Position numbers and translations under genes: made by a program
Assembly: GCA_963816185.1 (NCBI GenBank)
Contig: CAWFJJ010000024.1
Span: 416,001-480,000 of the forward strand
Length of the DNA: 64,000 nt
DNA from: Thermoanaerobaculia bacterium
GTDB lineage: Bacteria; Acidobacteriota; Thermoanaerobaculia; UBA5066
Direction of reading: 5' to 3'
Part shown: positions 1 through 64,000 of the stretch, one piece after another
How the letters are laid out: each line of letters begins with the position of its first letter
How positions within the stretch are numbered: the first letter of the stretch is position 1
Notes under the pieces: generated by a model
Seen by the model: the letters and a program-made list of their open reading frames with translations, nothing else
The model's database searches: none
Told to the model about the DNA's origin: nothing

Positions 1-1400
1 AGGCGTCGGAGGACTTGCGCCTCACGTATCGCTATCTCGACCTCAGGCGTCCCGAGATGACGAAGAAGTTCATGACGCGGAGCGCCGTGACGATGGCGAT
101 CCGCGAGGTGATGCACGCCGAGGGTTTTCTCGACGTGGAGACGCCCATCCTCACGAAGTCGACGCCCGAAGGCGCGCGCGACTTCCTCGTCCCGTCGCGG
201 ATTCACGAGGGCGAGTTCTACGCCCTCCCGCAGTCGCCGCAGCTCTTCAAGCAGCTCCTGATGGTCTCGGGGATGGAGCGTTACTACCAGATCGCCCGCT
301 GCTTCCGCGACGAGGACCTCCGGGCCGACCGCCAGCCCGAGTTCACGCAGGTGGACATCGAGATGTCGTTTCCGAGCGAGGAGGCCGTCTTCACCCTCGT
401 CGAGAGGATCTTCACGAAGGTGTTCCCCGCGTGGGGGATTCCGTGCGAGGCGCCTTTTCGGCGGATGACGTACGACGAGGCGATGGAGCGCTTCGGCATC
501 GACCGGCCGGACACGCGCTTCGCCCTCGAGCTCGGAACGATATTGCGGCGCTTCGAAGAGAACCTTTCTTCGAAGGTGGAGAGAGTGAAGGGCCTGTGCG
601 TGCCGGGAGGCGCGTCGTTTTCGCGCAAGCGCCTCGACGATCTCGAAAAGGGCGCGCGGGCGGCGGGCGTCGAGTGGTTCTTCTGGGTGAAGACGGCCGC
701 CGCGGGAAGCTGGAATTCCAATTCGAAGAAAATCTTCAGCGACGCTTCGGTCGAGAAGATGCGTGCCGAGTTCGGCGCGGGAGATGGCGATCTCGTTCTT
801 CTCGCGGCAGGGAAGGCCAAGTCCGTCTTCGACTTCCTCGGCGCCCTCCGCGTCCAGATCGCGCGCGAGGAGAAGCTCGTCCCTGAGGGGCGCTACGACT
901 TCCTCTGGGTGACCGGGTTCCCGCTTCTCGAGTGGCACGAGGAGGACGCCCGCTGGTATTCGATGCACCATCCGTTCACGTCGCCGCGAGATGAGGACCT
1001 GCCGTTTCTCGAATCGGACCCCGGCCGCGTGAAGGCGCGCGCTTACGACGTCGTCTTGAACGGCATGGAGCTCGGCGGCGGGTCCGTCCGAATCCACCGG
1101 CCCGACGTGCAATCCCGCGTCTTCGAGCGGCTCGGCATCGGCCCCGAAGAAGCGCGCGCGAAGTTCGGATTCCTCCTCGATGCGTTTCGATTCGGCGCGC
1201 CGCCGCACGGGGGGATCGCGCTCGGCCTCGACCGCATCCTCATGATCCTGACGGGCTCGTCCTCGATTCGCGACGTCATCGCGTTCCCGAAGACCGCCTC
1301 CGGGTCGGATCTCATGACGCAGTGCCCGAACCCCGTGTCGCCCGAGCAGCTCGCCGAGCTGCACATCGCGCTCGCGAAGCCGCCGAAGTCCGAGGGCTGA
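1..1400 (+). CDS. aspS: Aspartate--tRNA ligase (5' end truncated by the window)
   Basis: [53 protein letters not shown] and [14 protein letters not shown] motifs. Confidence 0.97.
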
Positions 1401-1415
1401 AGAGAATATTTCTTG

Positions 1416-1455
1416 TCTAAGAAGAGAAAAGAGAAGAGAAGATTTTCTTAGAAGG
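1416..1455. repeat. Back-to-back pair of the dispersed TTCTTAGAAG motif in the aspS-aroB spacer
   Basis: TCTAAGAAG at 1416-1424 (minus-strand copy) and TTCTTAGAAGG at 1445-1455, inside a purine-rich AT island. Confidence 0.85.
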
Positions 1456-1471
1456 GGGAGAGGGGAAGGGC

Positions 1472-2614
1472 ATGCGATTGCGGAAAGCCCGGCATCTCTC
1501 CTCCTTTTCGTTTGTCGCGGGGGGCGTCCGCACGGACGTCGTCGTTGGGCCAGGCGCGCTGCGCGGCCTCGACGCGCGCCTCGGCCGCATCGCGCCGGGT
1601 CGCTGGTTTCTCATCTCTTCTAAGAAGGTCTTTCTCCTGCATGGCCACTTGCTGTCATCTGGAGGCGTTGAGCGGGTCCTCGATCCGAAGCCCCTCCTCG
1701 TCCCCGACGGCGAGGCCGCCAAGACCTGGGACGTCCTCGGGCGCCTCCTCGAAGAGCTCGCCCGGCGCGGGCTTCGGCGGGACGGTGGCATCGTCGCGCT
1801 CGGGGGCGGAACGGTGGGGGACGTCGCGGGCTTCGCGGCGGCGCTCGCTCTGCGCGGGGTGCCCGTCGTCCAGGCTCCCACGACGCTGCTCGCGGCCACC
1901 GACAGCGCCCTCGGCGGCAAGACCGCCGTGGATCTTCCTTCCGGAAAGAACCTCGCGGGCGCATTCCATGCGGCCCGCCTCATCGTCGTCGACACGTCCA
2001 CGCTCGAGACTCTTCCGCTTCGCGCGTATCGCTCCGGCCTTGCGGAGGTCGTGAAGACCTCGATGCTCGACGCGGGATTCCATCGTGCGATGGCGCGTCT
2101 CCTGGCGCCTCTCTCCTCCCGCGAACCGGTCGCCGTCTCCGAGGCCGTGCGCCGGTCTCTGGCCGTCAAGGCGCGCTCCGTGGCGCGCGATCCGTTCGAA
2201 CGGACCGGAGAGAGGGCGGCCCTGAACCTCGGACATACCGTGGGTCACGCCCTCGAGACGGCGTCCGGGCATCGCCTCGAGCATGGGGAGGCTGTCGCCT
2301 GGGGGCTGCTCGCGGCCTTGCGCCTTTCGGTTACGCGAGCGGGGCTCTCGACGCGGATGGCCGAAGCCCTCGCCGGGCGAGTTCTCCGCCTCGTGCAGCC
2401 GCCCGGGCCCTCGGTCGCAGCGTTGCGCGGGGTCCGGGCGCTTCTTCGCTCCGACAAGAAAGCCGACCGGCTCGGCCTCAAGGCGGTCGTCCTCGCGAGG
2501 CCCGGTCGGGCCATGCTCGTGAGCGCCGACGCGTCCGAGCTCATGGAGGCGTTCGAGGCCGTTCTTGCGCGGTACAATAGCGTTGGATGGGTGTTGCCCG
2601 GGTTCCGCGCCTGA
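1472..2614 (+). CDS. aroB: 3-dehydroquinate synthase
   Basis: GEAAKT, ALGGGTVGDVAGF, PTTLLA.DSALGGKT, LNLGHTVGHALE, HGEAVA. Confidence 0.93.
   Translation: MRLRKARHLSSFSFVAGGVRTDVVVGPGALRGLDARLGRIAPGRWFLISSKKVFLLHGHLLSSGGVERVLDPKPLLVPDGEAAKTWDVLGRLLEELARRGLRRDGGIVALGGGTVGDVAGFAAALALRGVPVVQAPTTLLAATDSALGGKTAVDLPSGKNLAGAFHAARLIVVDTSTLETLPLRAYRSGLAEVVKTSMLDAGFHRAMARLLAPLSSREPVAVSEAVRRSLAVKARSVARDPFERTGERAALNLGHTVGHALETASGHRLEHGEAVAWGLLAALRLSVTRAGLSTRMAEALAGRVLRLVQPPGPSVAALRGVRALLRSDKKADRLGLKAVVLARPGRAMLVSADASELMEAFEAVLARYNSVGWVLPGFRA
1617..1627 (-). repeat. Dispersed motif copy inside aroB
   Basis: CTTCTAAGAAG, read as S-S-K-K. Confidence 0.8.
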
Positions 2615-4314
2615 GGATCGTGACCGCTCTGCTCGCAGCGCTGATCCTCGTGTCGATCGTTCCCCTCGCCTTGCTGCATTTCAACCTCATCCGGATCAAT
2701 CGGGACGCTCTCGAAACAGCCGAGAAGAAGGACCTGAAGAACAGCTCGGTGATGCTCGCCGACAGCTTCGCCACCTACATCACGAACGCCCAGTCGCAGC
2801 TCAAGAAGATCGCGGACGGCATCCGTCTCGCGAGCTCGATGTCCACGGATCCTTTCTTCTATCTCTCGAAAAAGCAGCTCTTGCGTGAATATGCGGACAC
2901 CGAGTCGAGCTTCCCGGTCCTGCGCGCCCTCGATCGCGACGGCGTCGCGTCGTCCGATTCCACGCCGCCCGATCCGGACGTGGAACGCCCGCTCAGCCAG
3001 GCCTACAACGCCGCGATGCGCGGAGATACGTACGTCGCCGACCCGATCTTTCCCCGGTCCCTTCCGAACGGCGCGCTCGTTCTCGCGGTCCCCGTTCGGC
3101 CCTCGGAAGGCCAGGAGCCGATCGGCGTCGTCGAGGCCCTGCTGTCGCTCAAGTTCATCAAGGCGAAGCTCGACGAGGCGGGACAGAGCGGCGTCCTGGC
3201 GTATGTCGTCGACCGGTCGGGCACGCTCATCCTGTCGAGCGACGCCTCGGCCTTCCGTTCGAAGGACGTACACAATCTCGACCTCGTGAGCGAGTTCATC
3301 GCGCACCCCGTCCGAATCACGAAATCGTACATGCGGGGCGAGGGCAAGACGGCGCATCGCGTCCTCGGCACGCTCGCGACGATGCCGACGCCGGACTGGG
3401 GCGTCATCGTGGAGAAGGACGAGGCGCAGGCCTACGCGTCGGTCGCGCAGATGCAGAAGGCATCCTCTCTTCTCGCAGTGTTCTCGCTCCTGTTCGCCGG
3501 CGTCGTCGCGCTGGTGGCCGCGCGGCTGCTCGCACACCCGCTCGTCGAGCTCGTCGCGAAGGTGCGGTCGATCGCGGAGGGCAACTTCAAGCAGCGGGTC
3601 GAAGTCCGCGGCGCACGCGAGCTCGCGGAATTGTCCGAGACGTTCAACTCCATGTCCGACTCGATCGAAAAGTCGGTCGACAGGCTGAAACGCGCGGCGA
3701 AAGAGAACCAGGAGCTTTTCATCAACTCCGTGCGTACGCTCGCAGCCGCGATCGACGCGAAGGACCCGTATACGCGCGGCCACTCGGAGCGGGTCGCCCG
3801 GTATGCCGTCGTCCTCGCGCGCCACATGGACCTCTCCCCGGAGGAGGTGCGGGTGGTGCGCTTGTCCGCGCTTCTCCACGACGTGGGCAAGATCGGCATC
3901 GACGACCGCATCCTGAGGAAGCCCACGGCTCTCACGAGCGAGGAATTCGAGATCATGAAGACGCACCCGGCCAAGGGCGCGGTTATCATGGGCCAGATTC
4001 CGCAGCTCAAGGACGTCATCCCGGGCATCAAACATCATCACGAGAAGTGGGCGGGCGGGGGCTACCCGGACGGTTTGAAGGGGGAGGGCATCCCGCTCGT
4101 CGCGCGTGTCGTGGCCGTGGCGGACACGTTCGACGCCATGACGACGACGCGTCCCTATCAGAAGGCCATGCCGCTCACCTACGTCATCACCCAGATCATC
4201 TCCTTCGCGGGAAAATCGTTCGACCCGGCCGTGATCGCCGCCCTCGACAAGGCGTGGAATTCAGGCGACTTCGAGTTCCTCGGAGAAGAGGTACCGCTGA
4301 AGGCCTCGGCGTGA
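2587..4314 (+). CDS. Membrane HD-GYP phosphodiesterase with a Cache-like sensor and a HAMP domain
   Basis: Two TM helices, HAMP (ELAELSETFNSM), DAKDPYTRGHSERV, LHDVGKIG, HHEKWAGGGYPDGL, VADTFDAMTTTRPY. Confidence 0.92.
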   Translation: MGVARVPRLRIVTALLAALILVSIVPLALLHFNLIRINRDALETAEKKDLKNSSVMLADSFATYITNAQSQLKKIADGIRLASSMSTDPFFYLSKKQLLREYADTESSFPVLRALDRDGVASSDSTPPDPDVERPLSQAYNAAMRGDTYVADPIFPRSLPNGALVLAVPVRPSEGQEPIGVVEALLSLKFIKAKLDEAGQSGVLAYVVDRSGTLILSSDASAFRSKDVHNLDLVSEFIAHPVRITKSYMRGEGKTAHRVLGTLATMPTPDWGVIVEKDEAQAYASVAQMQKASSLLAVFSLLFAGVVALVAARLLAHPLVELVAKVRSIAEGNFKQRVEVRGARELAELSETFNSMSDSIEKSVDRLKRAAKENQELFINSVRTLAAAIDAKDPYTRGHSERVARYAVVLARHMDLSPEEVRVVRLSALLHDVGKIGIDDRILRKPTALTSEEFEIMKTHPAKGAVIMGQIPQLKDVIPGIKHHHEKWAGGGYPDGLKGEGIPLVARVVAVADTFDAMTTTRPYQKAMPLTYVITQIISFAGKSFDPAVIAALDKAWNSGDFEFLGEEVPLKASA

Positions 4315-5114
4315 GGACGCGGAGCGTCCGGCCCGCCTGTCTCGCCGCGGCGGTTCTGCTCGCGCTCTTTGCCGGCCTCGGTGGATGCGGGAGCGCCTCT
4401 TCGCCTCCGAAGGAGAACCCCGGCCTCGCCGACCTCGTCGACTATCGGGCCGGGCTTTCCATGCTGCGGGAAGGCCGCGCGGACGAGGCCATTCAGATCC
4501 TCCTCAGGGCGCGTACGAGCTCGCCCCGGGATCCGCACGTTCCGAACGCGCTCGGGCTCGCCCTTCTTTTCAAGAAGGACTACCCGGGCGCGCTCAAGGC
4601 GTTCTCGGACGCGCTCTCCCTCGACGCCACGTTCGTCGAAGCGCGGAACAACCGGGGGGTCGCACAGATGGAGGCGGGCCACTACGCGGAAGCCGAGGTC
4701 GACTTTCAGGCGGTCCTCGACGGCCCTCCGACGCCGGAGAAAGCGAATGCGCACTACAACCTCGGCCTCCTGTACCGCAGGCGCGAGGCCTGGCGCGACG
4801 CCGAACGCGAATTCTCGCTTACTCTCGCCGACTCACCCGACAATGACCGGGCGTTTCGAGAACGGGGGCTCGCGCGCATGAAGCTCGACAAGCTCGATGG
4901 CGCGCTCGAGGATTTTCTCTCCGTCCTCAAGAACGAACCGCAGGATCCGGTCTCGAACTACCAGGCCGCGCTGTGTCTCTTGTCGAGCGGACGGCGCGAT
5001 CTCGCGATCCGCTACATGCAGCGCACGGTCAATGCCGCGCCCGAGAGTGACGAAGGACGGCGCGCACGCCGCTTCCTCGCAAACGAGCCAGCGACTCCGG
5101 AGACCAACCGATGA
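4311..5114 (+). CDS. TPR lipoprotein, PilF/PilW/Tgl-like
   Basis: GTG start overlapping the upstream stop, lipobox LGGC, tandem TPRs (NALGLAL, ARNNRGVA, AHYNLGLLY). Confidence 0.75.
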   Translation: MRTRSVRPACLAAAVLLALFAGLGGCGSASSPPKENPGLADLVDYRAGLSMLREGRADEAIQILLRARTSSPRDPHVPNALGLALLFKKDYPGALKAFSDALSLDATFVEARNNRGVAQMEAGHYAEAEVDFQAVLDGPPTPEKANAHYNLGLLYRRREAWRDAEREFSLTLADSPDNDRAFRERGLARMKLDKLDGALEDFLSVLKNEPQDPVSNYQAALCLLSSGRRDLAIRYMQRTVNAAPESDEGRRARRFLANEPATPETNR

Positions 5115-5461
5115 GGTTCGCAGATGCGCTCGAAGACCTTCTGGACGCTCCGGGCGCCTTGGGCGCCGCCTTCATCGATCCGCAGGGCGAGGTCATCGCA
5201 CGCGTGGGTGCCAAGAGCGCGACGGAAGTTCTCGGCGCCTACCAGTCCGTCTGGCTGGGTGAGCTCCGCCGCGCGGCCGAGCGCTCGGGCCTCGGCGAGA
5301 TTTCCAATCTCTCGTTCCGGTTCGCGAACCGACGGATTCTCACGAGTCACGTGAAAGCGGGCTACTTCGTCCTCGTCGTCTTCGACGAAGGCGGCCAGCC
5401 GCACGCGGCGCGCCCGCGGCTCGACGAGGCCGGCGCGCGTCTCGTCTCCGAGATCTCGTGA
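5111..5461 (+). CDS. Roadblock/LC7 (MglB-like) domain protein
   Basis: 116 aa; PGALGAAFIDPQGEVIA and GYFVLVVFD patterns typical of Roadblock/LC7. Confidence 0.75.
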   Translation: MRFADALEDLLDAPGALGAAFIDPQGEVIARVGAKSATEVLGAYQSVWLGELRRAAERSGLGEISNLSFRFANRRILTSHVKAGYFVLVVFDEGGQPHAARPRLDEAGARLVSEIS

Positions 5462-5490
5462 GCCGCGCGTCCTGCTAGTCTCGGAGGTCG

Positions 5491-6423
5491 ATGGCGAACG
5501 GCGAGCGCGACCCGTCCTCTGTCCTCGCCCGCCTGAAGCGCGGGCTCTTCATGACCCACACGGAGCTCCTCGCGAAGGTGGGGGGCGCGATCCGGGCGAC
5601 GTTCGAACCGGATCCCGCGGCGCTCCACGCGCTGGAAGAGGGGCTCCTTGCGGCCGACGTGGGTCCTCAGACGGCGGAGGAGCTCGTCGCGGCCGTGAAG
5701 GCCGAAGCCGGACGGCGCGACGCCGCCGAGGAGGACGTCGTCAGGCGCGTTCTGAGGGCCGAGGTGGAGAAGAGGCTCTCCATCCGCGGGCCCGATCTCG
5801 TGCCGGGATCGCCCCACGTGGTTCTCCTCGTCGGCGTGAACGGCACGGGCAAGACGACGACGGCCGCCAAGCTCGCCGCGCGCGCCGTGGCCGCGAAGAA
5901 GTCGGTCGTCCTCGCCGCGGCGGACACGTTCCGCGCCGCGGCGGTGGAGCAACTCGAGGTGTGGGCCTCGCGGCTGAACGTACCCCTCGTGAAGCACAAG
6001 GCCGGGTCCGATCCGGCCGCCGTCGTCCACGACGCGTGCGCGGTCGCGCTCGCGCGAAAGGCCGACTTGCTTCTCGTGGACACCGCCGGACGCCTCCACA
6101 CGAAGCACAACCTCATGGAGGAGCTCTCCAAGATCCGCCGCATCGCCGCGCGCAGCATTCCGGGGGCGCCGCACGAGGTTCTCCTCGTCCTCGACGCCGT
6201 GACGGGAATGAACGGGATCGCCCAGGCCCGCGAGTTCACGAGGTCGGTCGGCGTGACCGGTCTCGTGCTCACGAAGATGGACGGAACGGCGAAGGGCGGC
6301 GTGATCCTGGCGATCGTGCGCGAGCTCGCGTTGCCGGTCCGATACGTGGGCGTGGGCGAGACGGCGGACGACCTTCTCGACTTCGATGCGGCGGCGTTCG
6401 CCGGGGCGCTCGTGGATGATTGA
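5491..6423 (+). CDS. ftsY: Signal recognition particle receptor FtsY
   Basis: GVNGTGKTTT, DTFRAAA, DTAGRLHTK, TKMDGTAKGG. Confidence 0.97.
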   Translation: MANGERDPSSVLARLKRGLFMTHTELLAKVGGAIRATFEPDPAALHALEEGLLAADVGPQTAEELVAAVKAEAGRRDAAEEDVVRRVLRAEVEKRLSIRGPDLVPGSPHVVLLVGVNGTGKTTTAAKLAARAVAAKKSVVLAAADTFRAAAVEQLEVWASRLNVPLVKHKAGSDPAAVVHDACAVALARKADLLLVDTAGRLHTKHNLMEELSKIRRIAARSIPGAPHEVLLVLDAVTGMNGIAQAREFTRSVGVTGLVLTKMDGTAKGGVILAIVRELALPVRYVGVGETADDLLDFDAAAFAGALVDD

Positions 6424-7543
6424 AACGTCGCCTCTCGACGTTCTCTGGCGGCGCGTCTTCGAGCTCGCCGAACGCGGGCGGTTTTCGACGTCTCCGAATC
6501 CGCGCGTCGGGGCCGTCCTCGTCGACGCGAGCGGGACGGTGGTCGGGGAGGGCGCTCACGAGCGCGCCGGCGGCCCGCACGCCGAGGCCGTCGCTCTCGC
6601 GGCCGCGGGAGCGCGCGCGAAGGGCGCGACGCTGCTCGTCAACCTCGAGCCCTGCTCTCATTTCGGCCGCACGCCTCCCTGCACGGAGGCGCTGCTCGCC
6701 GCGGGGGTGTCGCGCGTCGTTTGCTCGATCGAGGATCCCGACTCGCGGACCGCGGGACGCGGAATCCGCCGCCTCAGAGAGCGGGGCGTCGACGTGCTGG
6801 TCGGAGCGTTCGCGGACGAAGCCGAGGCGCTGAACGAGGCGTTCCTGAAGTCCATTCGCGCCCGCCGTCCGTTCGTCCACCTGAAGTGGGCGGCGTCGCT
6901 GGACGGACGGACCGCGACGCGGAGCGGCGACTCGAAGTGGATCACCGGCCCGGCGGCGCGCGAGGATTCCTTGCGCCTCCGCGAGGAGTGCGATGCGATC
7001 CTCGTCGGCGCGCTCACGATCCTCGCGGACGACCCTCTCCTCACCCGCCGCCTGGCTCTTTCCTCGGCCATCTCTCCGCATCGCCGGCTCGTACTCGACG
7101 GCTCTCTCCGCGTGCCGGCCACGGCCCGCGTCTTCTCCGCGGCGGGAGGCGAGATCTGGCTGGTCACGGCGGTGCCCGCCGGCGATCCGCGCCTCGCGCC
7201 ATTCCTCGAGCGCGGCGTTCAGGTCTTCTCGAGGCCCGGGCCCGCGGGAGGCGTGGACTTGGGCGCTCTCCTGAGCGCGCTCCACGCCCTCGAGGTGCGC
7301 TCAGTGCTCGTCGAGGGCGGGGGTGTGACGGCCGCGTCGTTCCTGAAGGCGGGTCTCGTCGACCGCGTGACCGCCTACGTCGCGCCGCTTCTCGTGGGTG
7401 GCGCCGGCGCGCGCTCCCCCCTCGCGGGCGAGGGCGCGTACCGACTCGGAGACGCCTGCCGCCTCGCCAGCCTCGAAGCTGTCCGGATCGGATCCGACTT
7501 GCGCCTGTCGGCGCGAATCCTGCCGGGCTCGGCCGTCGGGTAG
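6416..7543 (+). CDS. ribD: Riboflavin biosynthesis deaminase/reductase
   Basis: SPNPRVG, HAE, NLEPCSHFGRTPPC, KWAASLDG, VLVEGG. Confidence 0.96.
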   Translation: MIETSPLDVLWRRVFELAERGRFSTSPNPRVGAVLVDASGTVVGEGAHERAGGPHAEAVALAAAGARAKGATLLVNLEPCSHFGRTPPCTEALLAAGVSRVVCSIEDPDSRTAGRGIRRLRERGVDVLVGAFADEAEALNEAFLKSIRARRPFVHLKWAASLDGRTATRSGDSKWITGPAAREDSLRLREECDAILVGALTILADDPLLTRRLALSSAISPHRRLVLDGSLRVPATARVFSAAGGEIWLVTAVPAGDPRLAPFLERGVQVFSRPGPAGGVDLGALLSALHALEVRSVLVEGGGVTAASFLKAGLVDRVTAYVAPLLVGGAGARSPLAGEGAYRLGDACRLASLEAVRIGSDLRLSARILPGSAVG

Positions 7544-7552
7544 GATCGCGAA

Positions 7553-8224
7553 ATGTTCACCGGCCTCATTTCCGCCGTGACCCGCGTCGTGTCCCTCAGG
7601 GCCGGCGCGGAAGGCGCGATCCTCGCGGTCGAGCGCCCGACGGCCTTCGAAGACGTGGCCGTCGGTGAGAGCATCGCCGTCTCCGGGGTCTGCCTGACGG
7701 TCGTATCTCCGGCTCCCGGCCGGGTGCTCTTCTTCGACCTCTCGCCCGAGACGCTCGCACGCTCGGCTTTCGGGGACCTGGGCCCGGGCGTGGGCGTGAA
7801 CCTCGAGCGCTCGCTGGCCGCGGGCGACCGCCTCGGCGGCCACATCGTCGCGGGGCACGTGGACGGCACCGCCGAAGTGCTCGCTGTCGAGAAGTCCGGC
7901 GACTCGTGGACCTTCCGGTTTTCGCTCCCGGCCCCCCTCGCGCGTTACACCGTCGAAAAAGGCTCGATCGCCGTGGACGGGGTCTCGCTCACCGTGGCGA
8001 CGCTCGGAGAGGACTCGTTCGACGTAGCCGTCGTTCCGCACACGTTCAGGTCCACGACTCTCGGAGCGAAGAAACCCGGCGACCGCGTGAACATCGAGGT
8101 GGACGTCCTCGGAAAGTACGTCGAGCGACTCCTGGCGGCGCGGCTCGGCGAGACGCGCGATGCCGCTGAAGCGCAAGGCGCGCGGGACGAGCGCCTGCGC
8201 GGCCTCCTGACCGAAGGCTCGTGA
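7553..8224 (+). CDS. ribE: Riboflavin synthase (alpha chain)
   Basis: MFTGLI N-terminus, SIAVSGVCLT, VNLERSL, GGHIVAGHVD, KGSIAVDGVSLT. Confidence 0.96.
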   Translation: MFTGLISAVTRVVSLRAGAEGAILAVERPTAFEDVAVGESIAVSGVCLTVVSPAPGRVLFFDLSPETLARSAFGDLGPGVGVNLERSLAAGDRLGGHIVAGHVDGTAEVLAVEKSGDSWTFRFSLPAPLARYTVEKGSIAVDGVSLTVATLGEDSFDVAVVPHTFRSTTLGAKKPGDRVNIEVDVLGKYVERLLAARLGETRDAAEAQGARDERLRGLLTEGS

Positions 8225-9466
8225 CGGCAGACGGCCTCCCGCGGGGCGCAACCGGTGCGCCCGGCGCGTACGTCCACGTGCCTTTCTGCGCGCATCGCTG
8301 CGCGTACTGCTCGTTCGTCGCGCTCGAGGGGAGAAGAGAAGAAGAAGATTTCTTCGAAGGCCTGGAGAGGGAAATTCGCGCGAGGGCGGGCGAGGCCGTG
8401 CGTGGCGCCGCCCGCGCGATTCGCGGTTTTGATTCCGTTTACTTCGGCGGCGGCACCCCTTCGTACGTCGACGCGCGTCGGCTCGGCCGCCTGCTCGGGA
8501 CCTTCGAAGAAATCTTCGGATCTCTCTTCGGACGTCGAAATCACGGCCGAGGCCAACCCGGACGACCTCGACGCGGACAAGCTTTCCGCTCTTTCGTCGA
8601 TCGGCGTGAACCGCCTTTCCATCGGTGTGCAGTCGCTCGTGGACGCGGAGCTTCTTCCGCTCGAGCGGCGGCACGATGCCGCCGCCGCGCGCCGCGCCGT
8701 GTCGGAGGCCGCACGCGCTTTCGGGAACGTCTCGGCCGACCTGATGATCGGCATTCCGGGGCAGACGAAGGAGACTCTGCTTGCGAGCGTCGACGGGCTC
8801 CTCGAAGCTGGCGTGACGCACCTTTCCGCCTATCTTCTCGAGATCGAGAAGGCGCCGAAGCTCGTGGCGCTGAAGAAGGAGCGGCCGGAGCTCTTCGCCG
8901 GCGACGACGAAATGGCGGACGGGTGGGAAGCCGTGGACGAGCGCGTGACGGCGGCCGGCCTGCAACGCTACGAGATGTCGAACTGGGCGAAGCCGGGCTT
9001 CGAGAGCCGGCACAACCTCAAGTACTGGACGCTCGTCCCCGTCCTGGGCTTCGGCGTCGCGGCACATTCGTTCGACGGCATGAAGCGGTACGCGAACACG
9101 GGGATGCTGGCCGAATACCTCCGGCGCACGCGAGAAGGCGTCTCGCCCGTCGCGACCTCCGAAGAGCACCAGGAAGATCTTCTTAGAAGGGAAGAGGGGC
9201 CTGCGTTCGGCCGGAGCCTTATGAGCAAGGTCCCCGCTGGCCACGATCTTCCCAGAAGGAAAGAGGAACTCATGCTGGGGCTTCGGCTCGCATGCGGCGT
9301 CCCCTCTTCCTCATTCGAAGAAATTTGCAGAACCTTGCCCAGAGCATCGGCCTCACGGATGGAGGACGCGCTCTTCGCCGGACTCCTCGAAAAACACTCT
9401 GGCTGCGTCCGCTTCACGCGCCGCGGCGTGATGTTGTCGAACGAGGTGTTTTCGCTCCTCGTCTAG
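8221..9466 (+). CDS. hemW: Radical SAM heme chaperone HemW (HemN-like); apparent frameshift near 8520
   Basis: YVHVPFCAHRCAYC and YFGGGTPS in one frame; EITAEANP, NRLSIGVQS, YEMSNW, HNLKYW in the other; the frames join at about 8515-8530. Confidence 0.88.
9176..9266 (+). repeat. 22-bp imperfect direct repeat containing the dispersed motif, bracketing an in-frame insertion in hemW
   Basis: GATCTTCTTAGAAGGGAAGAGG (9176-9197) and GATCTTCCCAGAAGGAAAGAGG (9245-9266), 69 bp apart. Confidence 0.8.
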
Positions 9467-9483
9467 CGGCGTTTCGCCGAACG

Positions 9484-10893
9484 TCATGTCGCCCTCTTCC
9501 TCCGGAACAGGAAGAACGCCGGGATGCCGAGGGCCACGATGACGAGGCCGCGCACGGTGAACGTCGGCTTGAAGATCACGAGGGCGATCGTCACGTAGAC
9601 GGTCGCGATGACGTAGAGGACGGGGATGACGCGGTCTCCGAGGGAGCGCGGCGCGAGGGCGGGATTCGTCCGTGCGAGCTTCCAGCGTCCGACGATCGTC
9701 GCGATGTAGAACATCAGGACCGTCGGAATGACGTAGTCCAGGAGGTCGCTGTACTTGCCCGAGAGGCACAGAAGAGCGGACCAGAGAAACTGCGCGGCGA
9801 GGGCGTTCACCGGGATCATCGTCTTCGGCGCGACCTCGCCGAAGGCCGGCAGGAAGAGGCCGTCGCGGGACATGGCATAGAGCACGCGCGAGCCGGACAG
9901 GATGAGGCCGTTGAGACAGCCGAACGTCGAGACGAGGATCACGCAGGCCATGATGAGCGCCGGCGTGCCGGTCTCCGCCGTACCGGAGACCGCGCCGATG
10001 GCGGCCGTGGCGACGCGGTCCTCGGGAGCGCCCGCGATGCCGGAGAGAGGGAGCGCGCTCAGGTATCCCACGTTCGCGAGGACGTAGAGGAGCGTCACGA
10101 GCCCGGTCCCGTACACGAGGGCTCTCGGGACGTTCGTCTCGGCGTCGCGCACCTCCTCTCCGAGGAACGTCACGTTGTTCCACGCGTCGGCCGAAAACAG
10201 AGATCCCACGGTCGCGACGGCGAAAGCCCAGAGGAGGGGAATCTTGAGGTCCCCTGCCGCGGGAAGCGCCCAGGAGACTCCCATGAGGTTTCCGCCGGCG
10301 ATGAAGCACACCGACAGGAGGCCGATGAGCGAGAGCACCTTGGCCGTCGTGAAGACGTTCTGCAGCCGCGCGCCGTTCTGGACGCTCGTCGTGTTCCACC
10401 AGGTGAGAAACGCGACCAGGAGAATCGCGATGATCTCCAGGGGCGTGATGCTGAGATACGCGGCCTTGAAGAAGACGTGCTTGCTCGAGATGGCCGGGAT
10501 GAGCACGCCGAGGTATTTCGCGAAGGCGACGGCCACGGCCGCGATCGTGCCCGTCTGGATGACGAGGAGGGCCGCCCAGCCGTAAAGAAATCCGCCGAGG
10601 TCGCCCCACGCCTCGCGCAGGTAGACGTACTGCCCGCCGGCTTTCGGGAAGGCCATGGCGAGCTTCCCGTAGCTCCAGGCGCCGGCCACCGTGACGAGCG
10701 CCGTGAAGACCCAGACGAGGAGGAGGAGGCTCGCGCTCTTGACCTGCCGCGCGATGTCGGCCGAGGTGATGAAGATGCCGGAGCCGATCATCGACCCCGC
10801 GACGATCGTCGTCGCGTCGACGAGGCCGAGCCTCCTGGGAAGCGTTTTGGGGAACGCCGGCTGCGTCGAGCCCGACTTCGTCATCGTTCCCAC
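9484..10893 (-). CDS. APC-family amino acid permease
   Basis: GSMIGSGIF, PKAGGQYVYLREAWG, about 12 hydrophobic segments. Confidence 0.93.
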   Translation of the reverse strand: MGTMTKSGSTQPAFPKTLPRRLGLVDATTIVAGSMIGSGIFITSADIARQVKSASLLLLVWVFTALVTVAGAWSYGKLAMAFPKAGGQYVYLREAWGDLGGFLYGWAALLVIQTGTIAAVAVAFAKYLGVLIPAISSKHVFFKAAYLSITPLEIIAILLVAFLTWWNTTSVQNGARLQNVFTTAKVLSLIGLLSVCFIAGGNLMGVSWALPAAGDLKIPLLWAFAVATVGSLFSADAWNNVTFLGEEVRDAETNVPRALVYGTGLVTLLYVLANVGYLSALPLSGIAGAPEDRVATAAIGAVSGTAETGTPALIMACVILVSTFGCLNGLILSGSRVLYAMSRDGLFLPAFGEVAPKTMIPVNALAAQFLWSALLCLSGKYSDLLDYVIPTVLMFYIATIVGRWKLARTNPALAPRSLGDRVIPVLYVIATVYVTIALVIFKPTFTVRGLVIVALGIPAFFLFRRKRAT

Positions 10894-10952
10894 GGGTCCC
10901 TCCTCAGGACTCGGTCGGGGAGATCGTCATGCGCGGGAGGCTCAGGAAGGCA

Positions 10953-10977
10953 ACGTCCCCGGTGTGACCGGGGACGT
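10953..10977 (-). terminator. Stem-loop downstream of the exbD genes, possible terminator
   Basis: Perfect 11-bp stem ACGTCCCCGGT-GTG-ACCGGGGACGT; U-tract is weak. Confidence 0.45.
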
Positions 10978-11016
10978 CGAGGCTCGCGGAAAAGGAGGGC
11001 GCTCGGGATCTCAAGC

Positions 11017-11466
11017 TCAGGGTGCCGCCGGCCCGGCCGGGTTGACCCAGTCCATGACGATGCCGATGTTCACTTTTTTGTCGCCGCTCCCGCTGTTCCG
11101 GACGACGTCCATGAGTTTCATCGCGTCGTCGTACTTGACGGAATCCTCGGCCGAGAAGAAGACGACCTTCGAGCTGCGGTTCCGCAGGATTTCCTGGAGG
11201 CGGACCGCGATGTTCGCCGGGTCGACCTTCTCCTTGTTCAGGTAGTACTCCCGGTTCGCGGTGAGCGACACGATGATCTGGTCCGTCGGCGGCGGAGTGT
11301 TCGGCGGCGTCGCGGGCGCGTTCGGAGGGACCTGCACGTCGTAGCCGCGCTGCAGCAGCGGCTGGACGACCATGAAGATGATGAGAAGGACGAGAACGAC
11401 GTCCACAAGCGGGGTGACGTTGATCTCCGACTTGGGTCCGTCCCCGCTTCCGACTCCCATGCTCAT
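11017..11466 (-). CDS. exbD: ExbD/TolR family protein
   Basis: SEINVTPLVDVVLVLLIIFMV. Confidence 0.92.
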   Translation of the reverse strand: MSMGVGSGDGPKSEINVTPLVDVVLVLLIIFMVVQPLLQRGYDVQVPPNAPATPPNTPPPTDQIIVSLTANREYYLNKEKVDPANIAVRLQEILRNRSSKVVFFSAEDSVKYDDAMKLMDVVRNSGSGDKKVNIGIVMDWVNPAGPAAP

Positions 11467-11477
11467 GGCTTGACTCC

Positions 11478-11900
11478 TTACTTGCTGTCCGGTTTCTTCT
11501 CGGTGATGAGGCCGACGCGCTCGAACCCGCCGTCTTTGATCATCCTCATGACGCTCTTGACGTCGCCGAAGTTCAGCGTCCGGTCGGCCTTGATGAGGAT
11601 GTCCTTGTTCGCCGAACGTTCTCCGATCTCTTTCATCTTCGCTTCGAAGTCCTTCGGGGGAAACCACTTCGTGTCGATGAAGATGGTTTTGTCGGACTGC
11701 ACGGAGACGATGAGCTCCTTGTCGGACTCGGGCTTCTTGTCGGGCCGGTCGGTCTGGGGGAGCGTCACGGCCTTGCCCTTCTGGAGCATCGGCGTCACGA
11801 CCATGAAAATGATGAGAAGGACGAGACACACGTCGACGAGCGGCGTCACGTTGATGTCGCTCTTCATGCTCTGGCGGCCGCCGTACTGATCCATGCCCAT
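11478..11900 (-). CDS. exbD: ExbD/TolR family protein
   Basis: SDINVTPLVDVCLVLLIIFMV, ILIKAD. Confidence 0.92.
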   Translation of the reverse strand: MGMDQYGGRQSMKSDINVTPLVDVCLVLLIIFMVVTPMLQKGKAVTLPQTDRPDKKPESDKELIVSVQSDKTIFIDTKWFPPKDFEAKMKEIGERSANKDILIKADRTLNFGDVKSVMRMIKDGGFERVGLITEKKPDSK

Positions 11901-11940
11901 GGGTGAACTCCTCGCTACCGAGACGAAAGGACGTCGGTCC

Positions 11941-12621
11941 TCACGCGGCCTTCGCCGCCTGGCGCTTCATGAAGTAATCGATGAGCTCGGAGGACGAGTT
12001 CGACATCTCGACCTGGAAGCGCTCGATCTTGTTGAGGAACAAGTTGTAGAGCCACACCGCCGGAATGGCGACGAAGAGGCCGAGAGCGGTCGTGACGAGT
12101 GCTTCCGCGATGCCGGCCGACACGGACCCGAGGCCGCCGGCGCCGGACGCGGCCATGCCCCGGAAGGCGTTGATGATGCCGATGACGGTGCCGAGAAGGC
12201 CGATGAACGGCGCCGTCGTCGCGATCGTGGCGAGACCGCCGAGGCCCTTCTTGAGGTCCGCCGTGGTCATCATGGAAGCGCGTTCGATCGCGCGCTCCGC
12301 GGCTGCGACGGTGTCGTGCCCCTGTGCGCCCGCGCCGTGCGCCTCGTAGGCGAACTCCAGGAGCCCCGCGGACACGACCTTCGCCACGTGGCTGTTCTTG
12401 TATTTCTTGGCGAGGTCGATCGCCTCCCTGAGCTTGTCCTGCTTCAGGAGCTGGCCAACCTCGAGGGCGAACTTGACCGACTGCGTCTTCGCCTTCTGGA
12501 AGGTCAGCCACCGCTCGACCGACACGGCGAGCGAGTAGACGGAAAGCAGGCAGAGCAGGATGAAGATCGCCATTGCAGGCGGCGACATCGTCTTGATCAG
12601 CCCCATCAGACTCATATCCAT
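11941..12621 (-). CDS. exbB: MotA/TolQ/ExbB proton channel protein
   Basis: LATIATTAPFIGLLGTVIGI, GIAEALVTTALGLFVAIPA. Confidence 0.94.
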   Translation of the reverse strand: MDMSLMGLIKTMSPPAMAIFILLCLLSVYSLAVSVERWLTFQKAKTQSVKFALEVGQLLKQDKLREAIDLAKKYKNSHVAKVVSAGLLEFAYEAHGAGAQGHDTVAAAERAIERASMMTTADLKKGLGGLATIATTAPFIGLLGTVIGIINAFRGMAASGAGGLGSVSAGIAEALVTTALGLFVAIPAVWLYNLFLNKIERFQVEMSNSSSELIDYFMKRQAAKAA

Positions 12622-12701
12622 TTGAAATGTCCTCCTTGCGTTACCGAGCGGAGCTCGTGATTTCTCGCGTTTCTATTCTATTTCGAGGGGCCTCCGCCGC
12701 C

Positions 12702-13436
12702 TTACTGGAGCGTAAAGGTGACGGTGACCGTCAGATAGACCGGAACCGGCCGTCCGTTGAAAGTGGCCGGCTTGTATTTCCATTGCGAGACCGCGCGAAT
12801 CGCCGCGCTGTCGAGGAGCGGGTTCAGACCCCGGAGCACGCGGACGGACTCGACGTCGCCAGTTTTCGTGATGATGGCCTCGAGGATGCAGACGCCCTGC
12901 ATCCGGGCCTTGCGGGCCGCCTCGGGATACGACGGCTTCACGCGCGAGATCTCGATCGGCTCCTTGACCTCGCCGCCGACGCGGAGAGGCTCTTCCCCGA
13001 CCCCGCCGAGCATTCCGCCTTTGACGCCCCCGAGGACGCCGCCCATGACGCCGCCCGCGACGCCTCCCTCGACTCCGCCTTCCACGCCGCCTTCCACGCC
13101 GGTGTTCTCAGGCTCCGGGGCGCTCGTCGGCGGCGGAAGCGTATCCGGAACGACGACGGGCGATGTCACTTGGGACGGCTTGACGGGCTCGACCTTCTGC
13201 GTCGGCTTCACGGCTGCGGCCTTCGGGGGTGGCGGCGGGGGCGGCGGCGGGGGAGCCTGCTGGGAATAGAACTGCACCGGGATCGGCGGCTCGGGAATGT
13301 CCTCGATGAACCACATCGAGGCGCCGACCGCGGTCCCGATGACGATCACGTGGATGAGCACCGAGAGCGGCAGCGTGTACCAGCGCTGGGCGCTACCCTT
13401 GTGCTTCCCGGATTCGATGAGCGAGGCTTCGAACAT
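12702..13436 (-). CDS. tonB: TonB family energy transducer
   Basis: N-terminal TM with SVLIH, Pro-rich linker, GVEGG repeats, YPEAARKARMQG...WKYKPA C-terminal domain. Confidence 0.92.
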   Translation of the reverse strand: MFEASLIESGKHKGSAQRWYTLPLSVLIHVIVIGTAVGASMWFIEDIPEPPIPVQFYSQQAPPPPPPPPPPKAAAVKPTQKVEPVKPSQVTSPVVVPDTLPPPTSAPEPENTGVEGGVEGGVEGGVAGGVMGGVLGGVKGGMLGGVGEEPLRVGGEVKEPIEISRVKPSYPEAARKARMQGVCILEAIITKTGDVESVRVLRGLNPLLDSAAIRAVSQWKYKPATFNGRPVPVYLTVTVTFTLQ

Positions 13437-13454
13437 GCGTGCTCTCCTGGCTCC

Positions 13455-14351
13455 CTACATCGCCTCGAGCGGATTCTTCTTGGCCTGCTCGACGCGCTGC
13501 TTCTCCTGGATCTTCTTCCTGATCTCGAGCGCCTTCTGCTGCCATTCGGTCGCCTTCGCGTTCAGCTCCGCGACTTTCGCGGGGTCCGATTCGATGCGCG
13601 CGTACTGCCGGTAGAGCAGGTTCTTGTAGAGCATGGCCTCGAAATAGTCCGGGTTGAGCTGGATCGCCCTGTCGAGCTGAGCCATGCCGAAATCGAGGAT
13701 CTCCTTCCGCTTCTCGGGCGTCAGGCCCTTGTCGGGGGAGATGTCGACGCCCACGGTGTTGTAGGACTTGTCCCACGCCGTGACGCCCATCGTGTAGAAG
13801 ACCTCGGCGTTGTTCGGCTCCATCTCGCCTCGTTTCTTCTGCCACAGGATGGAGTTCTCGTAATCGCCCTGCTTTGCGTAGAGCATCGCGATCGTCTGAA
13901 CGGCCTGCGAATCCTGGGGGTGCTTCTCCAGGAGCTCCTTGAAGTACTTGATCGCCTCGTCGTACTTCTGGGCGTTCATGTACGTCGTGACGAGGAAGCG
14001 CGCGGCCTTCTCGTCATCGGGCTTGGCGGCGAGGTATTTCTTGAAGTGCTCGATCGACCGGTTCAGGGCCTCGATGTCTTTCGGGTGCGTGGAGCCGGGG
14101 TTATAGAGGGCCATGTAGCCCATCGCGACGAACTTGTCGAGGCGAACTTCGGTGGGATCGAGGGCCTGGGCCGCTTCGTACTTCTTCAGGGCGTCTTCGT
14201 AGAGCTGCTCCTTGAAGTACGCGTTTCCCTCCCGGATGAGCTGTTTGCTCTTGAACTTGTCGCAGCCCGCGACGGAGAGCGACAGCACGGCGAGACCGGC
14301 CGCGGCGATTCGCCGGACCGTTCGTCCCCTGCCGGTCAGATTTCCCGTCAT
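13455..14351 (-). CDS. TPR lipoprotein leading the tonB-exbB-exbD-exbD operon
   Basis: AAAGGAG Shine-Dalgarno, lipobox SVAGC, TPR repeats. Confidence 0.8.
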   Translation of the reverse strand: MTGNLTGRGRTVRRIAAAGLAVLSLSVAGCDKFKSKQLIREGNAYFKEQLYEDALKKYEAAQALDPTEVRLDKFVAMGYMALYNPGSTHPKDIEALNRSIEHFKKYLAAKPDDEKAARFLVTTYMNAQKYDEAIKYFKELLEKHPQDSQAVQTIAMLYAKQGDYENSILWQKKRGEMEPNNAEVFYTMGVTAWDKSYNTVGVDISPDKGLTPEKRKEILDFGMAQLDRAIQLNPDYFEAMLYKNLLYRQYARIESDPAKVAELNAKATEWQQKALEIRKKIQEKQRVEQAKKNPLEAM

Positions 14352-14428
14352 CGCCCGTTCACTCCTTTCGGTCTCACGCCGCCTCGCGTTCGTCTCACGC
14401 CGCTCCCTTGGACCGCCTGGCAACGCAT

Positions 14429-15007
14429 CTAGTTCCCGTGCGGCCTGACGACTCCCCCCGAAACGACGAGCTTGATCCCCTCCTCCACCGTGAGGCGGGG
14501 GTCGAGAATATCGCTTTCCTTCGCGAATATCAGGAAACCGCTCGTCGGGTTCAGCGCGGTCGGAACGTAGATCGAAAGCGTGCTCGCGTCGAGTGAGCCG
14601 ATTCCGCTTCCCGTCACGAATCCCAACGCAAAGGTCCCTTTCTGAGGAAATTCGACAAGAACGACTCGCTGGAAGGCACGACGGCCGCCCGGCGACACAG
14701 CCTCGACCAGTTGCTTCGAGGCGGTATAGACCGTCTTGACGAGGGGGAGATTCTCCAAGAGGCGGCCGAAAAGTTCAAGGACTTTCTTCCCGATGAGATT
14801 CGAGGAGAGAAGGCCGGTCAGCCAGATGACGACGATCGTGAGAATGAGCCCCAGGCCAGGGATGGCCCGGCCCACGAGGCGCTCGGCCAGGGGCTGGCTG
14901 AAGCCGTCGATCACGTTGAAGACGAAGCGGATGACGACCGCGGTCACGACGAGCGGAACGAGCACGAGAAGCCCGGCAGTGAGGTGGCGACGGACCCGGA
15001 AAGGCAT
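14429..15007 (-). CDS. DUF502 family membrane protein
   Basis: LTAGLLVLVP, LPLVKTVY, VVLVEFP, YVPTALNPTSGF, EEGIKLVVSGG. Confidence 0.88.
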   Translation of the reverse strand: MPFRVRRHLTAGLLVLVPLVVTAVVIRFVFNVIDGFSQPLAERLVGRAIPGLGLILTIVVIWLTGLLSSNLIGKKVLELFGRLLENLPLVKTVYTASKQLVEAVSPGGRRAFQRVVLVEFPQKGTFALGFVTGSGIGSLDASTLSIYVPTALNPTSGFLIFAKESDILDPRLTVEEGIKLVVSGGVVRPHGN

Positions 15008-15047
15008 CGGAGCGGGATTCTATCCGTGCGCCCCTTACAATCCGGTC

Positions 15048-16771
15048 ATGTCGATTCGCCCCTCTTCTCTCCTTCGGGTCTCGCTCCTCCTCTTCGTCGC
15101 CGCGCTCGTCGGGCCGTCCGCCCCGTCCCAGGTTCCGACCGGCAAGCCCGAGACGCCGGCGGGAGGATTCGTCGCCCGCGAGGCGATCACCGTGACGAGC
15201 CTCGACGTCGTCGTGACCGACTCGAAGGGAAATCGGGTCACGGGCCTGAAGAAAGAGGATTTCGTCGTCGTCGAGGACAACCTCGAGCAGACGATCACGA
15301 ACTTCTCTCCGGTGGAGCAGGGCCGATTCGTCCTGCCCGCCGAGGAGACTCCGCCGGCGCCCGCGCCGCTGCTCCGGCTCCCACCCCGGCCCCGGCACCC
15401 GAGAAGACGCTCAGGACGCGGATCGTCATCTTCGTGGACAACCTTCACCTCTCGCCGGGTGACCGGAACCGCGTCCTGAGAAGCGTCGAGACCTTCGTCC
15501 GCGAGAACGTCAAGGGCAACGTCGAGGGCATGATCGTCGCCTGGAACCGGTCGTTGAAGATCCGGAGAAAGTTCACGAACGACGGCCGCGACCTGTCCGA
15601 CGTCCTCAGGCAGCTCGAGGACGAGAGCGCTCTCGGTCAGCAGGCCATCTCCGACCGGCGGGACGTGATCCAGGCGATCGACGACTCGACGAGCGCGGAC
15701 CAGGCGGAGGGCCGCGTGCGGTCGTACTGCCAGTCGCTAGACAACGACCTGAACTTCACGATCGACGCGATGAAGACGACGATCAACCAGCTCGCCGGCG
15801 TCGAAGGCCGCAAGATCCTCATCCACGTGTCCGGCGGCCTGCCGCAGTCCCCGGGGGCGGAGCTGTGGAAATACGTCTCCGACAAGTACAGCGGTGCCGC
15901 GACCCAGGGCATGTCGCAGTTCGAGTTCGATCGGACCACGAAGTACCTTTCCGTCGTGCAGGCGGCGAACGCCTCGGGCGTGTCGATCTACACGATCGAC
16001 GCGTCGGGCCTCACGGTGGATTCGAACATCTCGGCCGAGAACCGCACCACGTCCCAGCGCCTCGACACGTTCACCGAGAAGAACAACCTCCAGTCGATGC
16101 TCAGCCTCATGGCCGAGGAGACGGGCGGTGAGGCCATCCTGAACAAGAACGACGTCATCGGCGCCCTCAAGAACATCGAGAAGGACTACACGTCGTATTA
16201 CTGGATCGGCTACCGAAGTCTCAGGACCGGGCTCGACCGCCCGCACAAGGTCGAGGTCAAGGTGAAGAAGAAGGGCCTGATCGTGCGCGCGCGCCGCAGC
16301 TATCTCGAGAAGGGCATCGAGACGAAGGTGCGCGAGGCCGTCACCTCGGCGCTGTTCTTCCCCCGCGACGACAATCCCCTTGCGGTTGGCCTCGAAATCG
16401 GCAAGCCCGTGCCGGCCGACCGCGAGAACTTCGCGGTCCCGGTGGAAATCCGGATTCCCTACTCGCGCCTTGCCATGCTGCCGGAGGGCTCGAAGGTGCG
16501 CGGCCGCGTCGTCTTCTACTTCGTCGTCATCGATTCGTCGGAAAAGCAGTCGGAGCTCACGACGCAGCCCGTCCCGATCGACGTCGATGCGAAGAAATTC
16601 GACGCCCTCGCCCGCAAGGACTTCATCTACGACGTGAAGCTCATCATGATTCCCGGCGGCCAGAAGCTCTCGATCGCGGTTCGCGACGACATCACGAACC
16701 AAACGAGCTATATCCAGAGGTCCATCTTCGTCTCGGCCTTCTCCGGCGAGGAAGCCGCACCCCGGAAGTGA
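15048..16771 (+). CDS. Acidobacterial-type VWFA domain protein (secreted); apparent frameshift near 15370
   Basis: Signal peptide and LDVVVTDSKGNRVTGLKKEDF in one frame; IVIFVDNL, GRKILIHVSGG, LMAEETGG, YYWIGY in the next frame after a Pro/Ala-rich linker. Confidence 0.85.
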
Positions 16772-17469
16772 GGCCAAGCCAGGCCGTGAACGCACCGGTC
16801 AAGCGCTTCGTTCTGTTCGCGCGCGAGCCCGTACGAGGACGCGTGAAGACACGCCTCGCCCGCGAGATCGGGGCCGATGCCGCCGCGTCGCTCTACGAAG
16901 CGTTCCTTTCCGACCTGGCCGCCTCGCTGACGGCGCCTGAACGGTGGGAAGCGGTGCTCGCGCACGCGGAGCCGGAGGCGGGGCCGTTCCTCAGAAAGAC
17001 GTTTCCCGATCCGTGGTCACTCGTCCCGCAGGGCGACGGGTGTCTCGGAGAGCGTCTGTTTCACGCCTTCGGGAGAGGCCGAGATGGGGACGACGTCCTC
17101 GTCGCGGGAAGCGACGCCCCGACGCTTTCCCGCGCGAACCTCGAGGCCGCATTCCGGGCTCTACGGGAGGGCGCGGACGTCGTCTTCGCCCCCGCGCCGG
17201 ACGGTGGGTTCTCGCTCGTGGGTCGACGCGGCGACTCGGGTGCCGGGGATTTCTTCGAAGGTGTTCGATGGTCCACCGCCTACGCGCTCGAGGATTGCCG
17301 GAGCGCCGCGGAGGTACGCGGGTTCCGGGTCCGGCTCGTCGAAGAAATCTCCGACGTCGACACGAGCGCGGACCTCGAGGCTCTGGAGGCGGCCCTCGCG
17401 GCCGACCCGGATCTCGCCCCCGCGACGCGCCGGGCGCTCCTCGCGCTGTTCGGGCGGAGCGTCGGGTGA
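16768..17469 (+). CDS. DUF2064 / TIGR04282-family glycosyltransferase-like protein
   Basis: FAREPVRGRVKTRLA, QGDG.LGERL, GSDAPTL, PAPDGGF, DVDT. Confidence 0.85.
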   Translation: MRPSQAVNAPVKRFVLFAREPVRGRVKTRLAREIGADAAASLYEAFLSDLAASLTAPERWEAVLAHAEPEAGPFLRKTFPDPWSLVPQGDGCLGERLFHAFGRGRDGDDVLVAGSDAPTLSRANLEAAFRALREGADVVFAPAPDGGFSLVGRRGDSGAGDFFEGVRWSTAYALEDCRSAAEVRGFRVRLVEEISDVDTSADLEALEAALAADPDLAPATRRALLALFGRSVG

Positions 17470-18971
17470 AGGTCCTCACGTCGGAGGCTGCTCGGGCCCT
17501 GGACGCGCGGACGATCGCAGCCGGCACGCCCGGACTCGTTCTCATGAAGCGAGCCGCCGCGGCGCTCCTGCGGGAGATCGCGGGCGTCGTCGCGCGCCGC
17601 ACCTCTCGCGGCGCACGCGTCGTCGTTCTGGCGGGCCCCGGCAACAACGGAGGGGATGGTTTCGAGGCCGCGCGCCTTCTCCAGGCCGCGCACGTCGGGG
17701 GAAACGTCGAGACGCTGCTTTTCGGGGCGCCTGCGCATCTGAGCCTGGACGCCCGCAAGACCCATCAACGCCTCGAGAAGGCGGGAGGGGCGATCCGCGA
17801 GGTGACGAAGGAACCCGACCTCGAGCCTCTCAGAACGGCGACGCTCGTCGTGGACGCGCTCTTCGGCACGGGCCTGAAGAGGCCCATCTCGCCGGACGGA
17901 CTTCCGGCGCGCGCCGTGCGTCTCGTCGCGGAGGGGCGGGCGTTCGTGGTCGCGGTCGACGTGCCCTCGGGCCTCTCGGCGGATGAGTCGCTCCCGTGGT
18001 CTCCGGCCGTACGCGCCGACCTCACCGTCACGTTCGGATACCCGAAGCCGTGTCACGTGCGCCTGCCGGCCGCGGCGCTGTGCGGGCGGATGTCCGTCGC
18101 CGGCCTCGGCTTTCTTCCCCTCGAGGAGGAAAGCGGGTCCGCAGGTGACGCCGTCTGTGCTCAGGACGTCGCGAGACTCTTCCCGCGGCGCGAGGCGGCG
18201 GCGCACAAGGGCACGTTCGGGCGTCTGCTCGTGGTGGGGGGCTCGGAGGGCATGGCGGGGGCGCCCGCCCTCGCCGCGCGCGGAGCGCACCGGTCAGGCG
18301 TCGGCCTCGTCAGCGTTTTCGCCCCGGATTCCGTGCGCGCCGTCGTGCACGCGCTCAGCCCCGAGACGACGACGGCTGGCGCCGATGTCGACGTGGGGCG
18401 CTTCGACGCCCTCGCGGTCGGGCCCGGGCTCGGCGCGTCGACGGCCGCGCGCGCGCTCCTTCAGCGCACGGCGGCGGCCCGCCTCCCGGCGGTCTTCGAC
18501 GCGGACGCGCTCAACCTTGCCGGAGAGGCCGCGTACTTCGCCTCGCGCGCCGCACCGACGATTCTCACGCCCCACGCCGGGGAGGCCGGTCGCCTCCTCG
18601 GCCTCGACGCCGCGCGCGTGAACGCGGATCGCGAGGCCGCGGTGCGCGAGATTGCCTCGCGTGCGAGGGCGGTCGTCATCCTGAAGGGGTTCCGGCCGCT
18701 CGTGGCCTCGCCGACGGGCCAGATCGTGACCGTCCTCGCGGGAAACCCCGCGCTCGCCTCCGGGGGGACGGGCGACGTTCTGACCGGCGTCGTCGGGGCA
18801 TGTCTCGCGCGAGGCCTCGACGCCTTCGACGCGGCCTGCGCAGCCGCGTGGCTTCACGGGACGGCAGGTGACTTCGTGCGGGAGGTCAGAGGGGAGGAGT
18901 CTCTTTCGGCGTCCGACGTCGTGGAAGCGCTCCCGGAGGCTTTCTTCGAGGCGCAAGAGAGCGTCGGGTGA
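17466..18971 (+). CDS. nnr: Bifunctional NAD(P)H-hydrate epimerase/dehydratase
   Basis: GPGNNGGDG, VDALFGTG, DVPSG, HKGTFG, GPGLG, TPHAGE, GGTGDVLTG. Confidence 0.95.
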   Translation: MKVLTSEAARALDARTIAAGTPGLVLMKRAAAALLREIAGVVARRTSRGARVVVLAGPGNNGGDGFEAARLLQAAHVGGNVETLLFGAPAHLSLDARKTHQRLEKAGGAIREVTKEPDLEPLRTATLVVDALFGTGLKRPISPDGLPARAVRLVAEGRAFVVAVDVPSGLSADESLPWSPAVRADLTVTFGYPKPCHVRLPAAALCGRMSVAGLGFLPLEEESGSAGDAVCAQDVARLFPRREAAAHKGTFGRLLVVGGSEGMAGAPALAARGAHRSGVGLVSVFAPDSVRAVVHALSPETTTAGADVDVGRFDALAVGPGLGASTAARALLQRTAAARLPAVFDADALNLAGEAAYFASRAAPTILTPHAGEAGRLLGLDAARVNADREAAVREIASRARAVVILKGFRPLVASPTGQIVTVLAGNPALASGGTGDVLTGVVGACLARGLDAFDAACAAAWLHGTAGDFVREVRGEESLSASDVVEALPEAFFEAQESVG

Positions 18972-19405
18972 CGTCGCAGGTCTCTTCCAGCGAAGAGGAG
19001 ACGAGGCGCCTCGGGGAAGGTCTCGCGCACCGTCTCGCCCCGGGCGACGTCGTGCTCGTCGAAGGAGACCTCGGGGCCGGCAAGACCGCTTTCGTCAAAG
19101 GGATCGCGGCAGGGCTCGGCCTCGACCCGGAAGACGTGTCGTCTCCGAGCTTCGCGCTCGTGCACGAGTACGGGCCGGCGGGGAAGCCTCCCGTCCTCGT
19201 TCACGGCGACCTCTACCGCGTCCTTCCGGGGGCGTCGATCGCGGATCTCGACCTCGAAGGGCGGGAGAACGCGATTCTCGCGGTCGAATGGCCGCGCCCG
19301 CCGCTCTCCGAGCAGCGGGCGTGGCGCGTCGTGCTGCGCATCGAGCCCGACGGGTCGCGCACGGTCCACGTCGAGCCTCCGGGGAGGCTGTCCCCCTCTC
19401 CGTGA
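18968..19405 (+). CDS. tsaE: tRNA threonylcarbamoyladenosine biosynthesis ATPase
   Basis: GDLGAGKT, VSSPSF, H.DLYR, VEW; follows nnr as usual. Confidence 0.93.
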   Translation: MTSQVSSSEEETRRLGEGLAHRLAPGDVVLVEGDLGAGKTAFVKGIAAGLGLDPEDVSSPSFALVHEYGPAGKPPVLVHGDLYRVLPGASIADLDLEGRENAILAVEWPRPPLSEQRAWRVVLRIEPDGSRTVHVEPPGRLSPSP

Positions 19406-19408
19406 GAC

Positions 19409-20089
19409 TCAGAAGGCGAAGACGAGCCCTCCGGTGACCTCTCCGTTGTACGACCAGTTTCTCCCGCGCCGGTCGCTGCAGAAGTCGTCGTGGCCGCAGG
19501 AGAAGTCGTTGCGGTCGTCGGTCAGGTTGATGGCCCTGTAGCGGCCGTCGATCCGGAGCCCGACGCGTGGCACGAAGAAGAACTTCCCTCCGACCGAGAC
19601 GTTCGCCGTGAAACGACCCGTTTGGGACGGATCTATCCCCGGGACGTCGCGCTTCAGGACCGCGGAGCCGGCCCCGATGCCGAAGTAGCCGACGGCGCGC
19701 CGCCGCCCGAAATTGAAGAGGGCGTTCCCCTCGTAGACGTTCTGTCGCAAAGTGCCGACCTTGAGATTTCGCGGAACGGAGCCGAAGAAGTCGGGGGAGC
19801 GGAGGTCGGCGCGCGAAGAGGTCCAGTCGACTTCGAAAGCGAAGTGGCGCGTGATGTTGTACGCGAGGCGCGCGCCATACGCGAAATCGTCGTCCGGCTC
19901 GAGGAAACGGACGTTGGATACCGTGCCGGACGTGAAGGGAACCGTGTAATTACCGTAAAGGCGCCCGCCAAAGTAGCCGCCCGCGAACGGCGAGATCTCC
20001 CACGTGCCGGTGCGGTCCTGGGCGGCCGCCGGCGGCGCGGCCATCCAACAAATACCGATGAACGCGGCGAAGACGAGAAAGCGACGCAT
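19409..20089 (-). CDS. Outer membrane beta-barrel protein
   Basis: Signal peptide, alternating beta-strand pattern, C-terminal Phe (GLVFAF). Confidence 0.8.
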   Translation of the reverse strand: MRRFLVFAAFIGICWMAAPPAAAQDRTGTWEISPFAGGYFGGRLYGNYTVPFTSGTVSNVRFLEPDDDFAYGARLAYNITRHFAFEVDWTSSRADLRSPDFFGSVPRNLKVGTLRQNVYEGNALFNFGRRRAVGYFGIGAGSAVLKRDVPGIDPSQTGRFTANVSVGGKFFFVPRVGLRIDGRYRAINLTDDRNDFSCGHDDFCSDRRGRNWSYNGEVTGGLVFAF

Positions 20090-20199
20090 GGATCCTCCTG
20101 CCAGCTCGGAGTTTGGAGCCAAACGCATGGGTGTTCCCGCAATGAGACGCACGCCCCACACATCAGGTTGGCAAGCAACGGGCGTACCCGTCCGAATCC

Positions 20200-21492
20200 C
20201 TACGGGCTGGCCGGGAACAGCCCGGGCCAGATCGACGTGACGACGAGGACCAGCGTCAGGCCGATCATGACGAGGCAGGTTCCCCAGGCCACCCAGTTCC
20301 AGACGCGGCCGTTCACGTGCTCGCCCATGAGGTCCTCGCGGTTGATGAGAAGACACATGAAGACCAGGACGAACGGAAGGAGCAGACCGTTCAGCACCTG
20401 GGACAGGAAGAGGACCGGGAAGAGCGGGACACCGGGAATCAGGATGATGCCGGCGCCGATCACGATCATGCCTGTGTAAAGCGTGTTGAACTGGGGCGCC
20501 TCGCTCCAGGTCTTGTTCACGCCGGCCTCGAAGCCGAGCCCCTCGCAGATGGAGTAGGCCGTGGCGAGCGGCAGGATGGAGGCCGCGAAGAGCGAGGCGT
20601 TCGCGAGTCCGAAGGCGAACAGCGTGCCGGCCCATTTTCCGGCGAGCGGCTTCAAGGCGAGCGCCGCCTGCTCGGCGCCTTCGATGCGGATCCCCTTCGG
20701 GAAAAGCGTGGCCGCGCAAGCGACGATGATGAAGAACGCGACGACGTCCGTCAGGATGCACCCGACGATCACGTCCCAGCGCGACAGCTTGTACTCCTCC
20801 GGGCCGATTCGCTTCTCCACGATCGAGGACTGGAGGTAGAACTGCATCCACGGCGCGATCGTCGTGCCGACGATCCCGATGATCATCAGGATCCACGCGG
20901 CGCTCGACTCGATCCGGGGCGCGAACGTCTGCTTGAGGACGTCCTTCCAGACGGGTTTCGCGAAGAGGGCCGACAGGATGTACGTCAGGTAGACCGTGCA
21001 GGCGATCAGGAAGACTTTCTCGACCGATTTGTAGTTCCCTTTTACGACGATCCACCACACGACGAACGCGCCGATGGGGACCGATACCCAGCGCGGGATC
21101 CCGAAGATCTCCAGCGAAGCGGCCCAGCCCGCGAACTCGGCGACCGTGTTCCCGATGTCCGTCACGAGGAGGGCGACGAGCAGGTAGAACGTGGCTCTCA
21201 GGCCGTAGTTCTCGCGGATGAGCTCGCCGAGGCCCTTCCCCGTCACGGCCCCGAGGCGCGCGGACATCTCCTGGATCACGATGAGGGCGAGCGTGATGGG
21301 GACGAGCGTCCAGAGCAGCGAATAGCCGAAGTGTGCGCCCGCGATGGAGTACGTCGCGATGCCGCCCGCGTCGTTGTCCACGTTCGCCGTGATGATCCCC
21401 GGCCCGAGGACCGCGAGAAAAAGCATCGCCCGCCGCTTCCAATCGCGGACGTCGAAGCGCGAAGAGGCGGTATCGGCTGCCGGCGCGATCAC
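20200..21492 (-). CDS. NRAMP-family divalent metal transporter (NRMT-like, DNDAGG motif)
   Basis: GPGIITANVDNDAGG, QEMSARLGAVTGKG, GTTIAPW. Confidence 0.9.
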   Translation of the reverse strand: MIAPAADTASSRFDVRDWKRRAMLFLAVLGPGIITANVDNDAGGIATYSIAGAHFGYSLLWTLVPITLALIVIQEMSARLGAVTGKGLGELIRENYGLRATFYLLVALLVTDIGNTVAEFAGWAASLEIFGIPRWVSVPIGAFVVWWIVVKGNYKSVEKVFLIACTVYLTYILSALFAKPVWKDVLKQTFAPRIESSAAWILMIIGIVGTTIAPWMQFYLQSSIVEKRIGPEEYKLSRWDVIVGCILTDVVAFFIIVACAATLFPKGIRIEGAEQAALALKPLAGKWAGTLFAFGLANASLFAASILPLATAYSICEGLGFEAGVNKTWSEAPQFNTLYTGMIVIGAGIILIPGVPLFPVLFLSQVLNGLLLPFVLVFMCLLINREDLMGEHVNGRVWNWVAWGTCLVMIGLTLVLVVTSIWPGLFPASP

Positions 21493-22799
21493 CGCAGCCT
21501 CCGCCGGTGGCGGCGAGGCTGGGGCTGGAGCCGGTCGACGACGTCGTCGATCGTGATGATGCCGACGAGAACGCCTTCGGGATCGGTCACGGGGAGGGCG
21601 AGGAGGTCGTACTTGGACATCGTCTCGGCGACCTCGTCCGCCGAGACGTCCGGCGTGACGCTGCGCACGGGCGTCGCCATGGCGTTCTCGAGAAGCGTGT
21701 CGTCGTCGGCGGCGAGAATGTCGCGCACGGAGAGCGCGCCCAGGACTCGGTCCTTGTCGTCGACGACGTAGAAGTAGAAGAGAGCCTCGGCGTCGCGGGC
21801 CAGGGGCCTGAGGCGCTGAAGCGTCTCGCGCACGGTCAGATTCGGCGGGAACGTGACGAAGTCGGTTCCCATGAGGCCGCCCGCGGTGTTCTCGTCGTGG
21901 ACGAGCAGCTCGGTGACCTCTTCGGCCGCGCCCTTCTCCATGAGCTGGACGAGGTCGCGGGCGTGCTCGCCCTCGATCTCGCCCAGGACGTCGGCCGCCT
22001 CGTCCGCGGGCATCTGCTCGAGAATCTCCGAGGCGCGCCGTTCGGGCAGGTCCTCGATGATCTCCGCCTGGATCTCGGGCTCGAGCTCGTGGAGCGTTTC
22101 GGCAGCCGTCTCGACGTTCAGCCTCTGGAACATGCCGGATCGCTCGGTGCCCGAAACCTGACTCAGGATGTCGGCGATGTCGGCCGGATGGAGCCGCTGG
22201 AGCTTCTCCTGGGGGAGCGTGGTCTCGAGACGCTCGAGGCGTCCGTGGAGCGGCTGCATCGAATCCCAGGGAATGAGCCGCGCCGGAAGGGATGCGTCGG
22301 AAAGCCTTCCTCCTCGTGGCGTGACACCCGCGCCGAAGACCCGTCTCACGAGGCCGCGCACGCCCACGTCGGCGGCGGTGAGCACGAGGTCGCCCGACAG
22401 CACGTCGAGCTTGAGGTCGTTCACGCGCACGACCTTCACGCCGTTGATGTCCACGATCTGCTTGTCGAGGAGATGGCGCGCGAGAAAGATCTCGTCCTCC
22501 CGCGCAGGACGGTGCAGGAGATCCTCCCTCACGAGCCGGGTGCGCACGGCGCCACGCTGGAAGATGGCGACGTCCTCCCAGGGCAGGACGAACGTCTCGA
22601 AGCGGTCGCGGATCAGAAGGCCCGTCACGCGGGGAAACGGGGCGCCCGTGCTCGTGGCGACGGCGAAATCCGAGATCCTTCCGACGGGGCGCCGCGCCAC
22701 GTCGCGCACCGTCTCGCCGAGAAACTCCGAGACGAAGAAGCCCTCGTGCGCCGGGACCGCGCTCGTGCGCGCGGGCGAAGGCGGCGCGTGCGTCGTCAT
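21489..22799 (-). CDS. MgtE cytosolic-domain protein (PRC-like + MgtE_N + CBS pair, no TM domain)
   Basis: LLDKQIVDING.KVVRVND, LHPADIADIL, TAGGLM, KYDLLALPV, GIITIDDVVD; ends without membrane helices. Confidence 0.88.
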   Translation of the reverse strand: MTTHAPPSPARTSAVPAHEGFFVSEFLGETVRDVARRPVGRISDFAVATSTGAPFPRVTGLLIRDRFETFVLPWEDVAIFQRGAVRTRLVREDLLHRPAREDEIFLARHLLDKQIVDINGVKVVRVNDLKLDVLSGDLVLTAADVGVRGLVRRVFGAGVTPRGGRLSDASLPARLIPWDSMQPLHGRLERLETTLPQEKLQRLHPADIADILSQVSGTERSGMFQRLNVETAAETLHELEPEIQAEIIEDLPERRASEILEQMPADEAADVLGEIEGEHARDLVQLMEKGAAEEVTELLVHDENTAGGLMGTDFVTFPPNLTVRETLQRLRPLARDAEALFYFYVVDDKDRVLGALSVRDILAADDDTLLENAMATPVRSVTPDVSADEVAETMSKYDLLALPVTDPEGVLVGIITIDDVVDRLQPQPRRHRRRLR

Positions 22800-22897
22800 G
22801 GAGGCATTGTCAGGAGGAGGCGAGGCCCCGTCAACGCCTGTTCAGGTAATCTGCGCCGCATGGCTCCCAGATTGGCTCTCGCGGGCGAGCCCCCGGG

Positions 22898-23377
22898 GTG
22901 ACGGGGTACGCCGTGCGCACGATCCGCGTCGGCAAGGGCGTTCAGGGTGCGCTGCTGGCCTCGTATTCGTGCCTGCTGCTCACCGTGACGCTCCTCGTGC
23001 AGGGAGGCGGAGCCGTGAGGACGAATTTCGCGCCGTTCGACGACATCCAGCGCCTCATCCTCCGCGCGGGACGCGGCCGCTACCTCTCGAACGCGTTCTT
23101 CTACGCGATCGTCGGAATCGTCGGAAACCTCTCGATGTTCGCGGTGTGGGCGTTCCTGTTGTGGAAGTTCCTCGACGGACACGGCCGCTCCGCCGCCCGG
23201 AACCACGGGGACGTTCTCCTCGCGGGGACGTTGTTCAGCGTGGGCATCGAGACGGTCCAGCTTTTTCTGCCGACCCGCGCCACCGACGTGAACGACATCT
23301 TCTGGAACGTCCTCGGGACGATCGCCGGCTGCGCCGCCGCGCACCTCCACCGTAACCTCCGGCTCGACTGGCAGTAG
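22898..23377 (+). CDS. VanZ family protein (true start possibly ATG 22860 across a homopolymer indel)
   Basis: NFAPF, GNLSMF, SVGIETVQLF..R.TDVNDIFWNVLG. Confidence 0.8.
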   Translation: MTGYAVRTIRVGKGVQGALLASYSCLLLTVTLLVQGGGAVRTNFAPFDDIQRLILRAGRGRYLSNAFFYAIVGIVGNLSMFAVWAFLLWKFLDGHGRSAARNHGDVLLAGTLFSVGIETVQLFLPTRATDVNDIFWNVLGTIAGCAAAHLHRNLRLDWQ

Positions 23378-23392
23378 ACTTCTCCCCGGCGC

Positions 23393-23479
23393 GCCGGAGT
23401 GGCGGAATGGCAGACGCAGGGGACTCAAAATCCCCCGGTCCACAAGGCCGTGAGGGTTCGACTCCCTCCTCCGGCACCA
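23393..23479 (+). tRNA. tRNA-Leu (anticodon CAA)
   Basis: Acceptor GCCGGAG/CTCCGGC, anticodon arm GGGGA-CTCAAAA-TCCCC, long variable arm, GGTTCGA T-loop, encoded CCA. Confidence 0.96.
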
Positions 23480-23515
23480 GTCATTGAATCGGATCGTTCC
23501 GACGGGAGCCGAGCC

Positions 23516-25042
23516 CTAGCCCTTCCCGCCCTTCCCGGCCGCGGCCTTCGCCTTGACTCGAATGAAGGCGTAGTTGACCTGGGGGAGCGAGTTGAAGTTC
23601 GCGGCCTTGTCGCAAGACTCCTTTGCTTTTTCCGCGTCGCCCTTTCCCTTGTAGGCCTCGTAAAGGCGATAGAGGTCCTGGGGATTCTGCTGGTTCGCCT
23701 GCAGGAGCTCGGTGATCGCCCGGTCGTAGTCCTTCTCCTGGAGGGCGATGATTCCATCGAGCTCGTGGGCATTTTTCACCTGGGCCGGGTTCTTCTTGGC
23801 TTCGGCGCCCGCCCGGAACGTATCCGCCTCGCTCTTTGCCGCCTTGAAGTCCCTCTTCGCCGCCGCGATGCGAGCGAGGTTGTAATGGCTGACGAGCGCG
23901 GCATTGGCCTTGATCTCCGGCGAGAGGCTCGAGCCCTCGACGAGCTTCAGGCCGCGCTCGTACTCGCTTCGGGCTTGATCGGGTTTCCCCATCTCGAGGA
24001 GGATGTTCCCCTTTAACCCGTCGTCGAAAGACATCGCCGGGACGTCGTGAGTCTTTTCTCCCAGGACGTACTGTTTATCCACGTCCTCGAGCGCCTTGGC
24101 CGTCTTTCCGCCGTCGATGTGAACGACCGTGAGGGCGAAGAGGGCCGTCCGCCGCTCGCCGTCCGTCCTGGCCTTCTTCGTGATGTTCGCGAGCTCCGCC
24201 TCGGCCTCGGCCGCCTTGCCGGAATACAGGAGGTCCATGGCGATCCCCTGGTGGGCGTTCACGAAGTTGGAGTCGATCGCCAACGCCTTGCGGTACTGGG
24301 CGATGGAATCGTCGAATCGGCCCATCTTCAGGAGCAGCTCGGCATAGGAGTCGTAGGGGTTGGGATCCTTGGGGATCAGCTCAATGTACTTTTGGAATGC
24401 CTTCTCGGCGTTCGCGAAGTCGCTGGTCTGCCGGTAGGAGTAGCCGAGCAGGTTGTAGGCCGTCGAGTAGCTCGGCTCGAGCTCCGTCGCCTTCCTGTAC
24501 TGCTCGATGGCCTGAGGGTATTGCTGCTGGCCGAAGTAGAAGCCGCCCAGGTTGAAGTGGGCCCGCTCGTCGTTCGGATACGCGGCAACGAGCGCGTCCA
24601 GGTATTCCTTCTGCTTCGCCGGATCGGCGTTCGCGCCCGCCTCGGCGGCCAGGATCAGGAGCCTCTCTCCATTCGAAGCCTTGTCGGCCAGGCTGACGGC
24701 TTTGTGGAGGTGCTCGAAGAACTCCTTGCCGGTCGGCGCCGAGTTGGCGAGGGAGAGCTCGGCCCAGGCGAACCCCGGATCGAGCGAGACCGCCTTCTGG
24801 AAGTGCGCCATCGAGTCAGTGATCAGGAGCTTCTCGAAATCGTCGCGGCCTTTCAGGAACTCGGCTTTGGCTTCGGCCGACGAGGTCGTCACCGGGATCT
24901 TTCCGCCGCCTGCCGGCGTCGCCTCGGGAGCTCGGGTGGTCTGAGCGGGAGCCGGGGTCTCCCTCTTCGCGCAGCCGGCCTGAGACCATGCGGCGATAAG
25001 TCCAAGAACGAGCAAGGGCTCGAGAAATCGGTTCCGGCGCAT
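23516..25042 (-). CDS. TPR-repeat lipoprotein
   Basis: Lipobox SQAGC, many TPRs (AHFNLGGFY, AYNLLGYSY, PNPYDSYAELL). Confidence 0.85.
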   Translation of the reverse strand: MRRNRFLEPLLVLGLIAAWSQAGCAKRETPAPAQTTRAPEATPAGGGKIPVTTSSAEAKAEFLKGRDDFEKLLITDSMAHFQKAVSLDPGFAWAELSLANSAPTGKEFFEHLHKAVSLADKASNGERLLILAAEAGANADPAKQKEYLDALVAAYPNDERAHFNLGGFYFGQQQYPQAIEQYRKATELEPSYSTAYNLLGYSYRQTSDFANAEKAFQKYIELIPKDPNPYDSYAELLLKMGRFDDSIAQYRKALAIDSNFVNAHQGIAMDLLYSGKAAEAEAELANITKKARTDGERRTALFALTVVHIDGGKTAKALEDVDKQYVLGEKTHDVPAMSFDDGLKGNILLEMGKPDQARSEYERGLKLVEGSSLSPEIKANAALVSHYNLARIAAAKRDFKAAKSEADTFRAGAEAKKNPAQVKNAHELDGIIALQEKDYDRAITELLQANQQNPQDLYRLYEAYKGKGDAEKAKESCDKAANFNSLPQVNYAFIRVKAKAAAGKGGKG

Positions 25043-25206
25043 GGGTCCTCCTTGCGAGTTGGGCCGCGGAAGGCGGATCGACCGTTCTACGGAGGCGACG
25101 GAGGAAGGTTGCGAGGAGATCCCTTACGGCCAGGCCACGAGGACGGAGCTTCACGCCTAAGCTCTGAATGGCCCGCATCTTGCGGCACGAGCCGCGGGAG
25201 GTTCCC

Positions 25207-25542
25207 ATGGAAGGAATTCTCAAATCTTCCACTGTCCAGGACGCCCGGAGGGCCGCGAAGGAAGCGCAAAAGATCGGCAGTGACTTCAGAAGCGACTTCG
25301 ATCGCGCGGTCGATCGGAGCAAGGACGTCGCGAAGGAGCTCGGCGAGAAGGTCCGCGGCGCGGCCGAGGACGCGGCGTCGTCGGGGCGGGACATCGCGCG
25401 TGATTACATGAAGCGCGGGAGGCGACGCCTGTCCCACGCGACCGAGCGCGTCAGCGCGTACGCCGACGCCAACACGGCCGTCGTGGCAATCGGAGCCTTT
25501 GCCGCCGGCATCCTCGTCGGGCATTTCGCGAGGCGGCGCTAA
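25207..25542 (+). CDS. Small membrane-anchored protein, DUF883/YqjD-like
   Basis: GGAGG Shine-Dalgarno, helical charged body, C-terminal AVVAIGAFAAGILVGHFARRR tail anchor. Confidence 0.7.
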   Translation: MEGILKSSTVQDARRAAKEAQKIGSDFRSDFDRAVDRSKDVAKELGEKVRGAAEDAASSGRDIARDYMKRGRRRLSHATERVSAYADANTAVVAIGAFAAGILVGHFARRR

Positions 25543-25592
25543 GGGGTAGCTGTGGGTCTTTTCTTCAATGGCGTGCAACTTGCGACGCCGAG

Positions 25593-26006
25593 GTGGTGCA
25601 GGTTTTGCGGAACCGGCCATCACGACCCGACATCCTCGTCATCGATGACGACGCCGCGCTGCGCGAGGGCCTCATCGGGTTCTTCCGGATCGAGGGTCGG
25701 AGCGCCGTCGGCGCATCGAACGGGGCCGAGGCGCTTTTCTTGCTGGGCAAGGATGTCCGGCCGGGAGTGATCCTGCTCGACCTCAACATGCCCCTGATGA
25801 ACGGCTGGGATTTCGTGACGGCGCTGGGGCGGATTCCCGAGCTTCCCAGAATTCCAATCGCCATCATGTCCGGCGTGACGTCGGAGCGCGAGATCCCTTC
25901 CTGCGAGACCGACGCCGGCTTCTTCAAGAAGCCCGTCAACTTCGATGCGCTTCTCGCGGCCGTGAACCTGCACCTGCCTCCCCGAGACCCTACTCGCCGC
26001 CGGTGA
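25593..26006 (+). CDS. Single-domain response regulator (CheY-like)
   Basis: ILVIDDD, ILLDLNMPLMNG, FFKKP. Confidence 0.88.
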   Translation: MVQVLRNRPSRPDILVIDDDAALREGLIGFFRIEGRSAVGASNGAEALFLLGKDVRPGVILLDLNMPLMNGWDFVTALGRIPELPRIPIAIMSGVTSEREIPSCETDAGFFKKPVNFDALLAAVNLHLPPRDPTRRR

Positions 26007-26054
26007 GGCGCCGGCCGCCCCACGCGCGTCAAACTGGTGCGCGACGACGAAGAA

Positions 26055-27197
26055 TTACGACGAACCTGTCGAAGACGGCGCGGAGCTGACGGCGGCACGC
26101 GGCAGCCTCACCGAGAAGGTCGCGCCTCCGCGAGGAGCGGAATGCACCGTGATCTCGCCGTGATGCGCGTGCACGATTTGCTGTGCGATGTAGAGGCCGA
26201 GCCCGACCCCTTTGACCCCTCGCTGCTGCTCGGCCGGTCCGCGGCGGAACGGGTCGAAGATCACGTCCCGGAGAGGCGCCGGGATTTCCTGGCCCTGGTT
26301 CGTCACGTCGACGACGACCACATCTCCGTCGCCGGAGCGGCCGGCGATCGTGACGGGCGCGTCCGGGTCGCCGTACTTGAAGGCATTGGAGACCAGGTTG
26401 GAAAGGACCTCGGCGAGCCGGTCGCCGTCCCAGGTGCCCTTCAGGTCCCCTTCCATCGACACATGGATTCGCCCGGGATTCAGGGCCTCCTGCTCCTCGG
26501 CGACGATCCGGCAGATCTCGGCGAGATCCGCCCTTTCCGGATGAATCGAAATTCCGCCCCCCAGCCGGCTCATCGTGAAATCGAGAAGCTGTTCGATCAT
26601 CCGCGACATGCGGTCCGTGCTGTTCGAGATCCGCGCGAGCACCTTCTGATCTGACTCGGACGCGCGAGCCTTGAGAGTGTGAACCGACACCTTGATCGTG
26701 CTGAGCGGAACTCTGAGATCGTGGCCCAGCACGCCGAGGAACAGCTCCCGAGTCTTCTCCTTCTCGTTCCGGACTGCTTGCTCGGCCGTGATGTCGCGGA
26801 CGATCTTGGCGGCGCCGACGATCCGTCCTTCATTGTCTCGCACCGGGGAGACCGTCAGAGACACGTCCAGGATCCGTCCGTCGCGGGCACGACGCCTCGT
26901 TTCGAAGTGCTCGACATGCTCTCCGCTCACGACGCGCTTCAGGATCCGCCGCCAGTCGTCGGCGCGGTCGGGCGGCATCAGGAGCTCGATGGAGCGCCCG
27001 ATGACCTCGTCCCGGCAATAGCCGAAGAGCCGCTCGGCCGAGTGATTCCATTCGACGATGCGGCCCTCGAGGTCCATCGCGATGATCGCGTCTCCGCTCG
27101 ACTCCACGATTGAGGCGAGCCGGCGGATTCTGCTGTCGCCCTCGGGTGCTTCGCCGGCGGCGCGCTCGGGAGGACTCGGAGGATCGGCTTCTGCCAT
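26055..27197 (-). CDS. PAS-domain sensor histidine kinase
   Basis: PAS (SSGDAII, WNHSAERLFGY), H-box LGHDLRVPL, NLVSNAFKY, GVGLGLYI. Confidence 0.92.
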   Translation of the reverse strand: MAEADPPSPPERAAGEAPEGDSRIRRLASIVESSGDAIIAMDLEGRIVEWNHSAERLFGYCRDEVIGRSIELLMPPDRADDWRRILKRVVSGEHVEHFETRRRARDGRILDVSLTVSPVRDNEGRIVGAAKIVRDITAEQAVRNEKEKTRELFLGVLGHDLRVPLSTIKVSVHTLKARASESDQKVLARISNSTDRMSRMIEQLLDFTMSRLGGGISIHPERADLAEICRIVAEEQEALNPGRIHVSMEGDLKGTWDGDRLAEVLSNLVSNAFKYGDPDAPVTIAGRSGDGDVVVVDVTNQGQEIPAPLRDVIFDPFRRGPAEQQRGVKGVGLGLYIAQQIVHAHHGEITVHSAPRGGATFSVRLPRAAVSSAPSSTGSS

Positions 27198-27488
27198 ATC
27201 TGTTTCCGACTCGCTCACTTCGCCCGTAACGATTCGAATCGTCTTCGGCAGTCGCTGCGCTTCGGGAGGCCGAAGAGCCCGGAGTTCCGCTTTGCGTGCG
27301 GGAGCATACGCTTCAGGGCGCCGTCTCACCGCGACCTCGCCGAGGAAACGATGACGTTGGCGGCGCCGGGCACCGGAGTTGCTCCGTGATACATCAGAGG
27401 GGGATCCCTGATGAAGAATCTTCAACGTCTTGCGGCAATCGTGACCCTTTAGGAGGGGATTGCGGCGTATTACGGCGTCGTCTCAGGC

Positions 27489-28607
27489 ATGAAGCCCTCC
27501 GCGAGGCACCAGGACATGCACCTCCCATGGGCCACGCTCGTGAAGGTGTTCGCCGCCGTCCTCGCCGGCTGGGCGCTCGTTCGCCTCTGGCCTTCCTTCC
27601 AGCTTTTCCTGATCGCGGTTCTCCTCGCCGTCGCGCTCAGTCCGATCGTCGACGGCCTCGAGACGCGTGGAATGTCGCGTGGACGAGCCGTGTCCATCCT
27701 GGCGCTCGCCATCGTCCTGTTCGTCTCGGCGTTCTCCTTCTTCGTCGTTCCGTCTCTGACGGAGCAGGTATCCGACCTCTGGAAGAGCCTGCCGCACTTC
27801 AAGAACGCGCTCGCGAAACAGCTGGAAGGGAGGAACCTGACCTCGCGCATCCTCTTACCGCTTCTGGATCTCCCGCGCTCCCCGGAATTCGATGCAACGC
27901 TGGCGAAGCCTCTGACGTGGGGCCCTAAGGCTCTCGAGGTGGTCGCGGGACTGCTGATCGTGGCGGTCCTCGGCCTCTATCTCCTCTTCGACGGCAAAAA
28001 GGTCGTTGCCTGGCTCCTCGCCTACGTGCCACGCGCACACCGTCGCCGCATGGGAGACATGATCCCCGAAGTCTTCGAGGTCGTGCAGGCGTTCACGACG
28101 GGTCAGATGCTCATTTCGACGCTCTTTTCGATCTTCACCTTCGTCGTCCTGACGACACTCAACGTCCCCGCCACCCTTCCGCTGGCGCTCTTCGCCGGCC
28201 TTTGCGACGTGATTCCGGTCGCGGGGATCTCCGTGGCGACGGCCGCGGCGACGCTCTGCGCCCTGACGGTGAGCCCTTCGACCGCGCTGATCGTCCTCGG
28301 CCTCTACGTGTGCTACCACCTCTTCGAGGCGTACATCCTCGTTCCGCGCCTCTACGGAAACCGCCTGCGGCTCTCGACGCTGACCGTGCTCCTTGCGATC
28401 CTCGCGGGCGGAACCCTCGGCGGGGTGATCGGAGCGGTTCTCGCGCTGCCGATCGTCGCGGCCTATCCCGTATTCGAGAAGCACTGGCTCGACGACTATC
28501 TGCACCCCGACGCCGTGGAAGACCACCGGGCCCTCCGCGACACCAGCGGCAAGGAGAGCGAAGCCGTTGTGGACGCGGTCTTGCAGGGGGCGGCGCCGCG
28601 CAAATGA
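27489..28607 (+). CDS. AI-2E family transporter
   Basis: LAVALSPIVD, YILVPRLYG, GGVIGAVLALPIVA. Confidence 0.88.
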   Translation: MKPSARHQDMHLPWATLVKVFAAVLAGWALVRLWPSFQLFLIAVLLAVALSPIVDGLETRGMSRGRAVSILALAIVLFVSAFSFFVVPSLTEQVSDLWKSLPHFKNALAKQLEGRNLTSRILLPLLDLPRSPEFDATLAKPLTWGPKALEVVAGLLIVAVLGLYLLFDGKKVVAWLLAYVPRAHRRRMGDMIPEVFEVVQAFTTGQMLISTLFSIFTFVVLTTLNVPATLPLALFAGLCDVIPVAGISVATAAATLCALTVSPSTALIVLGLYVCYHLFEAYILVPRLYGNRLRLSTLTVLLAILAGGTLGGVIGAVLALPIVAAYPVFEKHWLDDYLHPDAVEDHRALRDTSGKESEAVVDAVLQGAAPRK

Positions 28608-28648
28608 GGCGAACGTCGCGGCTGCGCCCGTTCCGTCGTCACACTCCA

Positions 28649-28677
28649 TTGACGGGTGAAGAGTGGGGGAGTAGTCT
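28649..28677 (+). promoter_or_regulatory. Sigma70-type promoter of carD
   Basis: TTGACG-17 nt-TAGTCT upstream of the AAGGAGG Shine-Dalgarno. Confidence 0.65.
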
Positions 28678-28705
28678 CCTATTTCCGTTCCCGAAGGAGG
28701 CGTCC

Positions 28706-29242
28706 GTGGCTTTCAAGATCGGAGACAGGCTTGTCTACCCGAATCACGGCGTCGGGGTCGTGGAGACGATCCAGGAGTCCCTTCTCGAAGGTTCCCCCGC
28801 ACCCTGCTATCAGCTTCGCCTCATCGGGAACAACTCGCGCGTGATGGTCCCGGTCGGGAACTCGGACCGCATCGGCCTCCGCCCGCTCACGCGGCGCAAG
28901 GACGTCGGCTCGGTGTTCCGCGTCCTCGAGAATGCGACGCCGCCGCCGAGCGGCGACTGGAAGGGTCGGTACAAGCAGAACCTCGACAAGATGCGCTCCG
29001 GCCGCCTCACGGACATTGCGGACGTCCTCAAGAACCTGACGTGGGTGCAGAAACAGAAGGCGCTCTCTTTCCGCGAGAAGAAGATGTACGAGCGCGCCCG
29101 CTATCTGATCGTCTCTGAGATCGCGCAGATCAACGGGCTGCCGGAGCTCGAGGTTGCGACCGAGGTCGAGAAAGCCCTCGACCGGGCGATTCTCAAGCGG
29201 CGTCCCGTCATGGCCGCGTCCGGAAACAACCGCGACCACTGA
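28706..29242 (+). CDS. carD: CarD/CdnL family transcriptional regulator
   Basis: FKIGDRLVYPNHGVG, VMVPV, IGLRPL, WKGRY, LSFREKKM. Confidence 0.93.
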   Translation: MAFKIGDRLVYPNHGVGVVETIQESLLEGSPAPCYQLRLIGNNSRVMVPVGNSDRIGLRPLTRRKDVGSVFRVLENATPPPSGDWKGRYKQNLDKMRSGRLTDIADVLKNLTWVQKQKALSFREKKMYERARYLIVSEIAQINGLPELEVATEVEKALDRAILKRRPVMAASGNNRDH

Positions 29243-29280
29243 CCCGCACGCAGATCTCCGACGGTTCTGGGAGGAGCGCC

Positions 29281-29377
29281 GAGAGATTTCTTAGAAGGGG
29301 AGAGAACACCGGCCGCCGCCGCGGCGCGCCGCGCGAGGCATGCAAAGGCCGTCCACGCGCCTTCTCAGAAGATCTTC
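29281..29377. repeat. Facing pair of dispersed-motif copies in the carD downstream spacer
   Basis: GAGAGATTTCTTAGAAGGGGAGAG (29281-) and the variant CTTCTCAGAAGATCTTC (29361-) in opposite orientation. Confidence 0.75.
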
Positions 29378-29436
29378 TTCCTAGGCGAGATTGACCGCCG
29401 CGATGGGGCGGCGGCAACTTCCGTATAGTGGCGAGG

Positions 29437-30219
29437 ATGAATTCGCGCCCGATGCTCGCCGGACCCGCGGTCGGGCTTCTCCTGACGCTCGTGCTCCCGG
29501 CCGGCGCCGCGACGGTCCCGACTCGGACGGGTGACGTCGTGCTCGACGTCCTCCTGGTCTCGGTCGACATGGAGAAGCGACGCGTGACGGAGGATCTCGA
29601 GGAGTTCGACCGGATCTCTGGGCAGGCGTCGCGTGCGGAGGCCGACCTCACCGCGGCCCTGAATCAAATCGCCCATCTCGCGCGCGAGGGGACGTTGGAT
29701 CGCAGCGCTCTGGAGCTGGCCGAGCAGGCCGCGGCCGACGCGCGCGCGCGCGTGGAAGCTGGCCAGGACAGACGCCGAGCCTTGTCCGAGCGGCTCGCCG
29801 AGCACGTGCGTCGTCTCGCCGCGTTCCGGGAGGAGATCGCGCGCCGTCGCGAGACCTTGAGAAGCGTTCTTTCCGACCCCCTGACGGGGCGTTGGGAGGT
29901 CTTCATCAACCCGGGAGCGCAGCACGGCTTTTACCGCCTTTCTCTCGACGGCACGATCCTCTCGGGGGACTATGTTCTCGACGGCGGGTTTCATGGGTCT
30001 CTGAGGGGCACGTTCGTGGGCGACCGCGTCACGTTCGAGAGGATCGATTCCGAACGCGGACTCGATGCCAAGTTCTATGGCCGCTTGACGATCGGCGCCG
30101 CGCGCCGCATCGCAGGCACCTGGGACGGGACGCAGATCGCGCCGCCCCCGGCCTCGGGTCCGGTGGCGGGCACGTGGTCGGCCAAACCGGTGCGTGATGA
30201 GGAGAGTGAATCGAGATGA
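29437..30219 (+). CDS. Hypothetical secreted protein (coiled coil + beta-rich C-terminal domain)
   Basis: Signal-peptide-like N-terminus, heptad region, host-like codon usage, overlaps the next start. Confidence 0.7.
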   Translation: MNSRPMLAGPAVGLLLTLVLPAGAATVPTRTGDVVLDVLLVSVDMEKRRVTEDLEEFDRISGQASRAEADLTAALNQIAHLAREGTLDRSALELAEQAAADARARVEAGQDRRRALSERLAEHVRRLAAFREEIARRRETLRSVLSDPLTGRWEVFINPGAQHGFYRLSLDGTILSGDYVLDGGFHGSLRGTFVGDRVTFERIDSERGLDAKFYGRLTIGAARRIAGTWDGTQIAPPPASGPVAGTWSAKPVRDEESESR

Positions 30220-30953
30220 CGGCTGAAGAGATGGATGATCACCTGCCTCCGCCCGTGCCTGCCGGAAAGCCCGTCCGAGAGAAGAAAGCCCGAACCCCGG
30301 AGGCGCCCCGCCGCACATCCCCCTGGGCGGATCGGGGCCTGTTCCTCGCGTTGGGCCTTCTCGCGGGCTTTTCGGCCGCGTATCTGTACCTGGACAAGAA
30401 CCCGTCGGCGGTGCCGCAGGCTTCCCCGGCCGATCCGCATGCCGGCCTTGCCGGCGTCGGCCCGGGAGCGACACGGGATCTACCCGGCAGCGGCGGCGGG
30501 CAGCCCTCTCTGGCTTCCGACCCGGTCGCCCGGCAGAAGCTGAGCGACCTCGAGGCGGCGGTCGCGAAGGAGCCGAAGAACGCGGACCTTCTCGTGCAGC
30601 TCGGGAACGCGGCGTACGACGTCGAGGACTGGCAGAAGGCGGTCGACTCTTACGAGAGGGCTCTCAAGCTGCGCAGCGCCGATCCCAACGTCCTGACCGA
30701 TCTCGGAGTCGCGTACCGGAATGTCGGCAACGTCGACAAGGCGCTCGCGATGTTCACGCAGGCGTCGGCGCTCGATCCGAACCACTGGCCGGCGCAGTTC
30801 AATCTCGCGATCGTCTACGGCATCGACAAAGGCGACCCGAAGAGAGCTCTCGAGATCCTCGCGAAGCTCAAGAAGGAGCATCCCGAGATCCCCTCGCTCG
30901 ACCGCCTCACGAACGACCTCGAGCAGCGAGCGAAAGGACGCCCAGGGGCGTGA
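30216..30953 (+). CDS. Membrane-anchored TPR protein
   Basis: One TM helix, then TPRs (LVQLGNAAY, VLTDLGVAY, AQFNLAIVY). Confidence 0.82.
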   Translation: MTAEEMDDHLPPPVPAGKPVREKKARTPEAPRRTSPWADRGLFLALGLLAGFSAAYLYLDKNPSAVPQASPADPHAGLAGVGPGATRDLPGSGGGQPSLASDPVARQKLSDLEAAVAKEPKNADLLVQLGNAAYDVEDWQKAVDSYERALKLRSADPNVLTDLGVAYRNVGNVDKALAMFTQASALDPNHWPAQFNLAIVYGIDKGDPKRALEILAKLKKEHPEIPSLDRLTNDLEQRAKGRPGA

Positions 30954-32389
30954 CGCCGTCGCCGGGCGACCTCTTCGAGGACGAGAGCCCGGCTGAAGAG
31001 TCGTCCGCCCACGTGAACGTCGTCCCGCCGGACGCTCCGCTCGCGGAGCGGATGCGCCCACGCGACCTCTCCGAGGTGGAAGGGCCGCCGGACCTCGTCG
31101 GCCCCGGCTCGTTTCTCGCGAAGGCGCTCGCGGCCGACACCGTTCCGTCGATCGTCTTCTGGGGTCCCCCCGGAAGCGGCAAGACGACGCTCGCGAGGAT
31201 CATCGCGGCGAAGACCCAGGCCCGCTTCATCGGCTTCTCGGCTGTCGTCTCGGGCATCAAGGAGATCCGGAGCGTGATGGAGGAAGCGGCCCGCGCCAAG
31301 CGCCGGGGCCGCCGAACGCTGCTGTTCGTGGACGAGATCCACCGTTTCAACCGGGCGCAGCAGGACGCATTCCTGCCGTTCGTCGAGGCCGGGGACATCG
31401 TTCTCGTGGGCGCCACGACCGAGAATCCCTCGTTCGAGCTGAACGGCGCGCTCCTGTCGCGCCTGAGGGTCGTCATTCTGCCTTCTCTGAAAGAAGAGGA
31501 TTTGATTCACCTGATGAAGAGAGCGCTGCAGGATCCCACGAGAGGACTCTCGGCGGCGGTGACGGTGAGTGAAGATGCCTTCGAATGGTTAGGACGCTTT
31601 GCCGACGGCGATGCCCGACGAGCATTGACCGCGCTCGAAGCGGCTTCCTCCCATCTCCTTTCAGAAGAAAACTCTTCGGATTCTTCGAAGGGTTCGATCG
31701 GCGAGGTTACGGCCGCAGCTGATTTGCGGGAGCCCGTGCTCACGGTCCCCGTCCTCGAGGACCTCTTCAGGCGGAAAGTCCTCCTCTACGACAAGTCGGG
31801 CGAGGAGCATTTCAACCTCATCTCGGCGCTCCACAAGTCGCTCCGCGACTCGGACGTGGACGCGTCGCTCTACTGGCTCGCGCGGATGCTCGAAGCGGGG
31901 GAGGACCCGCTTTACATCGCCCGGCGCCTCGTGCGCTTCGCCTCCGAGGACGTCGGTCTCGCCGACTCGTCCTCGCTGACTCTCGCCCTGGCGGCAAAAG
32001 AAGCGGTGCACTTCATCGGCATGCCCGAGGGCGCGCTCGCGCTCGCCGAGATCGCCGTGCACCTGGCGTTGGCGCCGAAGTCGAACGCGCTCTACGCGGC
32101 GTACGGAGAGGCCGTGGCCGACGTGCACGAACGCCCGAACGAGCCGCCTCCGCTCGCGATCCGCAACGCGCCGACGAAGCTCATGAAAGACGTGGGCTAC
32201 GGGTTGGGCTACCGCTACGCGCACGATCTGGCCGAGAAGACGGCCGGCCTCTCCTGCCTGCCCGACGCGCTGCAGGGCCGGAACTACTACCGGCCGTCGG
32301 GCGAGGGAGCCGAGAAGGAACTCAAGGCGCGGGCGGGGGCGGTCAGGGCGCTGCGGGAGAGGATGAAGAAGGAGAAAGAGAAAGGATGA
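30950..32389 (+). CDS. rarA: Replication-associated recombination protein A (MgsA)
   Basis: PLAERMRP, WGPPGSGKTT, FVDEIHRFN.AQQD, ISALHKSLR.SD, ASEDVGLAD. Confidence 0.95.
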   Translation: MTPSPGDLFEDESPAEESSAHVNVVPPDAPLAERMRPRDLSEVEGPPDLVGPGSFLAKALAADTVPSIVFWGPPGSGKTTLARIIAAKTQARFIGFSAVVSGIKEIRSVMEEAARAKRRGRRTLLFVDEIHRFNRAQQDAFLPFVEAGDIVLVGATTENPSFELNGALLSRLRVVILPSLKEEDLIHLMKRALQDPTRGLSAAVTVSEDAFEWLGRFADGDARRALTALEAASSHLLSEENSSDSSKGSIGEVTAAADLREPVLTVPVLEDLFRRKVLLYDKSGEEHFNLISALHKSLRDSDVDASLYWLARMLEAGEDPLYIARRLVRFASEDVGLADSSSLTLALAAKEAVHFIGMPEGALALAEIAVHLALAPKSNALYAAYGEAVADVHERPNEPPPLAIRNAPTKLMKDVGYGLGYRYAHDLAEKTAGLSCLPDALQGRNYYRPSGEGAEKELKARAGAVRALRERMKKEKEKG

Positions 32390-32406
32390 TCTGTTCGGAC
32401 CCGCGG

Positions 32407-32610
32407 TCAGAACCATTCTCTTTGCTTGGCGATGGGAAGCAGGATGAGCAAAGCGCCGACGAGGAGCGTAAGGAGCGGGTTGGAGATGAAGTACGGGTAG
32501 ATGATGAGTGCGGCGCCGACAACGATGTACCAAGGCTCGAATTGACGCTTACCATAGAGGAGGTAGGCTCCGCCGATCGCGCCGAAGAGCAGGTCGAGAA
32601 CGAGCGTCAA
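32407..32610 (-). CDS. Small conserved-type membrane protein
   Basis: 67 aa, hydrophobic, G..Y..YGKRQ and YPYF patterns. Confidence 0.6.
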   Translation of the reverse strand: MTLVLDLLFGAIGGAYLLYGKRQFEPWYIVVGAALIIYPYFISNPLLTLLVGALLILLPIAKQREWF

Positions 32611-32686
32611 GCGCGAGCGCCTTCTGAGCCGCGCCGTCGCATCAACAGGCGACAGGGCACGCGGTTATATTTCGGATTTCGGACCG

Positions 32687-33355
32687 TCACGACCGACTCC
32701 TTTTCGTCGGCACGCCCGCCTCGCCCAAGCGCTTTCGAAAGTGGTCCCGCCAGCCCTGGGGGAGCGCCCGCAGCTCGATCACTCGGCGCAGGAGCTCTTG
32801 GTTCACGCCATCGGCGGCGTACAGCCGGGCGATGTCCAGAACCGTGATTCCCTCCTCATCGCGCGCCGTGACCGTGACGGAGTCGTCGGCGGCCACGTCG
32901 CCTTCCCGGGACACGCTCAGATAGAACCCCGTCCTTTCGCTCGACAGGAACCGCTTCACGATGTCGGGTCGGCCGAAGCGGATCCCGAGCTTGAAGCACG
33001 GCATTCGGGGCTGCGTGACGGAGAACTCCGCCGAGCCGATCCGCAACCGATCCCCGATATGGATCGTGTCCTCGAATACTCCTTCCGCCGTGAAGTTCTC
33101 GCCGAAGGCGCCCCAGGGGAGGGCGACACCGGGGAGCTCCTCGCGCCAGAACGCGTAATGCTCCGACGGATAGACGTACACGGCCTTGTCGGCCCCTCCG
33201 TGAACCGTGAGGTCCGACTGCCGGTCGCCTTCCACGTTGAGCTTCCTGACGCGTACGCGGCCTGGGACCGGCGCCTTGAAGATCGAGGTCGTCACGGTCT
33301 TGCCGCGCCATAGCACCTCGCGTGGAAGGCCGACGTTGATCGATACGATTCTCAT
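32687..33355 (-). CDS. MOSC domain protein (YiiM-like)
   Basis: GDRQSD..VHGG.DKAVY, GAFGENF, QPRMPCFKL, TGFY. Confidence 0.92.
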   Translation of the reverse strand: MRIVSINVGLPREVLWRGKTVTTSIFKAPVPGRVRVRKLNVEGDRQSDLTVHGGADKAVYVYPSEHYAFWREELPGVALPWGAFGENFTAEGVFEDTIHIGDRLRIGSAEFSVTQPRMPCFKLGIRFGRPDIVKRFLSSERTGFYLSVSREGDVAADDSVTVTARDEEGITVLDIARLYAADGVNQELLRRVIELRALPQGWRDHFRKRLGEAGVPTKRSRS

Positions 33356-33368
33356 CCGGCGTCTCCCG

Positions 33369-34121
33369 CTAAGAGATCCGCCCCGCGCGAAGGGCGAGCG
33401 GCCAGGTGATCGTCTTCTCGGACACCGGGTCGCCCCAGGCCTCTGCGAAAGACTCTGCGAGCTCCGCGACCGGATCGCGGCCGGTCTCCTTCGTACAGCG
33501 CTTGACGGCGGACCAGGTCGAGAGATAGCCGAGGGTCCGTTCGAGGTCCCACGCGGCCGTCATCGCCACGGGCGGTACGGGAATTTCTTCGAAGGGGAAA
33601 AGAAGATCGGCGTAGCGGCGGGAGACGAGGGCGCGTTCGGGCGGCCAGTACGGCTCGACGCGAGCGTGAAAGCGGCGAATGACCGCTCCCGCCTCGCCCT
33701 TCACGTCGAAAAGATCGTAGGCCCACACCGCGACGGCGCCTCCCGGCACGGCGACCCTGTTCACCTCTTCGAAGAATCTCTTCTGATCGAACCAGTGAAC
33801 CGCCTGCCCGACGGTCACGAGGTCGGCCCAGCGGTCCGGGAGGCCCGACTTCTCGGCCGGCGTCACCCGGTACGTGACACGCGGGTGCGGCGTCGCGTGG
33901 GCGATCTGGTCGGCGCTCGCGTCCGTCGCGACGACTTCGGCGAAGTGCTCCGCGAGAGGCACCGCGGCCTGCCCGCTTCCGGTGCCCGCGTCCCAGCAGC
34001 GCTCGTGCCGCGGCGCCAGCGCTGCGACGGTTCGGAAGAGCTCGGGCGGATACGCGGGCCGGTAGCGGGCGTAATCGCTTGCGTGGCCCGAGAAGTGGTC
34101 CTTGAAGGCGGGTTCGCTCAG
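33369..34121 (-). CDS. Class I SAM-dependent methyltransferase (probable CTG start)
   Basis: [40 protein letters not shown]. Confidence 0.85.
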
Positions 34122-35590
34122 ATTTCTTCGCGCCTGTAGTTCGGGGCTTCTTTCGTGATGATCACGTCGTGAGCGTGGCTCTCCTTGAGGCCGGCCGTCG
34201 TGATGCGCACGAACCGCGCCTTCTTCACGAGCTCCGGGAGGGTCGCCGCGCCCGCGAGTCCCATGCCGGAGCGCACGCCGCCTGTCAGCTGCGCGAGGAG
34301 CGTCGAGACGGGCCCCTTGTGGGGAACCATGCCCTCGATGCCCTCCGGCACGAGCTTCTGCGGCTCTTCCTCGTCCTGGAAGTACCGGTCGGCGGAGCCC
34401 AGCTTCATCGCGCCGAGCGAGCCCATGCCGCGATACGCCTTGAACGTGCGGCCCTGGTAGAGGATCGTCTCGCCCGGCGCCTCGTCCGTGCCCGCGAAGA
34501 GGCTGCCGATCATCACGGAATGCGCGCCCGCCGCGAGGGCCTTCGTGACGTCGCCCGAGAACTTGATGCCGCCGTCGGCCACGAGCGAGACGCCCGTCTT
34601 CCCCAGGCCCTTCACGCACTCGCGGATGGCGTGGATCTGCGGCACGCCGGCGCCCGTGACGACGCGCGTCGTGCAGATGGAACCGGGCCCGACGCCGATC
34701 TTCACGGCGTCGGCCCCCCGGCGCACGAGATCGCGGGTGCCTTCGGCCGTCGCCACGTTGCCCGCCAGAACGGGAGTGGATGGGAACTTCTTCTTCAGGG
34801 ACGTGAGCGCCCCCAGCACGCCTTCGCTGTGGCCGTGCGAGGAGTCGAGGACGAGGAGATCCACCTTCGCGTCGACGAGCTCCCGGGCCCGGTCGAGGAG
34901 ATCGTTGCTCGCGCCCACGGCCGCGGCCACGCGCAGGCGGCCGAACGAGTCCTTGCACGCGCTCGGATACTTGATCTGTTTCTGGATGTCCTTGACCGTG
35001 ATGAGCCCCTTGAGGTTGCCGGCGCGGTCCACGACGAGCAGCTTCTCGATGCGATGCCGGTGAAGCAGCTCCTTGGCCTGCTCGAGCGTCGTGCCCGGCG
35101 GGCACGTCACGAGGTTCTCCTTCGTCATGCGTTCCGAGATGGGGAGGTCCATGCGCGTCTCGAAGCGCAGGTCGCGGTTCGTCAGGATGCCGACGAGCTT
35201 GCCGCGGTCGTCCACGACCGGCACCCCCGAGATCCGGAAATTCGCCATGACCTCGAGCGCTTCGGAGATCCTCTGGGTCGGACGGCAGGTGACGGGGTCG
35301 ACGATCATCCCGCTCTCCGAGCGCTTCACCTTGTCGACCTCGGCGGCCTGCGAATCGATCGTGAGGTTCTTGTGGATGACGCCGAGGCCGCCGTTCTGCG
35401 CCATGGCGATCGCCAGGCGCGACTCGGTGACCGTGTCCATGGCGGCCGAAAGGATGGGGATGTTGAGGCCGATCCCCGGCGCGAGCCGGGTCCTCAGGTC
35501 GGTTTCGGCGGGATGGACTTTCGAGCGGGCGGGGAGGAGGAGGACGTCGTCGAACGTGAGGGCGAGCGGGATTTCCCGGTCATTCACCAT
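34118..35590 (-). CDS. guaB: IMP dehydrogenase
   Basis: [19 protein letters not shown] pair, [21 protein letters not shown]. Confidence 0.98.
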
Positions 35591-35635
35591 GAGGAGTCAT
35601 ACCACAGACGGTGGATAACCCCTCTCGTCCCCGGT

Positions 35636-38473
<2,838 letters not shown>

Positions 38474-38547
38474 GAAGGAATTGCGCGCGCAAAGAGCGCG
38501 CGCGGGAGATTGAGTTTAGCAGGAAGGGGAAGATGCGCTCGGTGCTC

Positions 38548-38758
38548 GGGCGTCAAGGCAGACCGCTTCGCGGCGCCTTCGGCGGCCTTGACTCCCTTCG
38601 CGCCTCGCGCCGGATTCCGTCCATCGAAGGTTCTTCGAACCTTCGCTTTCTCCTGAAAACGGAGGATGTGAATCCTCCGATAGAAGAATCCGAGCCTGAG
38701 CGGCGCGCGAGTCAACCGTCGCGCAGCGACCGCCGGAGGCGGCTCGCGGTTGACACGC
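38548..38758. repeat. Three tandem Y-shaped palindromic units (REP-like) between the M23 gene and secA
   Basis: GGGCGTCAAGGC..GCCTTGACTCCC, CGGATTC..GAATCCG and GTCAACCG..CGGTTGAC stems, each enclosing two mini-hairpins. Confidence 0.75.
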
Positions 38759-38778
38759 GTGGCGCGAGGGCTATCCGA

Positions 38779-39657
38779 CTAAAAGGCGTTCAGGACGTAA
38801 TCCAGGGGGTTCACCGGCTTGCCGTCGTTGTGCACCTCGTAGTGGAGGTGGGGTCCGGTGGAGCGGCCCGTGGAGCCGACGAGCGCGATGAGGTCTCCGC
38901 GCTTGATGCGCTGGCCCTCGGCGACTCGCGCCGTCTGGAGGTGTCCGAAGAGCGTCGTGATTCCGTATCCGTGGGCGATCTCCACGAAGCGGCCGTAGCC
39001 CTTGTCCCAGCCTACCCGCACGACCGTGCCCGACGCCGGGGCGACGACGCGATTCCCGGCCGGGGTCGAGATGTCGATGCCCGTGTGGAATTCGGAGTGG
39101 TTCGTGAAGGGGTCGGGGCGCGCCCCGAAGCCCGCCGTCAGCACGCCGGCCGCAGGGGCGATGCTCGGAGTGAGGGCGAGCTGGTCGGCCTCCAGGTAGA
39201 GCTTCTTCTCGACGAGCGTGAGGCGCGACGACAGGAGGGCGCCACGCCGCCCGGCCTCGCTGAGACCCGATTCGACGGATTCCGCGGGGTTCGCGGGGAC
39301 CGCGGTGAGACCGCCGACGCCGCCGGTGCCGGGATCGCGCACCGCCGAAAGGCCGGCGACGATCGACAGGCGGCGCGTGCGATCCTCGAAGTCGGCCAGC
39401 ATTTTCTCGATCGACTCCAGGCGCGTGTTCGTGAGGGCCGTCCGCGATCTCAGGTCCGAGTTCTCGGCGAGGATGGCGGTGACCTCTCTGTTCCTGCGGA
39501 TCGACCGGACCCACAGGACCGAGAAGGTCACGCCGAGGACGACCGCGAGGCCGAAAGAGATTCCCAGGCACCAGAGAAGCCGCGAGGAGACGCGAAACTG
39601 CCGAAAACGCGCCGTGGCGTGCGGCAGGAAGATGATGGTGTGCTCTCTTCTCGGCAT
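38779..39657 (-). CDS. M23 family metallopeptidase with coiled coil
   Basis: HTGID, GYG..V, HL, STGPHLHYEV. Confidence 0.93.
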   Translation of the reverse strand: MPRREHTIIFLPHATARFRQFRVSSRLLWCLGISFGLAVVLGVTFSVLWVRSIRRNREVTAILAENSDLRSRTALTNTRLESIEKMLADFEDRTRRLSIVAGLSAVRDPGTGGVGGLTAVPANPAESVESGLSEAGRRGALLSSRLTLVEKKLYLEADQLALTPSIAPAAGVLTAGFGARPDPFTNHSEFHTGIDISTPAGNRVVAPASGTVVRVGWDKGYGRFVEIAHGYGITTLFGHLQTARVAEGQRIKRGDLIALVGSTGRSTGPHLHYEVHNDGKPVNPLDYVLNAF

Positions 39658-39747
39658 CCGTTCCCTTCCTTGGGCGTTTTCTTCCCTCGGCACGAACAAA
39701 CACACGCACAGCCTTACACCTGGAAGGCCACCGATTGGACGATCGAA

Positions 39748-39775
39748 ATCTTAAGCCGCTTGGAAGGCCTGTCAA
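39748..39775 (-). promoter_or_regulatory. Sigma70-type promoter of the M23 gene
   Basis: TTGACA-16 nt-TAAGAT on the minus strand. Confidence 0.6.
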
Positions 39776-39818
39776 GGAAGATTCGCCCTCTTCATTCAAC
39801 TCATTGACAAAGGGGAAG

Positions 39819-41333
39819 CTAAGTCGTATTGGCGGGCCGATAACGAAGGGCCTCGGCCACGTGCGCGGGCTGGATCCCGGCCGCGTCCTGTATATCCGCG
39901 ATTGTACGAGCAACGCGCAGAACGCGCTGGAAACCCCTGGCCGACAGTGTGAGGCGGTCGACGGCGCGCGTCAGGAGCGCGCGGGCCTCCGGCGTCGTCT
40001 TCAGGATCGAGCGGGCAAGGCGGCCCGGTAGGGCCGCGTTCACGAGGCGGGGGTCGCCGTTACGCGCCGTCTGTCGCGCCCGCGCGGCTTCGACCCGAGC
40101 ACGGACGGCGGCCGATGTCTCGCCGTCTCCCTCGGTGCCGAGGTCCGACGCCGCGAGCGCCGGCACCTCGACGTGCAGGTCGATGCGGTCGAGGAGCGGC
40201 CCCGAGATCTTCCGGCGATAGCGCGCCACGTCGCGCGGCGAGCACGAGCAGGCGCGCCTCGGGTCCCCGCGGAAACCGCAGGGGCACGGGTTCATCGCGC
40301 CGACGAGGAGGAACCGGGCCGGAAAGGTGCGGGCTCCGGCCACACGGGCGACGGAGACGACCCCGTCTTCGAGAGGCTCGCGCAGCGCCTCGAGCGCGTC
40401 CCGCCGGAACTCGGGCAGCTCGTCGAGAAAAAGGACGCCGAAGTGCGCAAGCGAGAGCTCCCCGGGCCGCGGGTCGACTCCTCCGCCCGCGAGAGCCGCC
40501 GCGGACGCTCCATGGTGCGGAGAGCGGAACGGGCGCTGCGTGAGGAGCCCGCTTCCTGCCGGAAGGCGGCCCGCGACGCTCCAGATGCGCGTCGCGTCGA
40601 GACTTTCCTCGCGTGAGAGCGGTGGAAGGATTCCGGGCAGTCTCCGCGCCAGCATCGTCTTGCCGGAGCCGGGCGGTCCGGAAAACAGGATGTTGTGCCC
40701 GCCCGCGGCGGCGATCTCGAGCGCGCGGCGTGCGACGGCCTGGCCCCTCACGTCCGCGAGATCCGGCTCGGAACCGGGGAGCGGCCTCGCGGCGGCGGAA
40801 GGGACGACGCGCGGAAGGATCTCCCGCGCAAGAAGGTGGGCGATCGCCGCGCCGAGATGCGGCGCCGCAAAGACCTGGAGAGACGGGATCGCGGCCGCTT
40901 CTTCCGCGTTCTCGAGGGGAACGAGGAGAGCGCGCTCCTCGCGGCGTGACGTCTCGGCGAACGACAGAACGCCCGGCACGCCCCGGAGCTCCCCGTCGAG
41001 GGCGAGCTCTCCGACGAGGGTCGTCTTCGCGAGCGCCTCGGCGGGCAGGTCTCCGTTCGCGGCGAGGATCGCGAGCGCGACGGCGAGATCCAGAGCCGTG
41101 CCCGATTTCGGGAGGTCGGCCGGCGCAAGGTTGACGACGATGTTCTTCGACGGCATCGGAAATCCGACGTGCCGGAGAGCCGAGCGAATCCGCTCGCGGC
41201 TTTCCTTCACGGCCGCGTCCGGGAGGCCCACGATCGTGAGACCGGGAAGCCCCGCCCCGATCGCGGCCTCCACGACGACCGTGCGGCCCTCGAGGCCGGC
41301 GACCGCCGCCGAGTACGCGCGGGCGACGGTCAT
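39819..41333 (-). CDS. comM: YifB/ComM family Mg-chelatase-like AAA ATPase
   Basis: IVGLPDAAVKESRERI, NLAPADLPK, GPPGSGKTMLA, PFRSPHH, LFLDELPEF, AMNPCPCG. Confidence 0.93.
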   Translation of the reverse strand: MTVARAYSAAVAGLEGRTVVVEAAIGAGLPGLTIVGLPDAAVKESRERIRSALRHVGFPMPSKNIVVNLAPADLPKSGTALDLAVALAILAANGDLPAEALAKTTLVGELALDGELRGVPGVLSFAETSRREERALLVPLENAEEAAAIPSLQVFAAPHLGAAIAHLLAREILPRVVPSAAARPLPGSEPDLADVRGQAVARRALEIAAAGGHNILFSGPPGSGKTMLARRLPGILPPLSREESLDATRIWSVAGRLPAGSGLLTQRPFRSPHHGASAAALAGGGVDPRPGELSLAHFGVLFLDELPEFRRDALEALREPLEDGVVSVARVAGARTFPARFLLVGAMNPCPCGFRGDPRRACSCSPRDVARYRRKISGPLLDRIDLHVEVPALAASDLGTEGDGETSAAVRARVEAARARQTARNGDPRLVNAALPGRLARSILKTTPEARALLTRAVDRLTLSARGFQRVLRVARTIADIQDAAGIQPAHVAEALRYRPANTT

Positions 41334-41344
41334 CGTCTCCCTGG

Positions 41345-43186
41345 TCAGTTCAGGACGGCGAGGGTGAGGGTCAGGGTCTGGCCCGCGCGGAGCGAGCGGG
41401 CCGAGCGCAGGCGGTTCTCGCGGACGATGGCCTTGATCGTCGTCCCGTAGCGTGCGGCGAGAGAGTAGACGGTGTCGCCGGGCTTCACGGTGTGCCGGAT
41501 CCTCCGGGCCGTGGGGGCTGCGGCCTTTACAGGGGCGGCATGGGAGTCTGCGAAGCCGTCCGCCGGAATATCGACGCGCGCCGGGAGCGGCGCCGCCGCG
41601 GCCGATGCGACCACGGCGGCGGGCGCCGTTGCCGCGGGAGCGGAGGTGAACGGGCCGACGTCCGAGGCGCGCGTGACCGCCGCCGCTGGTGTCGGAACGC
41701 CGCGGATCTCGCCCTGAGGTGCGCGAGACGCCGAGGCGAGCGCGACACGGTGCGGGGCGGTCCCGCGCGTGCCCGGCACGACGAGCACGGTGCCCTTCTT
41801 CAAGCGAGCCGTGCGGGGCAGGTCGTTCCAGTCGCACAGCTCGGCGACGGACACGTGCGTGCGGTGCGCGATCTTCTTGAGCGAGTCGCCCTTCCTGACG
41901 ACGACGCGCTTCTCGAGGACGGCGCGCGCGGCGGGCAGCGCAGCGATTTGCGACGCCAGAAGGGCCGTCGAGCCGGCGGGAACGCGCACGTCGTAAGCAG
42001 GGACTCCGGAAGGAGTCGCTCGCGTCTTGAGCTCGCTGTTGAGGAGCTGGAGGTCCGCGAGGGTCGACTGGGTGAGCTCGGCCACGCGCGCGAGATCGAC
42101 CGGCTTGCGGACCGTCACGGTGTCCCAGGCGATCGGCGGATCGGGCACGACGTCGAAGCCGAATCTCTTCGGATCCTTCGAGATGAGCGCCGCTGCGAGA
42201 ATGAACGGCACGTAGTCGCGCGTCTCCCGCCGGAGGCTGCTGCCCGCCGCGAGCTCCCAGAAGTCGCGCGCGCCCGTACGCTGGAGGCTCTTGAGGATCC
42301 GGCCCTCGCCCCCGTCGTACGCGGCCATGGCGAGGTGCCAGTCCCCGAACATCTCGTACAGGTCGCGGAAATACGCCGCGGCCGCGCGCGTGGACTTCAC
42401 GGGGTCGCTCCGCTCGTCGAGGGAACGATTCCGCTTGAGGCCGTAACGTTTGCCCGTGCCGGCGATGAACTGCCAGAAGCCGTGGGCGGCGGCGCGCGAG
42501 TGAGCCTGGTACTTGAAAGCAGACTCGACCATCGCGACATAGACGAGATCCTGCGGAACGCCCTCCTCCTTGAGAACGCCGCGCATGAGGTCGAGGTAGC
42601 GCCCGCTGCGCTTGAGGGCCCCTGCGAAGGCCAGGGGGGTGCGGAACTGATAGAAGGCCACGGCGCGGAGGACGGCGTCGTTCACGACGATCGGAATGTC
42701 GAAGCCTGGTCCCGGAGCCGCCGAGCCGACCTCCGTCTTGGCCTTCTCGACCTCGTCCGCAGACGGGAGCGGCGCGTTGGCGACGAGGCTGTCGCGCGGG
42801 TCCTCGGCGGGAGCGCGGTCGGGCTCGGCAGGACGCGAGCCGGCCTCGATCGCGGGTCGGTAGAGGTCGATCGAGTCGTAGAGCTCGCTCGCGAACGCGA
42901 GGTCGGACGGGTCGCCCTCCCGCGAGGCGATCCGGACCGTCTCGAGGGCATCGCGAAAGGCCTCTCGGGCGCAGTCGCTCTCGCCCGCGAGCGCGAGCTC
43001 TTTGCCCTGGTAGAACTGTTCGGCGGCCAGCTTGCGCGCGGCGGAAATCGCCGGCGGGTTCTCGGGCGGCGCGATCCGCGAAACCGGGACCTGGCGGGGC
43101 GCGGCCGCGCAGCCCGCAATCACGAGAGGCAGGAATCCCGCCGCGGCACGCAGGATTCGGGCGGAGAGCCGCCGGCCGTTTCTCAT
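41345..43186 (-). CDS. mltD: MltD-like lytic transglycosylase with LysM domains (lipoprotein)
   Basis: Lipobox IAGC, AMVES, GFWQFI, LAMAAYDGG, RETRDYV, two LysM domains. Confidence 0.88.
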   Translation of the reverse strand: MRNGRRLSARILRAAAGFLPLVIAGCAAAPRQVPVSRIAPPENPPAISAARKLAAEQFYQGKELALAGESDCAREAFRDALETVRIASREGDPSDLAFASELYDSIDLYRPAIEAGSRPAEPDRAPAEDPRDSLVANAPLPSADEVEKAKTEVGSAAPGPGFDIPIVVNDAVLRAVAFYQFRTPLAFAGALKRSGRYLDLMRGVLKEEGVPQDLVYVAMVESAFKYQAHSRAAAHGFWQFIAGTGKRYGLKRNRSLDERSDPVKSTRAAAAYFRDLYEMFGDWHLAMAAYDGGEGRILKSLQRTGARDFWELAAGSSLRRETRDYVPFILAAALISKDPKRFGFDVVPDPPIAWDTVTVRKPVDLARVAELTQSTLADLQLLNSELKTRATPSGVPAYDVRVPAGSTALLASQIAALPAARAVLEKRVVVRKGDSLKKIAHRTHVSVAELCDWNDLPRTARLKKGTVLVVPGTRGTAPHRVALASASRAPQGEIRGVPTPAAAVTRASDVGPFTSAPAATAPAAVVASAAAAPLPARVDIPADGFADSHAAPVKAAAPTARRIRHTVKPGDTVYSLAARYGTTIKAIVRENRLRSARSLRAGQTLTLTLAVLN

Positions 43187-43243
43187 CACCGGCAAGTGAA
43201 CCCGACCCAAGAGAGGGAGGTCAAGCAAAATCGCTTCGCGCTC

Positions 43244-44593
43244 TTACTCGGGCTTGACATGGAATTTCAGCGAGAGGAGGAGCTTGTTGATGTCCTTCAG
43301 GCCCGCAAAATCCACGTCGAACCGTTTCTCGGCGCCGAGGGCGCCGCCGGTCCCGTCGCCGAACGAGAGCCCGACCGTCACGTGGCGGGTCTTCGCGAGA
43401 GTGTCGCGGGGGACCTGAAGATCGAAGGACTGCGCCACGTCCTTCCGGTGGTTTCGCGTCGACCCGAGGAGGTCGTCGAGCGAGACATCGGCGGCACTCT
43501 TGCTCTTCGTCTTGTGGGAGCCGCCGGGGGTCGCCGGCCGCTGCGTCGCGATCTTCCGAAGCTTCTCGAGCTCGGAAAGGATGTCCACGTTCGAGCGCAC
43601 GCGCACGTGTTTCACCGAGGAGTCCATGGGCACGTCGACCGGCGGAGGCTGGATCTCGGCGAAGCTCACTTCGCTGGACGTGTCCTCGGGCTGTGGAAAG
43701 TTCGCCGCATCGAACGGCGCGGTCTCCGCGGGAAGGGGAAGCGCAGGCGACGTGTCGGCCGGGAGATCCCGCGCCTCGACGTCGCGGGTCTGCTGCCGGG
43801 CAGCTTCCTGGAAGCGCTTGAGCCGCGAGATCGTGGAGTCGAAACCGTCTCCGGGTACCGCGGGAGCCGTGGCCACCGCCGACGCCGTGGCCATGGCGTC
43901 GATGGCCGCGCCGATGCCAGAGGCGGCGGCCTTCGACGACATCATCGGCTGCGGACCGGGAGTGGCCGCGGTCGCGACGACCGCGGGACGCCTTTGCTCG
44001 ACCGCCATTCGGCCTTTCAGGGAGCGAAGAGTGAGCTTCGAGATCGCCTTGAGAGTTTCGAAAACTCCGGTCCCGTTCGTGGCCGAGGCCTCGTAGAATT
44101 CCACCTCGCCTTCCGGGTTCAGGGAGCCGTTCAGCTCGTCGAGAGTCAGGATGTTCGCGAGATCGCGTTTGTTGTACTGGAAGACACGTGGAGTCGCGTC
44201 GAGGGAGACGCCGATCTCCGCCAGATTTTCGCGGAGGTTTCGAAGACTCTCGACGTTCGGATCCTTCATGGGCCGCTGCGAGTCGGCTACGAAGACGATT
44301 CCGTCCACCCCCTTGAGGACGAGCTTTCGCGTCGTGTTGTAGAAGACCTGTCCGGGTACGGTGTACAGCTGGAGACGGGTTTTGAATCCTCCGATGACGC
44401 CGACGTCCAGCGGGAGCAGGTCGAAGAACAGCGTCCGATCGGTTTCCGTCTCGAGGCAGACCATCTCCCCGCGAGACGTCGGGGCCGTCCGCCCGTAAAT
44501 CACGTGGAGATTCGTGGTTTTCCCGCAGAGACCAGGACCGTAATACACGATCTTGGCGGCCATCTGCATCGTCGCGTAGTTGAAGAAAACCAT
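43244..44593 (-). CDS. MglA-like small GTPase with a long C-terminal extension
   Basis: KIVYYGPGLCGKTTN, DRTLFFD, LYTVPGQ, QYNKRD, then about 250 extra aa. Confidence 0.9.
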   Translation of the reverse strand: MVFFNYATMQMAAKIVYYGPGLCGKTTNLHVIYGRTAPTSRGEMVCLETETDRTLFFDLLPLDVGVIGGFKTRLQLYTVPGQVFYNTTRKLVLKGVDGIVFVADSQRPMKDPNVESLRNLRENLAEIGVSLDATPRVFQYNKRDLANILTLDELNGSLNPEGEVEFYEASATNGTGVFETLKAISKLTLRSLKGRMAVEQRRPAVVATAATPGPQPMMSSKAAASGIGAAIDAMATASAVATAPAVPGDGFDSTISRLKRFQEAARQQTRDVEARDLPADTSPALPLPAETAPFDAANFPQPEDTSSEVSFAEIQPPPVDVPMDSSVKHVRVRSNVDILSELEKLRKIATQRPATPGGSHKTKSKSAADVSLDDLLGSTRNHRKDVAQSFDLQVPRDTLAKTRHVTVGLSFGDGTGGALGAEKRFDVDFAGLKDINKLLLSLKFHVKPE

Positions 44594-44601
44594 ATGAATA
44601 A

Positions 44602-44694
44602 GGCTCTACCGACCTCCCCGAGGGGCATCTGATCTTACACCCGGAGGCGACTCCCTTTGATATCATGAGGCGCTGCCGGGGAGGTCGGGGAGCC
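44602..44694. promoter_or_regulatory. Divergent promoter region bracketed by an inverted repeat
   Basis: CGACCTCCCCG / CGGGGAGGTCG plus GGCTC / GAGCC, flanking -10-like TATCAT (+) and TAAGAT (-). Confidence 0.55.
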
Positions 44695-44721
44695 GAACAA
44701 GGGCGGAGGCCTTGCGCCGCG

Positions 44722-45780
44722 ATGACTAACGATTACAAGGGTTTGGACGCGAGGTCTCGCGAGGTTCTCGCCTCGGTGATCATCGCGTACATCGAGAGCG
44801 CCGTCCCCGTGTCGTCACGCCAGCTGACGAAGGGGGGGAAGTTCGGCCTTTCGTCCGCGTCGTTGCGCAACGCAATGGCGGATCTCGAGGATCTCGGCTT
44901 TCTCACGCATCCCCACGTCTCGGCCGGACGCGTGCCGACCGATCTGGGGTACCGGGCGTTCGTCCGCGATCTGCTGCCGGCGCAAGCGCCCAGCGAGACG
45001 GACCGCGCCCGGATCGCCGACGAGCTCTCGCCGGAGCCATTCGAGACGGAGCTCTTCCTGAAGGCCACGTCGGGTGTTCTCTGCCGTCTGACGGGCGAGG
45101 TGGGCGTCGTGACGGCTCCCGCCTCGATGAGCTTCGTCCTCGAGTCCGTGCACTTCACGCGTGTGGCCGATCGCAAGCTCGTCGTGGCCGAAGTCTCCGA
45201 CACGGGATTCGTGGAGAGCCGCCTGATCGAGACCCGGGAGGACTTCTCGCAGGCGGAGCTGGACGCCATCTCGAACCGGCTGACGATCGACTTCGCCGGA
45301 AAGAGCCTCGACGAAATCCGGGTCCTCCTCCTCGTCTCGCTGGGAGAAGAGAAGGTGCGCATGGATGGCGCGCTCGCGCGCGCCCTCGAGCTCGGGCGCC
45401 GGGCCTTCGCCGAGACGCGTTTGCAGGATGAACCCGTCTACATGGAGGGGACCGAGTCGCTGCTCGCCAAGCCCGAGTTCCGGAACGACCTCGAGGCCCT
45501 TCGGCGAATGTTCCATGCCCTCGAGGAGAAGGCCCGGCTCGTGAACCTCTTGACGGACTGCATCACGTCCGACTCTCTCGCGGTCGTCATCGGCTCCGAG
45601 AGTCCGTTCACGGACGAGACCGGCAGCGCCGTCGTCTCCGCGCCATACCGACGTGGAGACCGCGTCATCGGGGCGCTCGGCGTGATCGGGCCGCGCCGGA
45701 TGAAGTACGCGCGCGTCGTGCCGCTCGTGAACGAGCTTTCGCGTTACGTGAGCCGCCGGCTCACGGAAGGAGCGGCATGA
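44722..45780 (+). CDS. hrcA: Heat-inducible transcription repressor
   Basis: PVSSR.L, SSASLRNAMADLE..G, PHVSAGRVPT..GYR, GVIGPRRM.Y. Confidence 0.95.
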   Translation: MTNDYKGLDARSREVLASVIIAYIESAVPVSSRQLTKGGKFGLSSASLRNAMADLEDLGFLTHPHVSAGRVPTDLGYRAFVRDLLPAQAPSETDRARIADELSPEPFETELFLKATSGVLCRLTGEVGVVTAPASMSFVLESVHFTRVADRKLVVAEVSDTGFVESRLIETREDFSQAELDAISNRLTIDFAGKSLDEIRVLLLVSLGEEKVRMDGALARALELGRRAFAETRLQDEPVYMEGTESLLAKPEFRNDLEALRRMFHALEEKARLVNLLTDCITSDSLAVVIGSESPFTDETGSAVVSAPYRRGDRVIGALGVIGPRRMKYARVVPLVNELSRYVSRRLTEGAA

Positions 45781-46511
45781 GCGGCCCGAGAAAGCCGCGC
45801 CGCGAGGACGACGAAATCATCTTCCTCGAGACCGAGAGCCGCAGCGACGTCGCCCGCGCGCTCGCCGAGGCCGAGCGCGCCGTCGAGGCCGTCGAGGAGA
45901 AGCACCGCAAGAGCGAAGCCGCGCGGCCGGTCGCCGTCGCGGCGCCGGAGCCTGCGCCCCAGCCCGCGCCGGTGCGGCCGGAGCCGCCCGCGCCCGATCC
46001 GCGCCTCGCCGTGCTCGAGGATCAGCTTGCGAAGGAGCGCGAGCGCGCGATTCGCGCCGAGGAGGACTCGGGCCGCGTCCGCGAGGCGCTGCTCCGGAAG
46101 TCAGCGGATTTCGACAACCTGAAGCGTCGGACCGAGAAGGACAAGGCCGAGTATTTTCGGTTCGCGCTCGCCGAGGCGTTCGCCGATATCCTCGCGGTCG
46201 TCGACAACTTCGAACGCGCGCTCGCGCATCGCCCCGACGCCACGGGAGACGAATTTCACGCGGGCATCGACATGATCGCGAAGCAGCTGGCCGATACGCT
46301 CAAGAAGTACGGCCTCGCGGAGGTGCCGGCCTCGGGGCTTCCGTTCGACCCGAACGTTCACGAAGCCGTCGTGCGCGAAGAGACGGAATCCGTCGCGCCG
46401 GGCACGGTGCTCGAGGTGCTCCAGAAGGGGTACGTTCTCAACGACCGGCTCCTCAGGCCCGCGCGCGTGAAGGTCGCGGCGCCCCGGGCTTTCGGAGACG
46501 TCAAGGCATGA
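45777..46511 (+). CDS. grpE: Nucleotide exchange factor GrpE
   Basis: ADFDNLKRR, VVDNFERAL, FDPNVHEAV, QKGY.LNDRLLRPARV. Confidence 0.95.
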   Translation: MSGPRKPRREDDEIIFLETESRSDVARALAEAERAVEAVEEKHRKSEAARPVAVAAPEPAPQPAPVRPEPPAPDPRLAVLEDQLAKERERAIRAEEDSGRVREALLRKSADFDNLKRRTEKDKAEYFRFALAEAFADILAVVDNFERALAHRPDATGDEFHAGIDMIAKQLADTLKKYGLAEVPASGLPFDPNVHEAVVREETESVAPGTVLEVLQKGYVLNDRLLRPARVKVAAPRAFGDVKA

Positions 46512-46526
46512 GCCAGGAGGCCGCAC

Positions 46527-48377
<1,851 letters not shown>

Positions 48378-48400
48378 TTCCCGCGCCGTAGCAACCTGCC

Positions 48401-49522
48401 GTGAGTACATCCCTTCGCGACTACTACGAAGTGCTCGGTGTGGGGCGAACCGCCTCGACCGAAGAGATCAAGTCCGCCTATCGCAAGGCGGCGCTGAAGC
48501 ACCATCCTGACAAGAACCCCGAGGACAAGAGCGCGGAAGAGAAGTTCAAGGCGGCGGCCGAAGCCTACTCCGTGCTTTCGGACCCCGAAAAGCGCGAGCG
48601 GTACGACCGCTTCGGGCACGAGGGCGTGAGGGGCGTGGGCGGGCCGGGCTTCGACCCGACTCAGTTCGTCGACTTCGCCGACATTCTCGGCGACCTGTTC
48701 GGCTTCGCCTCGGGTGGAGATGCGCGCGGAAGCCGGCGTAACGGAGAAGATCAGAAGGCCGAAGTGACGCTGTCTTTCGAGACGGCCGCCTTCGGCTCGG
48801 AAGTCTCGCTTCCGATCCATCGCTACGAGCGCTGCGATGCGTGCCAGGGACGCGGGGGCCGCGGCGGAGCCGCTCCCGTCACGTGCTCGACCTGCCGGGG
48901 TCAGGGCCGAGTCCAGTACCGGCAGGGTTTCTTCGCCCTCGCAAGGCCATGTCCCGACTGTGAGGGCGCGGGCGAGCGCGTGAAGGACCCGTGTCCCGAG
49001 TGTCGCGGCGACGGCCGCACGCGCCGCGCGCGAACGCTCACCGTGGCAATTCCCCCCGGCGTCGACGAGGGCGCGCGGCTGCGGCTGGCGGGAGAGGGGA
49101 ACGCGGGCCGGCGGGGCGGACGTCCCGGAGATCTCTACGTCTTCGTGTCCGTCGCGCCGCACGAGCAGTTCCGGCGCGACGGCTTCGACGTGGTTCTCAC
49201 GTGGGCCGTCCCGTTCCACCTCGCGGCGCTGGGCGGGACGCTGCGCGTCCCGACGCTCCACGGAGACGCGAGCTTCGACGTGCCGCCCGGCACGGCCGCG
49301 GGGCGCGTGTTCACGCTCAAGGGCAAGGGCATTCCGCGCCTCGACGGCCGCGGGAAGGGCGACCAGCACGTCCTCCTGACCGTGCGCGTACCGAAGAAGA
49401 TGAACGCCGCGCAGCGTGAGGCGATGGAGAAGCTCGCGGACGCGTTCGGGTCGGACTCGGGGTCGCCGACGAAGGACGAGAGGGGATTCTTCGATAGGGT
49501 GAAGGACTTCCTGGGGTCGTAG
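48401..49522 (+). CDS. dnaJ: Chaperone DnaJ
   Basis: DYYEVLG, HPD, four CxxCxGxG motifs. Confidence 0.95.
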
Positions 49523-49562
49523 CGCGTTGCCTGCTGGCGTCCCGGCTTGTGTTGCGGCGTCT

Positions 49563-49573
49563 CTTCTTAGAAG
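49563..49573 (+). repeat. Dispersed motif copy overlapping the prmA ribosome-binding site
   Basis: CTTCTTAGAAG followed by GTGAATATG. Confidence 0.8.
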
Positions 49574-49579
49574 GTGAAT

Positions 49580-50428
49580 ATGGCCGAGGCGAAGGTGGGC
49601 GCCGCACGCATCGAGATTCCGGCGGCCCAGCGAGGGTCATTCGAAGAAATGCTCTTCGAAGGAATGGGCGAGCTCCAGTTCTCCTCGACCGTAGCGCCGG
49701 ATGGGCGGCTCCTCCTCTGGGTGAACTCGTCGGACGCGGCGACCGCGCTGGCGCAACTCGCCGCACTCGGCGCTCGCGGCCTTTCCACTTTCGAAGAAGA
49801 ATCCACCGACTGGGTCGCCGAGTCCGCGGCCTTGAGGAAAGCCGTTTTCGTCGACCGCTATCTCTTCGACCCGCACGAAGGGTCGCTCGCCACCGTCCCA
49901 CCTCCCGGCGTTCGCAGGCTCTTTCTTCCCGCGGTCCGCGCTTTCGGGACCGGCTCGCACGAGTCCACGCGGCTCGCCGTGCGACTCCTTCTCTCGGAGG
50001 ACCTGCGCGGCACGCGCGTCCTCGACGTCGGCTGCGGCACCGGGACGCTGGCATTCGTGGCGGCGCTGGAAGGCGCGCGCCACGTCGTGGCCTTCGATGT
50101 GGACCCTGATGCCGCTTTCGCGACACGCGAGCAGGCGCGCGCGAACGGGATTCCGCGGGTGTCGGCGTTCGCCGGTCCCCTCGACGCGGTCCCGAACGGC
50201 GCCCGATTCGACGTCGTCGTCGCGAACATGATCCACGAGGAGATCGAACCTCTCCTCCCCGCGCTCCGTGTCCACCTCGCACGCGCGGGTCGGCTTCTTT
50301 GCTCCGGGCAGCTCGGCGAGCGGAGAGGGGAGTGGGAGGATTTGCTTCGCAAAGAAGGCTTCCGGCAGATTCGCTCCATTCAGGAGAACGAATGGCTTGG
50401 GAGTGCGTGGGTTTCTTCGAATGAGTGA
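49580..50428 (+). CDS. prmA: Ribosomal protein L11 methyltransferase
   Basis: AFGTGSHESTR, VLDVGCGTG, FDVVVAN; position after dnaJ. Confidence 0.9.
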   Translation: MAEAKVGAARIEIPAAQRGSFEEMLFEGMGELQFSSTVAPDGRLLLWVNSSDAATALAQLAALGARGLSTFEEESTDWVAESAALRKAVFVDRYLFDPHEGSLATVPPPGVRRLFLPAVRAFGTGSHESTRLAVRLLLSEDLRGTRVLDVGCGTGTLAFVAALEGARHVVAFDVDPDAAFATREQARANGIPRVSAFAGPLDAVPNGARFDVVVANMIHEEIEPLLPALRVHLARAGRLLCSGQLGERRGEWEDLLRKEGFRQIRSIQENEWLGSAWVSSNE

Positions 50429-51344
50429 GAACGCCCCCTCGCGTCCGCCGCGCGTCTACGTGCCCGATCTGGCGGAGCAGCGGGTGGAGTCCGAAGAGAG
50501 ACCGGAGAAAGAGATTTCTCTTAGAAAGGAAGAAAGAGACCACGTTCGCTCGAGGAGGCTGAGGGATGGCGACGAGGTCATCGCGCTCGACGGAAAGGGC
50601 GCCAGGGCGCTGGCCGTGCTCGCGAAGGGCGGCAGTGCCATCGCCCTCTTACCTTCTAAGAAGATCTTGTCTCCCTCTTCCTCCTCGTCCTCGGCCGCGG
50701 CCTCATCTCACTCATCACACCTGCCCGGCGAGCCCGCGAACCGCGTGATTGTCGCCCTCGCGTGCGCGGAGCCGGCGCGAATCGAATGGGCCATCGAGAA
50801 GGGCACCGAGTGCGGCGCGGTGGGCTTCGTCCTCCTCGCGTGCGAGCGCTCGCAGAAGGGCCACGTAGCGGCGCTCTCGTCGCCCGCCCGTCTCGAACGC
50901 CTGCGCCGGATCGCCGTCGAGGCGACGAAGCAGTGCGACCGGACGATCGTACCTTTCGTGGAGGGTCCGAAGAGCCCGGAAGAGTTTCTTAGAAGCGGAA
51001 GAGAGATGGGCTCTTTCCGCCTCCTAGTCGCAGACCCTTCGGGAACCGCGATCGAGAACTGGCCGGTGCCCTCTCGACGCACGCGCGTGCTGTCTGAGCG
51101 AAGCGAGTTCACGCGCGAAGGAGAGGGGGCTCCGGCCGGACGAGATCGCCAAACATCGGGTCCCGGGCCGCTCCTCGGCGCGGAAGAGACTGTGATCGCT
51201 ATAGGCCCAGAGGGCGGGTTCACTCCGGCTGAAATACTCCTATTCGAAGAAAAAGGCGCTCTTCGGACCTCACTCGGCGCACGCGTCCTCCGCCTGGAGA
51301 CGGCCGTGGTCGTGGCGCTCGCTCGGTTGGTCGATCCCCTTTGA
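50421..51344 (+). CDS. rsmE: 16S rRNA m3U1498 methyltransferase (with insertions)
   Basis: EK.TE.G, EATKQC.R, IGPEGGF, LGARVLRLETA. Confidence 0.92.
   Translation: MSENAPSRPPRVYVPDLAEQRVESEERPEKEISLRKEERDHVRSRRLRDGDEVIALDGKGARALAVLAKGGSAIALLPSKKILSPSSSSSSAAASSHSSHLPGEPANRVIVALACAEPARIEWAIEKGTECGAVGFVLLACERSQKGHVAALSSPARLERLRRIAVEATKQCDRTIVPFVEGPKSPEEFLRSGREMGSFRLLVADPSGTAIENWPVPSRRTRVLSERSEFTREGEGAPAGRDRQTSGPGPLLGAEETVIAIGPEGGFTPAEILLFEEKGALRTSLGARVLRLETAVVVALARLVDPL
50511..50995. repeat. Three dispersed-motif copies inside rsmE
   Basis: GAGATTTCTCTTAGAAAGG (50511-), CTTCTAAGAAGATCT (50653-), TTCTTAGAAG (50986-50995). Confidence 0.8.
51061..51137. repeat. Palindromic element inserted in frame in rsmE
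   Basis: GGCCGG..CCCTCTC..CGCGCGTG / CACGCGCG..GAGAGGG..CCGGCC nested inverted repeats around GAGCGAAGCGAG. Confidence 0.65.
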
Positions 51345-51408
51345 ATCCGTTCCCGATCACACGACTTGTTTCGGTTAGGATTCCGACAGAGCGGCGACGG
51401 AGGGCTTC

Positions 51409-52356
51409 ATGAGCTTCGAAGACGTCAAGAAGGTCTGGATGAACGGGAAGATGGTGGACTTCGCCGACGCGAAGATCTCCATCTTCACGCACGCCCTTCA
51501 CTACGGATCCGGCGTCTTCGAGGGGGAGCGCTGCTACGACACGGCCCGCGGATCGGCGATCTTCCGGCTCGAGGAGCATCTCGACCGGCTCTTCTGGTCC
51601 GCGAAGATCTATCGCATGGTCATCCCGTACACGCTCGACGAGCTCCGCGAGGCGACGCTCGAGGTCGTACGCGCGAACGGATTCAAGGCCTGCTATATCC
51701 GTCCGCTCGTCTATCGCGGGTACGGCTCGCTCGGAGTCAATCCGTTCCCGAATCCGGTGGACGTCGCGATCGGGTGCTATCCGTGGGGCAAGTACCTCGG
51801 CGCGGACGCGATCGAGCAGGGCGTCGACGTCTGCTGCTCGTCCTGGATGCGCATCGCACCGAACACGATGCCGGCGATGGCGAAGGCCACGGCGAACTAC
51901 GCGAACAGCCAGCTCATCAAGATGGAGGCCATCACGAACGGCTACCACGAGGGGATCGCGATGGACCACAACGGGCGCATCTCCGAAGGGTCCGGCGAGA
52001 ATCTCTTCCTCGTGTGGAAAGGCCGCCTCTACACGCCGCCTCTTTCGGCCTCGACGCTCCCGGGCATCACGCGCCTCTCGGTCATCCAGCTCGCCCGCGA
52101 GCTCGATTTCCAGATGGAAGAGAAGACGATTCCGCGCGAGATGATTTACGCGGCCGACGAGATGTTCTTCACGGGCACGGCCGCTGAAATCACCCCGATC
52201 CGCTCCGTAGACCGGATCCCGGTCGGAAACGGCAAGCGCGGCCCCATGACGGAGGCCCTGCAGAAGGCCTTCTTCGACATCGTCGAGGGCAAGGTCGACG
52301 ACCGCTACGGCTGGCTGACGCCGGTGCAAGCGCCGGTGGCGGCGGGCGTGCGGTAG
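51409..52356 (+). CDS. ilvE: Branched-chain amino acid aminotransferase
   Basis: HALHYG.GVFEG, YIRP, AKATANY, EGSGENLF, LPGITR, TGTAAEITP. Confidence 0.96.
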   Translation: MSFEDVKKVWMNGKMVDFADAKISIFTHALHYGSGVFEGERCYDTARGSAIFRLEEHLDRLFWSAKIYRMVIPYTLDELREATLEVVRANGFKACYIRPLVYRGYGSLGVNPFPNPVDVAIGCYPWGKYLGADAIEQGVDVCCSSWMRIAPNTMPAMAKATANYANSQLIKMEAITNGYHEGIAMDHNGRISEGSGENLFLVWKGRLYTPPLSASTLPGITRLSVIQLARELDFQMEEKTIPREMIYAADEMFFTGTAAEITPIRSVDRIPVGNGKRGPMTEALQKAFFDIVEGKVDDRYGWLTPVQAPVAAGVR

Positions 52357-52368
52357 CCCGAGGCAACG

Positions 52369-53157
52369 TCAGAGCGCGCCCTGAGGCTTGCGCCGGGTCG
52401 CAATCAGCTCGGCCATGATCGCGATCGCGATCTCCTCGGGGGACTCCGCTCCGATCTCGAGGCCGACGGGGCACTGCGCGCGATTCAGCTCGGCCTCGGT
52501 GAAGCCCTCGGCGCGTAGCTCGTCGAAAAGGGCCTTTCGCTTCGCCTTGCTGCCGATCATCCCCAGGTACGCGAGCGGGACCCCGCGCAGGCGCCGGAAC
52601 GCCCGTCCGTCCGTCACGTGGCCGCGCGAGACGAGGGCGACCGAATCGCGCGGAGCGGGAACGGGCAGATCCGAGTAGTCGTCCTTCACCTGTACGAGCC
52701 GCACTCCCGCGGGGAATGCCCGCGGTTCGAGCTGCTGGGACCTTTCATCGGCCACCGTCACGTCCCAACCCGTGAAGGAGGCGGCGCGCGCAAGAGCGCG
52801 GCCGCAGTGGCCGGCGCCGACGACGAGGAGATGCGGCGCGCGCTCGACGATCTCGAGAAGAACGGTTGCGGTCCCGCCGCAGACCGCGCCGAAGGAGTTC
52901 TCTCCCGTCGGCACGAAGTTGTAGTCACGGGTGAAAGGGAGCCCGTGGGAGTCGAGGAGCTTTCGCGCGTCGGCGACGACGAGCGACTCGAACTTCCCGC
53001 CGCCGATCGTCCCAACGGTCGAGCCGTCCGGGAGGACGAGCATGCGGGCCGTGGTTTCGCGTGGGGTGGATCCGACGGCGGAGACGACCGTCGCCATCGC
53101 GAGGCGCCCATGCAGCTCGAGAAGTTGCGGAAGTTCGTTGAAGATTCGATGACTCAT
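52369..53157 (-). CDS. xdhC: XdhC/CoxI family molybdoenzyme maturation factor
   Basis: GSTPR, GTIGGG, CGG, VGAGH, YLGMIGS, PVGLEIGAESPEEIAI. Confidence 0.92.
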   Translation of the reverse strand: MSHRIFNELPQLLELHGRLAMATVVSAVGSTPRETTARMLVLPDGSTVGTIGGGKFESLVVADARKLLDSHGLPFTRDYNFVPTGENSFGAVCGGTATVLLEIVERAPHLLVVGAGHCGRALARAASFTGWDVTVADERSQQLEPRAFPAGVRLVQVKDDYSDLPVPAPRDSVALVSRGHVTDGRAFRRLRGVPLAYLGMIGSKAKRKALFDELRAEGFTEAELNRAQCPVGLEIGAESPEEIAIAIMAELIATRRKPQGAL

Positions 53158-53180
53158 AAAGAGAAAGATGAATAAGGAGC

Positions 53181-53935
53181 TTAGAAGGAGGGAGAGCGAG
53201 GGCGTCGTAGGCCCTCAACCAAATCGTCAGGACGATCGACGTCCCGGAGGATCGACTCGTCGAACCCTTCGAGGCAGTGGACCGTGACGTCCGGCTCGTC
53301 GAAGATCTGGTTGAGCCGTGCGGAGTCGGGCCACGAGAGGAGACGCGAGCGCAGTGCCGCGGGAATCAGGAGCGGGTGGCCGCGGCGCCCCGCGTGCGTG
53401 GGGACGACGAGGCTCGACCCTCCCGCGTCGAGTGCCGCCGCCGCTGAAAGTATGGTTCGAAGAGATTCTCTGCTTAGAAAGGGAAGATCGGCGGGGGAGA
53501 TCGCGACGTGCGTCGAGTGGGCGGCCGTCGCGGCCAGGCCCGCTTTCACAGAGGAAAACATTCCCACCTCCCAGCGGGGATTCTGGACGAACCGGGGAGT
53601 GAGCGGCCGAGAGGGCGTTGTCAAGGGTCTTCGACCGCTGCGCGGCGCGCGGAGCGCGCCCTTGACAACGCCCTTTCGGCCACCAGGTTTTCCTATATCG
53701 GCGGCTGCATCAGCAGCCGCCGCATATGAGAAATCTCCGATTTTCTCTTGGATCTCTTCTGCATCCTTCCCAAGAACCACGAGCAGCTCGTCGAACCCGG
53801 ATGCGAGCCATGTCTCCAGCACCCTCCGAAGCAAAGGCTTTCTGTCCTTGCCCATCGGGGCGAGCATCTTCGAAGATCCGAAGCGCGTCGAGGCACCGGC
53901 CGCGAGAAGGACTCCGGAGACGAACAGCTCGATCT
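53181..53935 (-). CDS. mocA: Molybdenum cofactor cytidylyltransferase (MocA-like NTP transferase); start uncertain
   Basis: Frame extends upstream of ATG 53867 to include VSGVLLAAGASTRFGSSK; NPRW..GMFSS, ADLP, GHP, DVDRPDD. Confidence 0.85.
53605..53681. repeat. Y-shaped palindromic element inserted in frame in mocA
   Basis: 23-bp arms GGCCGAGAGGGCGTTGTCAAGGG / CCCTTGACAACGCCCTTTCGGCC (one mismatch) enclosing two mini-hairpins. Confidence 0.85.
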
Positions 53936-53961
53936 CGCTCTTCTCGGCCGCCTGCCGTCCG

Positions 53962-54195
53962 CTACAGCTGCGCCTGGAAGCAGGGCCGGCCCGCCCGGCA
54001 GTCGTCGAGCTCCGCCGGCCCGTCGTCGGGCCCGACGGGCCCCATCGTTTTCAGGCACCAGTAGGCCGCGCTCGTGGACGGGTATTCGGCGGCGTGCTCG
54101 TCCCAGTCCATGACGACGGACATCATCTTCGTGCGCAGGTGGCGGCAGCACGTGGCGGGGTCGGGCCGTACGTCGGGGAAAGCCGTGTTGCTCAT
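53962..54195 (-). CDS. Small Cys-rich hypothetical protein
   Basis: 77 aa, ATGA overlap with the FAD subunit gene, host-like codon usage, CCRHLRTK..YWC..GPDD..C....C. Confidence 0.72.
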   Translation of the reverse strand: MSNTAFPDVRPDPATCCRHLRTKMMSVVMDWDEHAAEYPSTSAAYWCLKTMGPVGPDDGPAELDDCRAGRPCFQAQL

Positions 54196-55202
54196 GCCTG
54201 TGGTGCCCTTTCGGTGCCGTCCGGAAGTCCCGCCGCGCCGAGCAGCGCGCGCCGGACGGCGGCCGAGACGAGCCTCAGCTTATACGCGTTCGACGCGAGC
54301 GGCGTGGCACCGTCGGTCGCGACGGCAGCCGCCTGGGCGGCCAGAGCGCCGTCGATGTGCCGGCTCTCGACGAGCGCCTCGGCCTTCTTGGCGCGCCAGG
54401 GCACCGGGGCCGCCGAGCCGATCACGATTCTCACGTCGCGGGCGATGCCTCCTTCGTCTCGGTACACGACGGCAGCGTCGGCGAGCGGCCAGTCGAACGT
54501 CTGCTTGTGCTTGATCTTGCGGTAGGCCGATCGCAGTCCGGCCCGCCGTGGCACGACGATGCGCGTGATGAGCTCGCCTTCCGCGAGCGAGTTCTCGCCC
54601 GCGAGGTCCATCTCGGGCGTGACGAAGAAGTCCGCGATCGGAATCGTCCGGCGCGACCCCGCGGAAAGGGTCTCGATCCGCGCCCCGTACGCCGCGAGCG
54701 CGACGCCCGCCGCCGAGGGGTGGACGATCGCGCAGGTGTGGTTTCCGAAGACGGCATGGAACGTGTTCTCGCCCTTCTGCGCGTAGCACTCGGAGCCGCC
54801 CTTTTTGAGGCACGTGAACTCGGCGGACCGGAAGTACCAGCACCGCGGGCGCTGACAGAGGTTGCCCGCGAGCGTCGCGACGTTCCGGATCTGCGGCGTC
54901 GCCGCGCCTTCACACGCGTCGGATAGGGCGGGGAGGTCGGCGCGCAGCCCCTCGGCGATGCGGGTCAGGGTGACGAGCGCGCCGATCGCGATCGTGGAAG
55001 GAGACTTTTCGATGCCGTCATGCCCGGCGAGCCGGCGGAGGTCGACGAGTCGATCCGGGGCGGCGGTGCGTTCCTTGAGCCGGTCGAGGATGTCCGTGCC
55101 GGCAGCCTTCGCCTCCGTGGCGATGCCGGCTTTTTTCGCGGCGGCCAGCGCGGTGGCCGCGTCTTCCCACGAGGTGGGTTGTACGCGCTCGAACGTCTTC
55201 AT
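54192..55202 (-). CDS. Xanthine dehydrogenase family FAD-binding subunit (PaoB/YagS-like)
   Basis: AAGTD, ATPQIRNVATLAGNLCQRPRCWYFR, C.KKGG..C, HPS, APVPWRA. Confidence 0.93.
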   Translation of the reverse strand: MKTFERVQPTSWEDAATALAAAKKAGIATEAKAAGTDILDRLKERTAAPDRLVDLRRLAGHDGIEKSPSTIAIGALVTLTRIAEGLRADLPALSDACEGAATPQIRNVATLAGNLCQRPRCWYFRSAEFTCLKKGGSECYAQKGENTFHAVFGNHTCAIVHPSAAGVALAAYGARIETLSAGSRRTIPIADFFVTPEMDLAGENSLAEGELITRIVVPRRAGLRSAYRKIKHKQTFDWPLADAAVVYRDEGGIARDVRIVIGSAAPVPWRAKKAEALVESRHIDGALAAQAAAVATDGATPLASNAYKLRLVSAAVRRALLGAAGLPDGTERAPQA

Positions 55203-57565
55203 GATTTCACCTCGACCTTCGCCGGCATCCCGGCGCGGAGCGGCCCGGCGATCGTGGGCGCGGCAGCCAGCACGCGCGCCGGCGTGATCGGCAGGTCGGT
55301 GATGCGGCTCCCGATCGCGTGGGAGACGGCGTTCGCGATGGCCGCGGCGGTCGGGACGATCGCTGGCTCGCCGATCCCCCTGGCGTGCGCATTGTTCTTG
55401 CCGGCGAAGAGGTCGAGGACGATCGTCACGACCTCGGGAACGTCCTTCGCGCCCAGAATCTTGTACTGCTCGATGTTCGGGTTCATGAAGCGGCCGGTCA
55501 AAACGTCGATGACGCGCTCCTCGAAGAGCGCATAGCTGACGCCTTGGAGCACGCCGCCCCGGATCTGGCTCTCGACGCCCGTTCTCCACACGGGGAGGCC
55601 GCACGTATGCGCCGCGGCGACCTTTTCGACCCGCACGACGCCCGTCTCGACGTCCACGACCACCTCCGCGAACTGCGCCCCTAAGAGCCGCGAATCGGCG
55701 CCGTCGTAGTCGGGAGCGCGGTCGCCGGTCGCGAGGATCGACTCTCCGCTCATCCTCGAGCAGACCTTTGCCCACTCGGCCGTCTTGCCGTTTGCGCGGA
55801 ATGCGCCGCCTTCGAGCTTCACGTCTTCCGGTCTCGCCCCGAGGAGCGGGGCCGCGATCTCGGCCATCTTCCGCGCGGCATGGAACGCCGCCGCTCGGAC
55901 CGCGGGGATGAGAGAGGTCGTCGTCGTCGAGCCTCCGGAGGCGGGCCCGTAGGGGTACTTCGAGTTGCCGATGTGGACGGTCACGGCCTCGACGGGAAGA
56001 CCGAGCTCCTCGGCGGTCACGAGCCCGATCGCCGTGCGGATCCCGCCGCCGATCTCCTGGACCCCGTTCTCGACCTCGACGGCGCCGTCTTTGTGGATAC
56101 GAACCTGGACCTGCGAGCCCTTGTGGACGATCGTGTACCAGACGGCGGCGGCGCACCCGAGGCCGCGCCGGAGCGGAAGGCCCGCGGCCGCCGCGGCTTT
56201 GTTCGCCCGCGTGATCGCTTCGCGTCGCGACCAGCCGATGGCTTTCGCCGCGGCGTCCCATTCCGCGCGGCGAATCTCGGAAGGATCGTTCTGGTAGCGC
56301 ACGACGAGCGGATCCAGCCCGCAGGCTTCGGCCACCGCGTCGAGGGCGGTCTCCACGGCGAACGCGCCCTGCGGGTGGCCGGGAGCGCGCATCGCGCAGC
56401 CGGGGCCGAGGTGCGTGAAGACGTCCGACTCGTCGACCTTCACGTTTGGGAACCCGTACGCGTTCTTCGCGAATGAGCCCGTACCCGTCCCGGTCGCGAC
56501 GCCGGCCGTCCCGACGGAGGTGTACTGGACGGCGGTCACGGTCCCGTCTTTCTTGTAGCCGACCTTGACCGTGTTGATGGAGTCCGGACGGTTGCCGGCG
56601 GCGAGATGCTCTTCCTTTCGGTCGAGGATCAGCTTCACCGGCTTACCGGCCTTTTTCGCGAGCTGCGCCGCGAAGACGCCGTAGTCGCCGGCGCCGAACT
56701 TCGCGCCGAAGCCGCCGCCCACGTATTCCGCGACGACCTCCACCTTGTCTTTGGGAATCCCGAGGACCGTCGCGAGCTCGTCCTTGACCGTGAACGTGCC
56801 CTGCGTGGACGCGTACACCTTCAGGTTGTCGCCTTCCCACTCGGCGAAGAGCGAATGCGTTTCCATGGGGACATGCGTCTGCACCACGGTCGTCATCGTC
56901 AGCTCGAGCGTGGAGTCGGCTTCCGCGAAGCCCTTCGCCACGTCGCCTTTCCCGGACGTCTTCGGACCCCGCACGTTGCCGTGCTGAGGCACGGCGCCGC
57001 CCGCGGACGGCGCGTCGCCGGCCGTGCGCTTCTCCTGGACGGTCTTTTCGAAGACGAGGGGGGAACCCTCCTTCATCGCGTCCACGAGCCTGACGGTGTG
57101 CGGCTTGACGTCGTACTTCACGGCCACGGCGTGGAGGGCGTCGTCGGCGAGCTGCGGCGTCGCGGCCGCGAGCGCGAGGACCGCCTCGCCGTGATAACGA
57201 ACCTTCTTCTTGTCCGGCTTCACCCAGACGACGCCCATCGCGTCGAGCTTCGACGTGTCGATCGACACGATGTCGGCATGCGCGTAGGGCGAGCGCAGGA
57301 TGCGCCCATAGAGCATTCCGGGGCGGATGACGTCGTGCGTGTACGTGGCGCGGCCGGTCACCTTCTGGGGGCCGTCGAGGCGCGGGCGGCGCCGCCCGGT
57401 CAGCGGACGGTCGACCGTGTCGTAGGGAACCGGGTCGCCGGGAGGAAGAGAGATCTTCTTAGAAAGTGTATGGCCCGCGAGGCCTATCTGGACGATCGCC
57501 TCGGTGCCCGTTGTGTCGGGCACCTTCGCAGAAATCTTCTCCTGGGGGTTCCTCTCATCAGCCAC
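55199..57565 (-). CDS. Xanthine dehydrogenase family molybdopterin-binding subunit (PaoC/YagR-like)
   Basis: KVTGRATY, HVPMETH, GGGFGAK, AMRAPG, SGGSTT, RGIGEP. Confidence 0.94.
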   Translation of the reverse strand: MADERNPQEKISAKVPDTTGTEAIVQIGLAGHTLSKKISLPPGDPVPYDTVDRPLTGRRRPRLDGPQKVTGRATYTHDVIRPGMLYGRILRSPYAHADIVSIDTSKLDAMGVVWVKPDKKKVRYHGEAVLALAAATPQLADDALHAVAVKYDVKPHTVRLVDAMKEGSPLVFEKTVQEKRTAGDAPSAGGAVPQHGNVRGPKTSGKGDVAKGFAEADSTLELTMTTVVQTHVPMETHSLFAEWEGDNLKVYASTQGTFTVKDELATVLGIPKDKVEVVAEYVGGGFGAKFGAGDYGVFAAQLAKKAGKPVKLILDRKEEHLAAGNRPDSINTVKVGYKKDGTVTAVQYTSVGTAGVATGTGTGSFAKNAYGFPNVKVDESDVFTHLGPGCAMRAPGHPQGAFAVETALDAVAEACGLDPLVVRYQNDPSEIRRAEWDAAAKAIGWSRREAITRANKAAAAAGLPLRRGLGCAAAVWYTIVHKGSQVQVRIHKDGAVEVENGVQEIGGGIRTAIGLVTAEELGLPVEAVTVHIGNSKYPYGPASGGSTTTTSLIPAVRAAAFHAARKMAEIAAPLLGARPEDVKLEGGAFRANGKTAEWAKVCSRMSGESILATGDRAPDYDGADSRLLGAQFAEVVVDVETGVVRVEKVAAAHTCGLPVWRTGVESQIRGGVLQGVSYALFEERVIDVLTGRFMNPNIEQYKILGAKDVPEVVTIVLDLFAGKNNAHARGIGEPAIVPTAAAIANAVSHAIGSRITDLPITPARVLAAAPTIAGPLRAGMPAKVEVKS
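57451..57466 (+). repeat. Dispersed motif copy in the N-terminal region of the Mo subunit
   Basis: AGATCTTCTTAGAAAG, read as L-S-K-K-I on the coding strand. Confidence 0.75.
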
Positions 57566-58190
57566 GCGTCACCTCCGGATTTCCCGCCGCGTGGCAGGCG
57601 TCGAAGACGCCGAGATACGTTCCGCAGCGGCAGAGGTTGCCGCTCACGGCGCTCTTCACGTCGTCCGGAGAAGGCCTCGGGTTCTTCGCGAGAAGTGCCG
57701 AGCACGAGACGATCATGCCCGGGGTGCAGAAGCCGCACTGGAGCGCGTCCGCCGTGAGGAAAGCCTGCTGGATCGGCGCGAGGGACCCGGGCGTCCCGAG
57801 GCCCTCGATCGTCGTGACCTTCTTCCGGTCGGCGTCGTGAACGAGCGTGAGGCAGGAGTTCACGGCGAGGCCGTCGAGCAGGACCGTGCAGGCCCCGCAG
57901 GCGCCGCGATCGCAGCCGATCTTCGTGCCCGTCAGCGCCCAGGAATCGCGCAGCGCCTCGGCGAGCGTCGTGCGCGGCTCGAAAGAGCCCGTCTTCACGA
58001 CCCCGTTCACCGTGACGCTCACGGCCATCGGGCCGGAGAGGTTCGCGGCCCGTAGCTCGTGGCGCGTCTCGACGAGGAGCGCCGTGGCGCCGGTCGATGC
58101 GGCCGTGACTGCGGTCGCGATTCCCTTGATCAGACCGCGGCGGGTGACGCCGCTCGTTCCGTCGGGTGGGTGAGGCTTGTCGTCGGCCAT
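57558..58190 (-). CDS. 2Fe-2S subunit with Tat-like signal (PaoA/YagT-like)
   Basis: TRRGLIK twin-arginine motif, GCDRGACGACT, QCGFCTPG, NLCRCG. Confidence 0.93.
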   Translation of the reverse strand: MADDKPHPPDGTSGVTRRGLIKGIATAVTAASTGATALLVETRHELRAANLSGPMAVSVTVNGVVKTGSFEPRTTLAEALRDSWALTGTKIGCDRGACGACTVLLDGLAVNSCLTLVHDADRKKVTTIEGLGTPGSLAPIQQAFLTADALQCGFCTPGMIVSCSALLAKNPRPSPDDVKSAVSGNLCRCGTYLGVFDACHAAGNPEVTRG

Positions 58191-58315
58191 CGTCGTCCTC
58201 CCTCGGCGCAGCCGAAATATACAGCGGGATCGAGTCTCGATGTCACCCCCGCGTTGACCCAAGTGGCTGAAAAGGCCTATCCTTGCCGGAATCCCGAAAG
58301 GTTCGGAGGTCGCTC

Positions 58316-59494
58316 ATGCACATCAACGACCTGCTCAAGATCTCGGTCGAGCGGAAAGCGTCCGACCTCCACCTGAAAGTCGGCGCGCACCCGATCATCC
58401 GGGTCGACGGCGAGCTGACCCCGCTCGTGGACCTCAAGCGCCTCATGCAGGAAGACACGATCGCGATGGCGTTCTCGATCATGTCCTCGCGGCAAAAGGA
58501 AAAATTCAAGAACAACTTCGAGATCGACATCGCGTACTCGGTGCCGGGGCTCGGGCGGTTCCGCTGCAACATCTTCCAGCAGCGCGGGACCGTCGGAATG
58601 GTCTGCCGCGTCATCCCGGCGCGCATCCTCACGGTGCGGGACCTCCTCCTGCCGCCCATCCTCGAGAAGATCTGCGAGGAGACGCGCGGCCTCATCCTCG
58701 TGACCGGGACGACGGGCTCGGGCAAGTCCACCTCTCTCGCCGCGATGATCGACTACATCAACTCGACCCGGGCCGAGCACATCATGACGATCGAGGACCC
58801 CGTCGAGTTCCTCCATCGCGACAAGAAGTCGATCATCAACCAGCGCGAGCTGGAGGTCGACACACGCTCGTTCGCGTCCGCGATCCGCGCAGCCCTCCGG
58901 CAGGACCCGGACGTCATCCTCGTGGGCGAGATGCGCGACTTCGAGACCGTCGAGACGGCCCTCGTGGCCGCCGAGACGGGCCACCTCGTCATGTCGACCC
59001 TGCACACGATGGACGCGACTGAGACGGTCAACCGCATCATCTCGGTGTTCCCGCCGCACCAGCAGAAGCAGATCCGCCTCCAGCTCGCGGCCGTCATCAA
59101 GGCCGTCGCCTCGATGCGTCTTCTCCCGCGCGCCGACGGCTTGGGTCGCGTGCCGGCCGTCGAGGTCATGGTCGCGACGAACTACATACGCGACTGTATC
59201 GAGAACAAGGAAAAGACGAAGTACATCATGGACGCGATCAAAGCCGGCACGTCGCAGTACGGGATGCAGACCTTCGACCAGTCGCTCTTCCAGCTTTACA
59301 AGACGGGCCTCATCACGCTGGAAGAGGCGATCCGCCGCTCGACGAACCCGAACGAGTTCAAGCTCAAGATCCAGGGGATCCAGTCCACGTCCGACATCGC
59401 GAACGAGCTCATGGAAGGCGCCCTGCAGGCGCCCGACGCCCTCAGCCCGCAGGACGCGGCCTCGCCCTTCGATTTCTCGAACCAGCCGGGTTAG
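58316..59494 (+). CDS. pilT: Type IV pilus retraction ATPase (PilT/PilU family)
   Basis: [53 protein letters not shown]. Confidence 0.93.
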
Positions 59495-59528
59495 GGGGGC
59501 CGGGGAAAATCCCCGTATCCTTCGACCC

Positions 59529-62326
59529 ATGACGACTGCTGACGGCTGGACCTCGCGCAGGGTCCGCGAGACGTTCCTGTCCTTCTTCGAGGAGAAGGGC
59601 CACACGCGTGTGGCGTCCTCCTCGCTCGTGCCCGCCGAGGACCCGACGCTGCTCTTCACGAACGCGGGCATGAACCAGTTCAAGGACCTTTTCCTCGGGC
59701 GGGAGAAGCGCGCGTACGTTCGGGCGACCTCGTCGCAGAAGTGCGTGCGCGCGGGCGGGAAGCACAACGACCTCGACAACGTGGGCTACACCGCGCGGCA
59801 CCACACGTTCTTCGAGATGCTCGGAAACTTCTCCTTCGGCGATTACTTCAAGAGGGAGGCGATCGACTACGCATGGGAGCTCGTGACGTCGAACGCGTTC
59901 TACGGGCTCGACCCGTCGCGCCTCTGGGCGACGGTCTATACGGAAGACGACGAGGCGGCCGAGCTGTGGGGGCGCTACCTCCCGAAGGCGCGCATCGCCC
60001 GCTTCGGCGAGAAGGACAACTTCTGGTCGATGGGCGACACGGGGCCGTGCGGCCCGTGCAGCGAGATCCACTACGACCAGGGCGAGGGAGTGCCCGGCGA
60101 CGCGACGCCGAACGGCACCGGCGACCGCGTCATGGAGATCTGGAATCTCGTCTTCATGCAGTTCGACCGCGACGCCTCGGGAAAGATGACCCCGCTGCCG
60201 AAACCGAGCGTCGACACGGGCGCCGGCCTCGAGCGCATCACGGCGATCCTCGAGGGCAAGAACAACAACTACGACACGGACCTCTTCGCGCCGATCATCA
60301 AGAAGATCGAGGAGATCTCGGGTCAGAAATACGTCGGCGGCATGGCCGTCGAAGATGCGCCGTTCCGCGTGATTGCAGATCACGCGCGAGCGGCGACGAT
60401 GCTCATCGCGGACGGTGTGATCCCTTCGAATGAGGGAAGGGGATACGTCCTGCGCCGGATCATCCGGCGCGCCATTCGATATGGAAGAAGACTCGGCCTC
60501 GTCGATCCTTTCCTCTTCAAGCTCGTGCCGGGGGTAACGGAGGCTCTGAAGATTTTCTTCGAAGGTGAAGAGATTCGCGGCGCAAAGGCGATGTTTGGCC
60601 TGATCGACGAAGAGGAAGGCCCGATCGGCGCAGAAGAAGTTCGTTTTGCGAAAACGATGACGGCCGGTGCCGACCGCGTTGGCGAAGCGATTTCCGACGT
60701 GCGACGGCGGGGCGAGACATCGCTTTCAGGCGCCGCAGCGTTCCGCCTCTACGACACGCACGGCGTTCCTCTCGAGCTCATCGAAGAAATCTCTTCTGAC
60801 GAAGGGGTTCAAGTCGACCGGTCCGGCTTCGACGTCGAGCTCGAGAGGGCCCGCGAGCGGAGCAAGGGAGCCTCGAAGTTCGAGCACGAAGGAGGCCTGC
60901 CGGCCGACGAGCAGATCGACGCTTCATGGGCGACCGAATTCCGCGGATATCCCGAGCAGGATTTCGTGCGGCTGTAGGCGCGAAAGTGCTCGGTCCTGCT
61001 TTCTAGCGGAGCGCGGCGAGAGGGTGGATTTTCTTAAAGTGGGGAGAAGGGCTGGTGCGTCACGGACCGCACCGTCTTCTATCCGGAGGGCGGCGGTCAG
61101 GTGGCCGACCAGGGAGAGATTCTCTGGTTTGCCGAGAGCGGGGGCGACGGGCGCGCGGACGGTCATCGACGCGCGGCGCGCCCCGAATGGGAAGTCCGTC
61201 CTACACCTTCTAAGAATCTCCAGCGGTTCCCTTGCGGTGGGTCAACTCGTGCGTATGAAGCGTGGACGAATGGACCCGCCGCAAGACGCAGGCAAACCAT
61301 ACCGGGACTCACCTCCTCCACGCCGCGCTGCGGAAGGTGCTCGGCGAAAGCGTTCGGCAGATGGGCTCGCTCGTCGCGCCCGACCGCCTGCGCTTCGACT
61401 ACGCGGCCTCGCGCCCGACGACCGCCACCGAAGTCCGTGAGATCGAGCGACTCGTGAACGAGGAGATCCTGCGGGACCGCGAGGTCGGCAAGGCCGTCAT
61501 GTCGATGGACGACGCGAAGAAGAAGGGCGCGATGATGTTCTTCGGCGAGAAATACGGCGAGCAGGTCCGCGTCGTCGACGTGCCGGGATTCTCGACGGAG
61601 CTCTGCGGCGGCTGCCACGTCGGCCGTACGGGCGAGATCGGCGCCTTCAAGGTGATCTCCGACAAGGGCCTCGCGGCCGGCGTCCGACGAATGGAGGCGG
61701 TCACCTCGTTGAATGCGGTCGAAAGGCTCCAGAAGGACGAAGAAATCCTGGCGAATATGGCGCAGACGGCGAACGTCCCTCCCGACGAGCTGCCGGCGAA
61801 GCTGAAGGAGGCGCTGGATTCTCTTAGAAGGAAAGAGAAGGAGATCGCCGCCCTCAAACGCGACCTCGCGCTGGCTGGCATAGGTGCGGGCGCCGGCCCC
61901 TCGAGCGCGCAGCCGGGCGCGGCGCCTTCTGTACATTCACCTTCTAAGAAATCCTCCTCTTCGGACGCAGCGGCTGAGGAGGGCCTGCACGAGATCAACG
62001 GCATCAAGGTCCTCGCACGCCGCGTGCCGTCGCTCCCGACGAACGAGCTCCGTAACCTCGCGGACACGTTCCGGAGCAAGCTGAAGTCGGGCGTCGTGCT
62101 GCTCGGAACCGAGCTCGAAGGCAAGGTCACGCTGCTCGCGGCGGTCACGTCGGACCTCGTAGCCCGGGTCTCCGCGAACGAGCTGGCTCAGGTCATGGCA
62201 CCGGCCGTCGGGGGCAGGGGCGGCGGAAGGCCGGACCTCGCCCAGGCCGGCGGCAAAGACGCGGCCCAGATCGAGCCGGCTCTCGCGCTGGGCGTCGCGA
62301 AGGTGCGAGAGAGGCTTTCCGCCTGA
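59529..62326 (+). CDS. alaS: Alanine--tRNA ligase; reading frame broken by several indels at about 60970-61265
   Basis: [32 protein letters not shown]; [11 protein letters not shown] in a shifted frame; [27 protein letters not shown]. Confidence 0.93.
61207..61950. repeat. Three dispersed-motif copies inside alaS
   Basis: CTTCTAAGAA (61207-61216), TCTTAGAAGG (61822-61831), CTTCTAAGAA (61941-61950). Confidence 0.8.
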
Positions 62327-62359
62327 GGCTGTATCGCGCTGGGCTATAATCTTCGGGCA

Positions 62360-63103
62360 ATGCCGTCTCGGGGGATCGCTCTGGCCCGGGTGTCGGTGGC
62401 CGCTTTGCTCACGGCGGCCGGCGCCCTGCGCGCCGACGTCCATCTCGTTCGCCAGTCGAACGGCTCGGCGCTGATCTTCAACGACAGAGTCGGCAGCGGC
62501 TGGCGCGTGAACGGCGGCGTTCCCACGGACGCCTATCTCGTCGAGAGGCGCAACGCGCCGTCGCCGTACGACTCCGCGATCGAGAAGGAGTCGCGGGCGG
62601 CGGGCGTCGACGCGGCGCTCGTCAAGAGCGTCATGCTCGTGGAGTCCAACTTCAATCCCCGGGCTGTGTCGAGGAAGGGCGCCCGCGGTCTCATGCAGCT
62701 CATGCCCGGCACGGCAATGAGGTTCGGTGTTTCCGACCGGTATGACGCCGGGCAGAGCATCCGCGCCGGCGTGAAGTATCTCGCGACGCTTCTCGAGCAG
62801 TTCAAGGGAGACGTGGCCCTGGCGCTCGCGGGGTACAACGCGGGCGAGAACGCCGTGACGCACCACTCCGGCGTCCCGCCGTACCGCGAGACGCGCGAGT
62901 ACATCCGGCGCGTCCTCGTCGCGCGGCATGGAGAAGGCGGAATCGGGCCGGCCATCGGCGGCGGGTTCCGCGGCACGCCGACGAAGCCGCTGCCACGGGG
63001 AGCAGCGATACGAGTCTCGAGCCTGAACGGGATGGCAGTCCTCTCGAACACCGCAGTCGACGTCACGGAACGCCAGGCTCCTCTGCTCGGGCGCGTGCGC
63101 TGA
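62360..63103 (+). CDS. Soluble lytic transglycosylase (SLT domain)
   Basis: VESNFNPRAVSRKGARGLMQLMP, LAGYNAG, ETREYI. Confidence 0.92.
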   Translation: MPSRGIALARVSVAALLTAAGALRADVHLVRQSNGSALIFNDRVGSGWRVNGGVPTDAYLVERRNAPSPYDSAIEKESRAAGVDAALVKSVMLVESNFNPRAVSRKGARGLMQLMPGTAMRFGVSDRYDAGQSIRAGVKYLATLLEQFKGDVALALAGYNAGENAVTHHSGVPPYRETREYIRRVLVARHGEGGIGPAIGGGFRGTPTKPLPRGAAIRVSSLNGMAVLSNTAVDVTERQAPLLGRVR

Positions 63104-63119
63104 GGCGGACGGGGGCGAA

Positions 63120-64000
63120 ATGGCGGCCACGCGGGGATCCGAGACCACGAGGGCCTTCAGGCCCGCGCCCTTCTTCGACCACGGCCTCTTTCTCCTCCAT
63201 CTGAACCGCGGCAAGGAGGAGATGGCCCGCGGATACCACGAGACCGCGCGCCGCGAGTTCGAGGAAGCGCGCCGACTGCGCCCGCGAGACCCCGAGGTCC
63301 TGCTCAATCTCTCGATCACGCTCTTTCATCTCGGCCAGTTCGACGAGGCCGAGACGATGACGCGCGACCTCCTCACCGAGCATGCCGAGTCCGTCCCGTT
63401 GCTCTTCAACCTCGGGTTGATCCTGTTCAAATCGGGCCGGGACGGCGACGCTCGGGAGCCGCTCGAAAAGGTTCTCGCGTTCGCCCCGGCGCATCGAAAA
63501 GCGCATTTGACGCTCGGGCTCGTCGCCCAGCGGCGGGGAGCCTGGGATGAGGCCCAGCGGCATTTCAGGATGGCCGGCGCCGAGCTGAAGGACGGAGCCG
63601 AAGGGGACGACTCGGTCGCCCGCACCGCCCGCGCCGCGGCGGCTGAAGTGCGGATCGCGACGGCGAACAGGCCGTCTCCCGCCGATACCCGCCCGAGCCC
63701 GATGGTGAAGCCGGAGCCGCTGGACTCCCTCACGGCGAGCGGCAAGAACAAGCTCTCGTCGGGCGTGAGGCCGCGGCCCTCGGCGGCCGTTCTCGCGGGG
63801 ATGGAGCCCGCGGCGCCGGCCGTGGCCCGGCCCCTCGGACCCTTCTCGCCGAAGCCGGGCGGATTCCTTTCCGTCTCCTGCGCAAGCGGCGTGCGCGTGC
63901 GACGCGGGATCGTCGTGGGCCGCTCGGGATCGCCGGTGATCGACAGCTCCCCGGCCTCGACGCCGGACGGTCTCGACCGGATCCTCGTCGGGGCGTCGGG
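63120..64000 (+). CDS. TPR-containing protein (3' end truncated by the window)
   Basis: Hand-translated ORF from ATG 63120: HLNRGKEE, PEVLLNLSITLF, LLFNLGLILF, AHLTLGLV; no stop seen in the part translated. Confidence 0.75.
   Translation, partial: MAATRGSETTRAFRPAPFFDHGLFLLHLNRGKEEMARGYHETARREFEEARRLRPRDPEVLLNLSITLFHLGQFDEAETMTRDLLTEHAESVPLLFNLGLILFKSGRDGDAREPLEKVLAFAPAHRKAHLTLGLVAQRRGAWDEAQRHFRMAGAELKDGAEGDDSVARTARAAAAEVRIATANRPSPADTRPSPMVKPEPLDSLTASGKNKLSSGVRPRPSAAVLAGMEPAAPAVARPLGPFSPKPGGFLSVSCASGVRVRRGIVVGRSGSPVIDSSPASTPDGLDRILVGAS

Follow-up and report, generated by a model that had tools for sequence, protein, structure and literature searches.

In Pseudomonas fluorescens SBW25 and others, REPINs are doublets of REP sequences that form hairpins, with 71 bp between invariant 16-mers (PMC3116915). 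The repeat family analysed here resembles REPINs as that paper presents them. An over-represented invariant sequence lies outside genes in hundreds of copies here too, and inverted doublets occur at a preferred distance, which is 71 bp there and 72-74 nt here. The spacer is poorly conserved, its length and hairpin capacity being what matters, and singlets and higher-order clusters occur. In contrast, REPINs are defined in that account by a cognate RAYT flanked by the same REPs, and none was found here; they are also described there as extragenic, whereas the repeat units of the present family (the arms) also lie in frame inside housekeeping genes (PMC3116915).

The latter behaviour recalls the Rickettsia palindromic elements (RPEs), which are about 150 bp long and carry a conserved element-encoded peptide (Ogata et al. 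2000, summarised in PMC10969869). According to that summary, RPEs are small palindromic repeats found in frame in unrelated housekeeping genes and tolerated as protein extensions, and one element family occurs both between and within genes; both statements fit our family. Here, however, only arms of ~22-35 nt are conserved, interiors are unique and 13 of 201 exact arms are in CDS. Our units join arms already in place, they have no sequence relationship with RPEs, and the phylum is Acidobacteriota. The architecture of the family therefore matches REPINs while its in-frame behaviour matches RPEs. Bacterial MITEs such as Correia, ERIC and BOX are, in the accounts cited, also small, bounded by terminal inverted repeats and without transposase coding (PMC10969869; Delihas 2011, PMC3184786), and occasional intragenic in-frame copies are mentioned (PMC10969869). 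In contrast to MITEs, our family lacks a shared interior and an insertion sequence that has its ends. A short target-site duplication was not evident at two intergenic junctions with diverged flanks, and the duplicated stretch in HemW is the 22-nt arm itself.

Two further systems are relevant. HIP1, the highly iterated palindrome of cyanobacteria, is an 8-mer present at about one per gene and, like the arms, is a lineage-specific short sequence in very high excess, as described in PMC5861425 and PMC4390886. Unlike HIP1, the arms are mostly outside genes, asymmetric and in phased pairs, and they are not spread in proportion to coding sequence. In the older literature HIP1 spreads by substitution, and some intragenic arms here likewise appear to have arisen in place, without insertion. 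Integration by CRISPR Cas1-Cas2 has the same formal outcome as the event proposed below, namely a repeat of ~22 nt duplicated around a new unique segment of roughly constant length. However, the genome under study (G000, 94.9% complete) gave 0 matches to Cas1 (PF01867), and its elements are dispersed and mostly inverted rather than in direct arrays.

The locus of interest is a gene in the window, by which we mean the whole stretch of 64,000 nucleotides analysed. Its features are as follows.

8221..9466, plus strand: HemW-like radical-SAM heme chaperone gene (ORFs, Pfam, NCBIfam)
8330..8367, plus strand: resident forward arm in the N-terminal part of HemW, with core TTCTTCGAAGG at 8350-8360 and a purine-rich flank; overlies RREEEDFFEGLE
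8494..8535, minus strand: resident reverse arm in the N-terminal part, with core CCTTCGAAGAA at 8501-8511 (plus-strand reading); overlies LGTFEEIFG
9176..9197, plus strand: forward arm copy 1, GATCTTCTTAGAAGGGAAGAGG, with the canonical core TTCTTAGAAGG at 9180-9190
9198..9244, plus strand: unique 47-nt interior of the inserted unit, encoding GPAFGRSLMSKVPAGH and containing GGGGCC..GGTCCCC
9245..9266, plus strand: forward arm copy 2, GATCTTCCCAGAAGGAAAGAGG, with core variant TTCCCAGAAGG at 9249-9259
9300..9326, minus strand: resident reverse arm, with core CATTCGAAGAA at 9312-9322 (plus-strand reading); overlies VPSSSFEEIC

Assignment of the gene to HemW is based on its Radical_SAM (PF04055) match with CxxxCxxC, its HemN_C (PF06969) match, and a HemW equivalog, TIGR00539, as the best NCBIfam model (167.6 bits, 4e-49), a score obtained with a 309-aa partial query and lying below the full-length cut-off of 205.4. 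A PDB sequence search gave a radical-SAM methyltransferase covering residues 1-101 as its sole match. The N-terminal part, with CxxxCxxC (HVPFCAHRCAYCSF) and GGGTPS, is encoded in the frame of 8221, and the remainder is read in the frame of the listed ORF 8255..9466. The gene is split over two frames because of one extra base near 8518-8521, within reverse arm 8494..8535, which is visible in comparison with G011 and G019. The length of the orthologous N-terminal segment is a multiple of 3 in 28 of 29 genomes, G000 alone having +1. This frameshift is probably an assembly error.

The initial annotation had described two similar 22-mers in HemW as the borders of an in-frame 23-codon insertion. 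The two sequences (9176-9197 and 9245-9266) are indeed on the same strand, 19/22 identical and 69 nt apart from start to start. Both lie in the frame of 8255..9466 and give the peptide DLLRREE-GPAFGRSLMSKVPAGH-DLPRRKEE-LMLGLR. A degenerate 22-mer pattern allowing <=3 mismatches occurs 4 times in the window; from 100 shuffles the expectation is 0.00. The 69-nt segment is real and lineage-specific: it is missing from HemW in 23 of 23 same-genus orthologs and in 6 of 6 outgroup orthologs. The proposed ortholog alignment also located the empty site, with a single motif copy directly before LMLGLR in all 23 same-genus sequences; this motif reads D[FLS]LRRKEG, for example GATTTTCTTAGAAGGAAAGAGGGG. 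An ancestral loop of equal length lacking the repeat was not seen among the orthologs, and the comparison supports the insertion reading. The native upstream flank (CAGGAAGAT) is retained at copy 1 and the native downstream flank (..GAGGAACTCATGCTG, E-LMLGLR) at copy 2. These analyses confirm that one extra repeat unit lengthened the HemW loop by 23 residues with the reading frame unbroken. In a public run (X5), a 270-nt contig spans 9046-9315 with 8 mismatches and no gaps and carries both the insertion and its 47-nt interior. Runs X2 and X3 gave short contigs only, which end at or before the arms and are uninformative on the insertion.

The inserted residues are numbers 214-236 of the 309-aa HemW piece, and HemN_C starts at 241. 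Judged by these domain boundaries, the insertion would fall in the linker just before HemN_C; in the predicted structure of the piece pLDDT is <50 throughout 148-236, so that a surface loop is not demonstrable from the model. The 47-nt interior had been suggested as a probe for further copies, and the search returned none elsewhere in G000. There was also no copy in 28 other genomes of the genus, and its exact 32-mer was not found in metagenome contigs. The inverted repeat noted within the interior (GGGGCC..GGTCCCC) is present, but the DNA fold of 9168-9272 (-16.9 kcal/mol, z -0.91) is no better than shuffles. The core variant of copy 2, TTCCCAGAAG, is common to G017, whose sequence reads GATCTTCCCAGAAGT. 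We considered this variant as a marker of the resident HemW arm, an idea weakened by a 1,034-column tree in which G017 is not the nearest relative of G000.

Our studies have also shown that the HemW 22-mers are copies of the arm of a genus-specific family of dispersed inverted repeats. Each arm combines a purine-rich flank and the core TTCTTAGAAGG with an inner portion, of which GTGAATGGGG and GAAGAGGGG are examples. Typically an element has two convergent arms, spaced ~72-74 nt, that enclose a GC-rich interior unique to its locus. In the genome the 22-mer is matched 31 times and the control once; exact cores number 201 (control 11), rising to 541 (control 92) when one mismatch is allowed. Among arm neighbours <400 nt apart, 133 pairs are convergent, 12 divergent and 14 and 16 direct, so that direct pairs are a minority (30/175); the mode of the spacing, 72-74 nt, holds 21 of 124 pairs. 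Interiors without a second genome copy number 103 of 120, and the 17 with any non-self match share mostly <=27 nt. Non-coding sequence lies on both sides of 93 of the 201 exact arms (46%, against 13% of random positions), whereas 6.5% are in CDS against 45% of random positions. Recurring peptide motifs encoded by the arms are short (LRR, FLEG, PSKKS, TFEE); interiors differ among copies, and no conserved element-encoded peptide of tens of residues was found. All 26 genomes compared from this Thermoanaerobaculia genus carry the repeats, at 37-267 copies each. They are weakly present in a second, sister genus (1-31 copies, 7/7 genomes); eight further genera of the same taxonomic family have 0-1 copies, and 16 genomes of two sister families have 0-2.

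The arrangement in HemW, in which two forward arms are followed by a reverse arm, has parallels in forward-forward-reverse composites at six other loci. For direct neighbours 55-100 nt apart, flank identity is 0.446, higher than the 0.331 of random arm pairs (n=13, p=0.0002). The HemW direct pair has 0.433, a value that 19.5% of random arm pairs reach, and arm duplication is therefore supported for the class rather than for HemW alone.

Copy 2 and the reverse arm at 9300..9326 would form an ancestral convergent pair around LMLGLRLACG. In a fold of 9190-9335, GGAAGAGGGG pairs with CCCCTCTTCC, and RNAalifold over the 23 orthologs predicted 18 arm-arm pairs. The covariation term was minimal (-0.23), and a selected hairpin was not demonstrated by it. 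The N-terminal pair (8330..8367 and 8494..8535) has 24-nt arms that are 88% complementary. Comparison of the orthologs shows HemW to have carried two convergent arm pairs over native codons since the genus ancestor, with its net length changed little or not at all. Outgroups have a C-terminal segment of 113 aa, the length in most genus members, and an N-terminal one of 342 nt, compared with 342-360 nt across most of the genus. Since these lengths are so similar, the resident arms seem to have arisen in place. Longer N-terminal segments of 414, 423 and 474 nt, all multiples of 3, occur in G006, G011, G007 and G019. In G011 (+63 nt) and G006 (+54 nt) a second direct arm and spacer was gained in another HemW loop, and G002 is 15 nt longer at the C-terminal arm where G000 has its insertion.

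Arms were also found in other genes and intergenic regions of the window, including the following.

61821..61950, plus strand: convergent arm pair inside AlaRS (DSLRRKEKE ... SPSKKSSS); DNA fold z -3.03
50518..50662, minus strand: convergent pair with both arms kept in G019 and G014; DNA fold z -3.03
29288..29370, plus strand: intergenic convergent pair with 72-nt spacing, inside a 168-nt segment missing in G011
1445..1626, plus strand: intergenic forward arm and a reverse arm within the start of the next gene

The value of z -3.03 was thus seen in two of the four complete pairs or regions folded. In AlaRS, the forward arm overlies the native coiled-coil and replaces the outgroup sequence base for base, whereas an insertion accounts for the reverse arm and a Gly/Ala-rich stretch. 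The tie between the motif and the growth of protein loops, which the initial annotation had put forward, is borne out by the HemW gains in G011 and G006 and by the gain of a reverse arm and variable stretch in AlaRS. New arm-plus-spacer units join resident arms of HemW and AlaRS, always in frame. Arms with <=1 mismatch number 37 in 34 open frames, which include ThrRS, a class-II aaRS, Mur ligase, GlmU, Sua5, CtaA and AcrB; among these 34, insertion relative to orthologs is established for HemW and AlaRS only. Within CDS, arms have a GC3 of 0.46 and their host frames one of 0.80, which, like the base-for-base replacement in AlaRS, fits an origin of resident arms in place.

Arms are involved in 4 of 6 indels >=20 nt relative to G003 and G011. 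The forward arm of 1445..1626 and its interior are missing in G003, and its reverse arm is kept in 5 of 5 relatives compared. At the intergenic junctions 1389-1497 (against G003) and 29245-29416 (against G011), whose flanks have diverged, a clean short target-site duplication is not visible. Strain-variant contigs in the assembly (149 kb aligned) have only 3 indels >=15 nt and no new arm gain. An Rfam search of the window found one tRNA only and no match at the arms. A role of the arm as a ribosome-binding site plus start codon, prompted by the arms at 49564 and 57456, was rejected as a general function, as a coding frame opens at only 2 of 201 arms but at 6.3% of random positions.

With the aim of finding an enzyme that could move the arms, we searched the genome for candidates. 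Y1/RAYT (PF01797) had 0 matches in G000; it is above the cut-off in 4 of 29 genus genomes and absent from 24 of the 28 others. The Y1 genes of the genus are flanked by ..CACAGACCTGACCCC.. or GAGACCTGACCCC repeats and not by the arms. G000 encodes one IS630-type and one IS4/5-type transposase, and arms were not found at the ends of IS4/5-like or IS630-like transposase loci. A long autonomous element with arm ends was not found either, with 0 shared interiors among 46 long-range forward..reverse pairs. The initial annotation had compared the HemW repeats to a target-site duplication. Its reading of an insertion or duplication at the motif is supported; however, the motif is a resident arm of a dispersed repeat rather than an ordinary target, and no transposase was found for a classical target-site duplication. 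The motif is not a one-off duplication of this kind, and the ortholog comparison places it at the HemW site already in the genus ancestor.

Taken together, a dispersed, genus-specific arm family is present and a 69-nt unit was added in frame at a resident HemW arm; we consider it probable that this event duplicated the arm. In the lineage of G000, the unit (an arm and the unique 47-nt spacer) was added at the resident forward arm and thereby turned a forward-reverse pair into the forward-forward-reverse composite. The resident arm may have been duplicated around the new DNA in the manner of a long target-site duplication. We infer this duplication because neighbouring direct arms are more alike than random arms, and from the sequence comparisons an arm-duplicating insertion seems to be the best reading. 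The process would act at arms. A possible agent is a recombinase or nuclease acting in trans through recognition of the quasi-palindromic core; alternatively, break repair or template switching at hairpin-forming arms could be responsible. The HemW copy presumably persists because its length is a multiple of three, the arm frame is free of stops (CTT AGA AGG = LRR) and the site is a linker before HemN_C.

We can also speculate, with less conviction, that this is a RAYT-less REPIN-like family which spreads in two steps. In the first, arms would replace sequence already there, codons of essential genes among it, through substitution or short-patch conversion that leaves length unchanged. Resident arms would then nucleate stepwise additions of arm and spacer, the spacers being new and donor-less. 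The agent would perhaps be a genus-specific recombinase or nuclease for the core, or repair of hairpin breaks with filler DNA. If true, such spreading would be a mechanism of sequence propagation not described before and would keep supplying housekeeping enzymes with new protein loops.

Other explanations were weighed against the addition of a unit at a resident arm. It is unlikely that the family is an ordinary MITE moved in trans by a DDE transposase, with the repeats as its target-site duplication. Terminal inverted repeats, hundreds of copies mostly outside genes, presence that varies among species and the two transposases of the genome all agree with a MITE, but a recently active MITE family should share interiors, and here they are unrelated (103/120 unique). 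Neither transposase locus has arms, the 46 long-range pairs revealed no long element with these ends, and several arms overlie native codons without insertion. A 22-nt target-site duplication is also far longer than is usual for bacterial DDE elements.

We regard it as quite unlikely that homologous recombination brought in the complete longer loop from the HemW allele of an unsampled relative, where it had grown earlier, so that it merely looks recent in the lineage of G000. The interior lacks a donor in the genome or genus, variant core TTCCCAGAAG is common to G017, which is not the sister genome, and a ~97%-identical strain in another run also has the insertion, all of which an import would accommodate. 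Nevertheless, flanking HemW has no visible block of unusual divergence (86-90% identity on both sides against G003 and G011), and import shifts the origin elsewhere without explaining it, the architecture remaining that of an arm-plus-spacer unit.

Plain tandem duplication of the arm and the following 47 nt by slippage, with fast divergence and the arm kept by nucleotide constraint, appears very unlikely. In its favour, the two direct repeats start exactly 69 nt apart in one frame, 9 of 23 peptide positions are common by eye, and direct neighbouring arms exceed random arms in likeness. Yet, when aligned with the sequence after the resident arm and compared with 5,000 dinucleotide shuffles, the interior scores below the shuffle mean (p about 1). 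The event postdates the split from relatives at 83-90% DNA identity, and still the interiors are unalignable; the analogous second unit of G011 is not significantly like its neighbour (p=0.22). Inverted duplication or a template switch from the resident reverse arm, prompted by the DNA fold, was also considered and rejected, as only the family-consensus inner arm GAAGAGGGG matches (alignment z 3.1 with GAAGAGGGG, p=0.38 without it). Finally, an artefact of the long-read metagenome bin, whose assembly has single-base indel errors and strain-variant contigs, is extremely improbable, given that the insert is in frame with the family's canonical arm and that a short-read-derived contig of another run crosses all of it without gaps, the 8 differing positions in that X5 contig making a shared source sample and error unlikely.

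Small palindromic repeats that invade genes in frame are known above all from Rickettsia, and REPINs as extragenic elements linked to RAYTs. A literature search on the 11-mer core and on repeats in Thermoanaerobaculia found no description of either; judged by titles and the start of abstracts, the papers containing the 11-mer appear unrelated. In practical terms, short-read contigs break at the arms and gene callers are misled by them, and AT-rich, rare-codon arm patches in GC-rich genes could pass for horizontal transfer or errors. The present case joins both behaviours in an uncultured soil genus of Acidobacteriota, with no RAYT for the arms and with donor-less interiors. If that holds, the genus would offer a tractable natural system for repeat propagation without a dedicated transposase and for new protein segments, with dated gain events in HemW and AlaRS across ~25 species.

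The 23-codon HemW insertion proposed in the initial annotation is bounded, as claimed there, by two same-strand 22-mers that match at 19 of 22 positions and are spaced 69 nt apart. Both are read in frame with the 8255..9466 ORF, giving the peptide DLLRREE-GPAFGRSLMSKVPAGH-DLPRRKEE-LMLGLR. The ORF product is HemW-like, with Radical_SAM and HemN_C domains, a CxxxCxxC motif and TIGR00539 HemW as its top NCBIfam model. A degenerate 22-mer (at most three mismatches) matched the window four times and shuffled sequences not at all, a first hint that the motif is not local. The motif corresponds to an arm, the conserved end of a dispersed inverted-repeat element whose two arms enclose an interior. The arms in HemW are as follows.

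Arm features of HemW (window coordinates)
9176-9197 and 9245-9266, same strand: the two 22-mers
9300-9326, reverse strand: resident reverse arm over VPSSSFEEI, common to the genus
8330-8367 and 8494-8535: second convergent pair of 24-nt arms, 88% complementary, flanking the conserved GGGTPS motif

A search of 24 same-genus genomes yielded a HemW ortholog in 23, and six outgroup genomes (unpublished G025 among them) each supplied another; the inserted segment was absent from all of these orthologs, showing that it is lineage-specific. A single motif copy was found immediately 5′ of LMLGLR in 23/23 same-genus orthologs, with five additional residues at the motif in G002, and this resident copy is recognisable as an arm in the DNA genus-wide (e.g. 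GATTTTCTTAGAAGGAAAGAGGGG). Outgroup HemW has no arm, yet its aligned C-terminal segment is of equal length (113 residues). Since the reverse arm over VPSSSFEEI is common to the genus, the conserved LMLGLRLACG was ancestrally enclosed by a convergent pair. The pair enclosing GGGTPS is common to the genus and missing in the outgroups; the N-terminal segment is 342 nt long in the outgroups, and most members of the genus have 342-360 nt. The insertion is real, as a 270-nt contig from public sequencing run X5 spans 9046-9315 with eight mismatches and no gaps. It forms residues 214-236 of a 309-aa piece in which HemN_C begins at 241, and the HemW model alignment is interrupted there in G000 (the genome holding the window) and continuous in G011. 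The AlphaFold model is confident over 1-147 and 238-295, but because 148-236 is of low confidence throughout, it is only compatible with a linker at the insertion.

In G000, the N-terminal 100 residues of HemW lie in a different frame from the remainder, owing to one extra base at 8518-8521 (GGATCTCTC; GG-TCTCTC in G011) within the low-complexity, CT-rich flank of the reverse arm. The other orthologous segments are in frame (28/28), and a contig from run X1 has one base fewer at 8518. The frameshift is probably a long-read assembly error.

The host bin, an uncultured Thermoanaerobaculia (Acidobacteriota), comprises 5.09 Mb in 30 contigs at 67.2% GC. The 22-mer matched this genome 31 times (one match for a backwards control), and its 11-mer core, TTCTTAGAAGG, occurs in 201 exact copies against 11 for the control, or 541 against 92 with one mismatch allowed. 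Small contigs C10-C23 and C27 duplicate parts of C1, C8, C24, C25, C28 and C29 at 90-99.7% identity (e.g. C14 and C24:140572-183165), so the bin holds strain-variant contigs and the copy counts are slightly inflated. When copies are oriented, the upstream flank is purine-rich and the inner part G-rich. Neighbouring arms less than 400 nt apart (175 pairs) were convergent in 133 cases, divergent in 12 and direct in 30, and the spacing of convergent pairs has a long tail and a mode of 72-74 nt, which accounts for 21 of the 124 below 260 nt. A typical element reads purine-rich flank, TTCTTAGAAGG, GTGAATGGGG, GC-rich interior, CCCCAYTCAC, CCTTCTAAGAA and pyrimidine-rich flank. Interiors are mutually unrelated: 103 of 120 have no second genome copy, and the remaining 17 matches are mostly short. 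One long-pair interior, C28:225098-225250, matches C8:138501, C8:252218 and C24:123111 (98-100% over 49-95 nt); it is another small repeat, recently active and nested between arms. A single element in two strain variants (C13:2596-2729 and C30:304354-304451) differs by a 34-nt block of the interior, so interiors vary in length among near-identical strains.

Arm placement relative to genes was determined with a purpose-built, calibrated codon-usage classifier, and arms lie mostly outside genes.

Placement of the 201 exact arms (random positions in brackets)
Flanked on each side by non-coding sequence: 93 (13%)
Gene boundary: 91 (36%)
Within a CDS: 13 (45%)

Arm pairs showed no bias between 5′ and 3′ gene ends (64 vs 55). 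Forward arms at 49564-49580 (..TTAGAAGGTGAATATGGCC..) and 57456-57475 (..TTAGAAAGTGTATGGCC..), both kept in G014 and G019, coincide exactly with likely gene starts; an arm can therefore also serve as a Shine-Dalgarno and start module, but rarely (2/201). The sole Rfam match in the window is a tRNA gene at 23393-23476. The family is also taxonomically narrow. Arms were found in 26/26 genomes of the genus, at 37-267 exact copies each (controls 1-9), and in 7/7 genomes of one other genus (1-31 copies, part of them paired); eight more genera of the family have 0-1 copies, and 16 genomes of two sister families 0-2 (unpublished G030 is among them, which does not affect the result).

How did the 69-nt unit arise? 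Plain tandem duplication gained no support, as the new interior is unlike the sequence 3′ of the resident arm, and nor did an inverted copy of the adjoining arm region, whose similarity vanished once the family-consensus inner arm was excluded. Further copies of the 47-nt interior, for which the initial annotation had suggested searching, were not found in the genome, and no donor was found in G000, 28 other genus genomes or metagenome contigs. Forward-forward-reverse composites like that of HemW occur at six other loci, and direct arm pairs concentrate at ~25-51 nt and ~72-90 nt. Direct neighbours 55-100 nt apart have a non-core identity of 0.446 against 0.331 for random arms (n=13, p=0.0002), while convergent-pair arms are no more alike than random arms (0.328). 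These values favour duplication of a neighbouring arm around new DNA, resembling the target-site duplication originally proposed. The support is for such events as a class, not for the HemW pair by itself, whose score of 0.433 is reached by 19.5% of random arm pairs. Either copy may be the older: the native upstream flank and canonical core persist in copy 1, and the native downstream flank in copy 2, with a variant common to G017; in a 1,034-column tree G000 was nearest to G003, G007 and G011 (support 0.85) and G017 was not its sister. The interior ends in CCCCGCTGGCCAC, which by eye resembles CCCCAYTCAC, the reverse inner arm of the family; on this basis the unit might also be a whole hairpin element whose second end is supplied by the resident quasi-palindromic core.

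The proposed link between the motif and protein-loop growth was borne out by further in-frame, arm-associated gains in the HemW N-terminal loop and in AlaRS. In that loop, an additional direct arm with its spacer (E(R/K)DFLEG..) adds 63 nt in G011 and 54 nt in G006; the two spacers are homologous (z 4.6), indicating a single older event. HemW N-terminal segments were multiples of three in 28/29 cases. The same loop in L036 (G007) and L038 (G019) holds an unrelated 114-nt in-frame element, aligning to window 8390-8420, with two strong hairpins (..CCCGAACG..GATGTCAAGGG..CCCTTGACATCG..CGTTCGGG.. and ..CGGCGGC..GCCGCCG..); its presence in two species shows that a second repeat family enters genes in the genus. 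The AlaRS forward arm (DSLRRKEKE) substitutes for outgroup sequence base by base, and the reverse arm (SPSKKSSS) is inserted together with a variable-length Gly/Ala-rich stretch. This insertion is present in 22/24 same-genus orthologs, G009 having a degenerate version and G022 none. The AlaRS C-terminal segment of L183 (493 nt, not a multiple of three, with a TAG within the match) is a frame break in the 53%-complete G007 bin. Within the window's aligned part, four of six indels of at least 20 nt relative to G003 and G011, the two closest genomes (84-90% DNA identity), involve arms. Opposite 5459-5475, G011 is ~520 nt longer (L143-L144 region; matching blocks separated by gaps of 520 and 15 nt), and this extra DNA lacks arms and includes a small hydrophobic ORF. 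Intragenic arms occupy stop-free frames only (LRR, FLEG, PSKKS, TFEE) and are compositionally foreign, with a GC3 of 0.46 against 0.80 for host frames. Arm-carrying frames include ThrRS, a class-II aaRS, Mur ligase, GlmU, Sua5, CtaA, AcrB and alpha-2-macroglobulin; the comparison of arm insertion with orthologs covers HemW and AlaRS.

No Y1/RAYT gene (PF01797) was found in G000, and 4/29 genus genomes had one over the cut-off, bordered by CACAGACCTGACCCC-type repeats instead of arms. The ~320-aa Y1/RAYT-like genes at L210 (G044), L211 (G018) and L212 (G020) have their own inverted repeats, of CACAGACCTGACCCC or GAGACCTGACCCC type, and look like a separate candidate REP-RAYT system in a few genomes of the genus. 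Cas1 and any long element bearing arm ends were likewise not found in G000. G000 has one IS4/5-like transposase, with its own unrelated ends, and one IS630-like transposase, at a locus without arms. Absence from G000 alone is weak, since that genome is 94.9% complete; the genus-wide RAYT result is stronger evidence.

No published account of this motif, or of repeats in Thermoanaerobaculia, was found. HIP1 is a word that spreads by substitution; arms formed in place recall such words as so characterized, but the extragenic distribution of arms does not fit. An ordinary MITE fails on partner insertion sequence and shared interiors; the two intergenic presence/absence junctions compared, whose flanks are diverged, showed no clean short target-site duplication. 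According to the summary in PMC10969869, Rickettsia palindromic elements reside in frame in housekeeping genes, a trait common to the arm family; going by that summary, the arm family differs in having no conserved element-encoded peptide and most of its copies outside genes. PMC3116915 describes the REPINs of P. fluorescens as extragenic doublets in which an invariant word recurs in inverted orientation at a distance of 71 bp, across a poorly conserved spacer, and on that description the arm family has REPIN architecture, although the RAYT association that defines REPINs was not found for it. Taken together, the original observation is confirmed and its interpretation supported and extended: the HemW insertion is one in-frame unit of a genus-specific, REPIN-like family, added at a resident arm.

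What the first reader, a model, noticed from the sequence alone, without database searches (positions are those of the whole stretch)
50470..51185. RsmE inflated by several insertions, each tied to a motif copy or palindrome
This RsmE is 307 aa versus roughly 240-250 for typical members. The extra segments are RVESEERPEKEISLRKE, LPSKKILSPSSSSSSAAASSHSSH and WPVPSRRTRVLSERSEFTREGEGAPAGRDRQTSGPGP. The first two contain the motif. The third is a nested inverted repeat (51061-51137) around GAGCGAAGCGAG. The frame stays open throughout. This parallels Rickettsia palindromic elements that create new peptide segments in housekeeping proteins.
Basis: partly seen in the sequence, partly recalled or inferred. 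Interest (0 to 1): 0.7.

Follow-up and report, generated by a model that had tools for sequence, protein, structure and literature searches.

The report
Mobile repeats translated inside RsmE
A ribosomal-RNA methyltransferase gene of a soil acidobacterium is about 50 codons too long because two kinds of short repeated DNA sit in it in frame and are read as floppy surface loops, much as in Rickettsia, and one of them is a hairpin whose tip is identical in very distant bacteria.

Summary
RsmE (window 50421-51344, 307 aa) is a single-copy SPOUT methyltransferase. It is longer than its congeners (249-291 aa), its order-level outgroups (about 246-253 aa as trimmed) and solved RsmE chains (228-268 aa).

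Two of the three "extra" segments are true insertions. Segment 2, the Ser-rich linker at aa 77-100, is built on the reverse copy of a genus-specific motif, TTTCTTAGAAGG. This motif has 149 exact copies in the genome and occurs mostly as convergent inverted pairs. Segment 3 (aa 214-250) holds a 77-nt hairpin. The hairpin has 13 copies in the genome and is present at this site in only 4 of 20 congeners, once inverted. It also lies in frame in DNA polymerase III alpha.

Segment 1 is mostly ordinary conserved sequence that carries a motif copy.

AlphaFold gives a confident RsmE core, with both true inserts disordered.

The Rickettsia-palindromic-element parallel holds. Beyond the finding, the hairpin's 20-nt tip (CTGTYTGAGCGAAGCGAGTT) recurs exactly at the apex of hairpins with unrelated, covarying arms in many phyla. 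It matches no Rfam family. How either element moves is unknown.

The parts
50421..51344 (+). rsmE coding sequence, 307 aa. Its ATG overlaps the stop of the upstream prmA-like gene.
   Evidence: Foldseek matches to solved RsmE chains at TMt 0.74-0.82.
50505..50539 (+). Motif copy 1 in (+) orientation, core CTTAGAA at 50520-50526, read as EISLRKEER. It overlies conserved N-terminal residues and is not an insertion.
   Evidence: The core is present at the same site in 7 of 20 congener genes. Modelled as a confident helix or strand.
50644..50720 (-). Motif copy 2 in (-) orientation, core TTCTAAG at 50654-50660, with its pyrimidine-rich flank. It is read as LPSKKILSPSSSSSSAAASSHSSH (aa 77-100) and forms the insert in the PUA-SPOUT linker.
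   Evidence: Absent in 5 of 5 outgroups and variable in length in the genus. The exact core is present in 10 of 20 congeners. pLDDT is below 50 for residues 81-102.
50976..51008 (+). Motif copy 3 in (+) orientation, core CTTAGAA at 50988-50994, read as EEFLRSG with rare codons TTT CTT AGA. It overlies a conserved helix.
   Evidence: The core is present in 10 of 20 congeners.
51061..51137 (+). 77-nt hairpin repeat with apex 51090-51109 (CTGTCTGAGCGAAGCGAGTT), read as PVPSRRTRVLSERSEFTREGEGAPA.
   Evidence: There are 13 copies in G000. At this site it is found in G000, G012 and G009, and inverted in G003. It is absent in 16 of 20 congeners.
51138..51190 (+). Extra stretch after the hairpin (GRDRQTSGPGPLLGAEE). 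Its part at 51159-51182 also lies next to another hairpin copy (C21:18529-18552) and next to the inverted hairpin in the G003 RsmE.
   Evidence: pLDDT is below 50.
51243..51251 (-). Degenerate motif copy 4 (TTCGAAGAA variant), read within LLFEEK. It is the convergent partner of copy 3. In congeners it is followed by the typical pyrimidine tract.
   Evidence: The variant TTTCTTCGAA has 152 copies in the genome.

Best explanation
rsmE of this uncultured Acidobacteriota genome carries two kinds of short non-coding repeat DNA that stayed in frame and are translated.

(1) A genus-specific element. It has about 20-30-nt inverted arms (consensus roughly rGATTTCTTAGAAGGTGAATG) with purine-rich outer flanks. 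It normally occurs as a convergent pair around a variable GC-rich interior. In (+) orientation it reads F-L-R-R/K or F-L-E-G. In (-) orientation it reads P-S-K-K followed by a Ser run. rsmE holds two such pairs. The (-) arm of the first pair created the Ser-rich linker between the PUA and methyltransferase domains.

(2) A 77-nt GC-rich hairpin with a fixed 20-nt apex. It lies between the arms of the second pair and adds 26 residues in the loop just before the GPEGG strand.

Why the copies persist. Four of six reading frames of each element lack stops. The copies survive only where the fold tolerates disordered surface loops, so the enzyme core is intact.

SHOWN: the repeats are dispersed; the hairpin is patchy among congeners and occurs in both orientations; the same elements lie in frame in other housekeeping genes; outgroups lack them; the inserts are predicted to be disordered.

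INFERRED: the elements arrived by insertion (transposition or recombination through an unidentified trans-acting activity); the protein is still active.
For: The gene is RsmE and is single-copy.
- Family and fold matches.
- The only other G000 matches to the protein fall in residues 184-250, and those checked are other hairpin copies.

Ortholog alignment of 20 congeners and 5 outgroups.
- Insert 2 is absent in 5 of 5 outgroups and variable in length in the genus.
- Insert 3 is present only in G000, G012 and G009, and reversed in G003.
- At the DNA level it is the same 77-nt unit at the same place.
- In all four species it keeps a -45.6 to -52.6 kcal/mol fold, with compensatory changes in the outer stem.

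The hairpin is a dispersed repeat.
- 13 copies in G000.
- 1-10 copies in 16 of 24 other congeners.
- It is in frame in DNA polymerase III alpha (HHH_6 domain) of G012, G022 and G000, using two different frames.
- 4 of 6 frames are open.

The motif is a genus-wide repeat.
- 449 CTTAGAA cores against about 137 expected from base composition.
- 149 exact 12-mers in G000. All 16 other congeners searched hold 45-177 copies; 43 of 44 other genomes of the order hold 0-1.
- 81 of 120 adjacent +/- neighbours lie within 250 nt, with a mode at 72-76 nt. Only 3 of 122 -/+ neighbours do.
- 54 units lie in read-through coding frames and give recurrent FLEG, FLRR, PSKKS(n) and LLRN peptides.

A second housekeeping host shows the same pattern.
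- In RNase R the pair element is present in 16 of 16 congeners, with a 6-50-aa variable interior.
- It is absent in 11 of 11 outgroups. Two of those outgroups, G025 and G030, are unpublished genomes.

The hairpin sits between motif arms in intergenic copies too.
- Examples are C8:138462-138623 and C28:225100-225252.

Structure prediction.
- Mean pLDDT is 80.4 and pTM 0.76.
- Only residues 1-3, 81-102 and 218-253 fall below 50.
Against: - No transposase, target-site duplication or autonomous copy was found.
  - No Y1/RAYT gene (PF01797) is present in G000, which is 95% complete.
  - No recurrent long element is bounded by the arms.
- Interiors of motif pairs are neither conserved nor more foldable than random DNA: mean z is -0.26 against -0.21 for controls. 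This is unlike a classical MITE.
- Motif copies 1-3 sit at orthologous positions in many congeners. Copies 1 and 3 overlie conserved residues. This fits an old event or selection on the DNA word as well as it fits mobility.
- No empty-versus-filled site within one species was seen.
- Translation and enzyme activity are not shown.
- The coding-context counts rest on a crude GC3-based frame test of my own.
Confidence: 0.75

Rival explanations
1. The TTTCTTAGAAGG word is not a mobile element. It is a functional DNA signal of this genus, such as an uptake-sequence-like word or the binding site of a nucleoid or regulatory protein. It accumulates and is kept by selection or biased recombination, also inside genes. 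The RsmE linker is then a by-product of keeping the word.
For: - It is genus-wide at similar copy numbers: 45-177 in each of 16 congeners.
- It is conserved at orthologous sites in rsmE and RNase R.
- It occurs in coding and non-coding DNA.
- Copies overlie pre-existing codons using rare codons.
- Interiors between paired copies are unrelated.
- No transposase was found.
Against: - Density is about one per 11 kb, roughly ten times lower than I recall for known uptake sequences.
- There is a strong preference for convergent pairs with a modal spacing of 72-76 nt.
- The arms extend over 20-30 nt with purine tracts.
- Whole pair-plus-interior units behave as insertions absent from outgroups.
- No binding protein or competence link was tested.
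Confidence: 0.2
2. The inserts are ordinary lineage-specific loop expansions or low-complexity slippage of RsmE. Their resemblance to repeats elsewhere is incidental.
For: - Ser-run length varies among congeners, as in microsatellite slippage.
- Insert 1 is indeed only a small, variable loop.
Against: - The 77-nt hairpin is 93-100% identical over 49-71 nt to 9 of the other sites in the genome; the rest match over shorter or more diverged stretches.
- It occurs inverted at the same site in G003.
- The motif is 30-fold over chance in the window.
- The same peptides recur in dozens of unrelated proteins.
Confidence: 0.03
3. The hairpin is kept inside rsmE because it acts as an RNA or single-stranded-DNA element there, for example in mRNA stability, translational pausing, or as a protein-binding site. 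On this view it is not a neutral passenger.
For: - Stem pairing is maintained by compensatory changes between species at the same site.
- Arms covary across 124 copies from many phyla: 69.3% of cells are paired against 42.6% in shuffles, and 0 of 500 shuffles reach the observed value.
- The apex is invariant and contains GCGAAGC, a very stable DNA mini-hairpin (PMC13037366, passages read).
Against: - 16 of 20 congeners do without it in rsmE.
- It works in either orientation and in two frames.
- Palindrome arms can stay complementary through repair or conversion without any selection.
- No expression data exist.
Confidence: 0.12
4. Assembly artefact: a repeat was mis-joined into rsmE in a long-read metagenome assembly.
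For: - Earlier notes on this genome report single-base indel errors (e1-1916802).
- Public soil contigs break at the hairpin.
Against: - The same insertion lies at the same site in three other species' genomes.
- The reading frame is intact.
Confidence: 0.02

Closest known systems
Rickettsia palindromic elements (RPE; Ogata et al. 2000, as summarised in the review PMC10969869, passages read)
   Same: - Short palindromic repeats are inserted in frame in unrelated housekeeping genes.
- They encode a recurrent peptide.
- They lie in positions compatible with the fold.
- They occur in both intergenic and genic sites.
   Different: - The host is a free-living, high-GC soil Acidobacteriota rather than a reduced intracellular alphaproteobacterium.
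- The sequences are unrelated.
- Only 13 copies of the hairpin exist in this genome.
- The hairpin's apex is shared across phyla, which is not reported for RPEs.
Intragenic REP elements of the GTAG and CGTC superfamilies (Di Nocera et al. 2013, PMC3733652; abstract, the CGTC section and passages read)
   Same: - Small palindromic repeats, often as inverted dimers 20-100 bp apart.
- Mostly intergenic.
- Some lie inside genes, encoding 20-30 aa, notably in replication and repair genes. Here the hosts include DNA polymerase III alpha and UvrD.
   Different: - There is no GTAG tag. The stems are not the 8-9 bp with 4-5-nt loops of CGTC REPs.
- The loop here is 20 nt and is the conserved part.
- No RAYT gene is present in this genome.
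REPINs
   Same: Two conserved inverted units at a preferred spacing with a less conserved middle, as in the TTTCTTAGAAGG pairs with their mode at 72-76 nt.
   Different: - Interiors here do not fold better than random DNA.
- There is no RAYT.
- Many copies lie inside genes.
TwoAYGGAY RNA motif, Rfam RF01731, in its extended form (bioRxiv 10.64898/2026.09.22.753630, passages read)
   Same: - A multi-copy intergenic structured element defined by conserved terminal-loop sequences.
- Copy number is highly variable.
- It often occurs as divergent doublets about 250 bp apart. Here there are (-,+) pairs 230-340 nt apart in Parabacteroides, Ralstonia and Variovorax.
- Function is unknown.
   Different: - The loop sequence differs.
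- cmscan of the window and of 20 loci gave no RF01731 match.
DNA uptake sequences
   Same: A genus-specific over-represented word with extended flanks, found inside genes in permissive positions and often as inverted pairs.
   Different: - Density is about ten times lower.
- Pairs are 38-224 nt apart rather than forming a tight terminator stem.
- No link to competence was tested.

Membership tests
RsmE (16S rRNA m3U1498 methyltransferase, SPOUT class) | Sequence match to the RsmE methyltransferase domain and the N-terminal PUA-like domain | tested here: met
   PF04452 at 5.5e-34 over residues 107-303. PF20260 (PUA_4) at 6.6e-05, 23.4 bits, just under its 23.9 cut-off. TIGR00046 at 104.5 bits against a cut-off of 41.
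RsmE (16S rRNA m3U1498 methyltransferase, SPOUT class) | RsmE fold (PUA plus knotted SPOUT domain) | tested here: met
   AF2 model with pLDDT 80.4. Foldseek top hits are all RsmE chains (1vhk, 4l69, 5o95, 4j3c, 1nxz, 5vm8, 4e8b) at TMt 0.74-0.82.
RsmE (16S rRNA m3U1498 methyltransferase, SPOUT class) | Methylation of U1498 of 16S rRNA | not testable with these tools
   The G262-P263-E264-G265-G266 block and other core residues are invariant in 25 sequences. Activity needs an assay.
RPE-like or intragenic-REP-like in-frame palindromic insertion | The inserted DNA is a member of a dispersed repeat family in the same genome | tested here: met
   Hairpin: 13 copies. Motif: 449 cores and 149 exact 12-mers.
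RPE-like or intragenic-REP-like in-frame palindromic insertion | The insert is absent from orthologs lacking the element, and the reading frame is preserved | tested here: met
   The hairpin is absent in 16 of 20 congeners and 5 of 5 outgroups. The linker is absent in 5 of 5 outgroups. The frame is open.
RPE-like or intragenic-REP-like in-frame palindromic insertion | The same element lies in frame in other, unrelated genes | tested here: met
   Hairpin in DNA polymerase III alpha of three species. Motif pair in RNase R, UvrD/PcrA and the AlaRS C-terminus, among others.
RPE-like or intragenic-REP-like in-frame palindromic insertion | Inserts map to surface loops compatible with the fold | tested here: met
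   pLDDT is below 50 only at residues 1-3, 81-102 and 218-253. This is a prediction, not a solved structure.
REP/REPIN mobilised by a RAYT (Y1 HUH transposase) | A RAYT (PF01797) gene in the genome, typically flanked by the repeats | tested here: not met
   0 matches in G000 at 94.9% completeness. The control search found the family in 6 of 14 named genomes.
REP/REPIN mobilised by a RAYT (Y1 HUH transposase) | A conserved GTAG (or CGTC) tag at the foot of a short stem-loop | tested here: not met
   There is no GTAG. The stem-loop dimensions differ from those given in PMC3733652.
[quoted passage not shown] | Terminal inverted repeats | tested here: met
   Convergent arms of about 20-30 nt in 81 pairs.
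[quoted passage not shown] | A conserved internal sequence, target-site duplication, and a parent IS with the same ends | tested here: not met
   Interiors are unrelated. No duplication was noticed. No long element with these ends and a constant length was found among 43 candidates. The search was limited.
Any Rfam 15 RNA family | A covariance-model match | tested here: not met
   Only chance-level miRNA-precursor matches, in the window region and in 20 loci from other phyla.

The most novel reading that the evidence does not exclude
The 77-nt hairpin may be the local form of an undescribed repeat family found across bacteria. Its only fixed part is a 20-nt apex, CTGTYTGAGCGAAGCGAGTT, which contains the ultra-stable GCGAAGC mini-hairpin inside the mirror repeat GAGCGAAGCGAG. 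The arms are free to change as long as they pair. This pattern points to a widely shared factor that reads the tip of an extruded single-stranded DNA or RNA hairpin. The genus-specific TTTCTTAGAAGG arms would then be the local 'foot' of the same structure. In-frame copies in RsmE and DNA polymerase III would be its collateral.
Probability: 0.35. Interest if true: 0.8.

Novelty: new variant of a known kind. Interest (0 to 1): 0.6.

Why it matters
- It extends the RPE phenomenon, selfish or structural repeats written into essential proteins, to a free-living, GC-rich soil phylum.
- It shows that low-complexity linkers such as PSKK(S)n and FLEGEE, found in dozens of proteins of a whole genus, come from one DNA word. 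Annotators and structure predictors should know this.
- It gives a natural map of insertion-tolerant loops in RsmE, RNase R, UvrD and DNA polymerase III alpha.
- The hairpin's invariant tip across phyla, with freely covarying arms and no Rfam family, is a concrete handle for finding the factor that reads it.

Tried and rejected
- Rfam scans: the rsmE region and 20 hairpin loci from other phyla gave nothing above chance.
- Y1/RAYT transposase in G000: none found.
- Search for an autonomous element bounded by the motif arms, 500-4000 nt apart: 43 candidates, with no recurrent length or extended arm identity.
- Genes between inverted hairpin pairs in three sister-genus loci: by eye, and without a family search, they looked like unrelated ordinary genes (a cytochrome-bd-subunit-II-like membrane protein, a large membrane protein, a GNAT-like protein). 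No transposase was seen.
- Test of whether interiors of motif pairs are hairpins: no. One search timed out and was rerun with fewer shuffles.
- Test of whether the motif is a ribosome-binding or start signal: only 35 of 448 oriented copies precede a same-strand coding region, and there is no fixed offset to a start codon.
- Public reads: no RNA holder is listed. Four soil-metagenome contig sets were laid; none bridges the hairpin and no joined form was seen, so nothing can be said on presence/absence or expression.
- Viral contigs: only 6 exact apex matches, three of them within 100 bases of a contig end, so there is no sign of a phage vehicle.
- Literature: the string GAGCGAAGCGAG returned 4 unrelated papers. 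GCGAAGC + hairpin + repeat returned only mini-hairpin chemistry. A search on conserved loop, covarying, intergenic, repeat, hairpin and phyla (at least 5 of the 6 terms) returned no description of this element in the listed titles and abstract openings. Two 2026 language-model preprints in that listing were not opened. bioRxiv supplements are closed and could hold it.
- Earlier-findings look-up by sequence: nothing.
- One search failed on out-of-range coordinates. The stretch was fetched as a locus instead.
Full report
WHAT IS THERE.
- The ORF at window 50421-51344 (+) is open and encodes 307 aa. Its ATG overlaps the stop of the upstream prmA-like gene.
- It is RsmE by sequence: PF04452 at 5.5e-34, a near-threshold PUA_4 match, and TIGR00046 at 104.5 bits against a cut-off of 41.
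- It is RsmE by predicted fold. The AlphaFold2 model from a 25-sequence alignment has mean pLDDT 80.4 and pTM 0.76. Its best Foldseek matches are all solved RsmE chains, at TM-score 0.74-0.82 normalised to the target.
- Solved RsmE chains are 228-268 aa.
- The genome (G000, 5.09 Mb, 67% G+C, 30 contigs, 94.9% complete) has no second RsmE with this query. The only other matches fall in residues 184-250, and those checked are copies of the hairpin described below.
- A named record carrying the same hairpin is titled 'uncultured Acidobacteriota bacterium'. Earlier notes of this scan also place the genome in Acidobacteriota.

ORTHOLOG ALIGNMENT. I aligned complete RsmE genes from 20 genomes of the same genus (G000 included) and 5 genomes of two other families of the order. 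Five further congener loci were truncated or frame-broken and were left out. Their search rows show no match to residues 214-246 at the rsmE locus. Genus members are 249-291 aa apart from G000 at 307 aa. Outgroups are about 246-253 aa as I trimmed them.
- Segment 1 (aa 21-37) is mostly not an insertion. EISLRKEE aligns with the outgroups' TLQLSREE. Only about 8 residues are extra and their number varies in the genus. The model shows a confident helix at residues 17-26.
- Segment 2 (aa 77-100, LPSKKILSPSSSSSSAAASSHSSH) is absent from all 5 outgroups. It is present in most congeners with a Ser run of variable length.
- Segment 3 (aa 214-250) is absent from all 5 outgroups and from 16 of 20 congeners. 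G012 and G009 carry PVPSRRTRVL(S/F)ERSEFTREG(E/A)GA at the same place. G003 carries the reverse-complement reading, PSPSRVNSLRSDSTRVRRG.
- Against B. subtilis YqeU (1vhk), the query has about 26 extra residues before the methyltransferase domain and about 29 extra between residues 192 and 256.
- The model has pLDDT below 50 only at residues 1-3, 81-102 and 218-253. The two true inserts are therefore predicted to be disordered loops on an intact core.
- The GPEGG block and other core residues are invariant in all 25 sequences.

THE HAIRPIN.
- Positions 51061-51137 form a 77-nt hairpin with a 20-nt apex at 51090-51109. A 91-nt stretch around it folds at -54.1 kcal/mol, z = -4.9.
- BLASTN finds it at 12 further sites in G000. 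The inner part (CGACGCACGCGCGTG, apex, CACGCGCGAAGGAG) is nearly identical at most of them. The outer stems differ between copies but stay complementary.
- The four species with the element in rsmE all keep a strong fold, -45.6 to -52.6 kcal/mol. G009 differs from G000 by compensatory changes in the outer stem.
- Four of its six reading frames are open.
- Two forward frames are used in nature. RVLSERSEF appears in RsmE and in the G022 DNA polymerase III alpha. ACCLSEASS appears in the DNA polymerase III alpha of G012 and of G000 itself. In that protein the element lies in the HHH_6 domain at one site in three species.
- Two other apparent in-frame cases, upstream of SerS in G012 and at the start of a membrane protein in G021, are probably upstream of the true start codons.
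- The exact apex occurs in 16 of 24 other congeners at 1-10 copies. It occurs in 40 of 57 genomes of the family, but in 0 of 56 and 0 of 7 genomes of the two other families of the order.

THE MOTIF.
- CTTAGAA occurs 14 times in the window and 449 times in G000. About 137 are expected from base composition. Other 7-mers of the same composition occur 18-268 times, apart from one that overlaps the motif.
- It has a strand-specific context: purine-rich, then ATTT, CTTAGAA, GG, k, g, AA, purine-rich.
- The 12-mer TTTCTTAGAAGG has 149 copies. A TTTCTTCGAA variant has 152.
- The 12-mer is a property of the genus. All 16 other congeners searched hold 45-177 copies, with reversed-word controls at 0-3. 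Of 44 other genomes of the order, one (G054) has 16 and the rest have 0-1.
- Copies are mostly arranged as convergent inverted pairs. 81 of 120 adjacent +/- neighbours are at most 250 nt apart, with a mode at 72-76 nt (23 pairs at 71-76). Only 3 of 122 -/+ neighbours are that close.
- The arms extend to about 20-30 nt (roughly rGATTTCTTAGAAGGTGAATG). The interiors are GC-rich and unrelated to one another. They are no more foldable than random genomic DNA: mean z is -0.26 against -0.21, by mononucleotide shuffles.
- Oriented copies mostly have coding DNA outside and non-coding DNA inside the pair.
- By a crude GC3-based frame test, 13 of 81 pairs and 41 of 287 single copies lie in read-through frames. 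Their translations are stereotyped: FLEG(E), [FL]LR[RK], PSKKS(n), LLR[NRK]. This follows because one frame of each orientation contains TAG or TAA.
- Hosts include RNase R, a UvrD/PcrA helicase and the AlaRS C-terminus (window 61823-61949), among others.
- In RNase R, all 16 congeners aligned carry the element, with an interior of about 6 to 50 aa. All 11 outgroups lack it. 27 of 30 loci could be aligned. Two outgroup rows, G025 and G030, are from unpublished genomes.

HOW THE PIECES FIT IN rsmE.
- The gene holds two convergent pairs.
- Copy 1 (+, 50520) and copy 2 (-, 50654) bracket the PUA core.
- Copy 3 (+, 50988) and a degenerate copy 4 (-, TTCGAAGAA at 51243) bracket the variable loop and the GPEGG strand. 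In congeners, copy 4 is followed by the usual pyrimidine tract.
- The hairpin lies between copies 3 and 4.
- The same order, arm then hairpin then arm, is seen in intergenic DNA at C8:138462-138623 and C28:225100-225252. At least 8 of the 14 full hairpins have a motif or variant within about 150 nt.
- Copies 1 and 3 overlie residues present in every RsmE and use rare codons (TTT CTT AGA). The exact cores of copies 1, 2 and 3 are found at the same sites in 7, 10 and 10 of the 20 congener genes (G000 included).
- The motif-bearing DNA in rsmE is therefore old, predating much of the genus. The hairpin is a later, patchy addition.
- G000 and G003 also share a 24-nt stretch after the hairpin. It keeps its orientation while the hairpin is flipped between the two species. 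The same stretch abuts another hairpin copy at C21. This could reflect in-place inversion of the palindrome or independent insertions; I cannot tell which.

BEYOND THE FINDING.
About 2 would be expected by chance for a word of this length in 596 Gb (my estimate).
- The genomes include Variovorax, Ralstonia, Parabacteroides, Lachnospiraceae, Nitrospirales, Flavobacteriia, Saccharibacteria and others.
- In nearly all of them the word sits at the tip of a long hairpin whose arms are unrelated between taxa.
- On 124 distinct copies, the 10 positions next to the apex pair in 69.3% of cells against 42.6% in shuffles (0 of 500 reach it). With slid partners the figure is at most 49.7%. All 10 pairs show changes on both sides. 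The invariance of the apex in this set is by construction of the search.
- Five complete genomes hold 9-35 copies of the 15-nt core. These are often (-,+) pairs 230-340 nt apart, which in Parabacteroides are parts of roughly 500-nt intergenic palindromes.
- The core GAGCGAAGCGAG is a mirror repeat. It contains GCGAAGC, described as an extraordinarily stable DNA mini-hairpin found at single-strand priming origins (PMC13037366, abstract and passages).
- No Rfam 15 family matches.
- The literature searches found no description.
Its sequence is not shown, so identity with this family is likely but untested.
- The nearest printed analogue in behaviour is the TwoAYGGAY family, which has conserved loops, many copies and divergent doublets about 250 bp apart (10.64898/2026.09.22.753630, passages). 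It is not a match.

MECHANISM AND LIMITS.
- Shown: both elements are dispersed repeats; they occur in frame in several housekeeping proteins; they are absent from outgroups; the hairpin varies in presence and orientation among species; both true inserts fall in predicted disordered loops.
- Inferred: they arrived by insertion and persist because they are neutral there. How they move is unknown.
- There is no Y1/RAYT gene and no autonomous copy. No transposase was seen among the genes between hairpin pairs in sister genera. No phage enrichment was seen. No within-species empty site could be examined.
- For the 12-mer, a reading as a selected DNA signal remains a serious rival. It is an alternative explanation for its constancy across the genus and its orthologous conservation.
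- Translation and activity of this RsmE are untested.

COMPARISON AND VERDICT.
- In-frame palindromic repeats in essential genes are known. Examples are RPEs (review PMC10969869, passages) and intragenic GTAG/CGTC REPs, which often lie in replication and repair genes (PMC3733652, abstract, one section and passages).
- This case works like those but belongs to neither family by the features tested: there is no GTAG or CGTC-type stem-loop and no RAYT.
- It is a new variant of a known kind, in a phylum where I found no report of it.
- It has two unusual features: a genus-wide arm motif that writes stereotyped linkers into many proteins, and a hairpin whose tip is shared across phyla.

Noticed in passing
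G000 C24:122239-125987 (outside the window, same contig): The DNA polymerase III alpha gene that carries the hairpin in frame appears as two overlapping ORFs in different frames (123681-125987 and 122239-123969). This may be one of the single-base assembly errors reported for this genome, or a real frameshift.
   Followed up: partly
G000 C24:~122900-123000, C30:~540050-540110, C25:~105010-105090: A second palindromic repeat family (arms TGTCAAGGG ... CCCTTGACA around a GC-rich centre) occurs inside motif-pair elements. One copy lies right after the hairpin in DNA polymerase III alpha.
   Followed up: no
window 61823-61949: A complete convergent motif pair lies in frame in the C-terminal part of alanyl-tRNA synthetase, between tRNA_SAD and DHHA1. 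It reads ...[10 protein letters not shown]...SPSKKSSSS.
   Followed up: partly
window 49566-49572: A (+) motif copy directly overlaps the predicted start of the prmA-like gene (CTTAGAAGGTGAATATG). Genome-wide, no fixed offset to start codons was found.
   Followed up: partly
window 1447-1624: An intergenic convergent motif pair 171 nt apart with long purine-rich outer flanks. It is a typical non-coding member of the family.
   Followed up: no
G000 C2:6594, C24:337930, C24:734444, C25:393603, C25:610959: Five or more identical copies of a 55-nt context (GAGAAGATCGAGCACCTTAGAAATACC...) contain the 7-mer by chance. They probably mark a multi-copy gene such as an insertion sequence.
   Followed up: no
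G000 C28:169042-169147: Two diverged hairpin copies lie in tandem, 86 nt apart, downstream of one motif copy. This is the only tandem arrangement seen in this genome.
   Followed up: no
G054 (sister genus g11): This is the only genome outside the genus with a clear excess of the 12-mer (16 copies, controls 0). It may mark the origin or a transfer of the element.
   Followed up: no
L057, L064, L069, L084, L093, L111, L120, L122, L141 (Nitrospirales): In Nitrospirales the hairpin with the same apex is part of a roughly 190-nt multi-hairpin unit. The unit is conserved in sequence between species and includes further GAAA/GAAG-capped hairpins.
   Followed up: partly
L033-L153, arms of hairpins in other phyla: On the apex strand, TTAG occurs 108 times against 60 for CTAA in the flanks. 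It is concentrated in the arms 20-60 nt from the apex. Several Bacillota copies have CTTAG on the same strand in both arms, which hints at strand-specific recognition.
   Followed up: partly
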